Below, piece by piece: positions 1 through 53,068 of a DNA stretch of 53,068 nucleotides (the first letter of the stretch is position 1; the number at the start of each line of letters is the position of its first letter). The notes below the pieces were generated by a model. It was given only the letters and a program-made list of their open reading frames with translations, had not been told where the DNA came from and did no database searches. The stretch covers positions 1-53,068 of the IMG/VR virus record IMGVR_UViG_3300005298_000141; one strand, given 5' to 3'. A program made the position numbers and the translations under genes. This stretch comes from a virus. Its lineage: Duplodnaviria > Caudoviricetes.

Positions 1-66
1 AGACCGACCCGACCAGACCGACCCGACCAGACCGACCCGACCAGACCGACCCGACCAGACCGACCC
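1..66. repeat. 14-bp tandem repeat AGACCGACCCGACC, ~4.7 copies
   Basis: Read directly. The same unit occurs at 52977-53050. Confidence 0.95.
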
Positions 67-293
67 AAATTTCTGCAGAATCCCCGCCGTAAAAACCGGC
101 GGGAAAACCGGCAGAATTTGGCCAAAATTTCTGGCCAGAAAACCGGTCAGAATGGGCCGGGAAAACTGGCCAGAATTGGGCCGAAAAACTCTGGGCCGGC
201 AGGATACAGTCTTCTTTTCTTTAACTTTTTCCATTACAAATAAGGGCCGCAGGCGGTTTCTCCCCAAGACCAACTTTCGCAGGAGGTGCAAGG

Positions 294-620
294 ATGAAAC
301 AGAAGAAGGAGAAGGTTATTGGGTGGGAGCAGGTCATAAAAATGACCTGCTCCCTGTCCCAGGAGGACCTGGAGTCCTTCTGGGACGAGTTGGTGGTCCT
401 GACAGACCCGCGCCGGGACAGCGTCCCGGCGTGGGTTGTGGAGAAGGCCCTGCGGGTTGCCCGCGGGGCCGAGGCAGGCCAGGGGGTGCTGGAGTACACC
501 GCCATCATCGGCCTGGTCGCGATAATCATTTTCGTTATCGTGACCTGGCTGTTCGGAGGCGGGAGCGACGGTGGGGCCCTGGAACAGCTGAGGAGCACGA
601 TCTCCCAGATGTTCCCGTAG
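294..620 (+). CDS. Flp/Tad (type IVb) pilin-like protein with long N-terminal leader
   Basis: AGGAGGT SD upstream. The C-terminal half AG|QGVLEYTAIIGLVAIIIFVIVTWLFGG matches the Flp motif: prepilin cleavage after G, E+5/Y+6, hydrophobic helix. Confidence 0.75.
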   Translation: MKQKKEKVIGWEQVIKMTCSLSQEDLESFWDELVVLTDPRRDSVPAWVVEKALRVARGAEAGQGVLEYTAIIGLVAIIIFVIVTWLFGGGSDGGALEQLRSTISQMFP

Positions 621-796
621 GTCTGTTCCCGTAGGTTCTCCACAGCAGAGGAGAGGAGGCGTATTGCAGAATAGGGGGCTTGCAACCCCCCGTAGCACTA
701 CCGGGGCAGGCGGTGGTGCTACAGGAGAGAACCCCAAGAAATCGCGGCCACCTGCCCTGGCCGCGGAATCAAAATCTCAGTCAGAAAGGAGGCAAC

Positions 797-1240
797 ATGC
801 GTTGGTATATAGGAAGAGGCTATCTCGGATACTATAGCATTGACCACATCATCGGGGTGATAATCGCCCCCGATGACGTGGGAAAGGAGGAGCTGGAAGA
901 TCTGCTCCGACGAGGTGGTGAGGATCTGTTTCTCAGGCCGTACTGGGACCGCGACAAAAAATTTGACTTCAAACTCCTGACCTGGGACGAACTCCAGCTT
1001 CCTTACCATCACCATTTGCACAGAGATGTTGTAGAAGCGTCCGAGACCGGACACATTTGGACGGGGGTCTTCCGAGAGACTTTCAAGGTGATTTACTGGG
1101 ACGAGATGGTGCGGAAGGTGATGGTTGAGCCAGAGGCGTTCAAGGAGTTGGACGCCCTGGCTCATCGCAGAGGGAGTTTCAGGAATGCCAGGAGGATATC
1201 TGAGTTACTGGCATTACTGAAGGAGGAGTCCGAACAGTAG
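797..1240 (+). CDS. hypothetical early protein (147 aa)
   Basis: ORF 680..1240, restarted at ATG 797 behind GAAAGGAGG. Confidence 0.8.
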   Translation: MRWYIGRGYLGYYSIDHIIGVIIAPDDVGKEELEDLLRRGGEDLFLRPYWDRDKKFDFKLLTWDELQLPYHHHLHRDVVEASETGHIWTGVFRETFKVIYWDEMVRKVMVEPEAFKELDALAHRRGSFRNARRISELLALLKEESEQ

Positions 1241-1307
1241 AGCAAGAAGAAGCGAACCCCAAAACTTCCCCGGTCCCCGATGGAGCGGGCCTGAAGGGGA
1301 CCGGGGC

Positions 1308-1366
1308 AAAAGGCCCGCCGGGGCTGGCGGCAGAATGCCGCCAGACCTCTGGCGGGCTTTTTGTTT
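1308..1366 (+). terminator. intrinsic terminator (long nested hairpin plus T-run)
   Basis: GCCCGCC...GGCGGGC outer stem, CTGGCGGCA-gaa-TGCCGCCAG inner stem, followed by TTTTTGTTT. Confidence 0.75.
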
Positions 1367-1456
1367 GCAGATTGAACATTGCAGAAATTCCGGCCAGTAG
1401 AACGGCAGGCAGATAATTTTAAAAAACTCCCGGCCCGAATTTCTTGCAGAAACCCC

Positions 1457-1465
1457 TGGTATAAT
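1457..1465 (+). promoter_or_regulatory. extended -10 promoter upstream of the AAA/VWA/paralogue operon
   Basis: TGGTATAAT (TGnTATAAT), ~85 nt before ATG 1551. Confidence 0.55.
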
Positions 1466-1550
1466 TGGGCCGGGATTACCTGGCCTGACACCGCGCAAGC
1501 GGATGCCAGTTTACCCAGAACCAAAAAAACTTAAACCACAGGAGGCAGAA

Positions 1551-2636
1551 ATGAACGGAATGGAGCGAACGCTGGAAAGCTTCGTCAAAGCAGGGGTCCC
1601 GGTCATCATCTGGGGTCCACCGGGAGTCGGGAAGACCAGCGCGGTTTACGCGCTGGCGCGGAAGATGGGCGCGAAACTGGCAGTTATCATCGCGTCCATC
1701 CGCGAGCCCGTGGACTTTCTTGGTCTTCCCTTTCCAGAGGAGAACAAAGGGGTCTTTCACTACATGGCCCCCGATTGGGCGGCCAGGGTGAAGGCATGGG
1801 CCGACGAAGGCCACAGGGTAATTCTTCTCTTTGATGACCTGGTCACCGCCCGGACAGAGGTCACCAACTCTCTGCTCCGGGTTATCCTGGAGCGAGTCGT
1901 CGGGGAAGTGGAACTGGGGCCGACTGTATACCCCATAGCGACAGCAAACCCCCCGGAACTCATCGGAGGGTTCCCCATCTCCCCTGCCCTGGCCAACCGC
2001 TTTGCCCACCTGCGCGTGGACGTGGACGCGCAGTTCATCCGGGACTGGACCGAAGAGTTTCCCGGATACTGGGGAAGCGAGCCAGCGCTGGGTATTAACA
2101 CTGAGGCCTGGCGCATGGCCCGGGCAAAAGTCGCTGCGTTCATTAGAGCGCAGCCCCATCTGCTCTACCGCTATGAGGAAGGCGCTATGGCCTTCCCGTC
2201 ACCGCGTTCCTGGGACTTCGTGTCCAGGACTCTCGCGGTGACCGACGATGCGGACTTCCAGGTGGTCGCTGCCCTGGTCGGGGAAGCCGCTGCGATAGAG
2301 TTCGCGGCCTGGTACAGGGAGGCGAACATCCCCTCCCCGGAAGAACTTCTGGAGAATCCCCAAATCATTACCTCCCTGGAGCGCTCAGACCAGAAGTATG
2401 CGGCGCTCTCTGCCGCAACGACAATGGTTCTGGGCCTCCAGCCCAGGGAAGCCATTAAGTTCTGGGGGAAACTTCAGTCAATTATCAACATCCTCGCAGA
2501 CAGCGGGGATGTGGATATTGCCATCCCCTTTGCCGTGAAGACAGCGGAGTATTATTTCAAACGGGGCATGGGTGTCCTGCCCGGTATATCTCTGTCTGAG
2601 CGGCTGATTAAACCCATCCGCGAGGCCGGGCTGTAA
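1551..2636 (+). CDS. MoxR-like AAA+ ATPase
   Basis: Walker A GPPGVGKT, Walker B LLFDDL, sensor I ATANP, arginine finger ALANRF, PSPRSW. GGAGG SD precedes ATG 1551. Confidence 0.9.
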   Translation: MNGMERTLESFVKAGVPVIIWGPPGVGKTSAVYALARKMGAKLAVIIASIREPVDFLGLPFPEENKGVFHYMAPDWAARVKAWADEGHRVILLFDDLVTARTEVTNSLLRVILERVVGEVELGPTVYPIATANPPELIGGFPISPALANRFAHLRVDVDAQFIRDWTEEFPGYWGSEPALGINTEAWRMARAKVAAFIRAQPHLLYRYEEGAMAFPSPRSWDFVSRTLAVTDDADFQVVAALVGEAAAIEFAAWYREANIPSPEELLENPQIITSLERSDQKYAALSAATTMVLGLQPREAIKFWGKLQSIINILADSGDVDIAIPFAVKTAEYYFKRGMGVLPGISLSERLIKPIREAGL

Positions 2637-2646
2637 AGGAGGGACC

Positions 2647-3906
2647 ATGGACGAAACTCTCCAGAAACTGAAAGAAGCACGGGCCGCTCTCGTCAGGAAG
2701 CGGCCCTACCTGGCAACCGCCATCATCCGGCCCCTTGTCATTACGGACAGCCTGCCGTCCGGAACGATGGCAGTTGACCAGAACTGGAATATGTACGCCG
2801 ACCCGAAATTCGTCGCCGGCACCAGCCTGGCCGAACTTGCCGGCGTGGTCTACCATGAAGCCCTGCACCTGGCCCTTGACCATGCCCGACGGGCGCAGTT
2901 GGCTGTCCCCCGCTTCGGCCAGCAAATCTGGGACCTGGCGGCGGAGTTAGAGGTGAACTCGCGGATATTGTCAGAGGGTGTCTTTAAACTGCCGGGGGAC
3001 CCTCCAACCCCGGCAAAATTCTCCTTGCCCGATGGCCTCCTGGCGGAAGAATATGCCGAACTCCTCTCTCAGAAGAGCGGCGGAGCGTTCGGCCAGAGCC
3101 CCGGACAGGGACAGGACGCCTCCGGTAATGAGGCCAATCCCCAGGATAACCCTCAGAGTGGCGCTGCGGACGCCCCCCAGAGCGGCTCTCCGGAAGGGTC
3201 CGGCGTGGACGGAATTCCCAGAGAGTGGGAAATCGGACGCCCGCTGGAACCCATTAACAGCGATGCAGCCGTCAGGCTCATCGCCAAATCCATCCAGAGT
3301 GCCAGACACGACACCAGCGCCGCAGCAGGGACGGTCCCTGCTCACCTGACCCGGTGGGCGGATAGCCTGCTGACGGTCAGGGCCGACCGCGTGAAGGCCC
3401 TGGTGGAAAGATTCTCTTCGGTGCTCTGCTCTCTGGGAGTGACACCGACATGGCTGCGACCGAACCGGCGCTCCACCTGGCTCTCCGCCAGAAATGGACG
3501 CCCGACCCTGCCGGGCCATGTCGGGAAAAAAGTTGACGTCGCTGTGGTCATTGACACCTCGGCCAGCATGTCCGACGAGGACATCTCCAGAGGCGTCAAA
3601 CTGGTCACTCAACTCGCCTCCAGCGCCGGGGCATCTGTGTCCGTCCTGTGCGTTGATACTGAGGTGCACAGCGTCCAGCGCAATGTGACCCCAGGAACGG
3701 AGATTGTCCCTGTCGGCGGCGGCGGCACAGACATGGGAGTCGGTATAGAGGCCGCCGCCAAACTGGGGCCTGATGTCATTGTCGTCTTCACCGACGGGGA
3801 AACACCCTGGCCGGAGGAAAGGCCCGCGCGGGCCGTCATCGTTGCCCTGACCGAAGAAAATGACACGCCCGCCTGGGCCATCAAGGTGGTCCTGAAAGAG
3901 GAGTAA
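2647..3906 (+). CDS. metallopeptidase-like plus VWA domain protein (DUF2201-type MoxR partner)
   Basis: HEALHLALDH (HExxH), low-complexity linker, MIDAS DTSASMS, GGGGTD, VFTDG. Adjacent to the AAA+ gene. Confidence 0.88.
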   Translation: MDETLQKLKEARAALVRKRPYLATAIIRPLVITDSLPSGTMAVDQNWNMYADPKFVAGTSLAELAGVVYHEALHLALDHARRAQLAVPRFGQQIWDLAAELEVNSRILSEGVFKLPGDPPTPAKFSLPDGLLAEEYAELLSQKSGGAFGQSPGQGQDASGNEANPQDNPQSGAADAPQSGSPEGSGVDGIPREWEIGRPLEPINSDAAVRLIAKSIQSARHDTSAAAGTVPAHLTRWADSLLTVRADRVKALVERFSSVLCSLGVTPTWLRPNRRSTWLSARNGRPTLPGHVGKKVDVAVVIDTSASMSDEDISRGVKLVTQLASSAGASVSVLCVDTEVHSVQRNVTPGTEIVPVGGGGTDMGVGIEAAAKLGPDVIVVFTDGETPWPEERPARAVIVALTEENDTPAWAIKVVLKEE

Positions 3907-3909
3907 AAA

Positions 3910-4698
3910 ATGGGGGTAAGAGACACGCAGGCGAAAGCGTTGCTCTCCGAACTGTTAGACACGGTGAGAATCTGGCAGACGCCCACCTGGCCGCTGGTCA
4001 AACCAAAACCCATCAGCCAGATGGAAATCGGCCTGCCCAGAAGCAGCGAGATTGTGCTGTGGCCGGAGCCGGACAACCCGGAGAGAGCGGTCATTGCTGA
4101 CGACCGCCACCGCCGGAGCATTCACCTGAGCGATGAGTTCCTGCCCTCGCATGTCAGCATTGCCCGGGTCCGCCGGGCAATCGCGGCCTGCCGCGACCGA
4201 ATCGCGGAAACACGGGAGCAGGCAGCGTCGGTCCTGCAATATTTCCCCAACGACGTCGCCAGACTGGAGCAAGAACTGAGCGCCCTGCTCCTGCTTGGCG
4301 AAGAAATCCCGGACGCCCGCCAGGACCACAGGTTGCTCATCCCTGTGGCCTGGAGAATCCACCGGCTGTCGCGGCAACCTCGCCCAGACCAGAGAGTCAT
4401 CAGCAGGTTTGCCGCAGGCCTGGTCACCCGTCCCATTGACCACTTCATCACCCTGACCGTAACCACCAGTTTCACTCGCGTCATGCACGCGACGGTCAGG
4501 AGTGAGTACTACAAGTTGATGGTCACTGTTAGCACCGAGCAGGGAGTCACGGTATACCTTGAAGACGCCCCTGTCTATGAACCGTTCGCCGAACTACCAC
4601 GCCTGGCACGGGTCGCTCCAGACCCATACCAGGCGGTCAGGGTGATGGACTTCCTGGGTGAAATCCTTGTCAGATTGACGGGGGAGGAACAGATATGA
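3910..4698 (+). CDS. paralogue array member 1 (unknown function)
   Basis: Family motifs TWP, LWP, ELSALLLLG, LLIPVAWRI, APDPYQA. Confidence 0.85.
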   Translation: MGVRDTQAKALLSELLDTVRIWQTPTWPLVKPKPISQMEIGLPRSSEIVLWPEPDNPERAVIADDRHRRSIHLSDEFLPSHVSIARVRRAIAACRDRIAETREQAASVLQYFPNDVARLEQELSALLLLGEEIPDARQDHRLLIPVAWRIHRLSRQPRPDQRVISRFAAGLVTRPIDHFITLTVTTSFTRVMHATVRSEYYKLMVTVSTEQGVTVYLEDAPVYEPFAELPRLARVAPDPYQAVRVMDFLGEILVRLTGEEQI

Positions 4699-5470
4699 CA
4701 CTGTCGCTATGGAAACAACTGGAATACGCTGCTGCGGCTGCGACCTGCCTCTTCTTCCCCAATCCGCCGATTGGGGAACTGCCGCAGCAACGCTGGCTGA
4801 CCGGGCGATATTTCTGGCCCGGACACCGGCACTGCTCAACACGGCCGGGGCTTGCGCTGACCGTCGCAGGCGACCAGTACGGCAACGCCCCGGTCAGCAT
4901 GCTGGAGTACATCAAAGACTTTGACCGGCAGGCCATCCTGTCGGCCATTGACGACTGCTACGCTATCTCCGAAAGGAGACGGAAAGAGAGCCGCCGGATG
5001 GCCGAAGAAATGGCCGCAGAAATGGCCGAAGTCAGACGACTGGTGGAATACGGCCTCCTGGCCGGTGTCGTCCCGCAGAGATTCTCCATCGCCCTTGAGG
5101 ACGACAACTGGCTCGGAGAGCCGCCGCCAGAATCATCTGGCAACAACTCCTGCAGGTAGACGTGCGTGCGTTCGCGCGCGGCTGGCCGATTTTCAGGGTC
5201 TGGGAGGACGCCTATCTGCTCCATTACGCGCCCTCCTCAGACCTGCTCCTGCACTTCCGGGGAGAGGATTACCCGTCCAGAACCGCCTTCAGGCTGGAAC
5301 TGGCACGGGACCAGATACGGGAGATTGCATATCACCCTCCCCTATGGACTCCCGGGGGAGTGCTGAGAGCACTGGAAAGCCTCTCCGGATTTCTGGCGTC
5401 CGAAACGGCGCCAGAATACGCCGACCCGGTCGCTGCCATCGGAACCTGCGACTGGCCCAGACTGCTGTGA
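4695..5470 (+). pseudogene. paralogue array member 2, split by a frameshift near 5099-5110
   Basis: ORF 4695..5159 holds the N-terminal half (FWPG, GLLAGVVP). A second frame open from 5099 to 5470 holds the C-terminal half (LWTPGGVLRAL), similar to member 13 (LWTPAGLARAI). Confidence 0.7.
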
Positions 5471-5581
5471 CCCTGAGGGTCTTCAGGACGCAAACACGCC
5501 GCCTTTCTTTTTTGACGTCCAGACGGGAAAATTGTCCGGCAGAAACCCGCCTGAAATTGGCGTTCAGAACAGGAGGGAGTT

Positions 5582-6331
5582 ATGGAGAACGAACAAATCT
5601 ATGATGCCATAAACGGGTTCCTTGACGCCCTGCGGGATGCCGCAGAACCCCTGTGGCCATCGGCCACAGTGCCGTTACCGCAGAGGCGAAACATCGGGCA
5701 ATACACAATCTGGCCCTGGACTTCCCTGAATACCATTGTCCACAAAGGGAAGATTATCAGCGCTGGTAACATTTTTGATGTCACCCACGAAATTCAGGCC
5801 GACCTCCTGGCTCAGGCCACTTCCGACATCAGGCTGGCAATCATGTCGGCGAAGAAACTGTCCGACTCCATTCTGGAATGCCAGCGCGCCTCTGCGGAAC
5901 TGCTCCGGCAGGAACTTAACGCACTGGCCCTGGCAAAAGGAATCAGGGCCAGCGGGGATGGCCACGACCTGCTCCTGCCAGTGGCGTACCGGATGGACAG
6001 GCTGAAGTACGATAACTGGGAGGTACGGCACGTGGTCTCGCTGGCAAGCCGTCTGATTGCTTGCCTTCCGGACGACATGACGCTGTGCCGAAGGCCCGCG
6101 GAAGTGTCTCTCTCCTGGAGGGACATGCTGACCATTGACTTCTCATTCGTCATACCGGACGCGGACGCCTGGGTCTCGGTGAACTTCTCAGACAGGCGGG
6201 GCGAAATGATTGATTACGTCGGCCTGGATAACCTTGCCCGGCGACTCGCTTCCTTCTGTCCCGACCCGGACTCAGCAGTAGTTCTCCTGGAAAGACTGGG
6301 ACTCATACTGAACCTGATGGAGGAAACATGA
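5582..6331 (+). CDS. paralogue array member 3
   Basis: PLWP, IWP, ELNALALA, LLLPVAYRM, FCPDPDSA. AGGAGG SD. Confidence 0.85.
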   Translation: MENEQIYDAINGFLDALRDAAEPLWPSATVPLPQRRNIGQYTIWPWTSLNTIVHKGKIISAGNIFDVTHEIQADLLAQATSDIRLAIMSAKKLSDSILECQRASAELLRQELNALALAKGIRASGDGHDLLLPVAYRMDRLKYDNWEVRHVVSLASRLIACLPDDMTLCRRPAEVSLSWRDMLTIDFSFVIPDADAWVSVNFSDRRGEMIDYVGLDNLARRLASFCPDPDSAVVLLERLGLILNLMEET

Positions 6332-7107
6332 CAATGGAACTTGAAGAATTTGAGACGCTGGTACTGGAATATATCCGGCCAGTCTGGCCGCAGGTGGCAC
6401 TGGACTGGCCGGAACAACAGATAGAAGTCGGCCAGGACCTGCTCTGGCCTGCGCCGGAGCGTCTCACAGTGTTTGAGTACGTCTCTGGCTTTCAAGTGCT
6501 GACAAGAGCGGGTATCCTGGTGGCCGATATGGGGTACATCATTCGCCCCAGCGCTATCCGCACCGCTGTCCTTCGGGACCGGTTCAGCAAGGACGGCATG
6601 GCCGCCGCAATGGACTGGCTCCGACAGGCCATCGCGAAAAGAGACGCCGCGTCCAGAGAGATTATGGCCCGCCATCCCGTCCTGACAAAGCGCGTCCTCT
6701 CTATCGCGAACGCGGCAGCGCTGGCCGGAATCGTACCCACAGAGGCCGCCAGAATCTCTCCGGGCTCGGCGGCATCAGCCGCAAGCCTCGTCCGGTTCGC
6801 AGACATCAAGAGAATGGTCTGCCGCCGGTGCCACGAAATCCACGGGAAACCCGACTGGATGGAGGTGGACCCCAGGCCAGACTGGTGTCCTGCAAGGACC
6901 CTCCGGACAGAATGGGGCAGAATCATCGTGACCTGCCGGACGGTCTACTTCTCCTCAAAGCACTTTTCATCGTCAACCCCGGAGGAGACCTGGCGGCAGC
7001 ACATTGGAGTCGGAAGCCCGAAGACCGCCGCCGCTGTGGTCCAAAGGCTGCTCAGGGAGGTGGAAAAATGGGAGATGATATGGTTGTCTTTAGCCCGGCA
7101 TCCATAA
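6328..7107 (+). CDS. paralogue array member 4 (divergent C-terminal half)
   Basis: RPVWP, LLWP, ANAAALAGIVP, GSPKTA. ATGA overlap with the previous gene. Confidence 0.8.
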   Translation: MTMELEEFETLVLEYIRPVWPQVALDWPEQQIEVGQDLLWPAPERLTVFEYVSGFQVLTRAGILVADMGYIIRPSAIRTAVLRDRFSKDGMAAAMDWLRQAIAKRDAASREIMARHPVLTKRVLSIANAAALAGIVPTEAARISPGSAASAASLVRFADIKRMVCRRCHEIHGKPDWMEVDPRPDWCPARTLRTEWGRIIVTCRTVYFSSKHFSSSTPEETWRQHIGVGSPKTAAAVVQRLLREVEKWEMIWLSLARHP

Positions 7108-7904
7108 TTGCCATCCGCGAACTCCAGGACTGGGCAGCGCGGGCCGCAGAAGCCATACGGACATGGCCGCCTGTCCGGATTACCCTGGATGCCCGGTTTG
7201 TGCTGGGCAAAGTGAAGGACGACGAAACCTGGGAGGTCCGCTGGCCCGCAAGCGCGGCCGACCCTGCGTACGCGCTCAGCCACGTGGACCTCGTCTCCGG
7301 CAACCACTCAAGAGTGTCAGGCCTGGACATGCTCTGGCACTGCCGGGAAGTGTCGCCGGAAATGTTCTTCGGTGCCATCAGATTCTGCAAAAGGGTTATG
7401 GAAAGCGCAGACAGGGTCCGGGCCGGGATGACACCGGAACTGGCGGAACTGAAAGCCGAACTGGACTACCTGCGGCTAACCGGTCTGGTGCCAGCAGAGC
7501 CGGACGTCAACGAATTGCTGTACCCGGTGGCCCATGCCCTGATTGCCGCCAGGGACAGCAGATACTCGCCGGAGGGGGTCAGAAAAATCATCTCCGACCT
7601 GCTGGGGCGGGCGACGACTGCTATTTCCACATTGACAATCGCTCGCTCTCCTGACTACACCTACATTGTGGTCAGTGCTGGTAAGGTGAACATTCATCTT
7701 ACCATTGACGAACGCTGCAAAGGGAAAGAAAGTCAGGTGTACGCGTACCTGACCGTGCCGGAAAACAAAGCCATAACGGCTGAGATTGACGAGTACGACA
7801 TCAAGGAGGTAGCCAGAAAACTCTCCCGACTGGTCCATACTCCCGGCGAAGCGCTCCTGATGAAGCGCGTCGCCCGGGAGGTGTACTCGTACAGAGAGGA
7901 GTAG
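7068..7904 (+). CDS. paralogue array member 5
   Basis: ORF 6828..7904 restarted at ATG 7068 behind GGAGGTG. Motifs RTWPP, RWP, ELDYLRLTGLVP, LLYPVA, VHTPGEA. Confidence 0.83.
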   Translation: MGDDMVVFSPASIIAIRELQDWAARAAEAIRTWPPVRITLDARFVLGKVKDDETWEVRWPASAADPAYALSHVDLVSGNHSRVSGLDMLWHCREVSPEMFFGAIRFCKRVMESADRVRAGMTPELAELKAELDYLRLTGLVPAEPDVNELLYPVAHALIAARDSRYSPEGVRKIISDLLGRATTAISTLTIARSPDYTYIVVSAGKVNIHLTIDERCKGKESQVYAYLTVPENKAITAEIDEYDIKEVARKLSRLVHTPGEALLMKRVAREVYSYREE

Positions 7905-7906
7905 CG

Positions 7907-8770
7907 ATGAAGGAACTCAAGAAACTTTCCACCGTTGCTCAGGAAATCGCCGTCAGGAAATGGCCGCCTGTCTCCCCCGCTCTCCCGGCCACAGACTTTA
8001 CCATAGGCCATCTCCCTGACGGCAGCCCCATTGTCTGGCCGTCCAGACATCTGGACGGCACAGATGTGTGGCTCTGTATCACATGCGGGACTCATGCCGT
8101 TGACCTGGCTGATATTGATAGCGGCGTTAAAATAGACGCCGAATGGGACATCAGTGAGGTGGAAAAAGCCGTCCAATTCGCCAGTCGCGTCGCGGCAGAC
8201 CTTGAAGAGTCCCGACAGGCCATGCTGCGGCCAGACAGATACAACGCAGAGGAATTGGAAAAACAGGCCGGCCTCCTGTTTATATCCGGGCTCGTGAAAC
8301 CGGACTGGCGGCCTGGGTTCAACCTGCTCGCGCCAGCCGTCTGGGCGCTGAGCAAACTGCACAGGCCAGGCTACAGTACAGATGCCTCGTGGAAAGGCAC
8401 AGACGTCCGGCGCGCCGTCACCACTGCTGTTGGCATGAGTAGGACGCCATTTTACAGCGTTACAGTCTACTACGATTACAGCCGTGCTCCCTCAACTGCT
8501 CTCTTTGAACTCACGCGCGGCCTCTACGTCCGGTTTCTCGGACCCTGGGACGACAGATTCGTCACCGTCTCTCTGGTTCTCGGTGAGCCGGGAGACGACG
8601 TCCCGGTTTATAACTTCAGCCAGAGCGTCCTCTACAATGTGGTTGCAGAAACATGTATGTCCCCATATCAGGTACTGGAACTTGCTGACGCGGCGACCAC
8701 GCTGTTCCAACTGCTTTCCGGCGAAGGAGGTACAGAATGGTCACAGAGAGCCTTCTGGAAGAATTCTTGA
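7907..8770 (+). CDS. paralogue array member 6
   Basis: RKWPP, IVWP, AGLLFISGLV, LLAPAV, CMSPYQ. Confidence 0.85.
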   Translation: MKELKKLSTVAQEIAVRKWPPVSPALPATDFTIGHLPDGSPIVWPSRHLDGTDVWLCITCGTHAVDLADIDSGVKIDAEWDISEVEKAVQFASRVAADLEESRQAMLRPDRYNAEELEKQAGLLFISGLVKPDWRPGFNLLAPAVWALSKLHRPGYSTDASWKGTDVRRAVTTAVGMSRTPFYSVTVYYDYSRAPSTALFELTRGLYVRFLGPWDDRFVTVSLVLGEPGDDVPVYNFSQSVLYNVVAETCMSPYQVLELADAATTLFQLLSGEGGTEWSQRAFWKNS

Positions 8771-9537
8771 ACGCCACCCGCGAGGTGGCAAAACTGAGGT
8801 GGCCTGTTGCCAGGCCAGCGCTGGGCCTCCCCGTCCAGCGAGTCATCGGGAAGCGTGGCGACATAGATATCCTCTGGCCCGTCTCCAACGCGTCACTGAA
8901 CGCGCTGGACCTTGTTGAACTGGGTGGCCCCAAAATCCGTGTCAGTATCAGTTCCGTCGTTCAGTCCATCACCTCGCTGGAAGCGGAATTGGACGCATGC
9001 AAGGCCCTGGCCCGGAACCTGGACTGGCAAAGCCAGCACATCAGAGAAACGCAGCGCCGGAGCCTTGAGACTCTGGAGGATGAGGCAACGGCCGTTGCGC
9101 TGGCCGGCATCGGCGACCTTGCTTTCGTGCCTGAGTGCCTCACCCCGCTGACGCCCCTGGCGGTCAGAATCCAGGCGCTGCATCGCGAGGTGCCGGTGTC
9201 CAGAGTAAACGACCTGGTCACCTGCGTGCTGCGCCGGGAGATTTACCCGGCCAGTGCAAGCATCAAGGCTGAAATTACGGCCGTTGACGTTGAGGTCAGG
9301 TTCTGGCAGAACTTTCGGTTTGGGTGGATGGCACTGAGGTGCTCAACGCTCTACAGAGAGCAAACCGACATCTACCTGGTGTCTATCAATGAGAGCGGGA
9401 GAGAGATTGGCCTGAACGCCAGTCTCAGCGCCGTCGTCCACCACCTTGCAGATGTTGCCCATACGCCAGACGAGGCAGTATCGTTGCTTAATCGTCTGAA
9501 TTTCCTCATCACGTTTTTCGGGAGAGGGAGCGAATGA
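8737..9537 (+). CDS. paralogue array member 7
   Basis: LRWP, ILWP, EATAVALAG, PLTPLAVRI, AHTPDEA. Confidence 0.85.
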   Translation: MVTESLLEEFLNATREVAKLRWPVARPALGLPVQRVIGKRGDIDILWPVSNASLNALDLVELGGPKIRVSISSVVQSITSLEAELDACKALARNLDWQSQHIRETQRRSLETLEDEATAVALAGIGDLAFVPECLTPLTPLAVRIQALHREVPVSRVNDLVTCVLRREIYPASASIKAEITAVDVEVRFWQNFRFGWMALRCSTLYREQTDIYLVSINESGREIGLNASLSAVVHHLADVAHTPDEAVSLLNRLNFLITFFGRGSE

Positions 9538-10331
9538 AGGAAGCAACCATAACGCTGCTGAATGCGGCAGCAGAGGCAATCCGCCCACGCTGGCCGCACG
9601 CAAGACACATCCTGCCAGAAGAAAGAGACGTCTCCAGCCGAAGGATTGAGTATAGCGTGGTCTGGCCCGGCTACGGGGAAGGGAAAAAGGAGCCCGGCGA
9701 CCTCCTGCTATTCCGCTGCGGCACCCGGACCCGCCCTGAAGCCGTTGACCATCTCCTGGACCCCAGGAAACTGGCGTCCGCCGCAAAAGAATGCCGGGCA
9801 ATTGCCAAAGCCCGGGACAGAATGGCGCAGGAAATCCGCGAGTTGGAGTGCCAGGAGTTAAACGTTCTCATCGCAGAAGCGAATGCCCTCGTCGCAGCAG
9901 GGCTCGTCCCGGCAGACCTGCCAGGCGAGGAGTTTTACCCCCTCTATCCCATTGCTTCCCGTATCCTGTCCCTCCATACCCCCAGACTTGACACCAGTCC
10001 AGACGCGCTCCAGCGTGTCTTCCACGCCATTATCTCTGGTGAACTACCGTTCGGCATCAGAGTGGAAACCAGAGATTCCGTACAGTTAGCCACCATTACC
10101 GTCCTGGAATCAGCCGACACCGCTCTGCAAATGGATGCATCACTGCGAGCGTCAGGTGAAGTGTCCATATCCTGGAACGCCGTTGTGAACGGCAACCCAT
10201 TACCAATCGCAGCCAGTACATTCAGAATTTGCGTGGAGCGCGTTGCGGCCGTTTGCCCAACGCCACGTCAGGCGCTCCTGCTCATAAAGCGACTGGACGC
10301 CATCAGGCTCATGCTTCACCAGACGGAGTGA
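9534..10331 (+). CDS. paralogue array member 8
   Basis: RPRWPH, VVWPG, EANALVAAGLVP, PLYPIA, CPTPRQA. Confidence 0.87.
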   Translation: MKEATITLLNAAAEAIRPRWPHARHILPEERDVSSRRIEYSVVWPGYGEGKKEPGDLLLFRCGTRTRPEAVDHLLDPRKLASAAKECRAIAKARDRMAQEIRELECQELNVLIAEANALVAAGLVPADLPGEEFYPLYPIASRILSLHTPRLDTSPDALQRVFHAIISGELPFGIRVETRDSVQLATITVLESADTALQMDASLRASGEVSISWNAVVNGNPLPIAASTFRICVERVAAVCPTPRQALLLIKRLDAIRLMLHQTE

Positions 10332-10346
10332 GTACAGGAGGTCGGC

Positions 10347-11162
10347 ATGAAGGAAGAAACCATGCTTCTGTTGGGAGCGGCCAGGGAGGCCGTAAGACCT
10401 CGCTGGCCACACCCAAACGTAATATCGCATCACCTGCCAGCAGAACGCAACGTGTCACGTACATCAACCATCATTGTCTGGCCGGGATACAAAGGCGGAA
10501 AGCAGTGTCTCCATCACCTGCTGAATTTCAGAAGGGCATCAAGCACCATCCCAATTGAGCAGTCAGCATCCCTTGAACCGATGCTTGACCGCAACGAGGT
10601 GCTTCAGGCCACCAGAGAGTGCACTGAACTCTCTCAGCATCTTGACAGAATGGCGCAGGCCATCCGAGACCAGCAGAAAGCAGAGTTCGGGGCGCTGATT
10701 GCGGAAACAAATGCACTCCTGCTTGTCGGGGTTACTGACGAGCCACCAGGGGACTTTGCTCCGCTGTTCCCGGTCATCCACCGCATGCTCACTGTATGCC
10801 GTGCATGCGAAAATGGATTTGTTCGTCCTGACGCTTTCCGAAAACTGGCGTCGGATATAATTGCCAGGAAAACCCACCTGGGCATCTGTGTTGAAAGCAT
10901 GCCGCAGGAGTACGGCCAGTCGGTGGAGTTCATCATCGCAAACACCGGCGAGGCACGCCTGCACCTGTACACCGAACTGCGTGGCGAACGGGCTTTCGCC
11001 TCGTGGTTCGTCGCAGAGAGCGAAACTGTTCAGTACATTGCTGGCCACTCATACACGGCGAGCGCTATTAAGGTGTCAAAAGTATGCGGAACGCCCCACG
11101 AGGCCCTGGCGCTGAAACAGCGCCTGGACGTCATCATTTCTGCATTGGGAGGTGAAGCATGA
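10347..11162 (+). CDS. paralogue array member 9 (closest to member 8)
   Basis: RPRWPH, IVWPG, ETNALLLVG, PLFPV, CGTPHEA. Confidence 0.87.
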   Translation: MKEETMLLLGAAREAVRPRWPHPNVISHHLPAERNVSRTSTIIVWPGYKGGKQCLHHLLNFRRASSTIPIEQSASLEPMLDRNEVLQATRECTELSQHLDRMAQAIRDQQKAEFGALIAETNALLLVGVTDEPPGDFAPLFPVIHRMLTVCRACENGFVRPDAFRKLASDIIARKTHLGICVESMPQEYGQSVEFIIANTGEARLHLYTELRGERAFASWFVAESETVQYIAGHSYTASAIKVSKVCGTPHEALALKQRLDVIISALGGEA

Positions 11163-11971
11163 ACCAGGAATTGATGAACCGGTGGATAACCGTGGCCCAC
11201 CAGATTGCCCGACACAGATGGCCGGTGGTCCACGTGCCTCTTCCGCCGCAGAGGAAAATCGGGGAAAACCCTGAGGCTTCAACTTCACTGTACTGGCCGG
11301 GAAAGGGCGGGCGCGAGGGAGTGGAATACGTACTGGAACGTGGGCCCAAGGGGCAGCACCATTACTGGATTGGGAACGCGCTGGTTGAAAAATACGCTGA
11401 CCGACTCGCGGTGGCAAATGCCATCGCGGAGTGCGAGACGGCGCTGGCAACCATCTCCCACCTGACTGCCCTGGCCCAGAAGGATAAGGAGTACCAGACG
11501 CTGTCAGACATCGTAAATGCGCTTGTCCTGGCAGGCCGGGTCCACCACGAGAACATCGCCGACCTCGGCGAATTCAAGCCGCTCGTCGCTGTCTGCTACG
11601 AAATGCGGCAAATCGCAGGTAGGGACTGGCACGGTAGCAGGGTGAGAAATCTCGTTGAAGGCCTGATGGATGGCAGGGTTTTTTGTACGGAAGTCACAGT
11701 AATCCGAGAAAACGGCAGACTGGCACAGGTCAAAGCCCAGATATATCGCGGACTTTGCATAGTGTTCTACTTCTGGGGGCATGAATGGACCTCACTGGCA
11801 GACTGCTGGTTCGGCGTCCGGTATGACAACGAGTTGGAACTTCAGGCCATCGGCGAGACATATCGTGACCAGACCTGGCACATTTCGCATATATGCGAGT
11901 TGCCCGGTGAGGCCCTCACGCTACTGGATATTCTCACCGCTGTCAAAAGAATCCTCGGCTGGGAGGAGTAG
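11159..11971 (+). CDS. paralogue array member 10
   Basis: RHRWP, LYWPG, VNALVLAGRV, VRNLVEGLMDGRV, CELPGEA. Confidence 0.87.
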   Translation: MNQELMNRWITVAHQIARHRWPVVHVPLPPQRKIGENPEASTSLYWPGKGGREGVEYVLERGPKGQHHYWIGNALVEKYADRLAVANAIAECETALATISHLTALAQKDKEYQTLSDIVNALVLAGRVHHENIADLGEFKPLVAVCYEMRQIAGRDWHGSRVRNLVEGLMDGRVFCTEVTVIRENGRLAQVKAQIYRGLCIVFYFWGHEWTSLADCWFGVRYDNELELQAIGETYRDQTWHISHICELPGEALTLLDILTAVKRILGWEE

Positions 11972-11973
11972 AA

Positions 11974-12756
11974 ATGGACCTGAATGTGAAAGCATTCGTA
12001 GAAATGGCTGCGCGCGCGTCCGCGCCCAGGTGGCCTGCGGTTCGCCAACCATTGGTCAAAACCAGAAACATCGCCGCTGCCGGCAAGCAGATTTTCTGGC
12101 CTTGCCGTGACCGCCTGCTGCCGGAATGCCTGGGATACGTAAGCCAGGGGGATACAACCCTGCACGTCAGACACCCTGCTGTTGTTGAGCAGATAGACCC
12201 AGAGGCAGCAATCAGGGCGGAAATGGAATGCCGCGACTTCATTGAACAGGTTGAGAGGGAACTGGCATGGGTAAAAGAGATAGACCCGAACTACACCGCC
12301 CTTAAAGAAGAAACAGATGCGATGCTGCTTGCCAGGGTCATATCAGCAGAAACTGCAAGTATGCTTGGTGACAGGCTGCCGCTGGCCCCGTGCGTGTTCC
12401 TGGTAGAACGGCTAACGGACAAGGCATGGCCCGGCAGACAGGTCCGCCATCTGGTAGATGAGTTGATGAGTGGGCGCGTCATGACTTCTATCACCATAGA
12501 GATTGACATGTCCTACGGGGGGCTTCCATCAGCAGTTACAATTAATATGTTCGGCGAGTTGCGGCTTTTCTTCAGGTTCTGGGAGCATGGCTGGGGAGGC
12601 AATGCTCCTGCTCTACTGGTTGTTGAGGACGAGCAGGTTCTGGGATGGGATAGCATATCCCGTGCCATTGCCGCGTTCTGCCCTTCACCGTCTGATGCTG
12701 TAGCCCTCAAACATGCCCTCTTAACCATTCTGGAAATTCTGGAGGAACAGCCATGA
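11974..12756 (+). CDS. paralogue array member 11 (closest to member 10)
   Basis: APRWP, IFWP, ETDAMLLA, VRHLVDELMSGRV, CPSPSDA. Confidence 0.87.
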   Translation: MDLNVKAFVEMAARASAPRWPAVRQPLVKTRNIAAAGKQIFWPCRDRLLPECLGYVSQGDTTLHVRHPAVVEQIDPEAAIRAEMECRDFIEQVERELAWVKEIDPNYTALKEETDAMLLARVISAETASMLGDRLPLAPCVFLVERLTDKAWPGRQVRHLVDELMSGRVMTSITIEIDMSYGGLPSAVTINMFGELRLFFRFWEHGWGGNAPALLVVEDEQVLGWDSISRAIAAFCPSPSDAVALKHALLTILEILEEQP

Positions 12757-13484
12757 AGTCCATTCTGGAAACTGTCGCCGTGAAACACTTCCCCAAATTG
12801 CCTCCGGAAACCTGGGCGGAACTCCGGTCAGAATTGGGCCAGGAACCGCTCCGGTTCGGGCAGTGGACATGGCCAGCGCCCGGAGAATGGCCGGAGGCCC
12901 TCCGCTTCGCCAGGTCCGGCAACCATGACATCCCCATAGACCAACTGGACTCGCCGAAATTCGCGGCAGAAATGGCCCGGATTCAGCAGTGGTGCACAGA
13001 AGTCCTCGTTCCGCGCGTCCGGGATGAGTCCATGAAAATTGAGCACGAACAAAGTCACTACCGCACAGCCATAGAAGAGGAGGCACAAGCGATACTCCTG
13101 GCCGGCTTTGCCAGGACCTCGCGAGACGAACTCCTTGCATGGCTTCCCCTTGCTGCAAGAATGATGGCTCTCTACCAGACCGTCTGCACCTCGCCGCTCA
13201 TACTGTCCCCGTACCTCGTCACACTGCCAGAAGGCGACTACCTCGCCTACGCTGACATCACCATCCAGGACCAACTATGCCTGCTGGCACAGATACCCCG
13301 CGAATTTCCGGACATGGCCTGCCCTCGTTATTACGTGAGAGGCAGGTTCGCCGAGCACCACCCTGTATCAATCACCGGTGTGGCATACTGGCTGGAGGAC
13401 ACAATGCCTGTCAACGACTACGCCAGCATCATCCGCGCAATGGAGCGAATTGACGAAATCCTTCTGGCAAGGGGAGGCAAATGA
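12753..13484 (+). CDS. paralogue array member 12 (divergent)
   Basis: WTWP, EAQAILLAG, WLPLAARM. Confidence 0.8.
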   Translation: MKSILETVAVKHFPKLPPETWAELRSELGQEPLRFGQWTWPAPGEWPEALRFARSGNHDIPIDQLDSPKFAAEMARIQQWCTEVLVPRVRDESMKIEHEQSHYRTAIEEEAQAILLAGFARTSRDELLAWLPLAARMMALYQTVCTSPLILSPYLVTLPEGDYLAYADITIQDQLCLLAQIPREFPDMACPRYYVRGRFAEHHPVSITGVAYWLEDTMPVNDYASIIRAMERIDEILLARGGK

Positions 13485-13557
13485 TAAGTTGTCAGTTGCA
13501 TGGAAGCACTTGACAAGCATTCCTGAACGTTCTCCAGGTGGACAGGAGGAGGCAAAG

Positions 13558-14382
13558 ATGAATAGGACAGAAGCAATCAGGAAGTTTGAGGAAGCCGTGA
13601 AAAATCTGCGGGCACCATGGCCATGTGCCTCATTACCAGTAAATCCGGCAGAAATCCGGTTCGTAATTGGCGATGGTGTCACCTGGCCTGGAACCGGCGA
13701 AAAGCGGCGCTACGTCACGCCGCAGCACTGCTTCTATTATGCAGACCTGCCAGACGGGAGTCGCGTCAGGGTTGGCTATGGGTACTGGAAGACGCTGGCA
13801 AGAAAGTCAAAACTGAACAGTGCCGAAGTCGCCCGGGCAACGATGCTCATCGCCGGTCTCCAGGAATACCTGGACAGGATGTCAGCCTTCGTGCTGGACC
13901 TTCCCTGGCAGAAAGGTGCACTTGACGAAATCAAAGCCCGGGTCGCAGCGCTGGAACTCGTGGGAGCGTTTAAGGCCGCAATGAAACCACCGGAACTGTA
14001 CTTCGCAGCCCTGTTGTGGTACCTGCAGTATGCGGCACAGGTGCTGGTGATGAACTTCGTCAGGAGCGGGGATAGGGTTCGCTTGTGGCCCGGCGCAGAA
14101 ATCGTCTTCATGGAGGGGCAATGGCCTCAACTGCGGCTATACTATCCCAGGTGCTACCCGCCCACAGCCTGGGTGTCGGTGTCACTGGCTGTTGAGTCGC
14201 AGGCCGGCATAGAAGCCCTGGTTGGTCACCATTACCTGTGGACGCCAGCAGGGCTGGCGAGGGCTATAAGAGTTTGCGAGGAAATTATCGGGAAGTACCC
14301 GCAGAACTCAGAGCGCGACGAACGCCGGATTGCCCCGGCGTCAGGCAGGAAGTATAATAACATCAACAGGAGGTCATCATGA
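13558..14382 (+). CDS. paralogue array member 13
   Basis: ORF restarted at ATG 13558 behind AGGAGGAGG. Motifs APWP, VTWPG, VAALELVG, LWTPAG. Confidence 0.83.
   Translation: MNRTEAIRKFEEAVKNLRAPWPCASLPVNPAEIRFVIGDGVTWPGTGEKRRYVTPQHCFYYADLPDGSRVRVGYGYWKTLARKSKLNSAEVARATMLIAGLQEYLDRMSAFVLDLPWQKGALDEIKARVAALELVGAFKAAMKPPELYFAALLWYLQYAAQVLVMNFVRSGDRVRLWPGAEIVFMEGQWPQLRLYYPRCYPPTAWVSVSLAVESQAGIEALVGHHYLWTPAGLARAIRVCEEIIGKYPQNSERDERRIAPASGRKYNNINRRSS
14330..14358 (+). promoter_or_regulatory. sigma70-type promoter
   Basis: TTGCCC-17 nt-TATAAT, just before AGGAGG and ATG 14379. Confidence 0.6.
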
Positions 14383-14801
14383 AAATCGGTGAGGTGCTTT
14401 CTAAAGACTTGCTGGAAATTATCGCAGACACAGAGCAGGCAAGACAGGCCGCAGACGATTTGGCTGTCAGAATCCACGAAGACGGCCAGAGCCTCGGCAT
14501 CTTTGTCGTTGAGGTAGGAGTCAAGAGACCTTCAAAAAGCGGGATGTGGAAGAAATGCTGGCCCATCCCCGCGGCTGAAGGTAACTGGACAAAGGTACCC
14601 CCGAACAGCAAACTCTTCCGGAGATGGGTGCGCTATGCCAGAGAGAGAGGACTGTGGCTTGCCTGGGTGCAGGCCATTGTCCCGGAAAGTCGGAGCAACT
14701 GGCTGGCGCCAGCAAAGAGAAGAAAAAAGAGGGACACCCGGCAAACGCCGGGCGCCCTCATCCCACAGGAGGTGCAAGATGACCCGACTCCTAACAGGTA
14801 A
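14379..14801 (+). CDS. hypothetical protein
   Basis: 140 aa ORF with AGGAGG SD and its own promoter. Confidence 0.75.
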   Translation: MKIGEVLSKDLLEIIADTEQARQAADDLAVRIHEDGQSLGIFVVEVGVKRPSKSGMWKKCWPIPAAEGNWTKVPPNSKLFRRWVRYARERGLWLAWVQAIVPESRSNWLAPAKRRKKRDTRQTPGALIPQEVQDDPTPNR

Positions 14802-15017
14802 TAACTTCTCAGGTTTCTGTGCGTTATTACCTGTTAGGCCGCAACCCTGTCCTGCTGCTCGTGTACCGCAATTCTACCACAGAATACCCCAGCAGGCAAT
14901 ACTACTTTAGTGGTATTGACACAGTAATCCCGGAGTATGCACCGAACACAGACCGGTCACCGTCTTATTACCCTAAAGTGGTATTGACAAACTACCCAAA
15001 AGTAGTATACCCAACTC

Positions 15018-15046
15018 TTGACAATAGACCACAAAACTGGTACTAT
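15018..15046 (+). promoter_or_regulatory. sigma70-type promoter
   Basis: TTGACA-17 nt-TACTAT with TG extension. Confidence 0.65.
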
Positions 15047-15139
15047 CCTTACGCCATTCATTCCTAAAAAATTATAGGGGGGGGTGTGGGGGGGGGGAAT
15101 CCCCCCAAAAAATTGCGCAAAAAAACTATTAAGAAGGGC

Positions 15140-15168
15140 TTGACAAAACCGAAACTTTGTGGTATAAT
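15140..15168 (+). promoter_or_regulatory. consensus sigma70 promoter for the middle operon
   Basis: TTGACA-17 nt-TATAAT with TG extension, upstream of AGGAGGTG and ATG 15222. Confidence 0.9.
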
Positions 15169-15221
15169 AAATGCGAAACAATGGTTATGAAAAACCCAAA
15201 AATTCCCGCAGGAGGTGACCT

Positions 15222-16001
15222 ATGTACACGATTGCTTTCAATGCTCAGGAGGCAAAGGCGGTTGAGCACATTATGGACCGCCTGGCCCAATCACAGTACT
15301 TCGTCTCGCCCGTTCAGGGGCTCGTATTCAGCGAGGACCCCGGCATCATCTTCGCCATTGCCTCCACGTTGAACAATCACAACATCCCGTATGCAGCCTC
15401 CCCGTTGCCGCTTGGCCCCTGGCGGAAGCGCCTGTTATGGCGCCTGACCGATGGCTACAAAACGGCCTACTCATGCTGGATGTGCGGGAAGGTTTCGGAA
15501 ACCGAATCCTTCTGCAAGTACTGCACAAGTGTTTCCCTCGTTGAAAACCCGGTTGGCGCCAAGACCGGGGTGCCAGCATCAGTTGGGCTTCTGGAAATCT
15601 GGTGGATGACCCGGTTCCGCTCAGGGAATTTCTTCCCCGGCACCAGCGTGGTATTCACGCTCCAGACCCCAGATGAAACCACAGCACCTCTCCCGCTTGA
15701 CCCCGGCATTGTAACTGTGGCAAAGGCCATCGCCGGGACACGGTTGCCCTACAATACTGCTCTCAGCATACTTGACGGATACCATGCATTCGGTACAGAA
15801 TGGAAAACACCTCGCGCTGACCACAACCTCGCTCTTCTCCAGGAACGCTTCCCTTCCTACAACGTCCCGCCAGAATTCTCCGTTCTCAGAGCCGTAGCGA
15901 ACTACCCGTCCCTTCTGAGCGAAGTGGGAGAGTACACATGGAGCGTAATCATGGACAACCACAAAGAACTGCTGGCGAAAGAGTCGCCGTCGTCCCATTA
16001 G
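15222..16001 (+). CDS. hypothetical protein with Zn-ribbon
   Basis: CWMC...CKYC motif. Strong SD. Confidence 0.75.
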   Translation: MYTIAFNAQEAKAVEHIMDRLAQSQYFVSPVQGLVFSEDPGIIFAIASTLNNHNIPYAASPLPLGPWRKRLLWRLTDGYKTAYSCWMCGKVSETESFCKYCTSVSLVENPVGAKTGVPASVGLLEIWWMTRFRSGNFFPGTSVVFTLQTPDETTAPLPLDPGIVTVAKAIAGTRLPYNTALSILDGYHAFGTEWKTPRADHNLALLQERFPSYNVPPEFSVLRAVANYPSLLSEVGEYTWSVIMDNHKELLAKESPSSH

Positions 16002-16189
16002 GAACGACAGTTGTTGAGGTTGTCATACCGCAGGCGGTGGGGCCGTGCTCAAACTGCAACGGATGGGGAACCATGTTTCTCGTGGACGAGCAGCGTGGCA
16101 TGATTGCCACACCCTGCCCTGTATGCAACAATCTCTCACCAGCACAATCACAGTTGGTCAGGAAATTCAGGTGCGATGGAGGTTGTTGA
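15938..16189 (+). CDS. small Zn-finger protein
   Basis: CSNC...CPVC. Fills the gap between neighbouring genes; start uncertain. Confidence 0.55.
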   Translation: MERNHGQPQRTAGERVAVVPLGTTVVEVVIPQAVGPCSNCNGWGTMFLVDEQRGMIATPCPVCNNLSPAQSQLVRKFRCDGGC

Positions 16190-16946
16190 ACTCGCAAACC
16201 AGGCATTCGCCGACTCGGAGTGGGACCCGGAGCAGTACCACCGAACCCTCCGGGTCCCCCGCTATCACATTTATTTTGTTGCTCCAGAGTTGTCGTTTTT
16301 AACAACAAAGTTCTGGGAAATCTGGAGGCCGTTTCGTTTCGCAAAGGGGTGGGCCACCCGGTTTATCGCCATTAACAGGGCAAAGGATGCAGGCCTGCTG
16401 AGCGATTACGGCCTGGTTTTTGCCAGGGGGTGGATTCTCGCCAGACCGCGAGACCCGCGATTGCCGCCCATTGCTTTCAGCCAGCAGGAACTGTCCGTCA
16501 GCGACTCCGGACTTGAGATTGTCACAGTTGCCCAGCCGTACATTAGCGTCCAGTTGCGCCCGCCAGGAATACCCGGGGGACAACTGGTAGAACGACTCAT
16601 CATTTTCCAGCGTATCGTCCGTGCAGATAAGCCACTACAGGTCGCGATGGTCCGGGTGGACGTCGTTACAGGAAAGTTTGTCACTCCGTCAGCGACGGAC
16701 CTTGACCTCGGGGAGCGTGCAAGGCTGGCATTCGCAATCTCCGCGGGCCTGCCGGTGAGCGCGAACTGGAAGGTCATTGGAGCAAAAGCCCCGGAGAAAC
16801 TCGCCAGGTTAATTGCCAGCCAGCACCCGGAAGACCTGGGAGTTCCGGGGCCATGGACAAGGGAGTCGCTGGCGGCATTCATGGTAGTGACTGGAATTGC
16901 CCATCCACAACTTGCAGTAACAATTGCTGAGCGGGTGTTGGAATGA
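16176..16946 (+). CDS. hypothetical protein
   Basis: ORF 16104..16946, likely starting at ATG 16176 behind AGGTG. Confidence 0.7.
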   Translation: MEVVELANQAFADSEWDPEQYHRTLRVPRYHIYFVAPELSFLTTKFWEIWRPFRFAKGWATRFIAINRAKDAGLLSDYGLVFARGWILARPRDPRLPPIAFSQQELSVSDSGLEIVTVAQPYISVQLRPPGIPGGQLVERLIIFQRIVRADKPLQVAMVRVDVVTGKFVTPSATDLDLGERARLAFAISAGLPVSANWKVIGAKAPEKLARLIASQHPEDLGVPGPWTRESLAAFMVVTGIAHPQLAVTIAERVLE

Positions 16947-17461
16947 GAGGACTATCTGTCAAACAACTGGTTCGGGCGTACAACAGTCTGCCGGAGGACT
17001 TTGAAGCGCATGTCATTAGCGCTGTAGAGCGCCTCCGCGATGCACAGGTGGAACTAATGCGTCTGGCGCTGCAGGCCGCCGAGTGCGGCCAGACAGACTA
17101 CTTCGCCTCTCTTGTGGGAGTAAGTCGTTCCACCGCCATAAACTGGGCGGTGGTTTACAAAACCTTCGGCGATGAAATTTCGCCGGACATCCCTGTCTAT
17201 GCATATGTCAACGCCGCCCTTGCCAGCGGCGGCGACAGAGAAAAAGCCGAAAACCTGCTACAACAAATTGCCGAGCAGGGAGTGACTGCCTGGCTTGAAT
17301 CTCGCGGTGTTCCACCATCGTTCAGAGGGTCAGGCGTACTGATTGTCGGGGAATCATTCTTCGGGGTAAAAGCAACGCCACAGCCCTGGATGACGGATGG
17401 GCTTCCAGTATCATTCTCGGTGAGGAAGGTGGATACCAATGAGGAAAACACCGGTGGTTGA
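16943..17461 (+). CDS. putative HTH DNA-binding protein
   Basis: FASLVGVSRSTAINW resembles a helix-turn-helix. ATGA overlap. Confidence 0.6.
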   Translation: MRGLSVKQLVRAYNSLPEDFEAHVISAVERLRDAQVELMRLALQAAECGQTDYFASLVGVSRSTAINWAVVYKTFGDEISPDIPVYAYVNAALASGGDREKAENLLQQIAEQGVTAWLESRGVPPSFRGSGVLIVGESFFGVKATPQPWMTDGLPVSFSVRKVDTNEENTGG

Positions 17462-17792
17462 GTTCACTGTGCCCGGCAGGCCAATACCGATGCCGAGGCC
17501 GAGGCTGTCCGGCTCACGAGTATTCATTCCGCCGTCCGTCACTGCCTACAAGGACTCCATTGCTCTCATTGCAAAAGGGACAGCCTGGCTTGACGGCGAC
17601 GTCGGAGTCCGCATCACTTTCCGGATAGCCGGGCGCAGGAAGTCCGACATAGACAATCTTATCAAAAGCGTATTGGACGCACTGAACGGGATTGTCTACA
17701 AGGACGACAGACAGGTGGTTTGGCTGGAGTCAACACTCCACCGGGACACAGAGGAATCCACAACTATCACCCTTTACAGGATTGAGCAATGA
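17439..17792 (+). CDS. rusA: RusA-family Holliday junction resolvase
   Basis: FTVPGRPIPMPRPR and DIDNLIKSVLDALNGIVYKDDRQV motifs. Confidence 0.92.
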   Translation: MRKTPVVEFTVPGRPIPMPRPRLSGSRVFIPPSVTAYKDSIALIAKGTAWLDGDVGVRITFRIAGRRKSDIDNLIKSVLDALNGIVYKDDRQVVWLESTLHRDTEESTTITLYRIEQ

Positions 17793-18268
17793 CAGCAAGC
17801 GCGAGCGAAAAAGAATTTGACATACTTCGGCCAGTGGTCGCCGTACTGCCTGGTCAGCCCATACCACAGCCATTTCGGCCAGCGGTGGTCTGCTTTATCA
17901 GCGGGACCCATTCCCCGCCCAGCGGAGTTGACGCGATAGAAGTGAAACCCGTCGTAAAGTCTGCTCACACCACGCCGCTTGACACTTGCCCGAACATCAG
18001 TAAATTGATAACCCAGGCATCCATTCTCGGTGATGGTTTGATAACCTCAGTTCCCCTTGTTGTCGTTGGTTTGAGGACTGTCGTTGTCAGCGGGACATCC
18101 GTTGCTCCGCTGTGCCCAGACTGCAAAGAAAAGGAGTGCAAGTATGCGAAGGTCATTAAACCCGGTAAGACCTCCACTGGAGGAAACGTTCGCGGACTTT
18201 CCTCCATCCTACGTGCCGAAACGACCGGAGGTCGTCAGCGCAGTGCTAAAGCACAGGTGCTTCGCTAA
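17789..18268 (+). CDS. hypothetical Cys-containing protein
   Basis: ATGA-coupled ORF with CPDC...C. May continue into the 18084..18428 frame. Confidence 0.6.
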   Translation: MTASASEKEFDILRPVVAVLPGQPIPQPFRPAVVCFISGTHSPPSGVDAIEVKPVVKSAHTTPLDTCPNISKLITQASILGDGLITSVPLVVVGLRTVVVSGTSVAPLCPDCKEKECKYAKVIKPGKTSTGGNVRGLSSILRAETTGGRQRSAKAQVLR

Positions 18269-18428
18269 AGCAGCAAAGGAGTTGTCTCTAACCCGGCAGC
18301 GAGTGCACCAAATTTACTGGCGCGAATGGAGGCGTGCAAGATGGCTGGCAAGACTATCGGAGAAAGAGCAATCGCCAAACTTGGCTGGCGACCCAGACCT
18401 GGTCAGGCAGAAGCAGTATCAGAGTTGA
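18084..18428 (+). CDS. overlapping ORF with sigma region-4-like HTH
   Basis: FAKAAKELSLTRQRVHQI. Start uncertain (TTG). Confidence 0.5.
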   Translation: MSAGHPLLRCAQTAKKRSASMRRSLNPVRPPLEETFADFPPSYVPKRPEVVSAVLKHRCFAKAAKELSLTRQRVHQIYWREWRRARWLARLSEKEQSPNLAGDPDLVRQKQYQS

Positions 18429-19663
18429 TTAACGCGATGAAGAACAGAAAAGGCATCATCGCGTTCTCGGCGCCAACAGGCGCCGGAAAGTCCGGAATGT
18501 CGCTCGCCGCTACAAGATGCCTGAACCTTACTACGGTCATTGCGGTTCCCACCATACAACTTGCCGAGCAGTGGAAAAAAATGCTCGGCGTGAAGCAGAG
18601 CATTTACGGGAGGCAGAACTACCCATGCGAACTGGGCGGCACGGCCGCCGATGCGCCTTGTATCGGCGGTATCCCTTGCTTATTCAAACAGTCGTGCGCC
18701 TACTTGAAGGCCCGCTATGAGTGCTCAAAAAGCGTTGAGTTCGTGACCACGCACGCGTTTCTACTTGCCGCAACCATTGCCTATGACCCTATTATTCAGA
18801 ATAGACTCGTCATTATTGACGAGTCCCACTTGTGGGAAAAAACTGTTGAAGACGCGCTCACACCAACAGACCAGGAACGTTCTCTACTCCTTTTGTATCC
18901 CACTTCCGGTCAGATAAAGAGTGCTATCAAAGAAGCAGCGGAGACGAACGACAGAGTAAGAATCCAGACACTTGCAAAGATTCTTAAGATTGCCCTGGCA
19001 GGTGAAAGGGGCATCCTGAAAAACGGCACCATTGACCATGGGGCATTGTTAAGGCTATACCCAAAAGTGCTCCTGATGTCGGCCACGGTTCCAGATTGGC
19101 AACTTGCACTGGCAGGCAGGACTGTAAGAATGGGCGTGGAAATTCCGGCGAAACAGCGACCAATCTTCGTTCAGCCTGTGGGAGCGCTGACCGGTGATAA
19201 TTGTCTGTCTTATGCCGACCACATCGCCGCAGCGGTTGAGAAAATTTCCAGGCGGCACGGCGGGGTGGGCATCGTCCACACCGGAAATACCAGACTGGCG
19301 GAAGCAGTAGCAACAGCGCTGAAAAAACGACTGAACGGAAGAGTTGTCGCTGCATTTGGGAAAGGAAGAACAGAGGCAATAGAAACAGCCCGGCTTGGCG
19401 GAGATAAAATCATTGTGTCTCCGTCCATGACGATGGGAGTTGACTTCGCCGCCGCAAAATGGCAGGTGGTGGCGAAAGTCCCTTTCCCGAAAAAGGGGGA
19501 CGGCTCACTTGAAGACGCCGTGACAAATTTTGTTCAGGCATACGGGAGACTCGTGCGGTCTCCCGAAGCAACAGGCGTTACATACGTACTGGATGCCAAT
19601 TTCCGCTTGCTGGAGGAACATCTGCCTGAATATGTGAGACAGGCAGTGTTCTGGATGAAGTAA
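18341..19663 (+). CDS. DinG/XPD-like SF2 helicase
   Basis: Q motif PRPGQ, APTGAGKS, Cys cluster after GRQNYPC, DESH, MSAT, QAYGRLVRS. GGAGG SD precedes ATG 18341. Confidence 0.9.
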   Translation: MAGKTIGERAIAKLGWRPRPGQAEAVSELINAMKNRKGIIAFSAPTGAGKSGMSLAATRCLNLTTVIAVPTIQLAEQWKKMLGVKQSIYGRQNYPCELGGTAADAPCIGGIPCLFKQSCAYLKARYECSKSVEFVTTHAFLLAATIAYDPIIQNRLVIIDESHLWEKTVEDALTPTDQERSLLLLYPTSGQIKSAIKEAAETNDRVRIQTLAKILKIALAGERGILKNGTIDHGALLRLYPKVLLMSATVPDWQLALAGRTVRMGVEIPAKQRPIFVQPVGALTGDNCLSYADHIAAAVEKISRRHGGVGIVHTGNTRLAEAVATALKKRLNGRVVAAFGKGRTEAIETARLGGDKIIVSPSMTMGVDFAAAKWQVVAKVPFPKKGDGSLEDAVTNFVQAYGRLVRSPEATGVTYVLDANFRLLEEHLPEYVRQAVFWMK

Positions 19664-19687
19664 CAAATCTTACAAAGGAGGTCCGAC

Positions 19688-20269
19688 ATGCCAGTAAACC
19701 TTGCCGTAATCAAATCAACACAGGTAATCGGGAGAATGGTAGAACTTGCCGAAACCACGCAGACCTTCCAGGATGGAAGGACCAGGCAGGTCATCAGTCT
19801 TGTCGTACACTGCGTGGACGGTCGGGTGCTCAGGGACACCATCGGCACTGCTTTGCAGTCGCCGAAGTACCGGGAGTTCCGTGCTGCGGCGGTAGCCATA
19901 ACCGAGGAGCACGGTGAGGAAGCCCTCCTGGGACCGCTCTTCTGGGAAAACCGGTACAAAGAAGGGTCTGAGCCCCGATTCTCGTACTCGGTATGGGTCC
20001 CCGTTGGAGTTGCAGAGCCGACTGCTGATGAGGAGGACCTCAACATGACCCTTGACCTCATGCAGTTCGGCCAGCCGTCCAGTGACTCCCCCATACCCAT
20101 ACCCAGCGCGATGGAAGAGGCATTCGCGACAACAGAAGAACGCATCAGTCGCCTCAAGAAGTATGGGGGCATCATCGGCTGGTGTGTCAGGCTGTCGGCC
20201 CTGGGACTGATTGACGGCGCCGTCCAGGACGATGCCTTCCACATCACCGCTTTCAACTTCTCCGCTTAA
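19688..20269 (+). CDS. hypothetical protein (possibly SSB-like OB fold)
   Basis: AAAGGAGGT SD, position after the helicase, beta-rich N-terminus. Function is a weak inference. Confidence 0.6.
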   Translation: MPVNLAVIKSTQVIGRMVELAETTQTFQDGRTRQVISLVVHCVDGRVLRDTIGTALQSPKYREFRAAAVAITEEHGEEALLGPLFWENRYKEGSEPRFSYSVWVPVGVAEPTADEEDLNMTLDLMQFGQPSSDSPIPIPSAMEEAFATTEERISRLKKYGGIIGWCVRLSALGLIDGAVQDDAFHITAFNFSA

Positions 20270-20284
20270 AACAGGAGGTGCAAG

Positions 20285-21046
20285 ATGGCCGGGACTACAC
20301 CTGCGAGGAAGAAAAAGAGTGCCGTTGATGCTCTGGGTGAAAACTACCCGATGGAGCAATTCGCTTCTCTGGTCCCAGACGGAAGCACGTACTGCGTCCT
20401 TATAAAGCCGGACGGGAAGCAGGCGTTTTTCGCCAGCATTGAGGAGGCGCGGGCGGCCGCCCGCGCCTCCGGCGGCACGCTTGTCGTCCGGCCCACTCGC
20501 GCCGGACTGCGCGCCATCGGTGCGGCAATCCAGGTCGGAAGCGAATCAGTGGGAAACACGTCCGTTACCGTGTCCCCTGTTGGCAATCTTTCCGCGATGA
20601 CCATAGCAAACAACTATATGTCGCTCACGCTTATTCTGTCACCGGAAGGTCAGGTAACCAGCGCAATCGCGGCTATTGCCCTTCAAGCCGGAGACCGGGT
20701 TATCCCCTCGGTTGGGATGGCATCGCGGGAAGAGCACGAGGGGAAACCGGTCCCACAGCACCACGTTCCGATGAAGGCCCTTACACGGGCGATTAACCGA
20801 GCCCTGGAGGACCTCACCGGAGCAATTAACGTAGCAACAGAGCGGGTGGAAAAGCAACCGGCCCCGTCCGTAGTGCTGCTCAATGCCGCGAAGTCTCGTG
20901 GAATCACTCCGGCCCAGGCAAGCGCCATGCTGAAAGAATCTCTGGGGGTTTCCATTACGGAGGTGACTTATGAGCAACTTGAGCAAGCGATTTCAATCAT
21001 TGAAAGCGCTGAGCCAGGCGGAAGCAGGGAGAGCGGCGGCGATTAA
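20285..21046 (+). CDS. putative ssDNA-annealing/recombination protein
   Basis: GMAS...MKALTRAINRAL is reminiscent of phage ssDNA-annealing proteins. Replication-module context. Function tentative. Confidence 0.5.
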   Translation: MAGTTPARKKKSAVDALGENYPMEQFASLVPDGSTYCVLIKPDGKQAFFASIEEARAAARASGGTLVVRPTRAGLRAIGAAIQVGSESVGNTSVTVSPVGNLSAMTIANNYMSLTLILSPEGQVTSAIAAIALQAGDRVIPSVGMASREEHEGKPVPQHHVPMKALTRAINRALEDLTGAINVATERVEKQPAPSVVLLNAAKSRGITPAQASAMLKESLGVSITEVTYEQLEQAISIIESAEPGGSRESGGD

Positions 21047-21374
21047 GCAAGCCCATCAACTGCTGATTACCGTTACCTCAGCGAAGGTGCTGGGGGCCGA
21101 GTGGGACCCGTTCTGGAACGCCGTTATCTTCATCACAGATGACGAGAACGTTTTCATGGTAACTCTTAACGACGACCCTGGCGTTGGGATACTCGTCAGA
21201 TGCAAGACATGCCGTGCGCTATTTTGGGTCCGGGTTAACGCGACGAATCTGTTTTATATCTCACGCGGCCATATACCGCCGAATACACACAGGTGCGGCC
21301 AGAGTGTGCCCGTAATACCACCGCACACCCGAGACACCATCAGGCAAGTAAACGTCCCAGAACTCCAGGCATGA
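20970..21374 (+). CDS. hypothetical protein (CxxC)
   Basis: GGAGGTG SD. RCKTC motif. Confidence 0.65.
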   Translation: MSNLSKRFQSLKALSQAEAGRAAAIKQAHQLLITVTSAKVLGAEWDPFWNAVIFITDDENVFMVTLNDDPGVGILVRCKTCRALFWVRVNATNLFYISRGHIPPNTHRCGQSVPVIPPHTRDTIRQVNVPELQA

Positions 21375-21383
21375 GGGGGAAAC

Positions 21384-21653
21384 ATGACAAAGCGTGTCCC
21401 ATCCAAAGATGAACTTGAGCAGGATTATATAGAACTGCTATCCGTCAGAAGAGTGGCGAACAAGCATGGAATTTCTCACTCCACAGTGTGGAAACGGATT
21501 GGGCCAGTGCTCGGGAAGAAATCCTCTGTCAGACGCCACCTGGCGGAGATACCGAAAGGCGTCTCCGTCCGTGAGTGGGCCAGAATGAACGGTGTATCCC
21601 CGTCAACCGTATGCTACTGGAGGAAGAAATGCCAACAGTTGAATTCACGATAA
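21384..21653 (+). CDS. tandem HTH DNA-binding protein
   Basis: SVRRVANKHGISHSTVW and SVREWARMNGVSPSTVCYW. Confidence 0.8.
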   Translation: MTKRVPSKDELEQDYIELLSVRRVANKHGISHSTVWKRIGPVLGKKSSVRRHLAEIPKGVSVREWARMNGVSPSTVCYWRKKCQQLNSR

Positions 21654-22180
21654 GGAAAGCATCGCGCTCACTGGTGGTCCTGCTCAACACAGTTAAAATT
21701 ATATCTGTAGGAGGATTCGGGCGGGTAAAACGGTATCACGCCGATTTGACTGCCGACGCTACCATACTTGCCCGCCTCGTGCAGGAGCACGGTGTCGGCC
21801 CACTCTGCCTCGCCGCGACGGTGGGGCCGGGAATCGTTGCATGCAATCACGATGGCGACCTGGTCATCGCGTTCATCCGCGAAATGCATGGCTGGTCAAT
21901 CAGATTCCCGACCGGGCGCAAGGTTAATCTCCTGAGAGGGGAAAGCAGGCTGATTGAAGAAGCATTGCGTCCACTGCTTCTTCGCGACACATTCACCATA
22001 GCAGAACCGGATTCGGAACTACCAGACGCCGTCCGCGAAAAATATGACGCCGTGCTTGAAGCGGCAAAGATTCTGGGCGGCGTTGCCAGATATGCTAATT
22101 CAGAGAAAGCAGATGCCGCAATCGGTGAGGCGATTGCGCTTGCTCTGCATGCGCTCAGGGAAGCAAAACTCGTTGTGTAA
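21629..22180 (+). CDS. hypothetical protein
   Basis: ORF 21575..22180, likely starting at ATG 21629 behind GGAGG. Confidence 0.7.
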   Translation: MPTVEFTIRKASRSLVVLLNTVKIISVGGFGRVKRYHADLTADATILARLVQEHGVGPLCLAATVGPGIVACNHDGDLVIAFIREMHGWSIRFPTGRKVNLLRGESRLIEEALRPLLLRDTFTIAEPDSELPDAVREKYDAVLEAAKILGGVARYANSEKADAAIGEAIALALHALREAKLVV

Positions 22181-22191
22181 GGAGAAAAGCC

Positions 22192-22656
22192 ATGCGAGCG
22201 GCCCTGTATTTTCCCGTTACCCTCATGCTAATTGTCGCGCTGGCCGCACTGTCGGTGTGGGCAGTGTGGGCCATCAATGGCATGCGCGTGTATGTTGCAG
22301 ATGTGGGCAACATAAACACAGATGTCATTGTGAACGACGCCGGGCGGTTAACACACCTCATGAAAGACCACGTTCATATCACGGCGTGGCTTGTGGTAAA
22401 AATCGCGCTTCGGCTGGGTGCCAACTACAATACGTACTTCTGTCCGCCCGGCAACGGATACCAGCCACGCGTGGTGGTGGTGGTGTCCGATGAGACCGAC
22501 ACCTACTGCGCCCTGGCGATTATTCGTGCTATCCCGAACGCGGACGGGACGAATAGTTTGATTACATCGTTCTGCAGGCCATGCGCGAAGGTCGCCTCAA
22601 TGCTGAAGCGTGATTCCTGTGTGCCAATCACAAGAATCAAGTTCATCTTTCCATAA
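22192..22656 (+). CDS. membrane-anchored or secreted Cys-rich protein
   Basis: N-terminal hydrophobic helix. AAGGAG SD. Confidence 0.75.
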   Translation: MRAALYFPVTLMLIVALAALSVWAVWAINGMRVYVADVGNINTDVIVNDAGRLTHLMKDHVHITAWLVVKIALRLGANYNTYFCPPGNGYQPRVVVVVSDETDTYCALAIIRAIPNADGTNSLITSFCRPCAKVASMLKRDSCVPITRIKFIFP

Positions 22657-22667
22657 GGAGGTGAGTC

Positions 22668-22922
22668 ATGGATTACCTGCTGATAGTTGCACTAACCGAA
22701 TTGGTCAAGTCGGTTGTCCGGCATTACGTCCCGGACGCGCCAGACTGGTGTTGGCCGGTCGTGGCGATTGCCTTCGGTGTGGGCCTGGCCGTAGGCCAGT
22801 ACGGGCTTACCTGGCAGGCCGTTATGGATGGCCTTGTGGCCGGTCTTACCGTGACCGGCCTGTACAAGGCAAGTACCCACCTGGCTACCCGGATTGGCAA
22901 TGGACGTTGCGGAACTGCTTGA
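22668..22922 (+). CDS. holin-like membrane protein
   Basis: 84 aa with 2-3 hydrophobic segments, a ...GLVAGLTVTGLY pattern common in small holins, and a basic C-terminus. Confidence 0.7.
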   Translation: MDYLLIVALTELVKSVVRHYVPDAPDWCWPVVAIAFGVGLAVGQYGLTWQAVMDGLVAGLTVTGLYKASTHLATRIGNGRCGTA

Positions 22923-23274
22923 CCACTATTGCGACCTGCACGAGCGCCTGGAGGCCGTTGTCGCAGAAGCACAGGAGAAACGTGAAGCGGCAATCCCGCC
23001 AGAGGTAAAAGCCGCAATCATGGCGATTGACGAGGTTTACCAGCCGGTCATTCATGCACTGGAAGAAGAAATTCGCGTGCTGAAGCAACAGATAGAGGCT
23101 GGAGTGTTGGCCATTGGCCAGACCGTCAAGGCCAACAAAGCGATTGCGGTGTACAACAGGGGGCGAGTGGCATGGGATACCCAGGCATTGGAGGGATATG
23201 CGGCGGCCCATCCGGAAATCTTGCAGTTCCGGAAAGAGGGCAACCCGTATGTCACAATCCGGTGGACAAAGTAA
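22894..23274 (+). CDS. coiled-coil phage protein (Gam/gp157-like architecture, tentative)
   Basis: Helical N-terminus followed by GRVAWD...FRKEGNPYVTIR. Confidence 0.6.
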   Translation: MAMDVAELLDHYCDLHERLEAVVAEAQEKREAAIPPEVKAAIMAIDEVYQPVIHALEEEIRVLKQQIEAGVLAIGQTVKANKAIAVYNRGRVAWDTQALEGYAAAHPEILQFRKEGNPYVTIRWTK

Positions 23275-23275
23275 A

Positions 23276-23358
23276 AGCCGGGCACAGAAATTATTGATTC
23301 TGGCCCGGCTCCCGCAAGACAACAGGCGGCGCCTGCAAAGACGCCGCCTGTTGCTTTT
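23276..23358. terminator. twin hairpins / bidirectional terminator where the two arms converge
   Basis: AGCCGGGC...GCCCGGCT and AACAGGCGGCG...CGCCGCCTGTT followed by GCTTTT. Confidence 0.75.
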
Positions 23359-23373
23359 CTACCTCTTGCTTTT

Positions 23374-23694
23374 TCACCTCAGTATCAGACCCATTACCGC
23401 TGTGATTATTGCCACTATCAGAGTTGATAGCACTATCTCCAGCACTTTTTCTATTCGTCGCAGTCCCTGCTCCACTCTGGTGAGTCGCGATAGAATGCCT
23501 CTGTCATCCACGAATATGCGCTCCTCCAACATGCTTAATCGGTTCACCAGGCCATCCCCATCACCACAGGTCACCACCCACAGTTTTGCCGTTGTGGTAT
23601 TCAGTTCATCTACGGCATTGACCAGCCTGACTAACTGCTGGCTAAGGGAATCCAGCCTGGCCAGAGCCTCAGCAAGATGGCTTTTTGACTCCAT
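23374..23694 (-). CDS. coiled-coil protein with C-terminal TM (XhlA-like lysis protein, tentative)
   Basis: RLTRVEQ coiled coil then IVLSTLIVAIITAVMGLIL. Last gene of the late operon. Confidence 0.6.
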   Translation of the reverse strand: MESKSHLAEALARLDSLSQQLVRLVNAVDELNTTTAKLWVVTCGDGDGLVNRLSMLEERIFVDDRGILSRLTRVEQGLRRIEKVLEIVLSTLIVAIITAVMGLILR

Positions 23695-23705
23695 CGCCCA
23701 CCCCT

Positions 23706-24431
23706 TTACGGAGACCAACTGGCGCCACCGGGCATGTAGAGAGTGGGAGCCACCCACGCAACCGGAAGGTCAGGGGTACCTCCCGTCAATACCAGGTCGT
23801 TGCCATACACCTCCAGCCCGGCCACGTAGGACCCGTCACGGCAAAGCCATTTAATCCCACCAACGGATGTATGAAGCAGTCTCCCACCACTATCTACTAC
23901 AAAAATATCACAACTGTAGTAATACGTCCCGCTGGAATTTTTCAGTAAGAATGAGCCAAAATACGGCGCTCCAGAGAGATAGATTGCCGCGCCAGTCGGC
24001 ACATACCGCACGCTGGCCGAAGTCCAAACACCACTATCCAATATTCCAATTAACTCATTCGTGTCTGCCTTTGCCCAAAACATCGTGGCATAATTGGTAC
24101 TGCTCTTGATGACTATAGCACATGCGTCGGCATTTGCCACAAACCACCAGTTGCCAAACGAATCGGACACGGTGGGAGCGCTCGTAACCGTGACCTGGTT
24201 GGACAGGCTGCCACCCCCTGTGTGCGAGTCGCCGTAGTAGAACGCGGGCCGCTTTTCGGTATCATTGTTCAACGTCATTTTCTGCACTTTAGCGGACCGG
24301 TTGAAACTCCACACCAAAGTGCCCGCCACGTTGTACAGCACCGTAGGCTCCATACCGCATTGGTCCATTGCGCTAATCAGCGAGTTCTGCAATGAGAGTC
24401 GGTCGCTTGTGTTAAGAGCGAAGTACGCCAT
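23706..24431 (-). CDS. putative tail-tip/receptor-binding accessory protein
   Basis: Follows the tail spike gene. Beta-rich, G/S/T/Y-rich. Confidence 0.6.
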   Translation of the reverse strand: MAYFALNTSDRLSLQNSLISAMDQCGMEPTVLYNVAGTLVWSFNRSAKVQKMTLNNDTEKRPAFYYGDSHTGGGSLSNQVTVTSAPTVSDSFGNWWFVANADACAIVIKSSTNYATMFWAKADTNELIGILDSGVWTSASVRYVPTGAAIYLSGAPYFGSFLLKNSSGTYYYSCDIFVVDSGGRLLHTSVGGIKWLCRDGSYVAGLEVYGNDLVLTGGTPDLPVAWVAPTLYMPGGASWSP

Positions 24432-24434
24432 TTC

Positions 24435-26264
24435 TCACCCCGGAACATTGGAAAGTGTGAGGTTAATACTGACCGTGCTGGACTCGGTCTGAGTTGACGC
24501 TTCCATAGGCGACAGCGATAAAGGAAGCGAAACGCTCAATTGCGGCGGGTCCAGCCAGACAATCTTGCCCTGACTTGCGCTCCAACCCAGGACAAACCCG
24601 TCCTGCGGTGGAGTGGAAATATCCACCGGCCAGGGACCAATCTGGTCCGCTTTCTGGTAGTCGGCCAGTCGTCCAGACAGACCGTTAACGTTGATTTCGT
24701 CAGTGCCGCCATCCTCGTGAGTCGTGTGGTGCGGCTCACCACTACCACCGCCAGGTAATTCGTCAAGCGGAAGCGGGCGCCATCTGTCTTCCGTCCATAC
24801 AAGGACAGAGGGCGCCAGTGGCTGATAGGGGATATTCAGGTTGTAATAGTCACAGGTTATCCCTTCGTATATGAAGTTTCCTGGTGACCCACCCGAGTGA
24901 CGAATTACGCCATACCCCGCCATACCACCCAGGTAAGTGCTGTTCAACTCGGCCTCAGCCCCATCAAGCCCCAAATTCAGGATTTTGCTGAGGTTCGCTC
25001 GCACTCTTAACCCAGATTGCTCATGGGATTGTACAAGGAATATGTTGCTAAACCAACACTCCAGGAACGACTCGTCTTGCATGCGGAGTCGGCCGCAATT
25101 GACGTTGGTCAAACGAACATCTGCTGTGCCGGTAAGCAATACTTGATTGGACGCGAGTCCGGAGATTCTTACATTGGTCAGATACACAGTACCGTTGCTT
25201 ATAGAAAATACGGGGTCTGAGTCACTGGAAATAAAGGTGCCACCAGGGACCAGCCCGATGATGGTGACGTCGTTGGTAATGGCGATTGCTTCGTTGTACT
25301 GCCCGGGTGGGATATAAACAACCCCACCGGCGTTAACTGCCTCCTGGATGGTGTCGTACTCAATTATCTCGCCATTTACCACCCTAAACGGCCTGAGCGG
25401 ATAGCCGCCCCCGCCAAGTTCAGGAAGTGGTTCTGGCAACCAGCACCCCAGACTTGGGCGATAAACCAGGTACGAGTCAACTTCTGTTGCCCAGGGGATA
25501 TTGTAATTTCGGTACTGTTCAGAGGGAAGGAAGTCGGCCGGGGAACCGCCGGAATGGTGGATTGTAATAGCACCGCTAAACGTGCCCAGGTAGGAATTAA
25601 AAAGAGTGACAGTAGACGGACTGTCACCACCAATCAGTTCCAGAATAAAGCAAAACCTGGCATCCAGCACGTTGGTCGTCGCGCTTGAGTTAATGGTCAG
25701 GGTGTAGCAGCGAACAAAATTGAAATACACCCAGCCATCGCTTATGTTAATTTCCACACTGTTCGTTTCCACGTCGTCTATAATGGCGTATTCGCTGCCC
25801 TCGTCAAAACGAATTGCTGTCCCGCTACCCGCCTCAATCCAGAATCCAGTAATCCGGCATCGGCTGGTTACAGTCACTACGGGGCCATCAGGATGGGTAA
25901 TCCGGCATCGTTTCCCACCAATGGCAACCAGATTGACCTGCTTATTCACCACAATCTGCTCGTTGTAGCCAGACGTGCCGGACGGCGGCGCCGGGACATA
26001 GATGACATCGTCAGCAGACGCAGCATCAATAGCGGCCTGAATGCTATCGTATTCCACTACTCCGTCAGAGGTTACCCTGAATGGCCTGGTCGGGAATGAG
26101 CCGCTGCTCCCGCCCCCACCCGGTCCAGTGATAATTTGACCACTCAGGTACCGGAGGTACTCCCCATCCACAAATGCTTCCGAGCGGAATGGGATACCGT
26201 CCAGTTCCAGCGGCGCGGAAGGGGCAGAGATAATCACATGCTTACCAATCCCTATCTTCCCCAT
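24435..26264 (-). CDS. tail spike/fibre with two pectate-lyase-like beta-helix modules
   Basis: YDSIQAAIDAA...VIYVP and YDTIQEAVNAG..VYIPPG beta-helix caps. Tail module position. Confidence 0.75.
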   Translation of the reverse strand: MGKIGIGKHVIISAPSAPLELDGIPFRSEAFVDGEYLRYLSGQIITGPGGGGSSGSFPTRPFRVTSDGVVEYDSIQAAIDAASADDVIYVPAPPSGTSGYNEQIVVNKQVNLVAIGGKRCRITHPDGPVVTVTSRCRITGFWIEAGSGTAIRFDEGSEYAIIDDVETNSVEINISDGWVYFNFVRCYTLTINSSATTNVLDARFCFILELIGGDSPSTVTLFNSYLGTFSGAITIHHSGGSPADFLPSEQYRNYNIPWATEVDSYLVYRPSLGCWLPEPLPELGGGGYPLRPFRVVNGEIIEYDTIQEAVNAGGVVYIPPGQYNEAIAITNDVTIIGLVPGGTFISSDSDPVFSISNGTVYLTNVRISGLASNQVLLTGTADVRLTNVNCGRLRMQDESFLECWFSNIFLVQSHEQSGLRVRANLSKILNLGLDGAEAELNSTYLGGMAGYGVIRHSGGSPGNFIYEGITCDYYNLNIPYQPLAPSVLVWTEDRWRPLPLDELPGGGSGEPHHTTHEDGGTDEINVNGLSGRLADYQKADQIGPWPVDISTPPQDGFVLGWSASQGKIVWLDPPQLSVSLPLSLSPMEASTQTESSTVSINLTLSNVPG

Positions 26265-26265
26265 T

Positions 26266-27198
26266 CTATGGCTCCTGATAATTCTTCACGATGCCGTCGC
26301 CGGAGATTGTACCGGAAAACACAGAGTTAGCAAAATCCAACACGACCCCTGCCGGTACGGTAATGTTTGCAGAGAACTCGGCTGTAGGTGTGATAACCCG
26401 GTCACCGGCTATGGCGTCCGATAGAGCAGCAACCAGTCCGCTATCGGTCGCTTCATAGAAACTGACGCTGCCCGACAAAGCAATCCGGCGAATGGAGTTC
26501 AGCCGGCCCGCGACTTCCTGAATCTGTTCTAACGCAACAGGAGCGAGAGTAGGCGGCAACTCGCGAATATCTAATATGTCCTGCCAGCCAACTGACGTTG
26601 CCCCTGGCGCGAGCCGAATCAGCGCCAGTGGTACTGAGCCCACCGGGATTTCCGGAATAAATTCTGATGATACGGCCTCCGGCAAACATGTCTCAAGATT
26701 GAAGCAGACCAGGACATATCTTGTGCTCTCACCGATGTGAGGTTGCAAATCAACAAGCATTACGGTGAGCAGTTGCCTTATCCGCAAGTCTTTCCCAATA
26801 ACCGTGCTGGGGAACACTCGCACCCAGAGGCTTGGCGGGACAGTTGGCGCCACCAGAAGTGGGGTGTATTGCTCTTTCTTAAGCCAGACAACATCATCTC
26901 CCCCACCCTCGCGTGCGAACTCATGTGCGTCATGGTGGCCTGGGACGTAGTGGACATTGCCCAGGCTGGGCATCGCCAGGTGGTCCAACCCGGTGACCAC
27001 CCAGGCCGACGCTCTGAACTCCACCACAACCGGCAGACCTATCCGGGCCGGAAGCGAATAGTTCAATGCCCGAATCACGCCATTACTGGTCCTGACCAGG
27101 ACCACGTTTCTCTCTACTACATCGGTGATGACCCCGGTCAGGTGAGTGCCCTCATTGGCGAGAGCGTCGGCAATTATTCCTGCGGTATGAATCAGCAT
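26266..27198 (-). CDS. minor tail/baseplate protein
   Basis: Position in the tail module. HHDAHE motif and VPLALIRL pattern. Confidence 0.65.
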   Translation of the reverse strand: MLIHTAGIIADALANEGTHLTGVITDVVERNVVLVRTSNGVIRALNYSLPARIGLPVVVEFRASAWVVTGLDHLAMPSLGNVHYVPGHHDAHEFAREGGGDDVVWLKKEQYTPLLVAPTVPPSLWVRVFPSTVIGKDLRIRQLLTVMLVDLQPHIGESTRYVLVCFNLETCLPEAVSSEFIPEIPVGSVPLALIRLAPGATSVGWQDILDIRELPPTLAPVALEQIQEVAGRLNSIRRIALSGSVSFYEATDSGLVAALSDAIAGDRVITPTAEFSANITVPAGVVLDFANSVFSGTISGDGIVKNYQEP

Positions 27199-27216
27199 GG
27201 CTACCGGTGACGGGTG

Positions 27217-30018
27217 CTACTGGTGAATACCGAACGGCGGCGTTAGCAAGAATTTGCGTGGTTCTCTGAGAAAACCGCTGTACGTGCCGGTCTTGTCTGA
27301 CCACGTCAGCCCACCGTCAAGTGTATTACTGATGAGCACTCTCGTGTCACCAGCGGTATAAGTGTCAAACTGTGTCAGTACAGTCCATTCACGGGCGTTT
27401 GCAGGGTTTCCGTACACTCCCAGGTGGTATGGAAACTTGCTACCATTGGGGACATCGGTTTTCCGCTCAAGTCTCCCATCCAGATACTCAAAGAACGCAA
27501 AGGTATCCGTCTCGTCATCGTACAGTACAATAGCAACCTGGTTCTGGTTGTAAGTCCAGTACTCTATGCCACTCCCCACAGGTTCACAGTAACTTGGAGC
27601 AAGTTCTGTCCAATTCTGCCCCATGTCGTCCGTGACCGCGAATCGGTGCGAATTACTGCCCCAGGGCATGCCCGTTTTGTACATCCTTCCACCGGATGTG
27701 CCTTGTTGCCAGGGCTTACGAAACTTGCACGTCTCAGCAACACCCTGGTCAGGTCCAATGCGGACCCAGGTGCTACCGCGATTTAGCGAGCGATACAGGT
27801 ACGAGGGATGTGTGACAATTCCTGTACCGAACATTCCTATCAGTTCATCTGTACCGGCTGTGTTCTCAAGCCACCAGCATTTTCTGGTATATACATACAC
27901 GCGCCACCAGGGGTCAGAATAGAAATTCCAGGTCTGGCCCCAGTCCTCACTAAAGCAGTATGTTACGAAAGTGTAGTGCGTGTCGGGGTTCTCAAAACGG
28001 GCGATGAGGCCAATGTAGTTGGGCCTATGAACCAACGACATCAACTGGTAAACCGTAGTGTTTGCCGGGTCTACGAACTCGCCCAGATAAGACGAGACCA
28101 GGCTGTGGAGCGTCTCCTTAGAGACCAGCGTTTGCCAGTCCGCCGGTCCGACATGCTCAGCATTGCAATCTGGTAGATAAACGACTTCGCCATCCTCAGT
28201 GACGACAACAATGGACACGCCCCCCGCCCGTTCCACGTAGCGAAAGTCCACAAAGGGTTTCCCACCAGGGTTAACATCACCAAGTGCCAGGACCTGCTGC
28301 CAGTGCGGGTAAGGCGAGTAGTAATCACTGCTCCGATACACATACCCAGCATCCAGCAGCCACGCAAGCCCTTCGCCGGAGTAGAAAGGCGGTGGTTCTG
28401 GCATTGGTGGCACCGGCCATTCCGGAGGAGTCGCAGGTGGAGGCGGTGGGATGATTATGGTTTCGCCAGCAACCCTGGGAGTCTCAACTTTAACCGTTGC
28501 CTCAACAAGAAACGACTGTCCGCTCGGGCGAGCGGAAATTCTCTGTGGACTCCCAGTAACATACCCTCCCACATTCCAGAGTCCGGGCACCTGTAACTCG
28601 TGGAGGTCTTCCGCAATGGATGCATTAACCTCCGGGTATATCTTAAACATGTACAGCAATCCAGAGACACGGTTCAGGTCTTCCTGGCTGCTGACGATAA
28701 GTCCCTCAACGTCTTCTTTCCCCTGCCAGATGTCCGGTGTGGTACCCGGGTATCTGGACAAATACGGCGTGTCATAGGCAAAGCCGCCTGCCCGTAGTTC
28801 TCCAATGGGCGAAGGTTGCTTCTCGCGAATCTCCATCGGGGTTACCGAGTAACGCTGAACCGATGAGCGGTCCCACAACAGCAGTGGTTCTTCTACTACA
28901 AGAGCATCAACCCCGAACTGCACAAAGCGTGACAAAGCATCCTCCAGCAAATCATTGGCCTGGCTGAGTACCGAGCCCTCGCTGAAGGATTGAGACTTGA
29001 TGGGCAAGTTCATCCGTGCAGACTGATAGTAGACAGGTGTTGTAAGGTTGAACGTTGAGTGGAACTCCAATAGCAGATGAAGCGCTCTGGCCGCCGTCAG
29101 ACTTGGTACCCTGTACCAACTGTTCCTTGCCCCATCCTCAAGAACAAAAGCATGCGACACTATACGGTCCAGCAGGGCTACAGAAGAAAGCAGGGTGAGT
29201 TGAGAACGCCATTCACCCGCCTTGATAGCGTCTTCCTCCGGAAGCACCCACAGCAGGAACTCTTTGCTCCCATAGCGAATGAACGCCGGGGTCAGCGGCG
29301 GAGGTTCGGAAAGAGGTGAGGAAACTCTGACGACAACTCCTTCGCCCGGCGACCAGGAAATCTCGTCAATGATGACGTCCGGTGAATCTGTGATATTGAC
29401 CAGCACGGGCAAAACCATTCTTCCGGTCTGGCCGTTGCTGTCCGTTGCTTCTGCAACAATGATTTTGTACCCAGGTGTCGGGAACGCAATGTGAAATGAC
29501 GGCGGAGAGAATGTCACACTCCCATCAGGATAACAGGTCACACTCATGGAGGCAATGCTGGCCCCTGCCTCAAAAGCGTACGCGGATATCACGCCAGACA
29601 GGTCGCCACTGGAAAAGAGGCTACACTGGATGTTCACCTTTGGCGGTAGCGGCACTGGCTCCAGGTCCGTATCTTTCCAGACGGTTGGCGTCCCGGAAAC
29701 GTCCGCAACGCGCTGGAGGCGTGGAAGTGGCGCAAAGGTCCGTGGGCACCAGATGTACAAATCGGTGCTCCACTCAATCTCGTTCTCCGAAACGGAAAGC
29801 GAGTCCTCGCTGGCGCCACGAATACGAACCATCCCCACGTCCCAATGTCGCGGGGATGTGCCGATATAGGCCAGTTCACCAGCCAGGGGAAGCATGCCGG
29901 TGACATCTGTGACCGACACAGTCATTAAAGAGCGCCCGGTAGAAGCAACCCTGGCAATGAAATCCCAGTCCACGCGTGGTTGAATCACAACGGATGATGG
30001 CTGTAGTGTCCTTCTCAT
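27217..30018 (-). CDS. large tail hub/baseplate protein with C-terminal Asp-box propeller
   Basis: Lies downstream of the tape measure. Pro-rich linker, then SEDWGQTW, SLNRGSTW, TDDMGQNW, TLDGGLTW Asp-boxes. Confidence 0.7.
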   Translation of the reverse strand: MRRTLQPSSVVIQPRVDWDFIARVASTGRSLMTVSVTDVTGMLPLAGELAYIGTSPRHWDVGMVRIRGASEDSLSVSENEIEWSTDLYIWCPRTFAPLPRLQRVADVSGTPTVWKDTDLEPVPLPPKVNIQCSLFSSGDLSGVISAYAFEAGASIASMSVTCYPDGSVTFSPPSFHIAFPTPGYKIIVAEATDSNGQTGRMVLPVLVNITDSPDVIIDEISWSPGEGVVVRVSSPLSEPPPLTPAFIRYGSKEFLLWVLPEEDAIKAGEWRSQLTLLSSVALLDRIVSHAFVLEDGARNSWYRVPSLTAARALHLLLEFHSTFNLTTPVYYQSARMNLPIKSQSFSEGSVLSQANDLLEDALSRFVQFGVDALVVEEPLLLWDRSSVQRYSVTPMEIREKQPSPIGELRAGGFAYDTPYLSRYPGTTPDIWQGKEDVEGLIVSSQEDLNRVSGLLYMFKIYPEVNASIAEDLHELQVPGLWNVGGYVTGSPQRISARPSGQSFLVEATVKVETPRVAGETIIIPPPPPATPPEWPVPPMPEPPPFYSGEGLAWLLDAGYVYRSSDYYSPYPHWQQVLALGDVNPGGKPFVDFRYVERAGGVSIVVVTEDGEVVYLPDCNAEHVGPADWQTLVSKETLHSLVSSYLGEFVDPANTTVYQLMSLVHRPNYIGLIARFENPDTHYTFVTYCFSEDWGQTWNFYSDPWWRVYVYTRKCWWLENTAGTDELIGMFGTGIVTHPSYLYRSLNRGSTWVRIGPDQGVAETCKFRKPWQQGTSGGRMYKTGMPWGSNSHRFAVTDDMGQNWTELAPSYCEPVGSGIEYWTYNQNQVAIVLYDDETDTFAFFEYLDGRLERKTDVPNGSKFPYHLGVYGNPANAREWTVLTQFDTYTAGDTRVLISNTLDGGLTWSDKTGTYSGFLREPRKFLLTPPFGIHQ

Positions 30019-30019
30019 A

Positions 30020-30346
30020 CTATATGCCAACCACCGGGTTTAGATACTCTATGGTAACGTCCACGCCGTCGGCTACGCTAAGGCGAATCCTTTTTTGCAC
30101 CCTGGAAATGAATCCCCGCATGGTGGTCTCGCACCCGTCCGGCCCGGGAAGGGTGACTGTTACGCTCTCGCCTAACAACTGGTAAAATATGCCGAACAGG
30201 TCAAGTTCGGCGGGTAGAGCGAACGAAAGTTCGCACGACCAGCCAGTGGAAAGAACAGGCTCACCGCCGATGGTGTAGCCAATAACCTTTGGCGTTTCCC
30301 AAGATACTGTCTCTGGATCTGGTACGACGAGGTCGTTGATGACCAT
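30020..30346 (-). CDS. small tail (distal-tail-like) protein
   Basis: 108 aa ORF immediately after the tape measure. Confidence 0.6.
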   Translation of the reverse strand: MVINDLVVPDPETVSWETPKVIGYTIGGEPVLSTGWSCELSFALPAELDLFGIFYQLLGESVTVTLPGPDGCETTMRGFISRVQKRIRLSVADGVDVTIEYLNPVVGI

Positions 30347-33300
30347 CTACCATCCTCTCACCTTATGGAAGCCGGACCTGAATAACCGCTCAAGGCTTTC
30401 CGTTACCGTAGCCTCTATTTGGCCTGTCAGCCCGGCAACCTCGGCCCTCACCACCGCGTTAAGTTGGTGGGTGAGGGCAATCGGCGGTATTTGGACTGGG
30501 TAACCACCTTCCCGCCGGAGCGGTTGGGTGATGACCAACTCCGGCCCGGCTTCCCCTGCAATAAAGTGGGTTGGCCCGGTGACTATGTCAATGCCACCTC
30601 TGGCTCTCGGTTGCACGCCAGGCCGTGATGTGCCAGGAAACGAAACACCGGCAGAACCAGCCATTGACCGCAGCGCCGAAAGAAGACTTACGGTGTATGA
30701 AATGGCACTGTTCAGCCAATTCAGATAACTTTGCACAGTATTCCGCACCGCAGTCAGCGTCGTTGCGCCACCCATCTGGATGGTATTCCTTAACTGCCCG
30801 AACTGCTGGTACAAAAATCCGAAGTAGTTTATATGGAGCCCTTTCAAAGCGTTCACCATATCAGTAGTTATCGTTATCTGGTCGCGTGAGTATGCGGACA
30901 TGATAACCGCTGCCGATCGGCGGAACTTTTCTTCTTCGGACAGTGTCTGGTCATTCGCAATTTTCTGAAGTTCGTACTCCAGCATCAGGTCTCGCATCAG
31001 GTCCTGCAATCTACGATTGGCCTCGCGCTCGCGGTCCTCGCGCTCGCGTCGTTCGCGGATTGCCCGTTCCTCCCGCTCCATTTCTTCCCAGCGCCGAATT
31101 TCCTCCAGTTCTTGCTGGTAACGCTCGCGCAGTAACGCGAGTTGCTCCTCATACTGCTTTTGGGCATTCTCTATTGCATCCTGATACGCACGGTATGCGT
31201 CAGCACGCTGCCGTTCGGCAGCCTCGTGCGCTTCCTGGATTTCACGGTCGCGCCGGCGAGCAGCCCAGAATGCCGATTCTGCATCCCGGTCCATCTCGGC
31301 CCGAAGCATGTCGTCGTAGTAATCTCTCCAAATGGAACGCAGCCTATCGGCCAGTTCCTCATTGATTTTCTCAAGACGCCGCTGGTAGTCCCGCTCGGCC
31401 TCAAGCAGTCGGTCAGTATAGTCCTTCCGTAGTTTGGGTCTGGACTTTCGGAGTTCCTCTTCAGCATCTCGCAACCGTTTCTGGCGCTCGCGCGCCAGGT
31501 CTTCCTCCCAGCGCCGTCTCTCAATCTCCAAATCCTCTTCCCATCGCAACCATTCCAGGAACATCTGACCGGCCTGGCGAAGGGCTTGAGTGACATCGTC
31601 AACCAGGCTACGCACCTCGCCCGCAGTGTCTTCGGCGATAATGCCAACCTCTTGCAGAACTTGCCGGAGTTGCTCAAATCGCTCTCGTTGCTCATCAGTA
31701 ATCTCTATATTCGCCCGGCCGTCATCAATTAGCGGGTCCAGAATGCCGCCAGCACCAATCTCAACCCTCATAAATCTTTCAAGGAGATAGCCCAGCGCCG
31801 CAACTTGCTCTTCCGTCAGGTCAACCATTGCCTCTGCGGGCATATATGCCCTGGCAAGTTCCGTCCCATAGGCTTTCCAGGCATTCACACCGGTTACACC
31901 AAGACGGCGTGACCCGGCAATTATTTCATCAAGACGGGCCCTCATCTCCTCCGCTGGCAGTTGTTGAATGTAAGCAGCGGCCTTCTGGTATGCCTCCGCG
32001 ATTTCCTCAGCAGATTTCTTTGATTTGATGAATGAACCGTAAGCAGCGTAGATGCTTTCTGCAAGTCGGGAAAGGTGAGGCGCCATCGCCACCCCGAGAG
32101 TGGCCTGAAGCGCGGCTTTTACGTCATTGACAGCCTGTTCAAGTTTGTTAGCATCGCTGGTAAGTCTATCAAACGACGTTCCCAGCGCTTCGGCTGCGGC
32201 AGTGCCATAAAACATAACTGCCCAGACGATGAGCAGTGATTTCTGCATCTGGTTTAGTTGCTCGGTTGAAGTAACGCCAGCAATGCCGGATTCCTCCAAC
32301 ATCTGAACAACCTTTGCAAGCGCCTCGCTATAACGCGCTGATTCGGCGCTGTTACGCTTATATAGTTCAAGGAGGTCGCCAAGATTGCCAGAGACCATCC
32401 CAGCCGTTCTTACCATTCGGATTTCGCCTCTCGCAATGGAGTCTGTCCATTTCTCAAAAGCCTCTCGCTGATTGGAAACCTCGCCAGTCACAAGGGCAAA
32501 CAATGATGACAGGCGCATCATTTCCGGAGCCAACTCAATCAATTCCGGCGGAAGCCCAAGTGCAGCGAGGCGAGAAAGTTCAACCACAGCCTCCCACTGC
32601 GTCATTGCCCCAGCAGCAGCGCTCTGCATTTCACGAGCAAGGTCTTTGATGTTCGTCACACCGGCAGCACGAAGCACCAGTATAGCGTTTGTGACCCGGT
32701 CAACACTGCGTGCTCCCTCCAGCGCTGCATTATAAATGGTGCGGAGCGACTTTTGGAGGAAGTAGCCGAAAAACATCACGGTAAATACCTGCCAGCGCAA
32801 GTCCATGAGGGAGCGCATGAACCCCCTGGCGGATTTGCGGGCCTGGTCAAAAGCGCTTGCAACAGCGAGAACCCTGGCCGCTTCGCCGGATGGGATTGTC
32901 GGCAACTCACCAGCCGGCGGCGCTGCTCCAGGCGGCCCTCCTCCGGAGGGCGGAACTGCGCTAAGTTTCTCCAGGCTTTCCGACAGCGCAGCGAACTTCC
33001 TGGACGCGGTTATTGCAGATTCGCCGGACTCGCGCATTACCTTGCTGGATTCCTTGTATCCCGTCATGATGGCGCTCACGGCTTGCTCTGCCGTCAGAAC
33101 TCCTGTTTGGACTGCTTTGGCGGCAGTATCAATAATTGCTTTGGGGACACCCTCCACTCCCAGCAAGGCGAGTTGCTGACGAATGGTATTCTTAATGGCC
33201 GTGATGTTCTCTGGTTTTATTGCTTTTACCGACTCCCGGAGAGCGACAGTGAGAGCAACTATCTGTGCTTTGCCCTTCAGCCCAATTTCCTCAAGGGCCT

Positions 33301-34672
33301 GGATTGGAGTGCCCGCAATGGCATTGCTCAACGTGCGAAATGCACTGGCGGTCTGCTCAACACTTGCCCCCGGGGTAACACCGACTGCCCGGAGTATTTC
33401 ACTCCACCTCTCCATCCCTGTGCGGATGGCAGAAGTCATCTCCTCAATGGTTAACTCGCCAGTCGCTACCATGCCAGCAAACTGGCGGGCCACCCGCGCG
33501 GAAATGCCGGGAAAGAGCGACTGGATTGCGGCTGCAATCTGGTCAGACGCAAGAGCAGCAGCGGCAGATACTTTCGCCCCAACGTCAGCAACGCTCGCGC
33601 CGAGTTCCGACGCAGCACGGTCAATAGCAACTGACGCGGCAACAATTTGCGCCTGGCCGGTCAGTCCGACACTCGCGAACAGATTGGGCGCGGTCGCAAG
33701 AGCGTCGGCGAAAAGGTCAATGGCGACCTCTGCATCCCGCGCTGCAATTGTGGGGTCAATGCCCGCGAGTGCGAAGATGTCCCTCCACTGCTTCACACCA
33801 ACCTGGATGCCAGCAAACGCTTCCCCTATGGTAATCTGACCGGCTTTCACCATGCCAGCAAGTTCCTCGGAAAGCGCAACGCTGAGTTCCGGGAACTGGT
33901 TCCTTATCGCTATGGCAAGTTCAGCAACTGAAGCGTTTATAGCACCAGCCACTGCCTTGCCGCTGGTGGCAACCTGGGCGGAGGCCGATTGCCCGGCAGT
34001 AGCAATGGCCTCTCCGGTAGCACTCTCGGCAGCAGCCAGTTCCGCACCGGCCTGCGCTGTTGCGGCAGCGGCGGCAGACGCCGCCTCGCTGGCCCGCTCC
34101 GCCGCACCGGAATACGCGCTCGCGACCGAGGCGGACATCTGGGCATGCCTTCGCTGGATTTCCGCAACTGCTTCCTCCAGCGTCGGAAGGGCAGAAGTCG
34201 CAGAATCACCTGCCTGACTAATTGCCTGAGAAGCCTCTTGGGATGCCTCGGAGACAGTCTTGCCGAAATTAAGCAATTTCCCAGCAAGCGCTGGTGCGTC
34301 CGGGAGGAGCCGGACAGCACCCATCGCGCGTGCCATGCCAGCAACGAATGCCGGGGCAGCACGAAGCGGTAATACACGGAGAGCACCAGCCACCGCCCGG
34401 CTCAGTTCTTGTTCCATCAAGGCAGCACTGGCTGAAGCGGCCCGCCGGATGAATTCCGGTTGCACGCCAGTCTCTGCAAGACGGCGCCTCCTGGCAAGCG
34501 TCCGTAATTCGGGAAGTTGTTCCTGGAGGCTGCCGCGCAGTTTGACCTCCGCCGGTATCTCAACCTTCATCCGGCGGACGTAACTTCTCGCGCTCCGAAC
34601 CGTCCGGTCAAGGGATGATTCGTCAAGCCGGGAACTAACGAGAACGTGGACGCGTGCCAGGATGTCTTCCAT
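30347..34672 (-). CDS. tape measure protein
   Basis: 1441 aa, Ala-rich and helical, with a charged coiled coil and C-terminal ARGG..VTGPT.FIAGEAGPE motif. Follows the tail chaperones. Confidence 0.9.
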   Translation of the reverse strand: MEDILARVHVLVSSRLDESSLDRTVRSARSYVRRMKVEIPAEVKLRGSLQEQLPELRTLARRRRLAETGVQPEFIRRAASASAALMEQELSRAVAGALRVLPLRAAPAFVAGMARAMGAVRLLPDAPALAGKLLNFGKTVSEASQEASQAISQAGDSATSALPTLEEAVAEIQRRHAQMSASVASAYSGAAERASEAASAAAAATAQAGAELAAAESATGEAIATAGQSASAQVATSGKAVAGAINASVAELAIAIRNQFPELSVALSEELAGMVKAGQITIGEAFAGIQVGVKQWRDIFALAGIDPTIAARDAEVAIDLFADALATAPNLFASVGLTGQAQIVAASVAIDRAASELGASVADVGAKVSAAAALASDQIAAAIQSLFPGISARVARQFAGMVATGELTIEEMTSAIRTGMERWSEILRAVGVTPGASVEQTASAFRTLSNAIAGTPIQALEEIGLKGKAQIVALTVALRESVKAIKPENITAIKNTIRQQLALLGVEGVPKAIIDTAAKAVQTGVLTAEQAVSAIMTGYKESSKVMRESGESAITASRKFAALSESLEKLSAVPPSGGGPPGAAPPAGELPTIPSGEAARVLAVASAFDQARKSARGFMRSLMDLRWQVFTVMFFGYFLQKSLRTIYNAALEGARSVDRVTNAILVLRAAGVTNIKDLAREMQSAAAGAMTQWEAVVELSRLAALGLPPELIELAPEMMRLSSLFALVTGEVSNQREAFEKWTDSIARGEIRMVRTAGMVSGNLGDLLELYKRNSAESARYSEALAKVVQMLEESGIAGVTSTEQLNQMQKSLLIVWAVMFYGTAAAEALGTSFDRLTSDANKLEQAVNDVKAALQATLGVAMAPHLSRLAESIYAAYGSFIKSKKSAEEIAEAYQKAAAYIQQLPAEEMRARLDEIIAGSRRLGVTGVNAWKAYGTELARAYMPAEAMVDLTEEQVAALGYLLERFMRVEIGAGGILDPLIDDGRANIEITDEQRERFEQLRQVLQEVGIIAEDTAGEVRSLVDDVTQALRQAGQMFLEWLRWEEDLEIERRRWEEDLARERQKRLRDAEEELRKSRPKLRKDYTDRLLEAERDYQRRLEKINEELADRLRSIWRDYYDDMLRAEMDRDAESAFWAARRRDREIQEAHEAAERQRADAYRAYQDAIENAQKQYEEQLALLRERYQQELEEIRRWEEMEREERAIRERREREDREREANRRLQDLMRDLMLEYELQKIANDQTLSEEEKFRRSAAVIMSAYSRDQITITTDMVNALKGLHINYFGFLYQQFGQLRNTIQMGGATTLTAVRNTVQSYLNWLNSAISYTVSLLSALRSMAGSAGVSFPGTSRPGVQPRARGGIDIVTGPTHFIAGEAGPELVITQPLRREGGYPVQIPPIALTHQLNAVVRAEVAGLTGQIEATVTESLERLFRSGFHKVRGW

Positions 34673-34896
34673 CGGACTCCCGCATCTCTACAATCATTGC
34701 TTCAAGGTCGGAGGAAATCTCAATCGCCGCCATCATCATCGCGCGCGCTTCGCGCGGGATGGAAAACCATTCGTCAAGCGGGATGCCCCACTCACGCGCT
34801 GCACAGGCTTCCCAGAACAGCGGGTGAGCAGAGACCGTCTCCGATTTCTTACGCTTTCTTCTTACCGGTTTTCCGCCGAGCCTGACCGCGAAAAAG
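34635..34896 (-). CDS. tail assembly chaperone extension (gpT-like frame, probably reached by +1 frameshift)
   Basis: Overlapping +1 frame encoding EACAAREWGIPLDEWFSIP. CTT TTT CGC at 34896-34888. Confidence 0.6.
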
Positions 34897-35379
34897 TTCC
34901 TTTGCTGACTCCACATCTTCCTGGCCGACAACGTTCAGGGCGGCCTGGATAACAGCACTCACATCATCTGGTGTGAGCAGCACGTTGGTTAAGAGGTATT
35001 CCGCTTTGGGGTAAAATCGCTCAATCTCGGGACATTCGCCTATGATGGCGCGAGGCATAAGAGGAGCAAATTCTTCCGGGCAGGTCCAGCCTTCTGGAAC
35101 ATCAGTCATGACAACGCCGTTCTTTTCCCACCGCTCAACCATCCCGAGGCAGAACACGAGGATGATAGCCTCAAGGCGCTCTTGCGCTTTTTCAACCTCA
35201 GCACTGTACCTGGCAAAAGCCTCTGTGCCCGGACGCGCGGGCAGTGACTCTGTACCGCCCAGACCTGTGACCGTCTCAATGGGTGGGGAAGGGAAGCGGG
35301 CAAGACGGCGGAATTGAAGTTGAACATAGCCGGGTACTGGGCTGACTTCTACCCAGCCCCATGAAAAGTTAACGCGCAT
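34849..35379 (-). CDS. tail assembly chaperone (gpG-like)
   Basis: Between the tail tube and tape measure genes. AGGAGG SD. Confidence 0.7.
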   Translation of the reverse strand: MRVNFSWGWVEVSPVPGYVQLQFRRLARFPSPPIETVTGLGGTESLPARPGTEAFARYSAEVEKAQERLEAIILVFCLGMVERWEKNGVVMTDVPEGWTCPEEFAPLMPRAIIGECPEIERFYPKAEYLLTNVLLTPDDVSAVIQAALNVVGQEDVESAKELFRGQARRKTGKKKA

Positions 35380-35428
35380 GTCAATCCTCCTGTGATGAAA
35401 TGATAGGTGGCGAAAGACGAGAACCTGG

Positions 35429-35461
35429 TATGGGGTGGGGGTTTGCTACCCCCACCCCATA
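35429..35461 (-). terminator. 14-bp-stem hairpin after the tail tube gene
   Basis: TATGGGGTGGGGGT-ttgct-ACCCCCACCCCATA, with no clear U-run. Confidence 0.6.
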
Positions 35462-35468
35462 CGCCCTA

Positions 35469-36794
35469 TCAGCAGACCCGCTCAACCGGTTCTACGACAT
35501 ACACCGTATCCAGACCCGTGAGAATCCAGGCCGGCCCGGTTGTGGCAGTCACGTAGGAGCGGGCATTGTCAGAGTACGTGTACCACGTCAGTCCACCGTC
35601 CTCCGTGATGTAGATGCCATCGCCGGTCGCAACACCGAAGACGCCATCGGACGAGAACTGCATGGCGGAGATTGAAGTCCCGATGGCCCCAACCTCGGTA
35701 GCCGTCAGCCCGGGCGCCCAGGTATAGACGGTCGTCGGAGTGGCAATCACCAGCCGCCGGGCCCAGTTCACCGAAGCGGCAACAAACTCCTGGCTACCCA
35801 GCGTAACAGACGTGAACTGGCTACCGCTTCCGTAAACCACCAGGCCGTTATTGCCGACCGCGTAGACCGTGCGGCCATCGGTGGTGATGGCCGAAAGGCT
35901 GGTGAAAGCGCCAACAGGCTCCCAGGCCAGCCCACCATTCGCGCTGCGGTGGATAGTGCCGTCAGAGGCAGCGGCGTACACCGCTCCGTCGTTTGTCCGG
36001 CAGACACCGACAACGCTTGCGCCGTTGCTGGTGGACAGAGAGGTGGTCGTGAAGGAAGTGCCGTTCGTGGAACTCGCAATCACCGCCGGTGCGCTGGCGC
36101 CCCCGCTACCGCCGACGATATAGCGCTGGCCGATGCGGGTGGTGAAGGTGGGGGCGAAATCCAGACTGGTGCTGGTCCACGAGGCCCCACCGTTCACCGA
36201 GAACTGGAAAGCATGGCTGGCGCCGTCTGACGTGATTGCGTACAGACGCTGAAGATAGCCAACTGCCGGGGCACAAACCGTTCCACACGACTCCGGCTCC
36301 GCCGCTGCCATCAGCACATCCGCCAGCGTTGCAATCTGCCTCTCGGCGGGCGGCCCCCAGAGCACATAGCCCGTGAAGGCTACGTTGATAGTCGCTTCCA
36401 CCACGTTGGTGGTGGGCTCCAGGGAAACCGGAGCGGAAACAGTTTTGTCTCCAATCTCCCCGCCGACCATGATAATAGCAGATGAGTAGTTGGTCGGATT
36501 CGCCCGCTCCCCGGTGAGCGAGAAGTTCACTCGCCCGGCAATCGGTCCGCACGTCAGACGAAGCCACTGCTCGCGCGTGGTTTCCAGCCGGAGTCGGACA
36601 GTGGTAGTCATGTTGCCAGGCGCGCCGCGAACGATGCGCTGGGGCACCCAGGAGCCGTAATCCGGACCGAGACCGAAAACTGTGGTGAGGTCACCAGCCG
36701 GAAGCGTGATGTCGTCCACCCCGGCACAAACAAACTGCCAGGGGGAGTCCGGCAAGGCGATGAAGAGACTGGCTTCAGACTGAGTGAGTGGCAT
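35469..36794 (-). CDS. major tail tube-like protein with C-terminal Asp-box propeller
   Basis: Position before chaperone and tape measure. GGAGG SD precedes ATG 36794. SVNGGASW, STNGTSF, SANGGLAW, TEDGGLTW. Confidence 0.65.
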   Translation of the reverse strand: MPLTQSEASLFIALPDSPWQFVCAGVDDITLPAGDLTTVFGLGPDYGSWVPQRIVRGAPGNMTTTVRLRLETTREQWLRLTCGPIAGRVNFSLTGERANPTNYSSAIIMVGGEIGDKTVSAPVSLEPTTNVVEATINVAFTGYVLWGPPAERQIATLADVLMAAAEPESCGTVCAPAVGYLQRLYAITSDGASHAFQFSVNGGASWTSTSLDFAPTFTTRIGQRYIVGGSGGASAPAVIASSTNGTSFTTTSLSTSNGASVVGVCRTNDGAVYAAASDGTIHRSANGGLAWEPVGAFTSLSAITTDGRTVYAVGNNGLVVYGSGSQFTSVTLGSQEFVAASVNWARRLVIATPTTVYTWAPGLTATEVGAIGTSISAMQFSSDGVFGVATGDGIYITEDGGLTWYTYSDNARSYVTATTGPAWILTGLDTVYVVEPVERVC

Positions 36795-36807
36795 CTGAAA
36801 CCTCCAA

Positions 36808-37740
36808 TCAGTAGGCAATCAACTGCTGAAGTTTGTACCACGCTTCAACTCGCCCCCTGGTGCTACCAAGTGGCGAGTGAAACGGAACGCCGTTCTCCGA
36901 CCTCTGCTTCCACCATGCCACATCCACCGAGGCGAAGCACCCTGAACAGGAAGCCTCCGGATAGTCCGCCAGAACCATCGGAAGCCAGATGTCCGGGCGC
37001 TCTATGCCCTGGAGCGCGTAGAGCGTTACTGGCATGGTGATGCATTCGTTATCTATGTTCACCCACCGGTCGTTGATGGTTACGGGTGTTCCCCAGACAG
37101 CAGTGACTTCAAATTGGGCAATTCGGTCAATGGTGGGGGTAATTGGGCCCCTCTGCCCGACATAGATTTCCGGTGACAGAACGTCGCAAAGGTCCAGTAT
37201 CTCAGAGCCCACGTTTGGTGGGAAGACGCCAACCAGCGGGAATGGCGCGTAGTCGGTGTATTCGCGTTCAAAGAGAACGGACAGTTCAAGCCAGGCTGGT
37301 TGCACACCAGTGTCCAGAAGTTCCTGAAGTGGCACAGACCAGTCCAGGAGCACTTTCCCTGGGATACTGGATGGCACAACCGCTGGCGTCAGCGCGGCAC
37401 GCTGGACAGGGGTATCCTCGGTGTCTAAAAGGGCCTGCCTTACAAAACGCTTAACTTCCCACAATGACGGGGAGCCAAGCATTCTGGCGGCAACGCGTGT
37501 TGTCAGCCGGGTGGGGTAAAGACCGAACAGGGAACCTCCGACCAGGTTATCCAGTTCGGCGCTTACGGCTTCTACCACGCTTCTGAATGTCAGTCGGTCC
37601 GGGCCTGGCGGGTGGACGTTCCTCGCTTCCGTCGGTGTCGGCCACACCAGACAATGCGGGTCGGTCATCGTCCCCCAGAACGACTCCGGAACCATCCCGA
37701 CTGACAACATCGCCCTCCTGAGTGCCATTCTTGTCAACAT
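36808..37740 (-). CDS. head-tail connector region virion protein
   Basis: 310 aa ORF between the capsid and tail tube genes. Confidence 0.6.
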   Translation of the reverse strand: MLTRMALRRAMLSVGMVPESFWGTMTDPHCLVWPTPTEARNVHPPGPDRLTFRSVVEAVSAELDNLVGGSLFGLYPTRLTTRVAARMLGSPSLWEVKRFVRQALLDTEDTPVQRAALTPAVVPSSIPGKVLLDWSVPLQELLDTGVQPAWLELSVLFEREYTDYAPFPLVGVFPPNVGSEILDLCDVLSPEIYVGQRGPITPTIDRIAQFEVTAVWGTPVTINDRWVNIDNECITMPVTLYALQGIERPDIWLPMVLADYPEASCSGCFASVDVAWWKQRSENGVPFHSPLGSTRGRVEAWYKLQQLIAY

Positions 37741-37924
37741 GGACCAGCCCTCTGCCCAGCAGGTACTCTACATCGTGTTCGTGGACGTAGATTGTCAGAC
37801 CGTTCTGGACGACGTACCGTCTGCCCCCAGGAGTGCTGATTCGCATCGGGTACGGGTAACCAGACTTAACCTTGAGCGGTACGGTCCTCGCCGTCCAGTT
37901 TTGTGGACAGTTCGCACACGGCAT
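37547..37924 (-). CDS. small protein after the capsid gene (CxxC N-terminus)
   Basis: GGAGG SD precedes ATG 37924 (MPCANC...). The 3' part overlaps the next gene. Confidence 0.6.
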   Translation of the reverse strand: MPCANCPQNWTARTVPLKVKSGYPYPMRISTPGGRRYVVQNGLTIYVHEHDVEYLLGRGLVHVDKNGTQEGDVVSRDGSGVVLGDDDRPALSGVADTDGSEERPPARPGPTDIQKRGRSRKRRTG

Positions 37925-37962
37925 GGTTACCTCCGCATGCGCGATTCGGAATGGCAATGGAG

Positions 37963-37992
37963 AGGGGGGTGGAGGCCATGCCTCCACCCCCT
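37963..37992 (-). terminator. hairpin after the major capsid gene
   Basis: GGGGGTGGAGGC-cat-GCCTCCACCCCC. Confidence 0.65.
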
Positions 37993-38003
37993 TATCAACC
38001 CGC

Positions 38004-39275
38004 CTACGTCCGCGTGGTCACCCCACCGCTCATCAGTGGCTCAGGGAAGCCGATGGTCAGGGCGGGCCAACTGATGTTGGTAATCTTGGCCGCCAGGTAC
38101 GGCGTAAGCAGCACGACACGCGGCACCACAACACCGGTCAGATTGTAGCACAGCCCGCCGCTGGGTGAGGTGTACCACAGCACCTTCCCGGCATCCGTCA
38201 CAACGGCAGCGGCGTACCCCTGGGCCAGTTCCGGAGCGCCGTCCATGTTCAGGTAGTTGAGGTAGGTCAGTTTCCGGCCACCGGCGCTGACCGGGATGAT
38301 GTAGATGTTTCCGGTGCTTGTACCCTCTTCGGTGGTGACCGGAATGCCATCATCGCCGATGAACGGGTAAGCGTGCCCGCCAATGGCAATGACGTCCTCC
38401 GACAGCATCCGGTCCCGCTCGCGGGCCAGCGCAGCCAGGTCAATGGTCGGGGTATGGCCCGTCGGGAAGGTGTAACCGAAGACCGCAGAGTACATCCCTG
38501 CCCAGGTCAGAGAGAGCAGGTACTTCAACTCCGGCGGGAGGGCAATCACCCACTGGACCTGCCCGAAGCCATACGCTGCCGCACGCTTCCGAAGGACCGT
38601 CATCACCTCCAGCAACCGGCGAGCCAGCACAGACCCGGTGGCATCCGTCGCGTTATAGTCATCGGAGAAGTCCACCACCACCGAGCCGAGGTTCGGACAG
38701 GAAGTGCCGGTAAGGGCGTCAGTAATCGTGTCCGTGATAAGGGCGTCCAGGCCGTTCATCTCCCGGAAGCCCTCAGTTCCGCCGGTGGGGTCGCCGGTCC
38801 AGACGTCCTCGTGCAGCCGGAGGTACAGAGCGCGCGCGACGGCCAGCATCGCCAGCGCAATACCGGATTCGGTCAGCACCTGGTTGTTTACCTCGCCCCT
38901 GCCAATCAGTTCGCGAACCTCGGGAGAGAGGAGGTCCCCGATAATCTCAAAGTCCACCTCTCCCTGGTTCACCCGCTGGATGAACTCCTCGGGGCTGATG
39001 GTGGGCGAAGTGAAGCAGTACCGCCCATACGGGATAATGGCGACGCACGACGCCAGTTCCCCAACTTCCTGGCAGGTGCCGCACTTGCTCTGTGGGACGG
39101 TGCCGGACGGCGTAGAGTCCACCCGCAAGAGATACGCAACCTGCGGATTAGCCAGATTGGACGCGACCCAGGACAGTTTTGACAGAACGGACGTCGGCGT
39201 GACAACTGTGCTCAGCACTTCTTTGGCACTGACACCAGTGAACGCAGTGCCAGCCCCGTGAAAGCGAAGTGGCAT
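38004..39275 (-). CDS. major capsid protein
   Basis: 423 aa, located after protease and scaffold. VWTGD...EMNGLDALI pattern seen in HK97-fold capsids. Followed by a hairpin. Confidence 0.8.
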   Translation of the reverse strand: MPLRFHGAGTAFTGVSAKEVLSTVVTPTSVLSKLSWVASNLANPQVAYLLRVDSTPSGTVPQSKCGTCQEVGELASCVAIIPYGRYCFTSPTISPEEFIQRVNQGEVDFEIIGDLLSPEVRELIGRGEVNNQVLTESGIALAMLAVARALYLRLHEDVWTGDPTGGTEGFREMNGLDALITDTITDALTGTSCPNLGSVVVDFSDDYNATDATGSVLARRLLEVMTVLRKRAAAYGFGQVQWVIALPPELKYLLSLTWAGMYSAVFGYTFPTGHTPTIDLAALARERDRMLSEDVIAIGGHAYPFIGDDGIPVTTEEGTSTGNIYIIPVSAGGRKLTYLNYLNMDGAPELAQGYAAAVVTDAGKVLWYTSPSGGLCYNLTGVVVPRVVLLTPYLAAKITNISWPALTIGFPEPLMSGGVTTRT

Positions 39276-39280
39276 GGTTT

Positions 39281-39967
39281 CTACCCTCCAATCAGTTTTT
39301 GGGCAAGGACGCCAACAGGTGTGGCAACCTCACGCGCAATCGGGGTAACGGATGGACGAGGGGCGGCGTCCAGTGCTTTCTGGGCGACCTCCTGCGCCTG
39401 GCGCACCTGCTCACTGAGTGCGGCAACGACTTCCGACAGTTCGTTGACGCGTCCCTCAAGGTGCGCAACCACCTCAGTGAAGGACTTCTCTTCGCTGTTG
39501 GGCGCCGGGTAGGGGTAGCCGTACGCAGAGCCGCCCTCTTTGGCCATTTTCTCGGCGATTTTGTCGGCCTGCTCCTTGATAGACTTCGGCGCAATGCGTG
39601 ACAGAATGGCGGCCAGAGCGCCGAACTCTCCGGGCTTGGCAATACGGACGATGACAGCCAGCGCCTGCAGGTACTCCCGCACGCGCTCGCTTACATTGCC
39701 TTCGGCCAGAGCAGCAATCTGGCGCCCGAAGGTGGCAGCAGACTTCTCGCCCTCCTCCCATTCCTGGGCGGTGTCGTCATCGGCCCCGTCGCCAGCGGGG
39801 TTGCCAACAGACTTGCTCGTCAGGCCGGCGTCGTCAAGCGTCTGCTCAAGCCGACTGGCGGCCTCCAGCAAATCTTCCAACTCTTTGGCAAGAGCGTCGG
39901 GGCTGGTCTCCTCAATGACGACATCCTCGTCACCTGTGGTAACGACCTCCAGTTCATCTTTCGTCAT
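39281..39967 (-). CDS. scaffold-like protein
   Basis: Acidic coiled-coil protein between the protease and capsid genes. Confidence 0.7.
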   Translation of the reverse strand: MTKDELEVVTTGDEDVVIEETSPDALAKELEDLLEAASRLEQTLDDAGLTSKSVGNPAGDGADDDTAQEWEEGEKSAATFGRQIAALAEGNVSERVREYLQALAVIVRIAKPGEFGALAAILSRIAPKSIKEQADKIAEKMAKEGGSAYGYPYPAPNSEEKSFTEVVAHLEGRVNELSEVVAALSEQVRQAQEVAQKALDAAPRPSVTPIAREVATPVGVLAQKLIGG

Positions 39968-42900
39968 TCCATTCCTCCCCCAATGTTGTCAATGGGAAAT
40001 GTTGTCCAGGGATTGGCGGCCATCCCGGCAGGCAGGATGCTGACTTCTCGCAGTACCATCCTGACGATTTGGGACGGGTCATTAGGGTCACGCAATCCCC
40101 AGAAGCCAATGGATGTTGCCCACCCGTTGGGCGCAACTTTTGGATGTCCCATTGGGTGTGCGGACAGGAAACTTTTCAGAAACCTTGCCTTCGGTGTATT
40201 ACGGAACTTCCCGATGCCGAAAACGAACTTCCCGTGTGGTACAAACGCAACCAGGTCCGCGATGTCTGTCCCATCCCGGTGAGCAATCCGAACCGTCGCT
40301 CCGGCAGGCTGGTGTGCTACCAGAGATTGGACTGCTGACCGTGTAACAAAATCTCCATGCAGGTCAAGGTATCTATTGGTAACCGGCAGGATTATCCAGT
40401 CCCCCACTATTTTATAGCAAATTGCTCCGGAACGCAAGCGCGGCAGGAGTGCGAGGAAGATTTTCCAGGGCAGGTGCGGCCAGCGGCGGACGGCCTTTGC
40501 CAGCCAGGATTTCAGGGATACCTTAACCGGACGGTCATCGGACAGCGGGTCACGATAGAAGAACACCTCGTGTCCCCGCTGAGCAAGCCTGGAGCGAATC
40601 CGCTCCAGAGACTCCCGGCGCGCGACAGGTTCACCCCCGGCCTTTACTGTCCAGACGCCAGGCTCTATTCTCTGGAACGCAAGACGAAGGGGGGCACCCC
40701 GGCGGCCGTGTAGCACCACCTCAACGAAGTGGCGGTTCCATGTCCCGGCACTGTACGTACCCCAGTCAACAGCATCAAATCTGGCGTACTTCTGGCTGGT
40801 AGAACCCACTTCACCAGGGCCGGACACAAACGGCTCGCCCTTGCCGATTTCCAGCCAATCAATCGGTTGTGGCTGCTTGGGGGCACATCGCAGTACCTTC
40901 CCGTCCTTCAGTGCCTGCCAGGGGTCATCAACTTCCTCCTCGGAGAAAACCGTGAACCCGAAAAGGTAACCACCGTCACCCGCAGTCATGCGAATATCAT
41001 AGTGAACCGAATGGCCTTCCGGCGGGTTGTCCACTTCCTCGCGGGTCAGGCCGCGAATGTGCCTCTGGACGATAAACCGCCCATGCCCATCGGTTGGATA
41101 GTATTCTTGCCATTTTGCTTCCCAGGTGGCCTCGGCGCGTTCGCTTCTTGTATCGCCCGGAAGTACATCGTCGGTTTCCTCTGTAAGTGCTTTCACCACA
41201 CGCTCAAGTTCTCTGTAGTGCGGGATTTGCTCCGCCTTGTCCTGGACTTCCTTTAGCCATTTCCCTTTTTCTGGTTTGAAGTTGGTGATGATGAGTTCAG
41301 GATGCGGACGGGTGCCACGACCGGAATCATCTAACCGTGCTGCAATCACACGGAACGCGTGCCAGGTGTCCGGCAATTTCACTCCGGACTTTCTTACGTC
41401 ATCAGGCTCACATGAGAGAATGAACTTGCCCCGAATGGTTTTCAGCAACTCCAACAGCCTGGCAAACTGCCCTATGGTGAACGGGTGCTTGTACTTAGCC
41501 TCTGTGACATCAGAAGTAGGATACGGCGGGTCCAGGTAAAACAGCACATCCTTTCGCCGCCGCAGCCTGCGGATAATGTCAAACGCATCGGCGTTCAGAA
41601 TCTCCACGCCGCGAAGTCGGCGTTTCAGTGCAAGATACGTCCCGGTCGGAAGCCTGTGTCTGCGATGGTTCGGAGGCCAGTCAACTGATTCGTATCCGCG
41701 ATAAAATCTGTTACCGACCATCATGAACAGGGCGGCCTCTCGGCCAGAGCGGGGCGTCTGCTCTTTCAACATGCGTTGGGTTTCCCTTGTTAGTGGCGTT
41801 CTGCGTGCCTCCTCAACCACTTCGGCAATCTCGGCATCGGACGCCCTTTGGATAAAACGGTAGCAAGCAATCTTCGCCCTGTCTATATCTCCGATGACCT
41901 CCTTGCCAATCTTTGGCTTTAGAGCAAAGAATCCCAGCGTCCCTACAAACGGCTCACAGTATAATGCATGTTCTGGGAAGAGTTCAAGGATTGCCCTGGC
42001 TATGCGCGCTTTTGTGCCGACACCCTGGAACGGCATAGGTCCACCAGCAAACCACTTTCTGGTTGCCTTCGCATTTGCATGCTCCAGCATGACACGCATT
42101 GCCTGCTGAAGCGTGTAGGGGGCCCCTTCATTGACCTCCGTGACGACCGCGTTCTGGAACTTCAGCGAGTCGCCGGACGGAACCAGTTCCTGGCAGATTA
42201 CCGTGACTGTATCCCCCGGCTTTGCCCGGATACGAGTGACCATTGTCTTGCCCGTTGGCTTTCCGTCCGCCCATTCGCACTCGTACACCCAGCCGTTTTC
42301 CTTTTGCTCGGTGCTTACAACACGGGCCCGCACCTCAAGCATGCGTTTCACCTTGCTCCACGACTGGCTTGGGCCTGCGGAAATGGTTGACCGCAGGTCT
42401 TTGGCGACAATGCCCTCCGAGCCGGGCAGGAAGGCAAGTCTGTCATACGCCGCTTCCAACTCCTGCTTGTTCTCAACAACTACGGCCGGGGTGAGGAATT
42501 CCTCCGGCACTATTTTCTCAAGGACTTTTCGCCTCTCTTCATACGGTGTGTCGTCACTCACACCATGACCGGACAGAACGTCAAAGAACCTGGGACGAGC
42601 GGCCCAGTCAATCTTCTGACCTGATAGCACGGCCGGCATCAGATGACGCGGGACGACCCGGCCCTTTGCCACCATGAGGAGTTCACCATCCAGTTCAACT
42701 GGTTCCCCCTCGGTGTTCAATTCCTTGACGACGTCGGCAAAGTACGCAGACACGTCCTTGCCGCTTTCTGTCACTGCCCTGAAGGAACCGTCACCGTCAA
42801 CCGTCAGTTTAACCCGCCAGCCGTTCCACTTCGGCTCAACCGCAAACGGCGCATGGGAATGCCCCCATGCCTCCCACATCTGGTCGGGGGAGAAGTGCTC

Positions 42901-43275
42901 AAAGTAGAACGGTACTGCGGGCTTCATCGGCCATGACCCAGACTTTCCCTCCTCCTGTGGCGCGGTCGCCGATTTGATTTCCACTATCTCCGGTCGTTTT
43001 ACCCTCAATACCAGGTCGGCTATCGGGATGTAGTCGGAGTGTGGGCCTGTGGGTTCCGGGATGATGTGAAGTGGGATGTCATGGCGGTCAATCCCTGACC
43101 GTTCGGCGATAAGATTCCGTAATTGGAGCAATACGCTGTCCGCCGGTATGGTCAGCGCATCTCCGATAAGTTCTGCACGCACGACCACATCAATGTCTCC
43201 GGGATTATCGTCCCGTACAGCGCCACCAGCAACCGACACGAAGTCACTCACCAGGACCAGGTCTGTATCCGTCAT
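39964..43275 (-). CDS. multidomain protein: ATP-dependent DNA ligase, D12-class N6-adenine methyltransferase, LigD 3'-phosphoesterase-like domain, HK97-type prohead protease
   Basis: Ligase: EPKWNGWR, LDGEL, FFDVL, EGIVAKD, WSKVK. MTase: EPFVG, FYLDPPY, ELIITNF. Phosphoesterase-like: FIVQRH...HYDIRM. Protease: DLHGD...AH...SIGF...REVSILP...AANP. Confidence 0.85.
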   Translation of the reverse strand: MTDTDLVLVSDFVSVAGGAVRDDNPGDIDVVVRAELIGDALTIPADSVLLQLRNLIAERSGIDRHDIPLHIIPEPTGPHSDYIPIADLVLRVKRPEIVEIKSATAPQEEGKSGSWPMKPAVPFYFEHFSPDQMWEAWGHSHAPFAVEPKWNGWRVKLTVDGDGSFRAVTESGKDVSAYFADVVKELNTEGEPVELDGELLMVAKGRVVPRHLMPAVLSGQKIDWAARPRFFDVLSGHGVSDDTPYEERRKVLEKIVPEEFLTPAVVVENKQELEAAYDRLAFLPGSEGIVAKDLRSTISAGPSQSWSKVKRMLEVRARVVSTEQKENGWVYECEWADGKPTGKTMVTRIRAKPGDTVTVICQELVPSGDSLKFQNAVVTEVNEGAPYTLQQAMRVMLEHANAKATRKWFAGGPMPFQGVGTKARIARAILELFPEHALYCEPFVGTLGFFALKPKIGKEVIGDIDRAKIACYRFIQRASDAEIAEVVEEARRTPLTRETQRMLKEQTPRSGREAALFMMVGNRFYRGYESVDWPPNHRRHRLPTGTYLALKRRLRGVEILNADAFDIIRRLRRRKDVLFYLDPPYPTSDVTEAKYKHPFTIGQFARLLELLKTIRGKFILSCEPDDVRKSGVKLPDTWHAFRVIAARLDDSGRGTRPHPELIITNFKPEKGKWLKEVQDKAEQIPHYRELERVVKALTEETDDVLPGDTRSERAEATWEAKWQEYYPTDGHGRFIVQRHIRGLTREEVDNPPEGHSVHYDIRMTAGDGGYLFGFTVFSEEEVDDPWQALKDGKVLRCAPKQPQPIDWLEIGKGEPFVSGPGEVGSTSQKYARFDAVDWGTYSAGTWNRHFVEVVLHGRRGAPLRLAFQRIEPGVWTVKAGGEPVARRESLERIRSRLAQRGHEVFFYRDPLSDDRPVKVSLKSWLAKAVRRWPHLPWKIFLALLPRLRSGAICYKIVGDWIILPVTNRYLDLHGDFVTRSAVQSLVAHQPAGATVRIAHRDGTDIADLVAFVPHGKFVFGIGKFRNTPKARFLKSFLSAHPMGHPKVAPNGWATSIGFWGLRDPNDPSQIVRMVLREVSILPAGMAANPWTTFPIDNIGGGME

Positions 43276-43826
43276 TTGAACTCCACCTCCACAGAGACGT
43301 TGGGCGCAGTAACAGCGCTGACAATGGCGCCGCGAATTGACCTCAGCACCGCCGGCGCAACCACCTCGTACGCGCTCTGGGTCAGACGCCGGGGGGTGAT
43401 GCCGGGATGGATGACAGCCTTTGCAATAATCGTTGGACCGCTCCGGCTGGCCGGGCCGGATGAGAAGTAGTTCGGGCGCGTACCCTGGAGCGCACGCCGG
43501 TATCTCTGCCTGAACATCAGGAACGGGCTATTTCTGGCAGTTATGACATGCGGGGCGGTTCCGCCATCCACAAACCGGTAAGCGTCCAATTGCCGGTCAG
43601 TCCCGGAGGCCGTGATAGTGACACAGATGTCAACTGCATCTCCGGAGCCCGTCACTGTCGTGGTGGCAGAGAAATCTGGAGCATTCCGCCAGTGCTGCGT
43701 CCACGCTTCCAGGGTTGCTACCATCTCGCGACCAAGTTGCTTCGCAACGGTCTGAGAAAGCGTGGCCGAGACGGCCTTTACAGCCGTTCTTCTCAGTGCT
43801 TTTTTCGCTTTCCCGATGACGCTCAT
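43272..43826 (-). CDS. HK97 gp10-like neck/tail-completion protein
   Basis: YRFVDGGTAPHVI...VIHPGITPR motif. Confidence 0.65.
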   Translation of the reverse strand: MSVIGKAKKALRRTAVKAVSATLSQTVAKQLGREMVATLEAWTQHWRNAPDFSATTTVTGSGDAVDICVTITASGTDRQLDAYRFVDGGTAPHVITARNSPFLMFRQRYRRALQGTRPNYFSSGPASRSGPTIIAKAVIHPGITPRRLTQSAYEVVAPAVLRSIRGAIVSAVTAPNVSVEVEFK

Positions 43827-45151
43827 TGTTCTGGCGTGATGTCCTTTCCTTCCAACAACTCAAGATATTCTCTTCGGAGGTCCCCAGCATCGGCGGCAAT
43901 CTGCCTGGCAATATTGATGGTCAGTTCGCCGGATGATATTCTCCTTGCTCGCTCCTGGGCTCGCATCAGCGCGGCCTCGGCCTGTAGCCTGGCCTCGGTG
44001 AGGTCAGTCGGAACGAACTCCACCTGCGCCGGGAGAATCCGGTTCAGGTTATGCTCAAACTGACGCAGGATGATGCCGTACAGCCGCATCGCGGCCAGCC
44101 GTGCCATAACCTCGGCCTCTGTTGCGGCCCCAAGTCGGGAGCCGGGGAGCGGGGCGATGGAACCGTAGTCCACGCCCAGCCCATTTGCAAGCACCGTGAC
44201 ATACCACTCCATGACATCCTTGAGGGAGAATCCTTCGGGAAGGTCTTTCAGGCGAACCACCTCGGCGGTAGGCGTGGCGCTGGGGTCCAGCGGGTTTAGA
44301 AAAACCGGTGGGACGTAGACGTGCCCACCTGCGCTAACGGCTTTCTCTGTTGCCTGACGCATAGCATCCTCAACGGCCCTGGCAGGGGCGTTGGTCATCA
44401 CGATGGTGTCGGCCATCGTGCCCTGGACACGCTCCTGGTGCCACGAGAGGAGAGACGCCATAAACGAGACCGCCTGGGCAAGCCGCGAGGCTGCGCAGAA
44501 GCCCCAACTGGTCCCCGGTTGCGGGTTGTCAACGACCTGAAAGCATTCACGGTTGGAGAGGGTAACCGTGACGCCGTCTTCCCGAAGGTACTGAAGAGGG
44601 TATTCCGGGTTCTCAGTAGGGACGCACCGTGTGGGGTCCAGGGAGAGAAGAACGGGGGGCGAATCGGGGTCGTAAATGACGTCAGCCGGGTCCACAATCG
44701 TACCGGCTTTCGTCATCCATACTCTGCCGTCCGGTGTGAGGGTTGCAAAAACCTCGCTAAACGTCTTCTTCTCAACAGTGCGACGAGCGATTTCCACCCA
44801 GCCACCGCTATCGGTCACCAGTGCACCGAAAGCAACGGCATGAATCAGCGGCCTCAGTCCACGCCCGAACTCCGCCGTCGCCAGGATTTCCCTTGTTCGG
44901 TTGACAGCCTCATTGCTCCCGACCACGGTGTACCGGGCGTTGGAAATTCTCGTCAGAGTGGAGTACAGTGCTCCACAAAAGAGGGGTTCACTCGTAGCCA
45001 GGCGCACCAGCGCCTTGTTCCGTTCGGGGCCGCGCTGCTTCGGTATCGCGCCCACAAGCGAGAACACGGTTGCCATGAAGAACTCTGCCAGCGCGTCGGC
45101 AGAGTACAACTCGTTTCTTCTCGGCCGTCTGGCCTTCGCAACCACGCCCAT
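43823..45151 (-). CDS. portal protein
   Basis: 442 aa directly after terL. GWVEI, LDPTRC, ELTINIAR patterns. Confidence 0.75.
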   Translation of the reverse strand: MGVVAKARRPRRNELYSADALAEFFMATVFSLVGAIPKQRGPERNKALVRLATSEPLFCGALYSTLTRISNARYTVVGSNEAVNRTREILATAEFGRGLRPLIHAVAFGALVTDSGGWVEIARRTVEKKTFSEVFATLTPDGRVWMTKAGTIVDPADVIYDPDSPPVLLSLDPTRCVPTENPEYPLQYLREDGVTVTLSNRECFQVVDNPQPGTSWGFCAASRLAQAVSFMASLLSWHQERVQGTMADTIVMTNAPARAVEDAMRQATEKAVSAGGHVYVPPVFLNPLDPSATPTAEVVRLKDLPEGFSLKDVMEWYVTVLANGLGVDYGSIAPLPGSRLGAATEAEVMARLAAMRLYGIILRQFEHNLNRILPAQVEFVPTDLTEARLQAEAALMRAQERARRISSGELTINIARQIAADAGDLRREYLELLEGKDITPEQ

Positions 45152-45248
45152 TTGTTCTTACTCCATAATAACGGTTAGAATTCTGGTAGTTATGACCTGT
45201 TAGCCAGCAAGAGGAGAGGCCCGCCAATGGGCGAGTTTCGGTGCGCAG

Positions 45249-45315
45249 GCGTAACAGCAGCGTAACGACGGTGTAACGACAGCATAACAACAGCATAACA
45301 ACAGGGGTGACGACA
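45249..45315. repeat. six imperfect 11-bp tandem repeats (GCRTAACRACA)
   Basis: gcgtaacagca gcgtaacgacg gtgtaacgaca gcataacaaca gcataacaaca ggggtgacgaca. Confidence 0.8.
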
Positions 45316-45334
45316 GAGGCGTCGGTCACGCGTC

Positions 45335-45363
45335 ATTATACACCATAGCGTGCTGGAAGTCAA
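45335..45363 (-). promoter_or_regulatory. sigma70-type promoter for portal/head genes
   Basis: Minus strand TTGACT-17 nt-TATAAT. Confidence 0.8.
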
Positions 45364-45388
45364 CTGGTGGTAGGGGGATGCGATGGGG

Positions 45389-46837
45389 TTATAGCATATA
45401 CCGGCTGGCACGATAGGCGGCCATCGCCATTGCGACGATGACATCATTGTGCCCCTGGTCAACGACCGTGAAGCGGTTGGCTTTGGGGTCCCAGCCAGTG
45501 CTTTTGTACTGGCGTTCTATTATTGGGAGCAAGCTTTCTGGTATCAGGATTGCTCTTAAGCGAAAAAGGGAGTACAGGAACGAGTCGGCCAGCGAACGGG
45601 ACTGTTGCGGGAAGGAGCGGACATACGCCTTATAGTCTCTGGCGAGGTTCTGGGCCATGTAATGCAACTGGTATGGGTCGTAGGCAATCTCAATGACCGG
45701 GTAGCGGTCAGTCAGGTCCCGCAACAGGTTCTCGGCCTCTGAAAAGTCCACGCGCTGAGAACGAGGGTCCATGACGTGAACGAAGCGAACAAGGTATTTC
45801 CCTTCGCCGACCGGTGAGACGCCGACAATGGCAAATGTGGCGCGGGCGAACCCGGCGTCCACACCGATGACGACCTCTTTTCCCCTGGGGGCGACCAATG
45901 ATTCGGCTTCGCTATCCGGGATGACGCAGGCATTCAGCCAGGCAATCGGGAGGGCCATTGCGGAAGGGGAGACCCACTGGTTCAGGTGGATTCTGGCAAA
46001 CTCGTGCTCCGGCAGGTGTCGCCGTTGCGACTCGTAGTACTCCGGTTTTTGCCAGCCGAACCGGGTCAGCGCTTCCTCTCCGCAATCGTAGTAGTACAGA
46101 AGTTTGCCTGCCGGTGACACCATGACCTTTCCGGCCAGTTCCGGGGAGCGCGTCTTCACCACCAGCCCGGACGATTTCGCCTCGTTGTACAGTGTCTCCA
46201 GGACAGAGCCCTGGCCCAGGTACCCGGCATAGGACTCCACCCACCTGATAGCGTGAGGTACGGTAGGCGGTGGGGTCAGTTCTACCCAAAGGGATTTCTT
46301 ATTGGGTGTGGTGTAGGCCCACACCTCGGTAAAGACGGTCATGGCGGGGTTTGCCCCCGCCGCCCCGGGTGCGTTCACCGGGAGAGGGTAAATCTTTGAC
46401 CCGTTCGGCAGAACAACTTCCGACTGGGTAATCCTGGCCTGGACGATAGGGTTCAGTTCCAGCGAGTTTACGACGGCCTGGAACACCCGGTCGGTCGCCT
46501 GTCGGCCGTCGTTGGCCAGAAGGATGATTTCGGACCCCGGGAACAGAAACGCGTACCACAGAGTCACCGCCGCCGCAACGAGAGTTTTCCCGGTCTTCTT
46601 GGGCGATGACCACACAATGGTCTGGAAGTTAAATACGGAGCCGCTTCTGGAGAGGGCAATCTGGAGCAGTTCCCGCTGGAACTCCTTGAAGCGGATAGGC
46701 CCGGGTGGGAGGACCTCGCCGGTCTCTGGGGAGAGCGGTGCCTGGACCCAGAAGCAGTGTTCCATCCATGCTACCGGGTCCGCAATTGCCAGCGCCATCA
46801 GGTCAATCTTCTGATTCGTCTGCTTCGTCCGACTCAA
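45389..46837 (-). CDS. terL: terminase large subunit
   Basis: FQRE (Q motif), Walker A PKKTGKT, HLNQW, nuclease IGVDAG, YDPYQ, HNDVIVAMAMA. Confidence 0.92.
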   Translation of the reverse strand: MSRTKQTNQKIDLMALAIADPVAWMEHCFWVQAPLSPETGEVLPPGPIRFKEFQRELLQIALSRSGSVFNFQTIVWSSPKKTGKTLVAAAVTLWYAFLFPGSEIILLANDGRQATDRVFQAVVNSLELNPIVQARITQSEVVLPNGSKIYPLPVNAPGAAGANPAMTVFTEVWAYTTPNKKSLWVELTPPPTVPHAIRWVESYAGYLGQGSVLETLYNEAKSSGLVVKTRSPELAGKVMVSPAGKLLYYYDCGEEALTRFGWQKPEYYESQRRHLPEHEFARIHLNQWVSPSAMALPIAWLNACVIPDSEAESLVAPRGKEVVIGVDAGFARATFAIVGVSPVGEGKYLVRFVHVMDPRSQRVDFSEAENLLRDLTDRYPVIEIAYDPYQLHYMAQNLARDYKAYVRSFPQQSRSLADSFLYSLFRLRAILIPESLLPIIERQYKSTGWDPKANRFTVVDQGHNDVIVAMAMAAYRASRYML

Positions 46838-47372
46838 CTACGCCTCCTGGCAGGACGAGTTGTTCAACGCTTTCGGCAGGAATGATAGCCGGCTGTGGCG
46901 CACCTGGTGTCATGCTGATAACTTGCAGTATTTGAGCAAGAGGAGCACTTCGGGACACCTGCTCGCCGGTGAGCGATGCCGTTGCCTTGAAGAATGTGGA
47001 TGCCGCCTCAATAAGGCGTGCAGCCACGTGGCCGCTGACCTCAATGTTCTCAATATTTTCAAGTACTCGCTGGGCCATAGCGGAAACGGCCCTGGCGGCG
47101 GTGGCTACTGCATTTGCAATCTCCAGCGCGGACATGGAGCGGGCGGCTTCCAGCATGGCCCGGTCGTACTCTCTTGCCCGCTCAACCCAGTTGAAGGCGA
47201 CGCTCTTTCTGACAACGTCCTGGACGGGCATGTTAAGGACGGCGGCGGTTTCGGTAATTGTTCGCCGTCCAGGGTGCAATGCAAGGAACGCCAGGAAAGC
47301 GTTGTAGTCCTCCTCGGTTTCTCCTGGCTCTCTGGGTGGTGGGTCAGGTAAGGCTGATTTGTCCGGCCACAT
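46803..47372 (-). CDS. terminase small subunit-like protein
   Basis: Directly upstream of terL. REPGET...AFLAF...WVERAREYD HTH pattern. Confidence 0.75.
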   Translation of the reverse strand: MWPDKSALPDPPPREPGETEEDYNAFLAFLALHPGRRTITETAAVLNMPVQDVVRKSVAFNWVERAREYDRAMLEAARSMSALEIANAVATAARAVSAMAQRVLENIENIEVSGHVAARLIEAASTFFKATASLTGEQVSRSAPLAQILQVISMTPGAPQPAIIPAESVEQLVLPGGVVESDEADESED

Positions 47373-47746
47373 CTGTTCACCTCAACGCGAATACCGCGAC
47401 CGACTGTTTGCCAGCGCACGGCAGTCCGGTAATCAACTTCAACAACAATGTTCTTCTCAATCATCCACATGTACGCGTCCCGGGCAGCGCAATCGGAGAC
47501 GAGGGCAATTTCCCAGTCGCCCGTGGTGCCATCCCGGTATCTGGGTCTTATCAGCCAATGCTGACCGACATCAGCGCAGTCCCTGGATGCGACAAAGACG
47601 GTAGCCACGCTGACGTCCTCTTGCGTGAAGTGGCCCCAGCGAAGACGATTGGCGATGACCCGGTCCATGACCCCGGGGGCGTACTGGGACGCCCATCCAG
47701 CGATGATGCAGGTAGCGGCGATGGTGGTAATGGTAATGGTATTCAT
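47105..47746 (-). CDS. secreted RlpA/3D-like double-psi beta-barrel protein (putative lytic transglycosylase)
   Basis: Hydrophobic N-terminus, GWASQY, VSDCA, VEVD pattern. The 3' end overlaps terS. Confidence 0.5.
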   Translation of the reverse strand: MNTITITTIAATCIIAGWASQYAPGVMDRVIANRLRWGHFTQEDVSVATVFVASRDCADVGQHWLIRPRYRDGTTGDWEIALVSDCAARDAYMWMIEKNIVVEVDYRTAVRWQTVGRGIRVEVNRCGRTNQPYLTHHPESQEKPRRTTTLSWRSLHCTLDGEQLPKPPPSLTCPSRTLSERASPSTGLSGQESTTGPCWKPPAPCPRWRLQMQ

Positions 47747-49461
47747 CCCACAGGGTTATCAGACAGGTCTTCCCACTCGGACTGGTCAATCAAGAAGGTG
47801 GGCCATGCGCCGAAGTCATTCGTTGTGAAAAGGGCAGCGCCCAGCACGCGGCGGCCGTTCACGCTTTCCCAATCTTTTACCTGGGAGACGAAGGTAGCAA
47901 GGTCCTGACGGAACGCTCCCCAGGACGGGTAACAGGAGCGCCAGCCGGAATGAGGGTCAAATCCTGATGGGGTAAGTTTAATAGCACCGACTTCTCCGAA
48001 GAAGTACAGGGGCTTAAGCCCGTGTTTCCGGAGAATGGGGTCAACGATTTGGAGGGGGCGCATAGCCGTCTCGCGCCATTGGTCCCATACAACTGCTCCA
48101 TCAATGACGGGCCAGTAGGTATGGAAGCCCAGGATGTGCCCTCGTTCACAAAGTTTTGCCGCAGGGAGCATCAGGCGTACCTGGTACTCGGTGGGATTTC
48201 CGACCGGGAAGTTCAGCATGACCGCACGCACGTTGAACTGCTCAAGGCGTGTAGCAATTTCGCAATCCATCTTGACAACAGCGACGAAGACATCGTCTGG
48301 CGTGGGGGCCCCGATGCACTCGTTCAGAGTTTCCACATAGCACCCGGCCAGGTCAGAAAGCGTAAGGCCGCTCTGCATCAGGCGCTGGCGCAGGCCTTCC
48401 AGGTACATAGAGGCAGCAGCCGCCGGGTCCTCAGTGGCTTTTTGGACAATCTGTCCCTGGTCATAGTCGTTGAAATACGGTCTGTAGACAACGGGCGCAA
48501 GGGTTCTGAGGTGACCGATGGCTTCCGGGCACATGGTTTTGACCGAGCGAGCACGGGCGAGATAGCCGGCGAGCACGGGAGGCAGTGAAGGGGACTGGAG
48601 ATGAGCCGTAATCAGGCGCCCCTCACGGATTTGTGGGGCGGGGACAGCAGGGCGGTCCGGTTGTTGCTGAGGCGGAGAGGAGATAGCGAACTGGCGCTTG
48701 CCGCCGATGATACGGAAAGCCCGCACACCCCCAAAGCGGGCAGCGGGCAACGGCTGGACCTGGCCGGTTTCCGGGTCCAGGACACTCACGGCCTGCGTTG
48801 TGGGTTCTATAGCCAGGTAGTAGTGAGTAAACGAGGTATTAGGCAGGACCAGTTCATAGCCGCTGGACAAAAGCGTACGGATGTAGGTCAGGGACGGCTT
48901 TTGGTTGGTGTAAATGACATCTTTGTCCACCGGTGCGGCCTTCCATAGAGCGGACCAGTTTGCCAGATAGGAGCCTGCAAAAACAGACTGCGATTCAAGA
49001 AGGATGCGATTCACCACTGGAGGAGTAACGTCATAGCCGTACATCCTGAGAGCGGCGGTCAGGCACACCAGGACACACCCTGCACGCCCGATGGTCTCGT
49101 CACCCTCCCCCAATATTTCGTTTGCCCACTCCGGGTTCTTCTGGGTCAGGGCAATATCCAGGTACTGGTGGCCGCCTGTAAGGGCAAAGGCAGCCCTGAA
49201 CGGGGTGGCTTCGCGAACGGCCAAAAACTCCACGGGCCCCGGGTAGCGCTCTGCTGCGAAGTCGCGCAGGGCGTCCAGGCCTCCCCACGCTTCCGGGTTG
49301 ATGACGTAGACAGTCCTTTTGCCACCAGATGGTGGTGGGAGCAGGGCGTCATCAGCACTGGCGGTCACGGTCCATTTCCTGAGGGATGCAACGATGGCAA
49401 CAGAAGCCCACAACGCAACAGGGGCATCTTGAGGGATGAGCACAGAAACCCTATCGTACAT
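47743..49461 (-). CDS. endolysin-like protein: C39-like cysteine peptidase plus TIM-barrel glycoside hydrolase-like domain
   Basis: QKNPEW...TIGRAGC, HY, LDP triad pattern; C-terminal ETLNE, GFHTYW, FGEVG. GGAGGTG SD precedes ATG 49461. Confidence 0.7.
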   Translation of the reverse strand: MYDRVSVLIPQDAPVALWASVAIVASLRKWTVTASADDALLPPPSGGKRTVYVINPEAWGGLDALRDFAAERYPGPVEFLAVREATPFRAAFALTGGHQYLDIALTQKNPEWANEILGEGDETIGRAGCVLVCLTAALRMYGYDVTPPVVNRILLESQSVFAGSYLANWSALWKAAPVDKDVIYTNQKPSLTYIRTLLSSGYELVLPNTSFTHYYLAIEPTTQAVSVLDPETGQVQPLPAARFGGVRAFRIIGGKRQFAISSPPQQQPDRPAVPAPQIREGRLITAHLQSPSLPPVLAGYLARARSVKTMCPEAIGHLRTLAPVVYRPYFNDYDQGQIVQKATEDPAAAASMYLEGLRQRLMQSGLTLSDLAGCYVETLNECIGAPTPDDVFVAVVKMDCEIATRLEQFNVRAVMLNFPVGNPTEYQVRLMLPAAKLCERGHILGFHTYWPVIDGAVVWDQWRETAMRPLQIVDPILRKHGLKPLYFFGEVGAIKLTPSGFDPHSGWRSCYPSWGAFRQDLATFVSQVKDWESVNGRRVLGAALFTTNDFGAWPTFLIDQSEWEDLSDNPVG

Positions 49462-49810
49462 AATCCACCTCCTGGTCAGGGTGACCGAGAAGCATTCCGG
49501 CGAGCGGTTCATACCGCTCCAGCAGTGATGCTAACTGACGCAGAACGTCAGCCGTGCAGCCTGGCCGCCAGCCGTTAAATACTGGCGTAAGGCAAATGGC
49601 AATGATTTGCTCCACCACCAGAGCAGATGGTTCCTGCGACAGTGCGTCACCAAACTCAACGGACAGCAGGTCAACAAGCCTTTTCCACGCTCTGGTCCGC
49701 TCGGTAGCCGCAGCCTGGTCTACTGTTAAGTACAGCGACCACAGGTCAGGCGGCGCAGGCAATTCATCTGTTTGCGTTCTCCGGGTGACTGTGCGGCGTT
49801 CAGCGGTCAT
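49451..49810 (-). CDS. hypothetical protein
   Basis: 119 aa ORF in the operon with AGGAG SD. Confidence 0.65.
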   Translation of the reverse strand: MTAERRTVTRRTQTDELPAPPDLWSLYLTVDQAAATERTRAWKRLVDLLSVEFGDALSQEPSALVVEQIIAICLTPVFNGWRPGCTADVLRQLASLLERYEPLAGMLLGHPDQEVDYVR

Positions 49811-49811
49811 C

Positions 49812-50147
49812 TCATTCTCCTGTGTTGCTTGATTTTAATTTGGAGAGCACCCATTCTGGAATGTCAAACCATGTCCTGTGATTCACCAGGTGCCACCAGA
49901 GAGTACCTCCGACTTCTCGCACCTCATAGTCATCTCTGCCGAAGTTAAACACCAGGATTGCTTCACCGCGTGCGTTCCGTTCCTGACGCACGGAGAACCG
50001 AATATTATTCTCCCGAAGGTAGCGCAGCAACGCGTACTCCGTCCTTTTCCTGTCCGGGTATGGTGACTTCAGGATGGCGTGGACGGACGTCTTCCCGACC
50101 GGGCTGAACTCGCCGAATTTTGCCAGGATGAACAATTTCGTGCTCAT
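49812..50147 (-). CDS. hypothetical protein
   Basis: ORF 49812..50186. Start uncertain. Confidence 0.6.
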   Translation of the reverse strand: MSTKLFILAKFGEFSPVGKTSVHAILKSPYPDRKRTEYALLRYLRENNIRFSVRQERNARGEAILVFNFGRDDYEVREVGGTLWWHLVNHRTWFDIPEWVLSKLKSSNTGE

Positions 50148-50260
50148 GATGACCATCAGCCAGGAGCCTGTACCTGGGATGAGCACAGGGTGTACCGGCT
50201 ATCAGATAGCCACAACCGACACGCCTCTTTGCTACAGGGCATTCATCCGGACACCACATG

Positions 50261-50464
50261 TCACTGCTCCAACTGGACACTATCCGGCTCCGGGTAGCAG
50301 TTCATCAACCATTGCAGAACTGCCCTCAGTGTCCTTGACAGCGATGGCCTGGCAATCGGGCTCTTCGGTGGAAACAGTTTCTGCCCCAGCGTGAGAAGCC
50401 ATTGGGCCTGTTCTTTTGTAAGCACAACAGTTGTGATGACCGCTTCCTCCTTACGCTCTTCCAT
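50261..50464 (-). CDS. putative ribbon-helix-helix regulator
   Basis: GGAGG SD. TTVVLTKEQAQWL...SLSRTLR has a strand-helix-helix pattern. Confidence 0.6.
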   Translation of the reverse strand: MEERKEEAVITTVVLTKEQAQWLLTLGQKLFPPKSPIARPSLSRTLRAVLQWLMNCYPEPDSVQLEQ

Positions 50465-50645
50465 GTTTCCTCCATTCTGCACGCATGATGTAATAGAACA
50501 ACAGCCCGCCCCATACTGCAGAAATGCACATGGCCGTACGTTCACCGAGACGAAGAACAATAAACAGAAAAACTGTGCTGACAAGAGAGAAAACCAGAAT
50601 TAACATAAGCACTCTAATAATAATTGCTACCATCGGTACCCCCAC
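50451..50645 (-). CDS. small two-TM membrane protein
   Basis: 64 aa, hydrophobic, first ORF after the 50693-50721 promoter. Confidence 0.55.
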   Translation of the reverse strand: MGVPMVAIIIRVLMLILVFSLVSTVFLFIVLRLGERTAMCISAVWGGLLFYYIMRAEWRKHGRA

Positions 50646-50692
50646 AATTCCTGAACTTGCTTTTGTTTGTCGTGCTCTAATGGCTCACAACT

Positions 50693-50721
50693 ATTATAAC
50701 ATAAGTCGCCGGAATTGTCAA
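50693..50721 (-). promoter_or_regulatory. consensus sigma70 promoter heading the minus-strand operon
   Basis: Minus strand TTGACA-17 nt-TATAAT. Confidence 0.88.
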
Positions 50722-50898
50722 GCGTTAATGGGTGCGTTTGGGTGGGTTCGGGGGAATTTTAAGAAACTTTTAAGGTTTGGTGGGGAAAAATTAAAACAAA
50801 TATCGTCCATTGTTTCATTTGTTTCGTTTTATTCCATTGTGCCACCAGCCCGTTTTGCCCGGCCGCTTGCCCGTCTTTTCATGGAAAGCAAATCTTCA

Positions 50899-50995
50899 CA
50901 AAAAAGCAATGAGGCCCGGCCCAGGGAAGGGGGGGAACCCGCAAGAGACACACCGAAAGGAGGTGCTGAGAAGCCGGAGGCCAGGCCGGGCCTCG
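50899..50995 (-). ncRNA. candidate small RNA carrying an anti-Shine-Dalgarno sequence
   Basis: Own promoter, 11-bp perfect closing stem, internal CACCUCCUUUC, trailing U-run. Confidence 0.55.
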
Positions 50996-51001
50996 TGAGC
51001 C

Positions 51002-51030
51002 ATGATATATCATCCCCACTAAAGTGTCAA
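51002..51030 (-). promoter_or_regulatory. sigma70-type promoter of the candidate sRNA
   Basis: Minus strand TTGACA-17 nt-TATCAT. Confidence 0.75.
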
Positions 51031-51107
51031 GCGCCGCTGCGCAAATATTAACTGCTACCCATCATCACCTGGAAACCCCCTACGCTATGCTGTCGCCTAT
51101 CTCCCTA

Positions 51108-51404
51108 TCAGGTGCCTGCGCCTCCCCCTACCCGCCAAATGCTACCACCCTGCTTCATCTCGCTCTCCGGCACACCAGCAAAAAACCAACCAACCGGACA
51201 ATGATACACCTCCGCAAGCGTCTCCAACTGACACAGCGTCGGCGACTCCAAAGTCTCATCATCCATTTCCCCCATCTCCCACCTGACCAGTTCGTCAACA
51301 CTCACCGGACACCCATAAGGTACCACAACAGTCAGCCGGGATACTTCCTCGTAACTGTAGCCCAGCCTCTCTCTGGCATACCTCAACGCCTCTGGCTTTA
51401 TCAT
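51108..51404 (-). CDS. XRE-family HTH regulator
   Basis: LRYARERLGYS...WEMG...PTLCQLETLAEVYHCPVGWFF. GGAGGTG SD precedes ATG 51404. Confidence 0.85.
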   Translation of the reverse strand: MIKPEALRYARERLGYSYEEVSRLTVVVPYGCPVSVDELVRWEMGEMDDETLESPTLCQLETLAEVYHCPVGWFFAGVPESEMKQGGSIWRVGGGAGT

Positions 51405-51936
51405 TTTTCCACCTCCGCTGATACGCCGTCCATTGATACCGTACCACAACGCAAAGAAAAAGTCAAGAGACGATTATTTGAACAGGGGAAAAGGGAAGCG
51501 GTGAGTAAAAGGGTTGGACTATGCCTGTCAGCCATTTTTATGATAATTATCACGTATATCCCCCAAACTTTCAAAATATTTCAAACCCCCTACTTTATCC
51601 CACTTATCTTTTTTATCACCCTTTTCGCCGTATTATTCTTTTTAGCCCAAATAACGCCAATCTTCATTATCGCCGGTATCTCCAAAACGATATAGCGATT
51701 ATCGTTGTGGCGCGGTTTTTGTTTATCCTCAACATCATCCTCAACATCCGGGCTTGCCCGCAGCACAAATTGCAAAGTCTATGTTTTAGTCTTTTTTAAA
51801 CTTTCGGCCTTCTTTATCTACGATACCGAAATTCGTAGTTTGGGCATCCGCAAATTGTGAACTGCGAAATTTGGAAGCACTTTGTGTTATTAAGTCAATA
51901 AGGTTTTGTGGAAAAAGAAATAGTACTACGGTACTA

Positions 51937-51964
51937 TTTACAAATTTTTTGCACGGGTTATCAT
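51937..51964 (+). promoter_or_regulatory. putative early promoter
   Basis: TTTACA-16 nt-TATCAT in an AT-rich region, upstream of AAGGAGGTG and ATG 52004. Confidence 0.5.
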
Positions 51965-52003
51965 GGTGTTGACAAACGAACGTTTTTCCGCAAGGAGGTG
52001 AAT

Positions 52004-52225
52004 ATGGAGGTAAGGGTGAAACAGGGCCTGCACAAGGGCCACAAATGCGTGGCCACGGTAGGCCGGGAAGATGGAAAGGTGATGTACCATGCCCGATGCC
52101 TGACTTGTCAGACGATGGCTGTCTACGAGAACGTGAATGGGCAATGGTACTATCGGAAGGGGGACAGATACTTGTCCCCCGCGCATACTCATACCCATGC
52201 CCATTTCAAAGGAGGGAAAAAATGA
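52004..52225 (+). CDS. small Cys/His-rich protein
   Basis: AAGGAGGTG SD. HKC...CLTC. Confidence 0.7.
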   Translation: MEVRVKQGLHKGHKCVATVGREDGKVMYHARCLTCQTMAVYENVNGQWYYRKGDRYLSPAHTHTHAHFKGGKK

Positions 52226-52896
52226 CACAGATGAACATCAGCCCAGAAGAGCTCTTGCTTCTTCAAGAAGCCAGAAGGCTTGGCATCACCAGCCGACTGG
52301 CGGAAATGATTAAGCAAGAAAAGGAAGAACGGGAACGGAAGCAAGCCGCCGAGAAAGCCGGTACCCTGGCGTACCGGATTTACCAGGCCGCCACCGGCAT
52401 CGTGAACGGCGACCAGAGCGTTACCGTTACCATTACGGTAACGGTAGAATACGAAAGCGGCAAATTCGTCGTGGGAACCTACCCGCCGCAAACGAGAAGC
52501 CGGACCGAGAAGGCCAAGACCGGGCCCACTGCCGACACCGAGATTGACCGAATCATTGAGGCGGCAAGGCGGGCGGGAGTCCTTGACCAAGTTGAGAAGG
52601 CGGTCAAACAGGAGTTTGACCGCAGGAAACTCAAGCTATGGCAAGGACTGAAGGTAGCGCTACGGTCGGCATGGGCGCGGGAAATTGCTTACCGCTTTGT
52701 TCCTAAACCCGACCCGACCCAGGCCGACCCGACCCAGGCCGACCCGACCCAGACCGACCCGACCCAGGCCGACCCGACCCAGGCCGACCTGACCCAGACC
52801 GACCCGACCCAGACCGACCCGACCCAGACCGACCCGACCCAGACCGACCCGACCCAGACCGACCCGACCGCCGGGCATCGCCGCCAGAAGAAGTAG
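52222..52896 (+). CDS. hypothetical protein with C-terminal DPTQ(A/T) repeats
   Basis: GGAGG SD and ATGA overlap at 52222. Followed by a terminator. Confidence 0.75.
   Translation: MTQMNISPEELLLLQEARRLGITSRLAEMIKQEKEERERKQAAEKAGTLAYRIYQAATGIVNGDQSVTVTITVTVEYESGKFVVGTYPPQTRSRTEKAKTGPTADTEIDRIIEAARRAGVLDQVEKAVKQEFDRRKLKLWQGLKVALRSAWAREIAYRFVPKPDPTQADPTQADPTQTDPTQADPTQADLTQTDPTQTDPTQTDPTQTDPTQTDPTAGHRRQKK
52711..52869. repeat. 15-bp in-frame tandem repeat GACCCGACCCAG(G/A)CC, 10 full copies plus a partial
   Basis: Read directly. Encodes DPTQA/DPTQT. Confidence 0.95.
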
Positions 52897-52905
52897 ACCG
52901 ACGGC

Positions 52906-52947
52906 AACACGGTGGGGGATAACAAAATATCCCCTACCGTGTTTTTT
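52906..52947 (+). terminator. intrinsic terminator
   Basis: AACACGGTGGGGGATA-acaaaa-TATCCCCTACCGTGTT followed by TTTT. Confidence 0.85.
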
Positions 52948-52976
52948 GGCGAGAAATAAAGAAGATAAACACAGGT

Positions 52977-53050
52977 ACCGACCCGACCAGACCGACCCGA
53001 CCAGACCGACCCGACCAGACCGACCCGACCAGACCGACCCGCCCAGACCG
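52977..53050. repeat. 14-bp tandem repeat, same unit as 1-66
   Basis: Read directly. About 4.5 copies, then degenerates. Confidence 0.93.
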
Positions 53051-53068
53051 AAGCACCCAGACACACCA

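Follow-up and report, generated by a model that had tools for sequence, protein, structure and literature searches.

The DNA studied here is a phage contig of 53,068 nucleotides (IMG/VR record IMGVR_UViG_3300005298_000141, the whole of which is called the window). Between its divergent plus- and minus-strand gene blocks lies a short element for which the sequence alone had suggested a small RNA of about 90 nt with a copy of the 16S rRNA anti-Shine-Dalgarno tail. The question is whether such an RNA is encoded at this locus, on which strand, and what it might act upon. Our analysis favours, with a probability of roughly 0.45, a regulatory RNA cassette linked to the neighbouring HTH gene, the C-rich loops of which would pair with ribosome-binding sites either in trans or in cis. 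The features of the locus are compiled in Table 1.

Table 1. Features of the RNA element and its surroundings, in coordinates of the window
Feature	Position	Strand	Basis or remark
-35 hexamer TTGACA	51025-51030	minus	within conserved block CGCTTGACA (51033-51025)
-10 hexamer TATCAT	51002-51007	minus	17-nt spacer to -35
Predicted structured RNA core, 84 nt, own 5′ and 3′ ends paired	50911-50994	minus	covariance model R1, RNAalifold
Closing stem, 5′ arm GAGGCCCGGCC	50984-50994	minus	perfect 11-bp inverted repeat
Closing stem, 3′ arm GGCCGGGCCUC	50911-50921	minus	perfect 11-bp inverted repeat
Hairpin 1, GGCC-UCC-GGCU	50972-50982	minus	first CCUCC 50980-50976; block GCCUCCGGCUU invariant in 3/3 contigs
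Hairpin 2, CACC-UCCUUUC-GGUG, 16S-tail-like string	50951-50965	minus	block CCUCCUUUCGGU invariant in 3/3 contigs
C-rich tract, C7 (50935-50929) then UUCCC, mostly unpaired	50924-50935	minus	fold
Tail AUUGCUUUUUUGUG, U6 run 50905-50900	50897-50910	minus	possible 3′ end, weak as terminator
HTH gene, 98 aa, probably Cro/CI (XRE)-type	51108-51404	minus	adjoins RNA in 3/3 contigs
Tandem promoter TTGACA-17-TATAAT, 12/12, with TG	50693-50721	minus	heads structural gene block; outside RNA

Transcription would begin at a predicted near-consensus promoter of the sigma-70 type (51030-51002); the coordinates of the original prediction were all correct. The pattern TTGACA-N17-TATNAT occurs at 3 sites in the 53,068 bases, where 100 shuffles give an expectation of 0.00, and in a local promoter scan the RNA promoter reached 11/12, exceeded only by the 12/12 site at 50721-50693, which is likewise kept in the two related contigs L006 (95% identity) and L002. 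Homologous RNA promoters with 17-nt spacing are found at 1817-1845 in L002 (TTGACA, TATCAT) and at 1939-1967 in L006 (TTGACA, TAACAT). By consensus matches they rank second in each of the three contigs, with ties at 11/12 in L002 and 10/12 in L006. The distance from promoter to stem is fixed at 6-7 nt in all of them, and the predicted transcription start, 6-8 nt past the -10 hexamer, falls on the base of the closing stem. Trans-acting C-rich sRNAs have a promoter of their own, and by sequence prediction this element has one as well.

The closing stem proposed earlier was confirmed as a perfect inverted repeat of 11 bp and is kept in all three contigs. By itself it is weaker evidence than the promoter. 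Perfect inverted repeats of at least 11 bp within 100 nt occur at 10 loci in the window, and 24 inverted-repeat matches of 11-mers were observed, where a first-order Markov model gave a mean of 1.87 and a maximum of 7. The long interior of 62 nt is unique to the RNA locus among these 10. The claim that G-U pairs extend the stem on the minus strand only had to be given up: inward extension brings the minus strand to 14 pairs (U-G, G-U, G-C), and outward extension brings the plus strand to 13 (U-G, A-U). The strand is not picked by folding energy either, as the plus strand (-44.0 kcal/mol, z -3.37, 0 of 200 shuffles equally good) folds at least as well as the minus strand (-41.9 kcal/mol, z -2.38, 3 of 200). 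Two one-sided changes among the copies, U-G/C-G and A-U/G-U, would turn into A.C mismatches on the plus strand.

The minus-strand core has an RNAalifold consensus energy of -32.8 kcal/mol and is scored by the covariance model R1 with 95.9 bits in the window, 90.0 in L006 and 77.7 in L002. Its interior is G-poor and C/U-rich, and both hairpin loops begin with UCC. In the window fold, hairpin 1 is unpaired with a probability of about 0.5-0.9; in hairpin 2 the corresponding value for the loop UCCUUUC is at least 0.9, and CACC is held in pairs. The C-rich tract is the cheapest part to open (0.5-0.9 kcal/mol). C-rich motifs are thus left unpaired in the manner of RoxS/RsaE-like RNAs, the UCCUUUC loop and the C-run being open at about 0.5-0.9 or more, with CACC, or CGCC in the relatives, held in a stem. 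The second CCUCC, the C-rich tract and the U-run described before were all found in place. The U-run follows the stem after a gap of 5 nt and comprises U6 in the window and U4 in L006, and there is none in L002. The terminator scan made no call at the RNA site with its 62-nt interior. A mere terminator would consist of a short-loop G+C hairpin with a conserved U-tract; here the interior measures 62-66 nt and L002 has no such tract. From the proposed sRNA of about 90 nt, the promoter-driven, non-coding minus-strand RNA is retained as conserved in 3/3 contigs, and it is the discrete transcript that becomes doubtful, the U-run being weak in L006 and absent from L002. A riboswitch was considered and rejected, since a closing stem of such length and stability would not switch and Rfam gave no match.

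Only two relatives were found, L006 and L002/G001. Both carry promoter and RNA, which by alignment form a conserved island in all three contigs. Identity to L006 amounts to 89% for the promoter and 84% for the RNA, against 66% and 63% for the intergenic flanks and 50% for the tail. In the comparison with L002, no other part of 51466-50800 is aligned by blastn; the blocks GGCCCGGCC, GCCTCCGGCTT, CCTCCTTTCGGT and GGCCGGGCC are intact in L002 despite the absence of a blastn alignment. Both CCUCC motifs are invariant in 3/3 contigs, and L006 and L002 retain a C5 run. The closing stem is paired in all three sequences, L002 having an extra G in the 5′ arm and an extra C opposite, and standard pairs occupy 57 of the 57 pair cells of the alignment, which comprises three sequences with no pair changed on both sides and for which shuffle controls were uninformative (500/500). 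The suggested search for covariation thus yielded one paired G-C insertion and no double-sided change.

Rfam 15 gave no match across the whole window at the gathering threshold, and at E values up to 10 the region 50400-51500 gave two chance-level rows of archaeal C/D-box RNAs at 51203-51266, outside the element. A blastn query with 50400-51500 had no match among 50,697 phage records. When the two loop blocks served as exact patterns, L002 was the sole viral contig to match and no genome contig did; relaxing the patterns brought up 31 viral stretches, then 5 viral and at least 120 genome stretches (80 kept as loci). When R1 was run on the fetched loci, only the three known copies scored, followed by L125 with E 0.32 and 23.7 bits, and neither the window nor the complete G001 record contained a second copy by this model. 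With the 589-aa neighbour and the terminase as protein queries, the searches led to L002/G001, L006, L005, which ends just before the element, and three distant or short contigs without it; the HTH protein alone as a query found nothing. As to the host, there were no tRNA genes and no prophage relatives in reference genomes, and the protein atlas returned only 'Viruses'. None of 30 proteins matched PHROGs at an E value of 0.001 or better. The RNA is a plausible candidate for a translation regulator of a familiar kind. If real, it would represent a family not described before, from a phage lineage in which almost nothing is annotated; its practical value is limited because only three sequences are available.

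The HTH gene is the neighbour that stays. Its homologues are 84% and 39% identical to the window protein, and Pfam HTH_3 is sub-threshold in all three (best E 0.014). An AF2 model (pLDDT 82) retrieved DdrO, P22 c2, the 434 repressor and SinR in Foldseek with target TM-scores of 0.82-0.85, at E values of only about 0.01, so that the protein is probably a small, Cro/CI-like, repressor-like one according to this model. The gene is placed upstream of the element in the window and in L006. In L002 it comes after the element, which would form its 5′ leader with a gap of 29 nt, free of any promoter, from stem to start codon. With the cassette free behind the repressor-like gene in one arrangement and serving as its leader in the other, the lineage offers a natural experiment on action in cis versus in trans.

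Conservation of the promoter, the stem and the loops, together with the lack of coding potential and the adjacency to the HTH gene, is what the three contigs establish at the sequence level. On this basis we propose that a sigma-70-type promoter would start the transcript at the foot of a G+C-rich stem of 11-14 bp, which would tie the 5′ and 3′ ends of the RNA together. By pairing with the purine-rich SD regions of phage messages, the exposed C-rich stretches could then reduce the translation of these messages. The RNA probably doubles as the 3′ end of the HTH message in the window and L006, and in L002 it would be the 5′ leader. Since the RNA is coupled to the HTH gene in either position, the HTH message is its most likely constant partner, and plus-strand genes with strong SD sites are the likely wider set of targets. 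Transcription itself, both RNA ends and the pairing with SD sites are what we infer from these features.

Much of the same evidence could be read as an untranslated region of the HTH message acting purely in cis, in which the C-rich stretches fold onto the SD site of their own message and set its translation and decay in the manner of the icaR 3′ UTR. The RNA adjoins the HTH gene in 3/3 contigs although the order is swapped; the scan found nothing terminator-like from the HTH stop to the RNA in the window or L006, and in L002 the sole terminator-like site follows the HTH stop (2226-2248). For the HTH start region, pairing was predicted at -8.4 kcal/mol in the window, -8.1 in L006 and -7.0 in G001. 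In L006 and L002, CCCCCU of the RNA would pair with AGGGGG of the HTH site. This closely parallels the 3′ UTR of icaR in Staphylococcus aureus, which has a UCCCCUG motif complementary to the SD site UAGGGGG of its own message (PMC3868564). However, the strong promoter directly before the RNA in the window and L006 would produce a transcript without the HTH coding region, and the HTH site is not the top predicted partner of the RNA. It ranks about 3rd among 53 start regions of the window and 14th among 61 of G001, and the RNA sites involved differ between genomes. The HTH SD of L002 is already masked by a local hairpin that does not involve the element, and no covariation between the HTH SD and the RNA was seen in the three contigs. 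An effect confined to cis is for these reasons rather unlikely in our estimation, and the cassette acting in trans or in cis is kept as the preferred reading.

Quite unlikely, too, is a purely structural role, in which the stem protects the 5′ end and separates the HTH unit from the strong structural promoter as a terminator or insulator, with loops that pair with nothing. It would agree with the predicted start at the base of a highly stable stem, with the U-rich tail in the window and L006, and with the RNA being the first terminator-like feature past the HTH stop. A stem function, however, needs none of the loop blocks of 11 and 12 nt that remain invariant where the surrounding DNA no longer aligns; the missing U-run in L002 and a 62-nt interior atypical of intrinsic terminators, which the scan did not call, also speak against it.

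Which messages the loops of the proposed regulatory cassette could reach was addressed with a simple helix-plus-accessibility score on our own crude gene-start calls; the predicted energies are modest. By this score 52 gene start regions (median -5.0 kcal/mol) pair better than 30 intragenic windows (-2.1 kcal/mol; one-sided Mann-Whitney p = 1e-4), and 30 plus-strand starts (-5.6 kcal/mol) better than 22 minus-strand starts (-2.7 kcal/mol; p = 0.0035). The start region of the first early gene (51988-52000) matches the RNA at 12 of 13 positions in the window only. L006 and L002 have no such gene there; their early promoter leads directly into the homologue of the next gene, at whose start site only the SD core matches. 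RNA positions 45-57 give a 13-nt match to the start region of gene 15222, again in the window only. In both the list of contiguous matches and the accessibility-corrected score the matches were of a generic SD type, and no specific target was conserved. Strong SD sites are so common in this phage that none of its messages stands out as a target, which weakens the SD-occluding role suggested at the outset. Some approaches to targets were abandoned: duplexfold over the whole length yields unrealistic duplexes of 50 nt, in co-folding only the U-tail was paired because the enclosed loops need a pseudoknot, and the tail of the RNA matches the late leader only through A/U-rich sequence of low complexity, a complementarity that is lost in L006.

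The likeness to the 16S tail invites a more global view. The string CACCTCCTTTC at 50955-50965 is the sole exact copy in the window. Its nine letters CCUCCUUUC are conserved, and this much of the claimed copy persists; CACC is not, being CGCC in L006 and L002, where the pair in hairpin 2 is kept as A-U becomes G-U, and 4 of the 11 letters lie within the hairpin stem. To make the motif single-stranded takes about 5.3-5.7 kcal/mol for the window RNA and 3.5 for that of L006. An abundant mimic of the 16S 3′ tail that competes with ribosomes for strong SD sites, or titrates a factor recognising the tail, would make use of the invariant nine letters and the near-consensus promoter. It would also suit the stronger SD sites of the plus strand (strong at 26 of 34 gene starts and -10.0 kcal/mol on average, versus 11 of 22 and -8.3 kcal/mol on the minus strand), to which better RNA binding is predicted. 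We nevertheless regard it as very improbable, with the motif half buried, CACC unconserved and strong SD sites likewise used by phage structural genes, among them the 589-aa gene and the terminase gene. The specific scenario of a 16S-tail stand-in made in bulk by the phage, which would turn down host and early messages in favour of structural genes with weaker SD sites, seems improbable as well. The RegB nuclease of T4 cuts GGAG sites, and such a stand-in would be its RNA counterpart.

That the element works as DNA, be it as an operator pair, a single-strand initiation site by the AT-rich repeats or a recombination site, is most improbable. The inverted repeat does adjoin an AT-rich, repeat-bearing region, and the equally good folding of the plus strand would be expected; yet a promoter is conserved at its fixed distance from the stem, both one-sided changes stay paired only as G-U on the minus strand, and RNA and promoter have moved as a unit relative to the HTH gene.

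Coding can be excluded, given indels of 1, 2 and 5 nt among the copies and a start codon conserved on neither reading. The SD-like GGAGG of the plus strand had rightly been considered no ordinary ribosome-binding site: no ATG, GTG or TTG follows 3-13 nt after it in the window, L006 or L002, and the promoter scan found no conserved plus-strand promoter upstream of the element. The small membrane protein is encoded by a 64-aa hydrophobic ORF 270 nt downstream (50645-50451). That the element serves as its antitoxin-like antisense RNA, or as an SD-like stabiliser or mini-OR​F using the strong plus-strand string, is the least likely reading, as L002 has the RNA without the membrane ORF, co-occurrence and complementarity with a hydrophobic toxin gene as in type I toxin-antitoxin systems are lacking (at the membrane gene start no pairing better than -6.6 kcal/mol is predicted for the window, and none better than -2.9 for L006), and the plus strand offers neither a start codon after its GGAGG nor a conserved promoter upstream.

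The regulatory cassette linked to the HTH gene resembles several known systems in part. The lambda oop RNA, the terminated PR′ leader and the HK022 put RNA are short structured promoter-proximal phage transcripts. With them the element would share a constitutive promoter and a place in the control region upstream of a long late block; in contrast to them, a stronger second promoter lies between element and late genes, a gene follows in L002, and there is no sequence likeness. The c4 RNA is processed from the leader of the operon under its control. Its loops in P1 and P7 pair around the ribosome binding site (PMC12197685), and the comparison extends to a phage control-region RNA with loops, in L002 placed in the leader of a gene that it possibly controls. 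Unlike c4, the element has no Rfam match, lies behind the neighbouring gene in 2/3 genomes and shows no extended specific complementarity to a downstream target. RoxS binds SD sequences via C-rich regions and thereby blocks initiation (PMC5419742). RoxS/RsaE of Firmicutes and the phage RNA have a short length and open C-rich stretches in common, the latter with two CCUCC loops and a C-run. The phage RNA differs in being phage-borne, in having its ends tied by a long stem without a clear terminator hairpin, in the lack of a sequence or Rfam relationship, and in that its targets are predicted only. With the icaR 3′ UTR it would share a C-rich UTR motif of a repressor message directed against its own SD, possibly in cis or trans; here, rather, the element has its own promoter and a closed conserved fold, occurs at either end of the gene and is known from sequence alone.

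The idea that the RNA promoter and the late promoter share an operator was also considered and discarded, as the inverted pair ATGGCTCAC/GTGAGCCAT is unconserved in L002 and partial in L006. The control region of this lineage as a whole combines three tandem or divergent consensus promoters with a Cro/CI-like gene and the RNA.

We interpret the minus-strand element (84-nt core, 50994-50911) as a cassette for a regulatory RNA, located in the phage control region. The RNA would be transcribed from its own near-consensus promoter, a stable closing stem would protect it and define its ends, and invariant C/U-rich loops together with a C-run would pair with purine-rich ribosome-binding sites. The message of the adjoining HTH gene would be its constant neighbour, and plus-strand genes with strong Shine-Dalgarno (SD) sites the likely wider set. 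The three systems closest in working principle are the C-rich sRNAs RoxS/RsaE (PMC5419742), the c4 immunity RNA of P1/P7 (review PMC12197685) and the anti-SD motif in the icaR UTR (PMC3868564). A narrow literature search on phage-encoded anti-SD small RNAs found nothing related, which is no proof of absence.

The element is real and conserved. Searches of viral, metagenome and genome collections with the 589-aa neighbour protein, the terminase, the HTH protein and several DNA patterns returned only two contigs holding the region, both of which carry it; the lineage of the window phage is rare. L006 is a 3.7-kb metagenome contig, colinear with the window and 80.6% identical across the 2.6 kb aligned. 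L002 belongs to G001, a complete record of 51.3 kb, in which the 589-aa protein is 73% and the terminase 88% identical to those of the window. Compared with L006, identity reaches 89% in the promoter, 84% in the RNA and 86% in the HTH coding region; it is 66% and 63% in the flanking intergenic DNA and 50% in the U-tail. With L002, blastn aligned nothing across 51466-50800; this contig contains, in order, CGCTTGACA-17-TATCAT, GGCCCGGCC, GCCTCCGGCTT, CCTCCTTTCGGT, a C5 run and GGCCGGGCC. A coding reading of the element is excluded by indels of 1, 2 and 5 nt. A covariance model made from the three copies gives them 95.9 (window), 90.0 (L006) and 77.7 bits (L002), and found no further match in the window, the whole of G001 or 116 loci fetched by loose patterns. 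The Rfam search named in the original prediction matched no family. Judged from three sequences of a predicted RNA, the element appears to represent a new RNA family within a known kind of regulator.

The cassette is linked to the HTH gene. The product of this gene is assigned to the Cro/CI (XRE) type by its modelled fold (AF2, pLDDT 82): Foldseek retrieved the DNA-binding domains of DdrO, P22 c2, the 434 repressor, SinR and ImmR with target TM-scores of 0.82-0.85 and E-values of only ~0.01, and Pfam HTH_3 stayed below threshold in all three homologues. Identity to the window protein is 84% in L006 and 39% in L002. On the minus strand of the window and L006, the HTH gene precedes the RNA promoter and the RNA, and no terminator-like site was found between HTH stop and RNA. 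The order in L002 is RNA promoter, RNA, a 29-nt gap, HTH gene and a terminator-like hairpin. Cassette and gene thus remain neighbours although their order differs, and from the sequence they could share one transcript in each layout. The main rival explanation is built on this linkage: by analogy with icaR (PMC3868564), the element may be a UTR part of the HTH message that acts purely in cis. Its predicted pairing with the HTH start region amounts to -8.4 (window), -8.1 (L006) and -7.0 kcal/mol (G001). As a predicted partner this region is good in all three genomes but not the best, with a rank of about third of 53 (window) and 14th of 61 (G001), and the RNA site predicted to pair with it differs between the genomes. 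The antitoxin role offered in the original prediction is removed, because L002 carries the RNA but lacks the nearby small membrane protein, encoded downstream of the late promoter in the window and in L006.

A promoter for the RNA was located as predicted, with TTGACA at 51030-51025, a 17-nt spacer and TATCAT at 51007-51002 on the minus strand. The pattern TTGACA-N17-TATNAT has three sites in the window genome against 0.00 in 100 shuffles, far above chance expectation. By itself the stem is less remarkable: the perfect 11-bp inverted repeat (50984-50994 / 50911-50921) was found as described, and such repeats within 100 nt occur at 10 loci of the window (24 11-mer matches versus 1.87 in simulated genomes). 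The nine other loci, among them 14790-14838, 35428-35462 and 325-354, carry perfect inverted repeats with arms of 11-16 bp and spacers up to about 20 nt; they are far more numerous than in simulated genomes and probably terminators or protein sites. For the element itself, a DNA-level site is a lesser rival.

The fold is maintained in all three sequences. The first 11-12 nt pair with the last 11-12 nt, hairpin 1 (GGCC-UCC-GGCU) and hairpin 2 (C(A/G)CC-UCCUUUC-GGUG) are common to all, and the 3' interior is long, G-poor, mostly open and contains the C-run. All 57 pair cells of the consensus are standard pairs. No pair among the three sequences changed on both sides, which leaves the shuffle controls uninformative (500/500). 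The closing stem of L002 is one G-C pair longer, with the G on the 5' side and the C on the 3' side. The claim that the stem extends by G-U pairs on the minus strand only did not hold, as the plus strand also extends (U-G, A-U); folding of both strands gave the longer stem on the minus strand (14 versus 13 pairs) but a slightly better fold on the plus strand (z -3.37 versus -2.38). The assignment to the minus strand comes mainly from the conserved promoter, which each of the three contigs places 6-7 nt from the stem. It is further supported by a U-rich tail in two of the three and by two substitutions, the window's U-G pair being C-G in L006 and its hairpin 2 A-U pair G-U in both relatives, which in an RNA from the plus strand would turn into A.C mismatches. 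Another of the lesser rivals is a structural stabiliser or terminator. The GGAGG on the plus strand is no ordinary ribosome-binding site, with no ATG, GTG or TTG following at SD spacing.

The motif CACCUCCUUUC (50965-50955), the second CCUCC (50980-50976), the C7 run (50935-50929) and the U6 run (50905-50900) are all in place. The reading of CACCUCCUUUC as a copy of the 16S tail stands in part: only CCUCCUUUC is invariant, and CACC reads CGCC in both relatives, a change that tracks hairpin pairing and not rRNA likeness. A global mimic of the 16S tail is likewise a lesser rival. The ensemble prediction has CACC paired and UCCUUUC open. Opening the 8-9-nt anti-SD stretches takes 5.3-5.7 kcal/mol in the window RNA (3.5 in the L006 RNA); the C-rich tract needs 0.5-0.9 and sites of the hairpin 1 region 0.9-2.9. 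With CCUCCUUUC invariant, CACC paired and this opening cost high, the motif is conserved yet half buried, which lies between support and the buried, unconserved segment that would have spoken against the original prediction. Overall, element and conservation are borne out and the anti-SD reading partly so.

Strong SD sites, with a binding energy to the 11-mer of at most -8 kcal/mol, are usual in this phage. By our own crude gene calls, 26 of the 34 starts on the plus strand and 11 of the 22 on the minus strand have one (mean binding -10.0 and -8.3 kcal/mol). Those listed near 784, 19674, 22655 and 51992 are genuine and belong to genes starting at 797, 19688, 22668 and 52004. A simple pairing score sums the helix energy and the cost of opening each of the two RNAs. 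Its median is -5.0 kcal/mol over 52 start regions versus -2.1 over 30 intragenic windows (p = 1e-4), and -5.6 over 30 plus-strand starts versus -2.7 over 22 minus-strand ones (p = 0.0035). Such a preference is expected of any anti-SD-like RNA, and the score singled out no target. The first early gene, 52004-52225 (+), has 73 codons, four cysteines and a strong SD. Both relatives lack it at the equivalent position, and their early promoter is followed directly by the homologue of gene 52222-52896. As a specific target it was rejected: its 12/13 match (51988-52000) is not kept, only the SD core matching in L006 and L002.

Coordinates of genes, promoters and associated sites in the window
Feature	Position	Strand	Remarks
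HTH gene	51404-51108	-	98-aa product, predicted Cro/CI (XRE)-type by fold
Terminase (weak match)	45389-46837	-	inside minus-strand gene block
Late promoter, TTGACA-17-TATAAT	50693-50721	-	perfect, TG upstream; head of structural gene block; conserved in L006 and L002
Box CTTAAAAGTTTCTTAAAAT	50756-50774	-	unique; ~35 nt upstream of late-promoter -35 hexamer
Early promoter, TTTACA-16-TATCAT	51923-51964	+	palindrome GTACTACGGTAC upstream, abutting -35 hexamer
Third TTGACA-N17-TATNAT site, TTGACA-17-TATAAT	15140-15168	+	within plus-strand block, just upstream of gene starting 15222

The box near the late promoter is identical in L006, partial in L002 and present twice in L005, a contig cut just before the element, and may thus be an activator or UP-type site. 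The palindrome at the early promoter is a candidate operator, since the arrangement is the same in L006 and L002; its ligand is perhaps the HTH protein. The palindrome pattern is not statistically unusual within the window. The third site may be a middle promoter.

The window, a whole IMG/VR virus record (53,068 bases, class linear, CheckV completeness 100), has a plus-strand gene block from ~51.9 kb through the record end to ~23.9 kb and a minus-strand block from 50645 down to ~23.7 kb. The element sits in the 1.3-kb control region separating them, where G+C falls to 0.48. Annotation is very poor: PHROGs gave no match at E <= 0.001 for 30 window proteins, and among those scanned Pfam identifies only an AAA ATPase, a DUF2201 protein, a helicase, a ligase-methyltransferase fusion and the terminase. 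The fusion, a 1103-aa protein (39964-43275, -) with an ATP-dependent DNA ligase and a Dam-type N6-adenine methyltransferase domain, is encoded within the otherwise structural minus-strand block. Seven successive ORFs of 243-287 codons at 7907-13484 (+) may be a paralogue array; two of them scanned against Pfam, one also against PHROGs, gave no match. Roughly a dozen PTQ(A/T)D pentapeptide repeats form the end of the 52222-52896 (+) protein, and the DNA repeat encoding them extends to the record end (52700-53068), a possible reason for the assembly ending at this point. The relative G001 belongs to the class with direct terminal repeats. The drop in G+C coincides with an AT-rich stretch (~51560-51760) of many GATAA-like repeats, including two tandem copies of the 12-nt ATCCTCAACATC (51725-51748); this stretch, which has a comparable CGATAA-rich counterpart at 1355-1440 of L002, may be an origin or a binding-site array.
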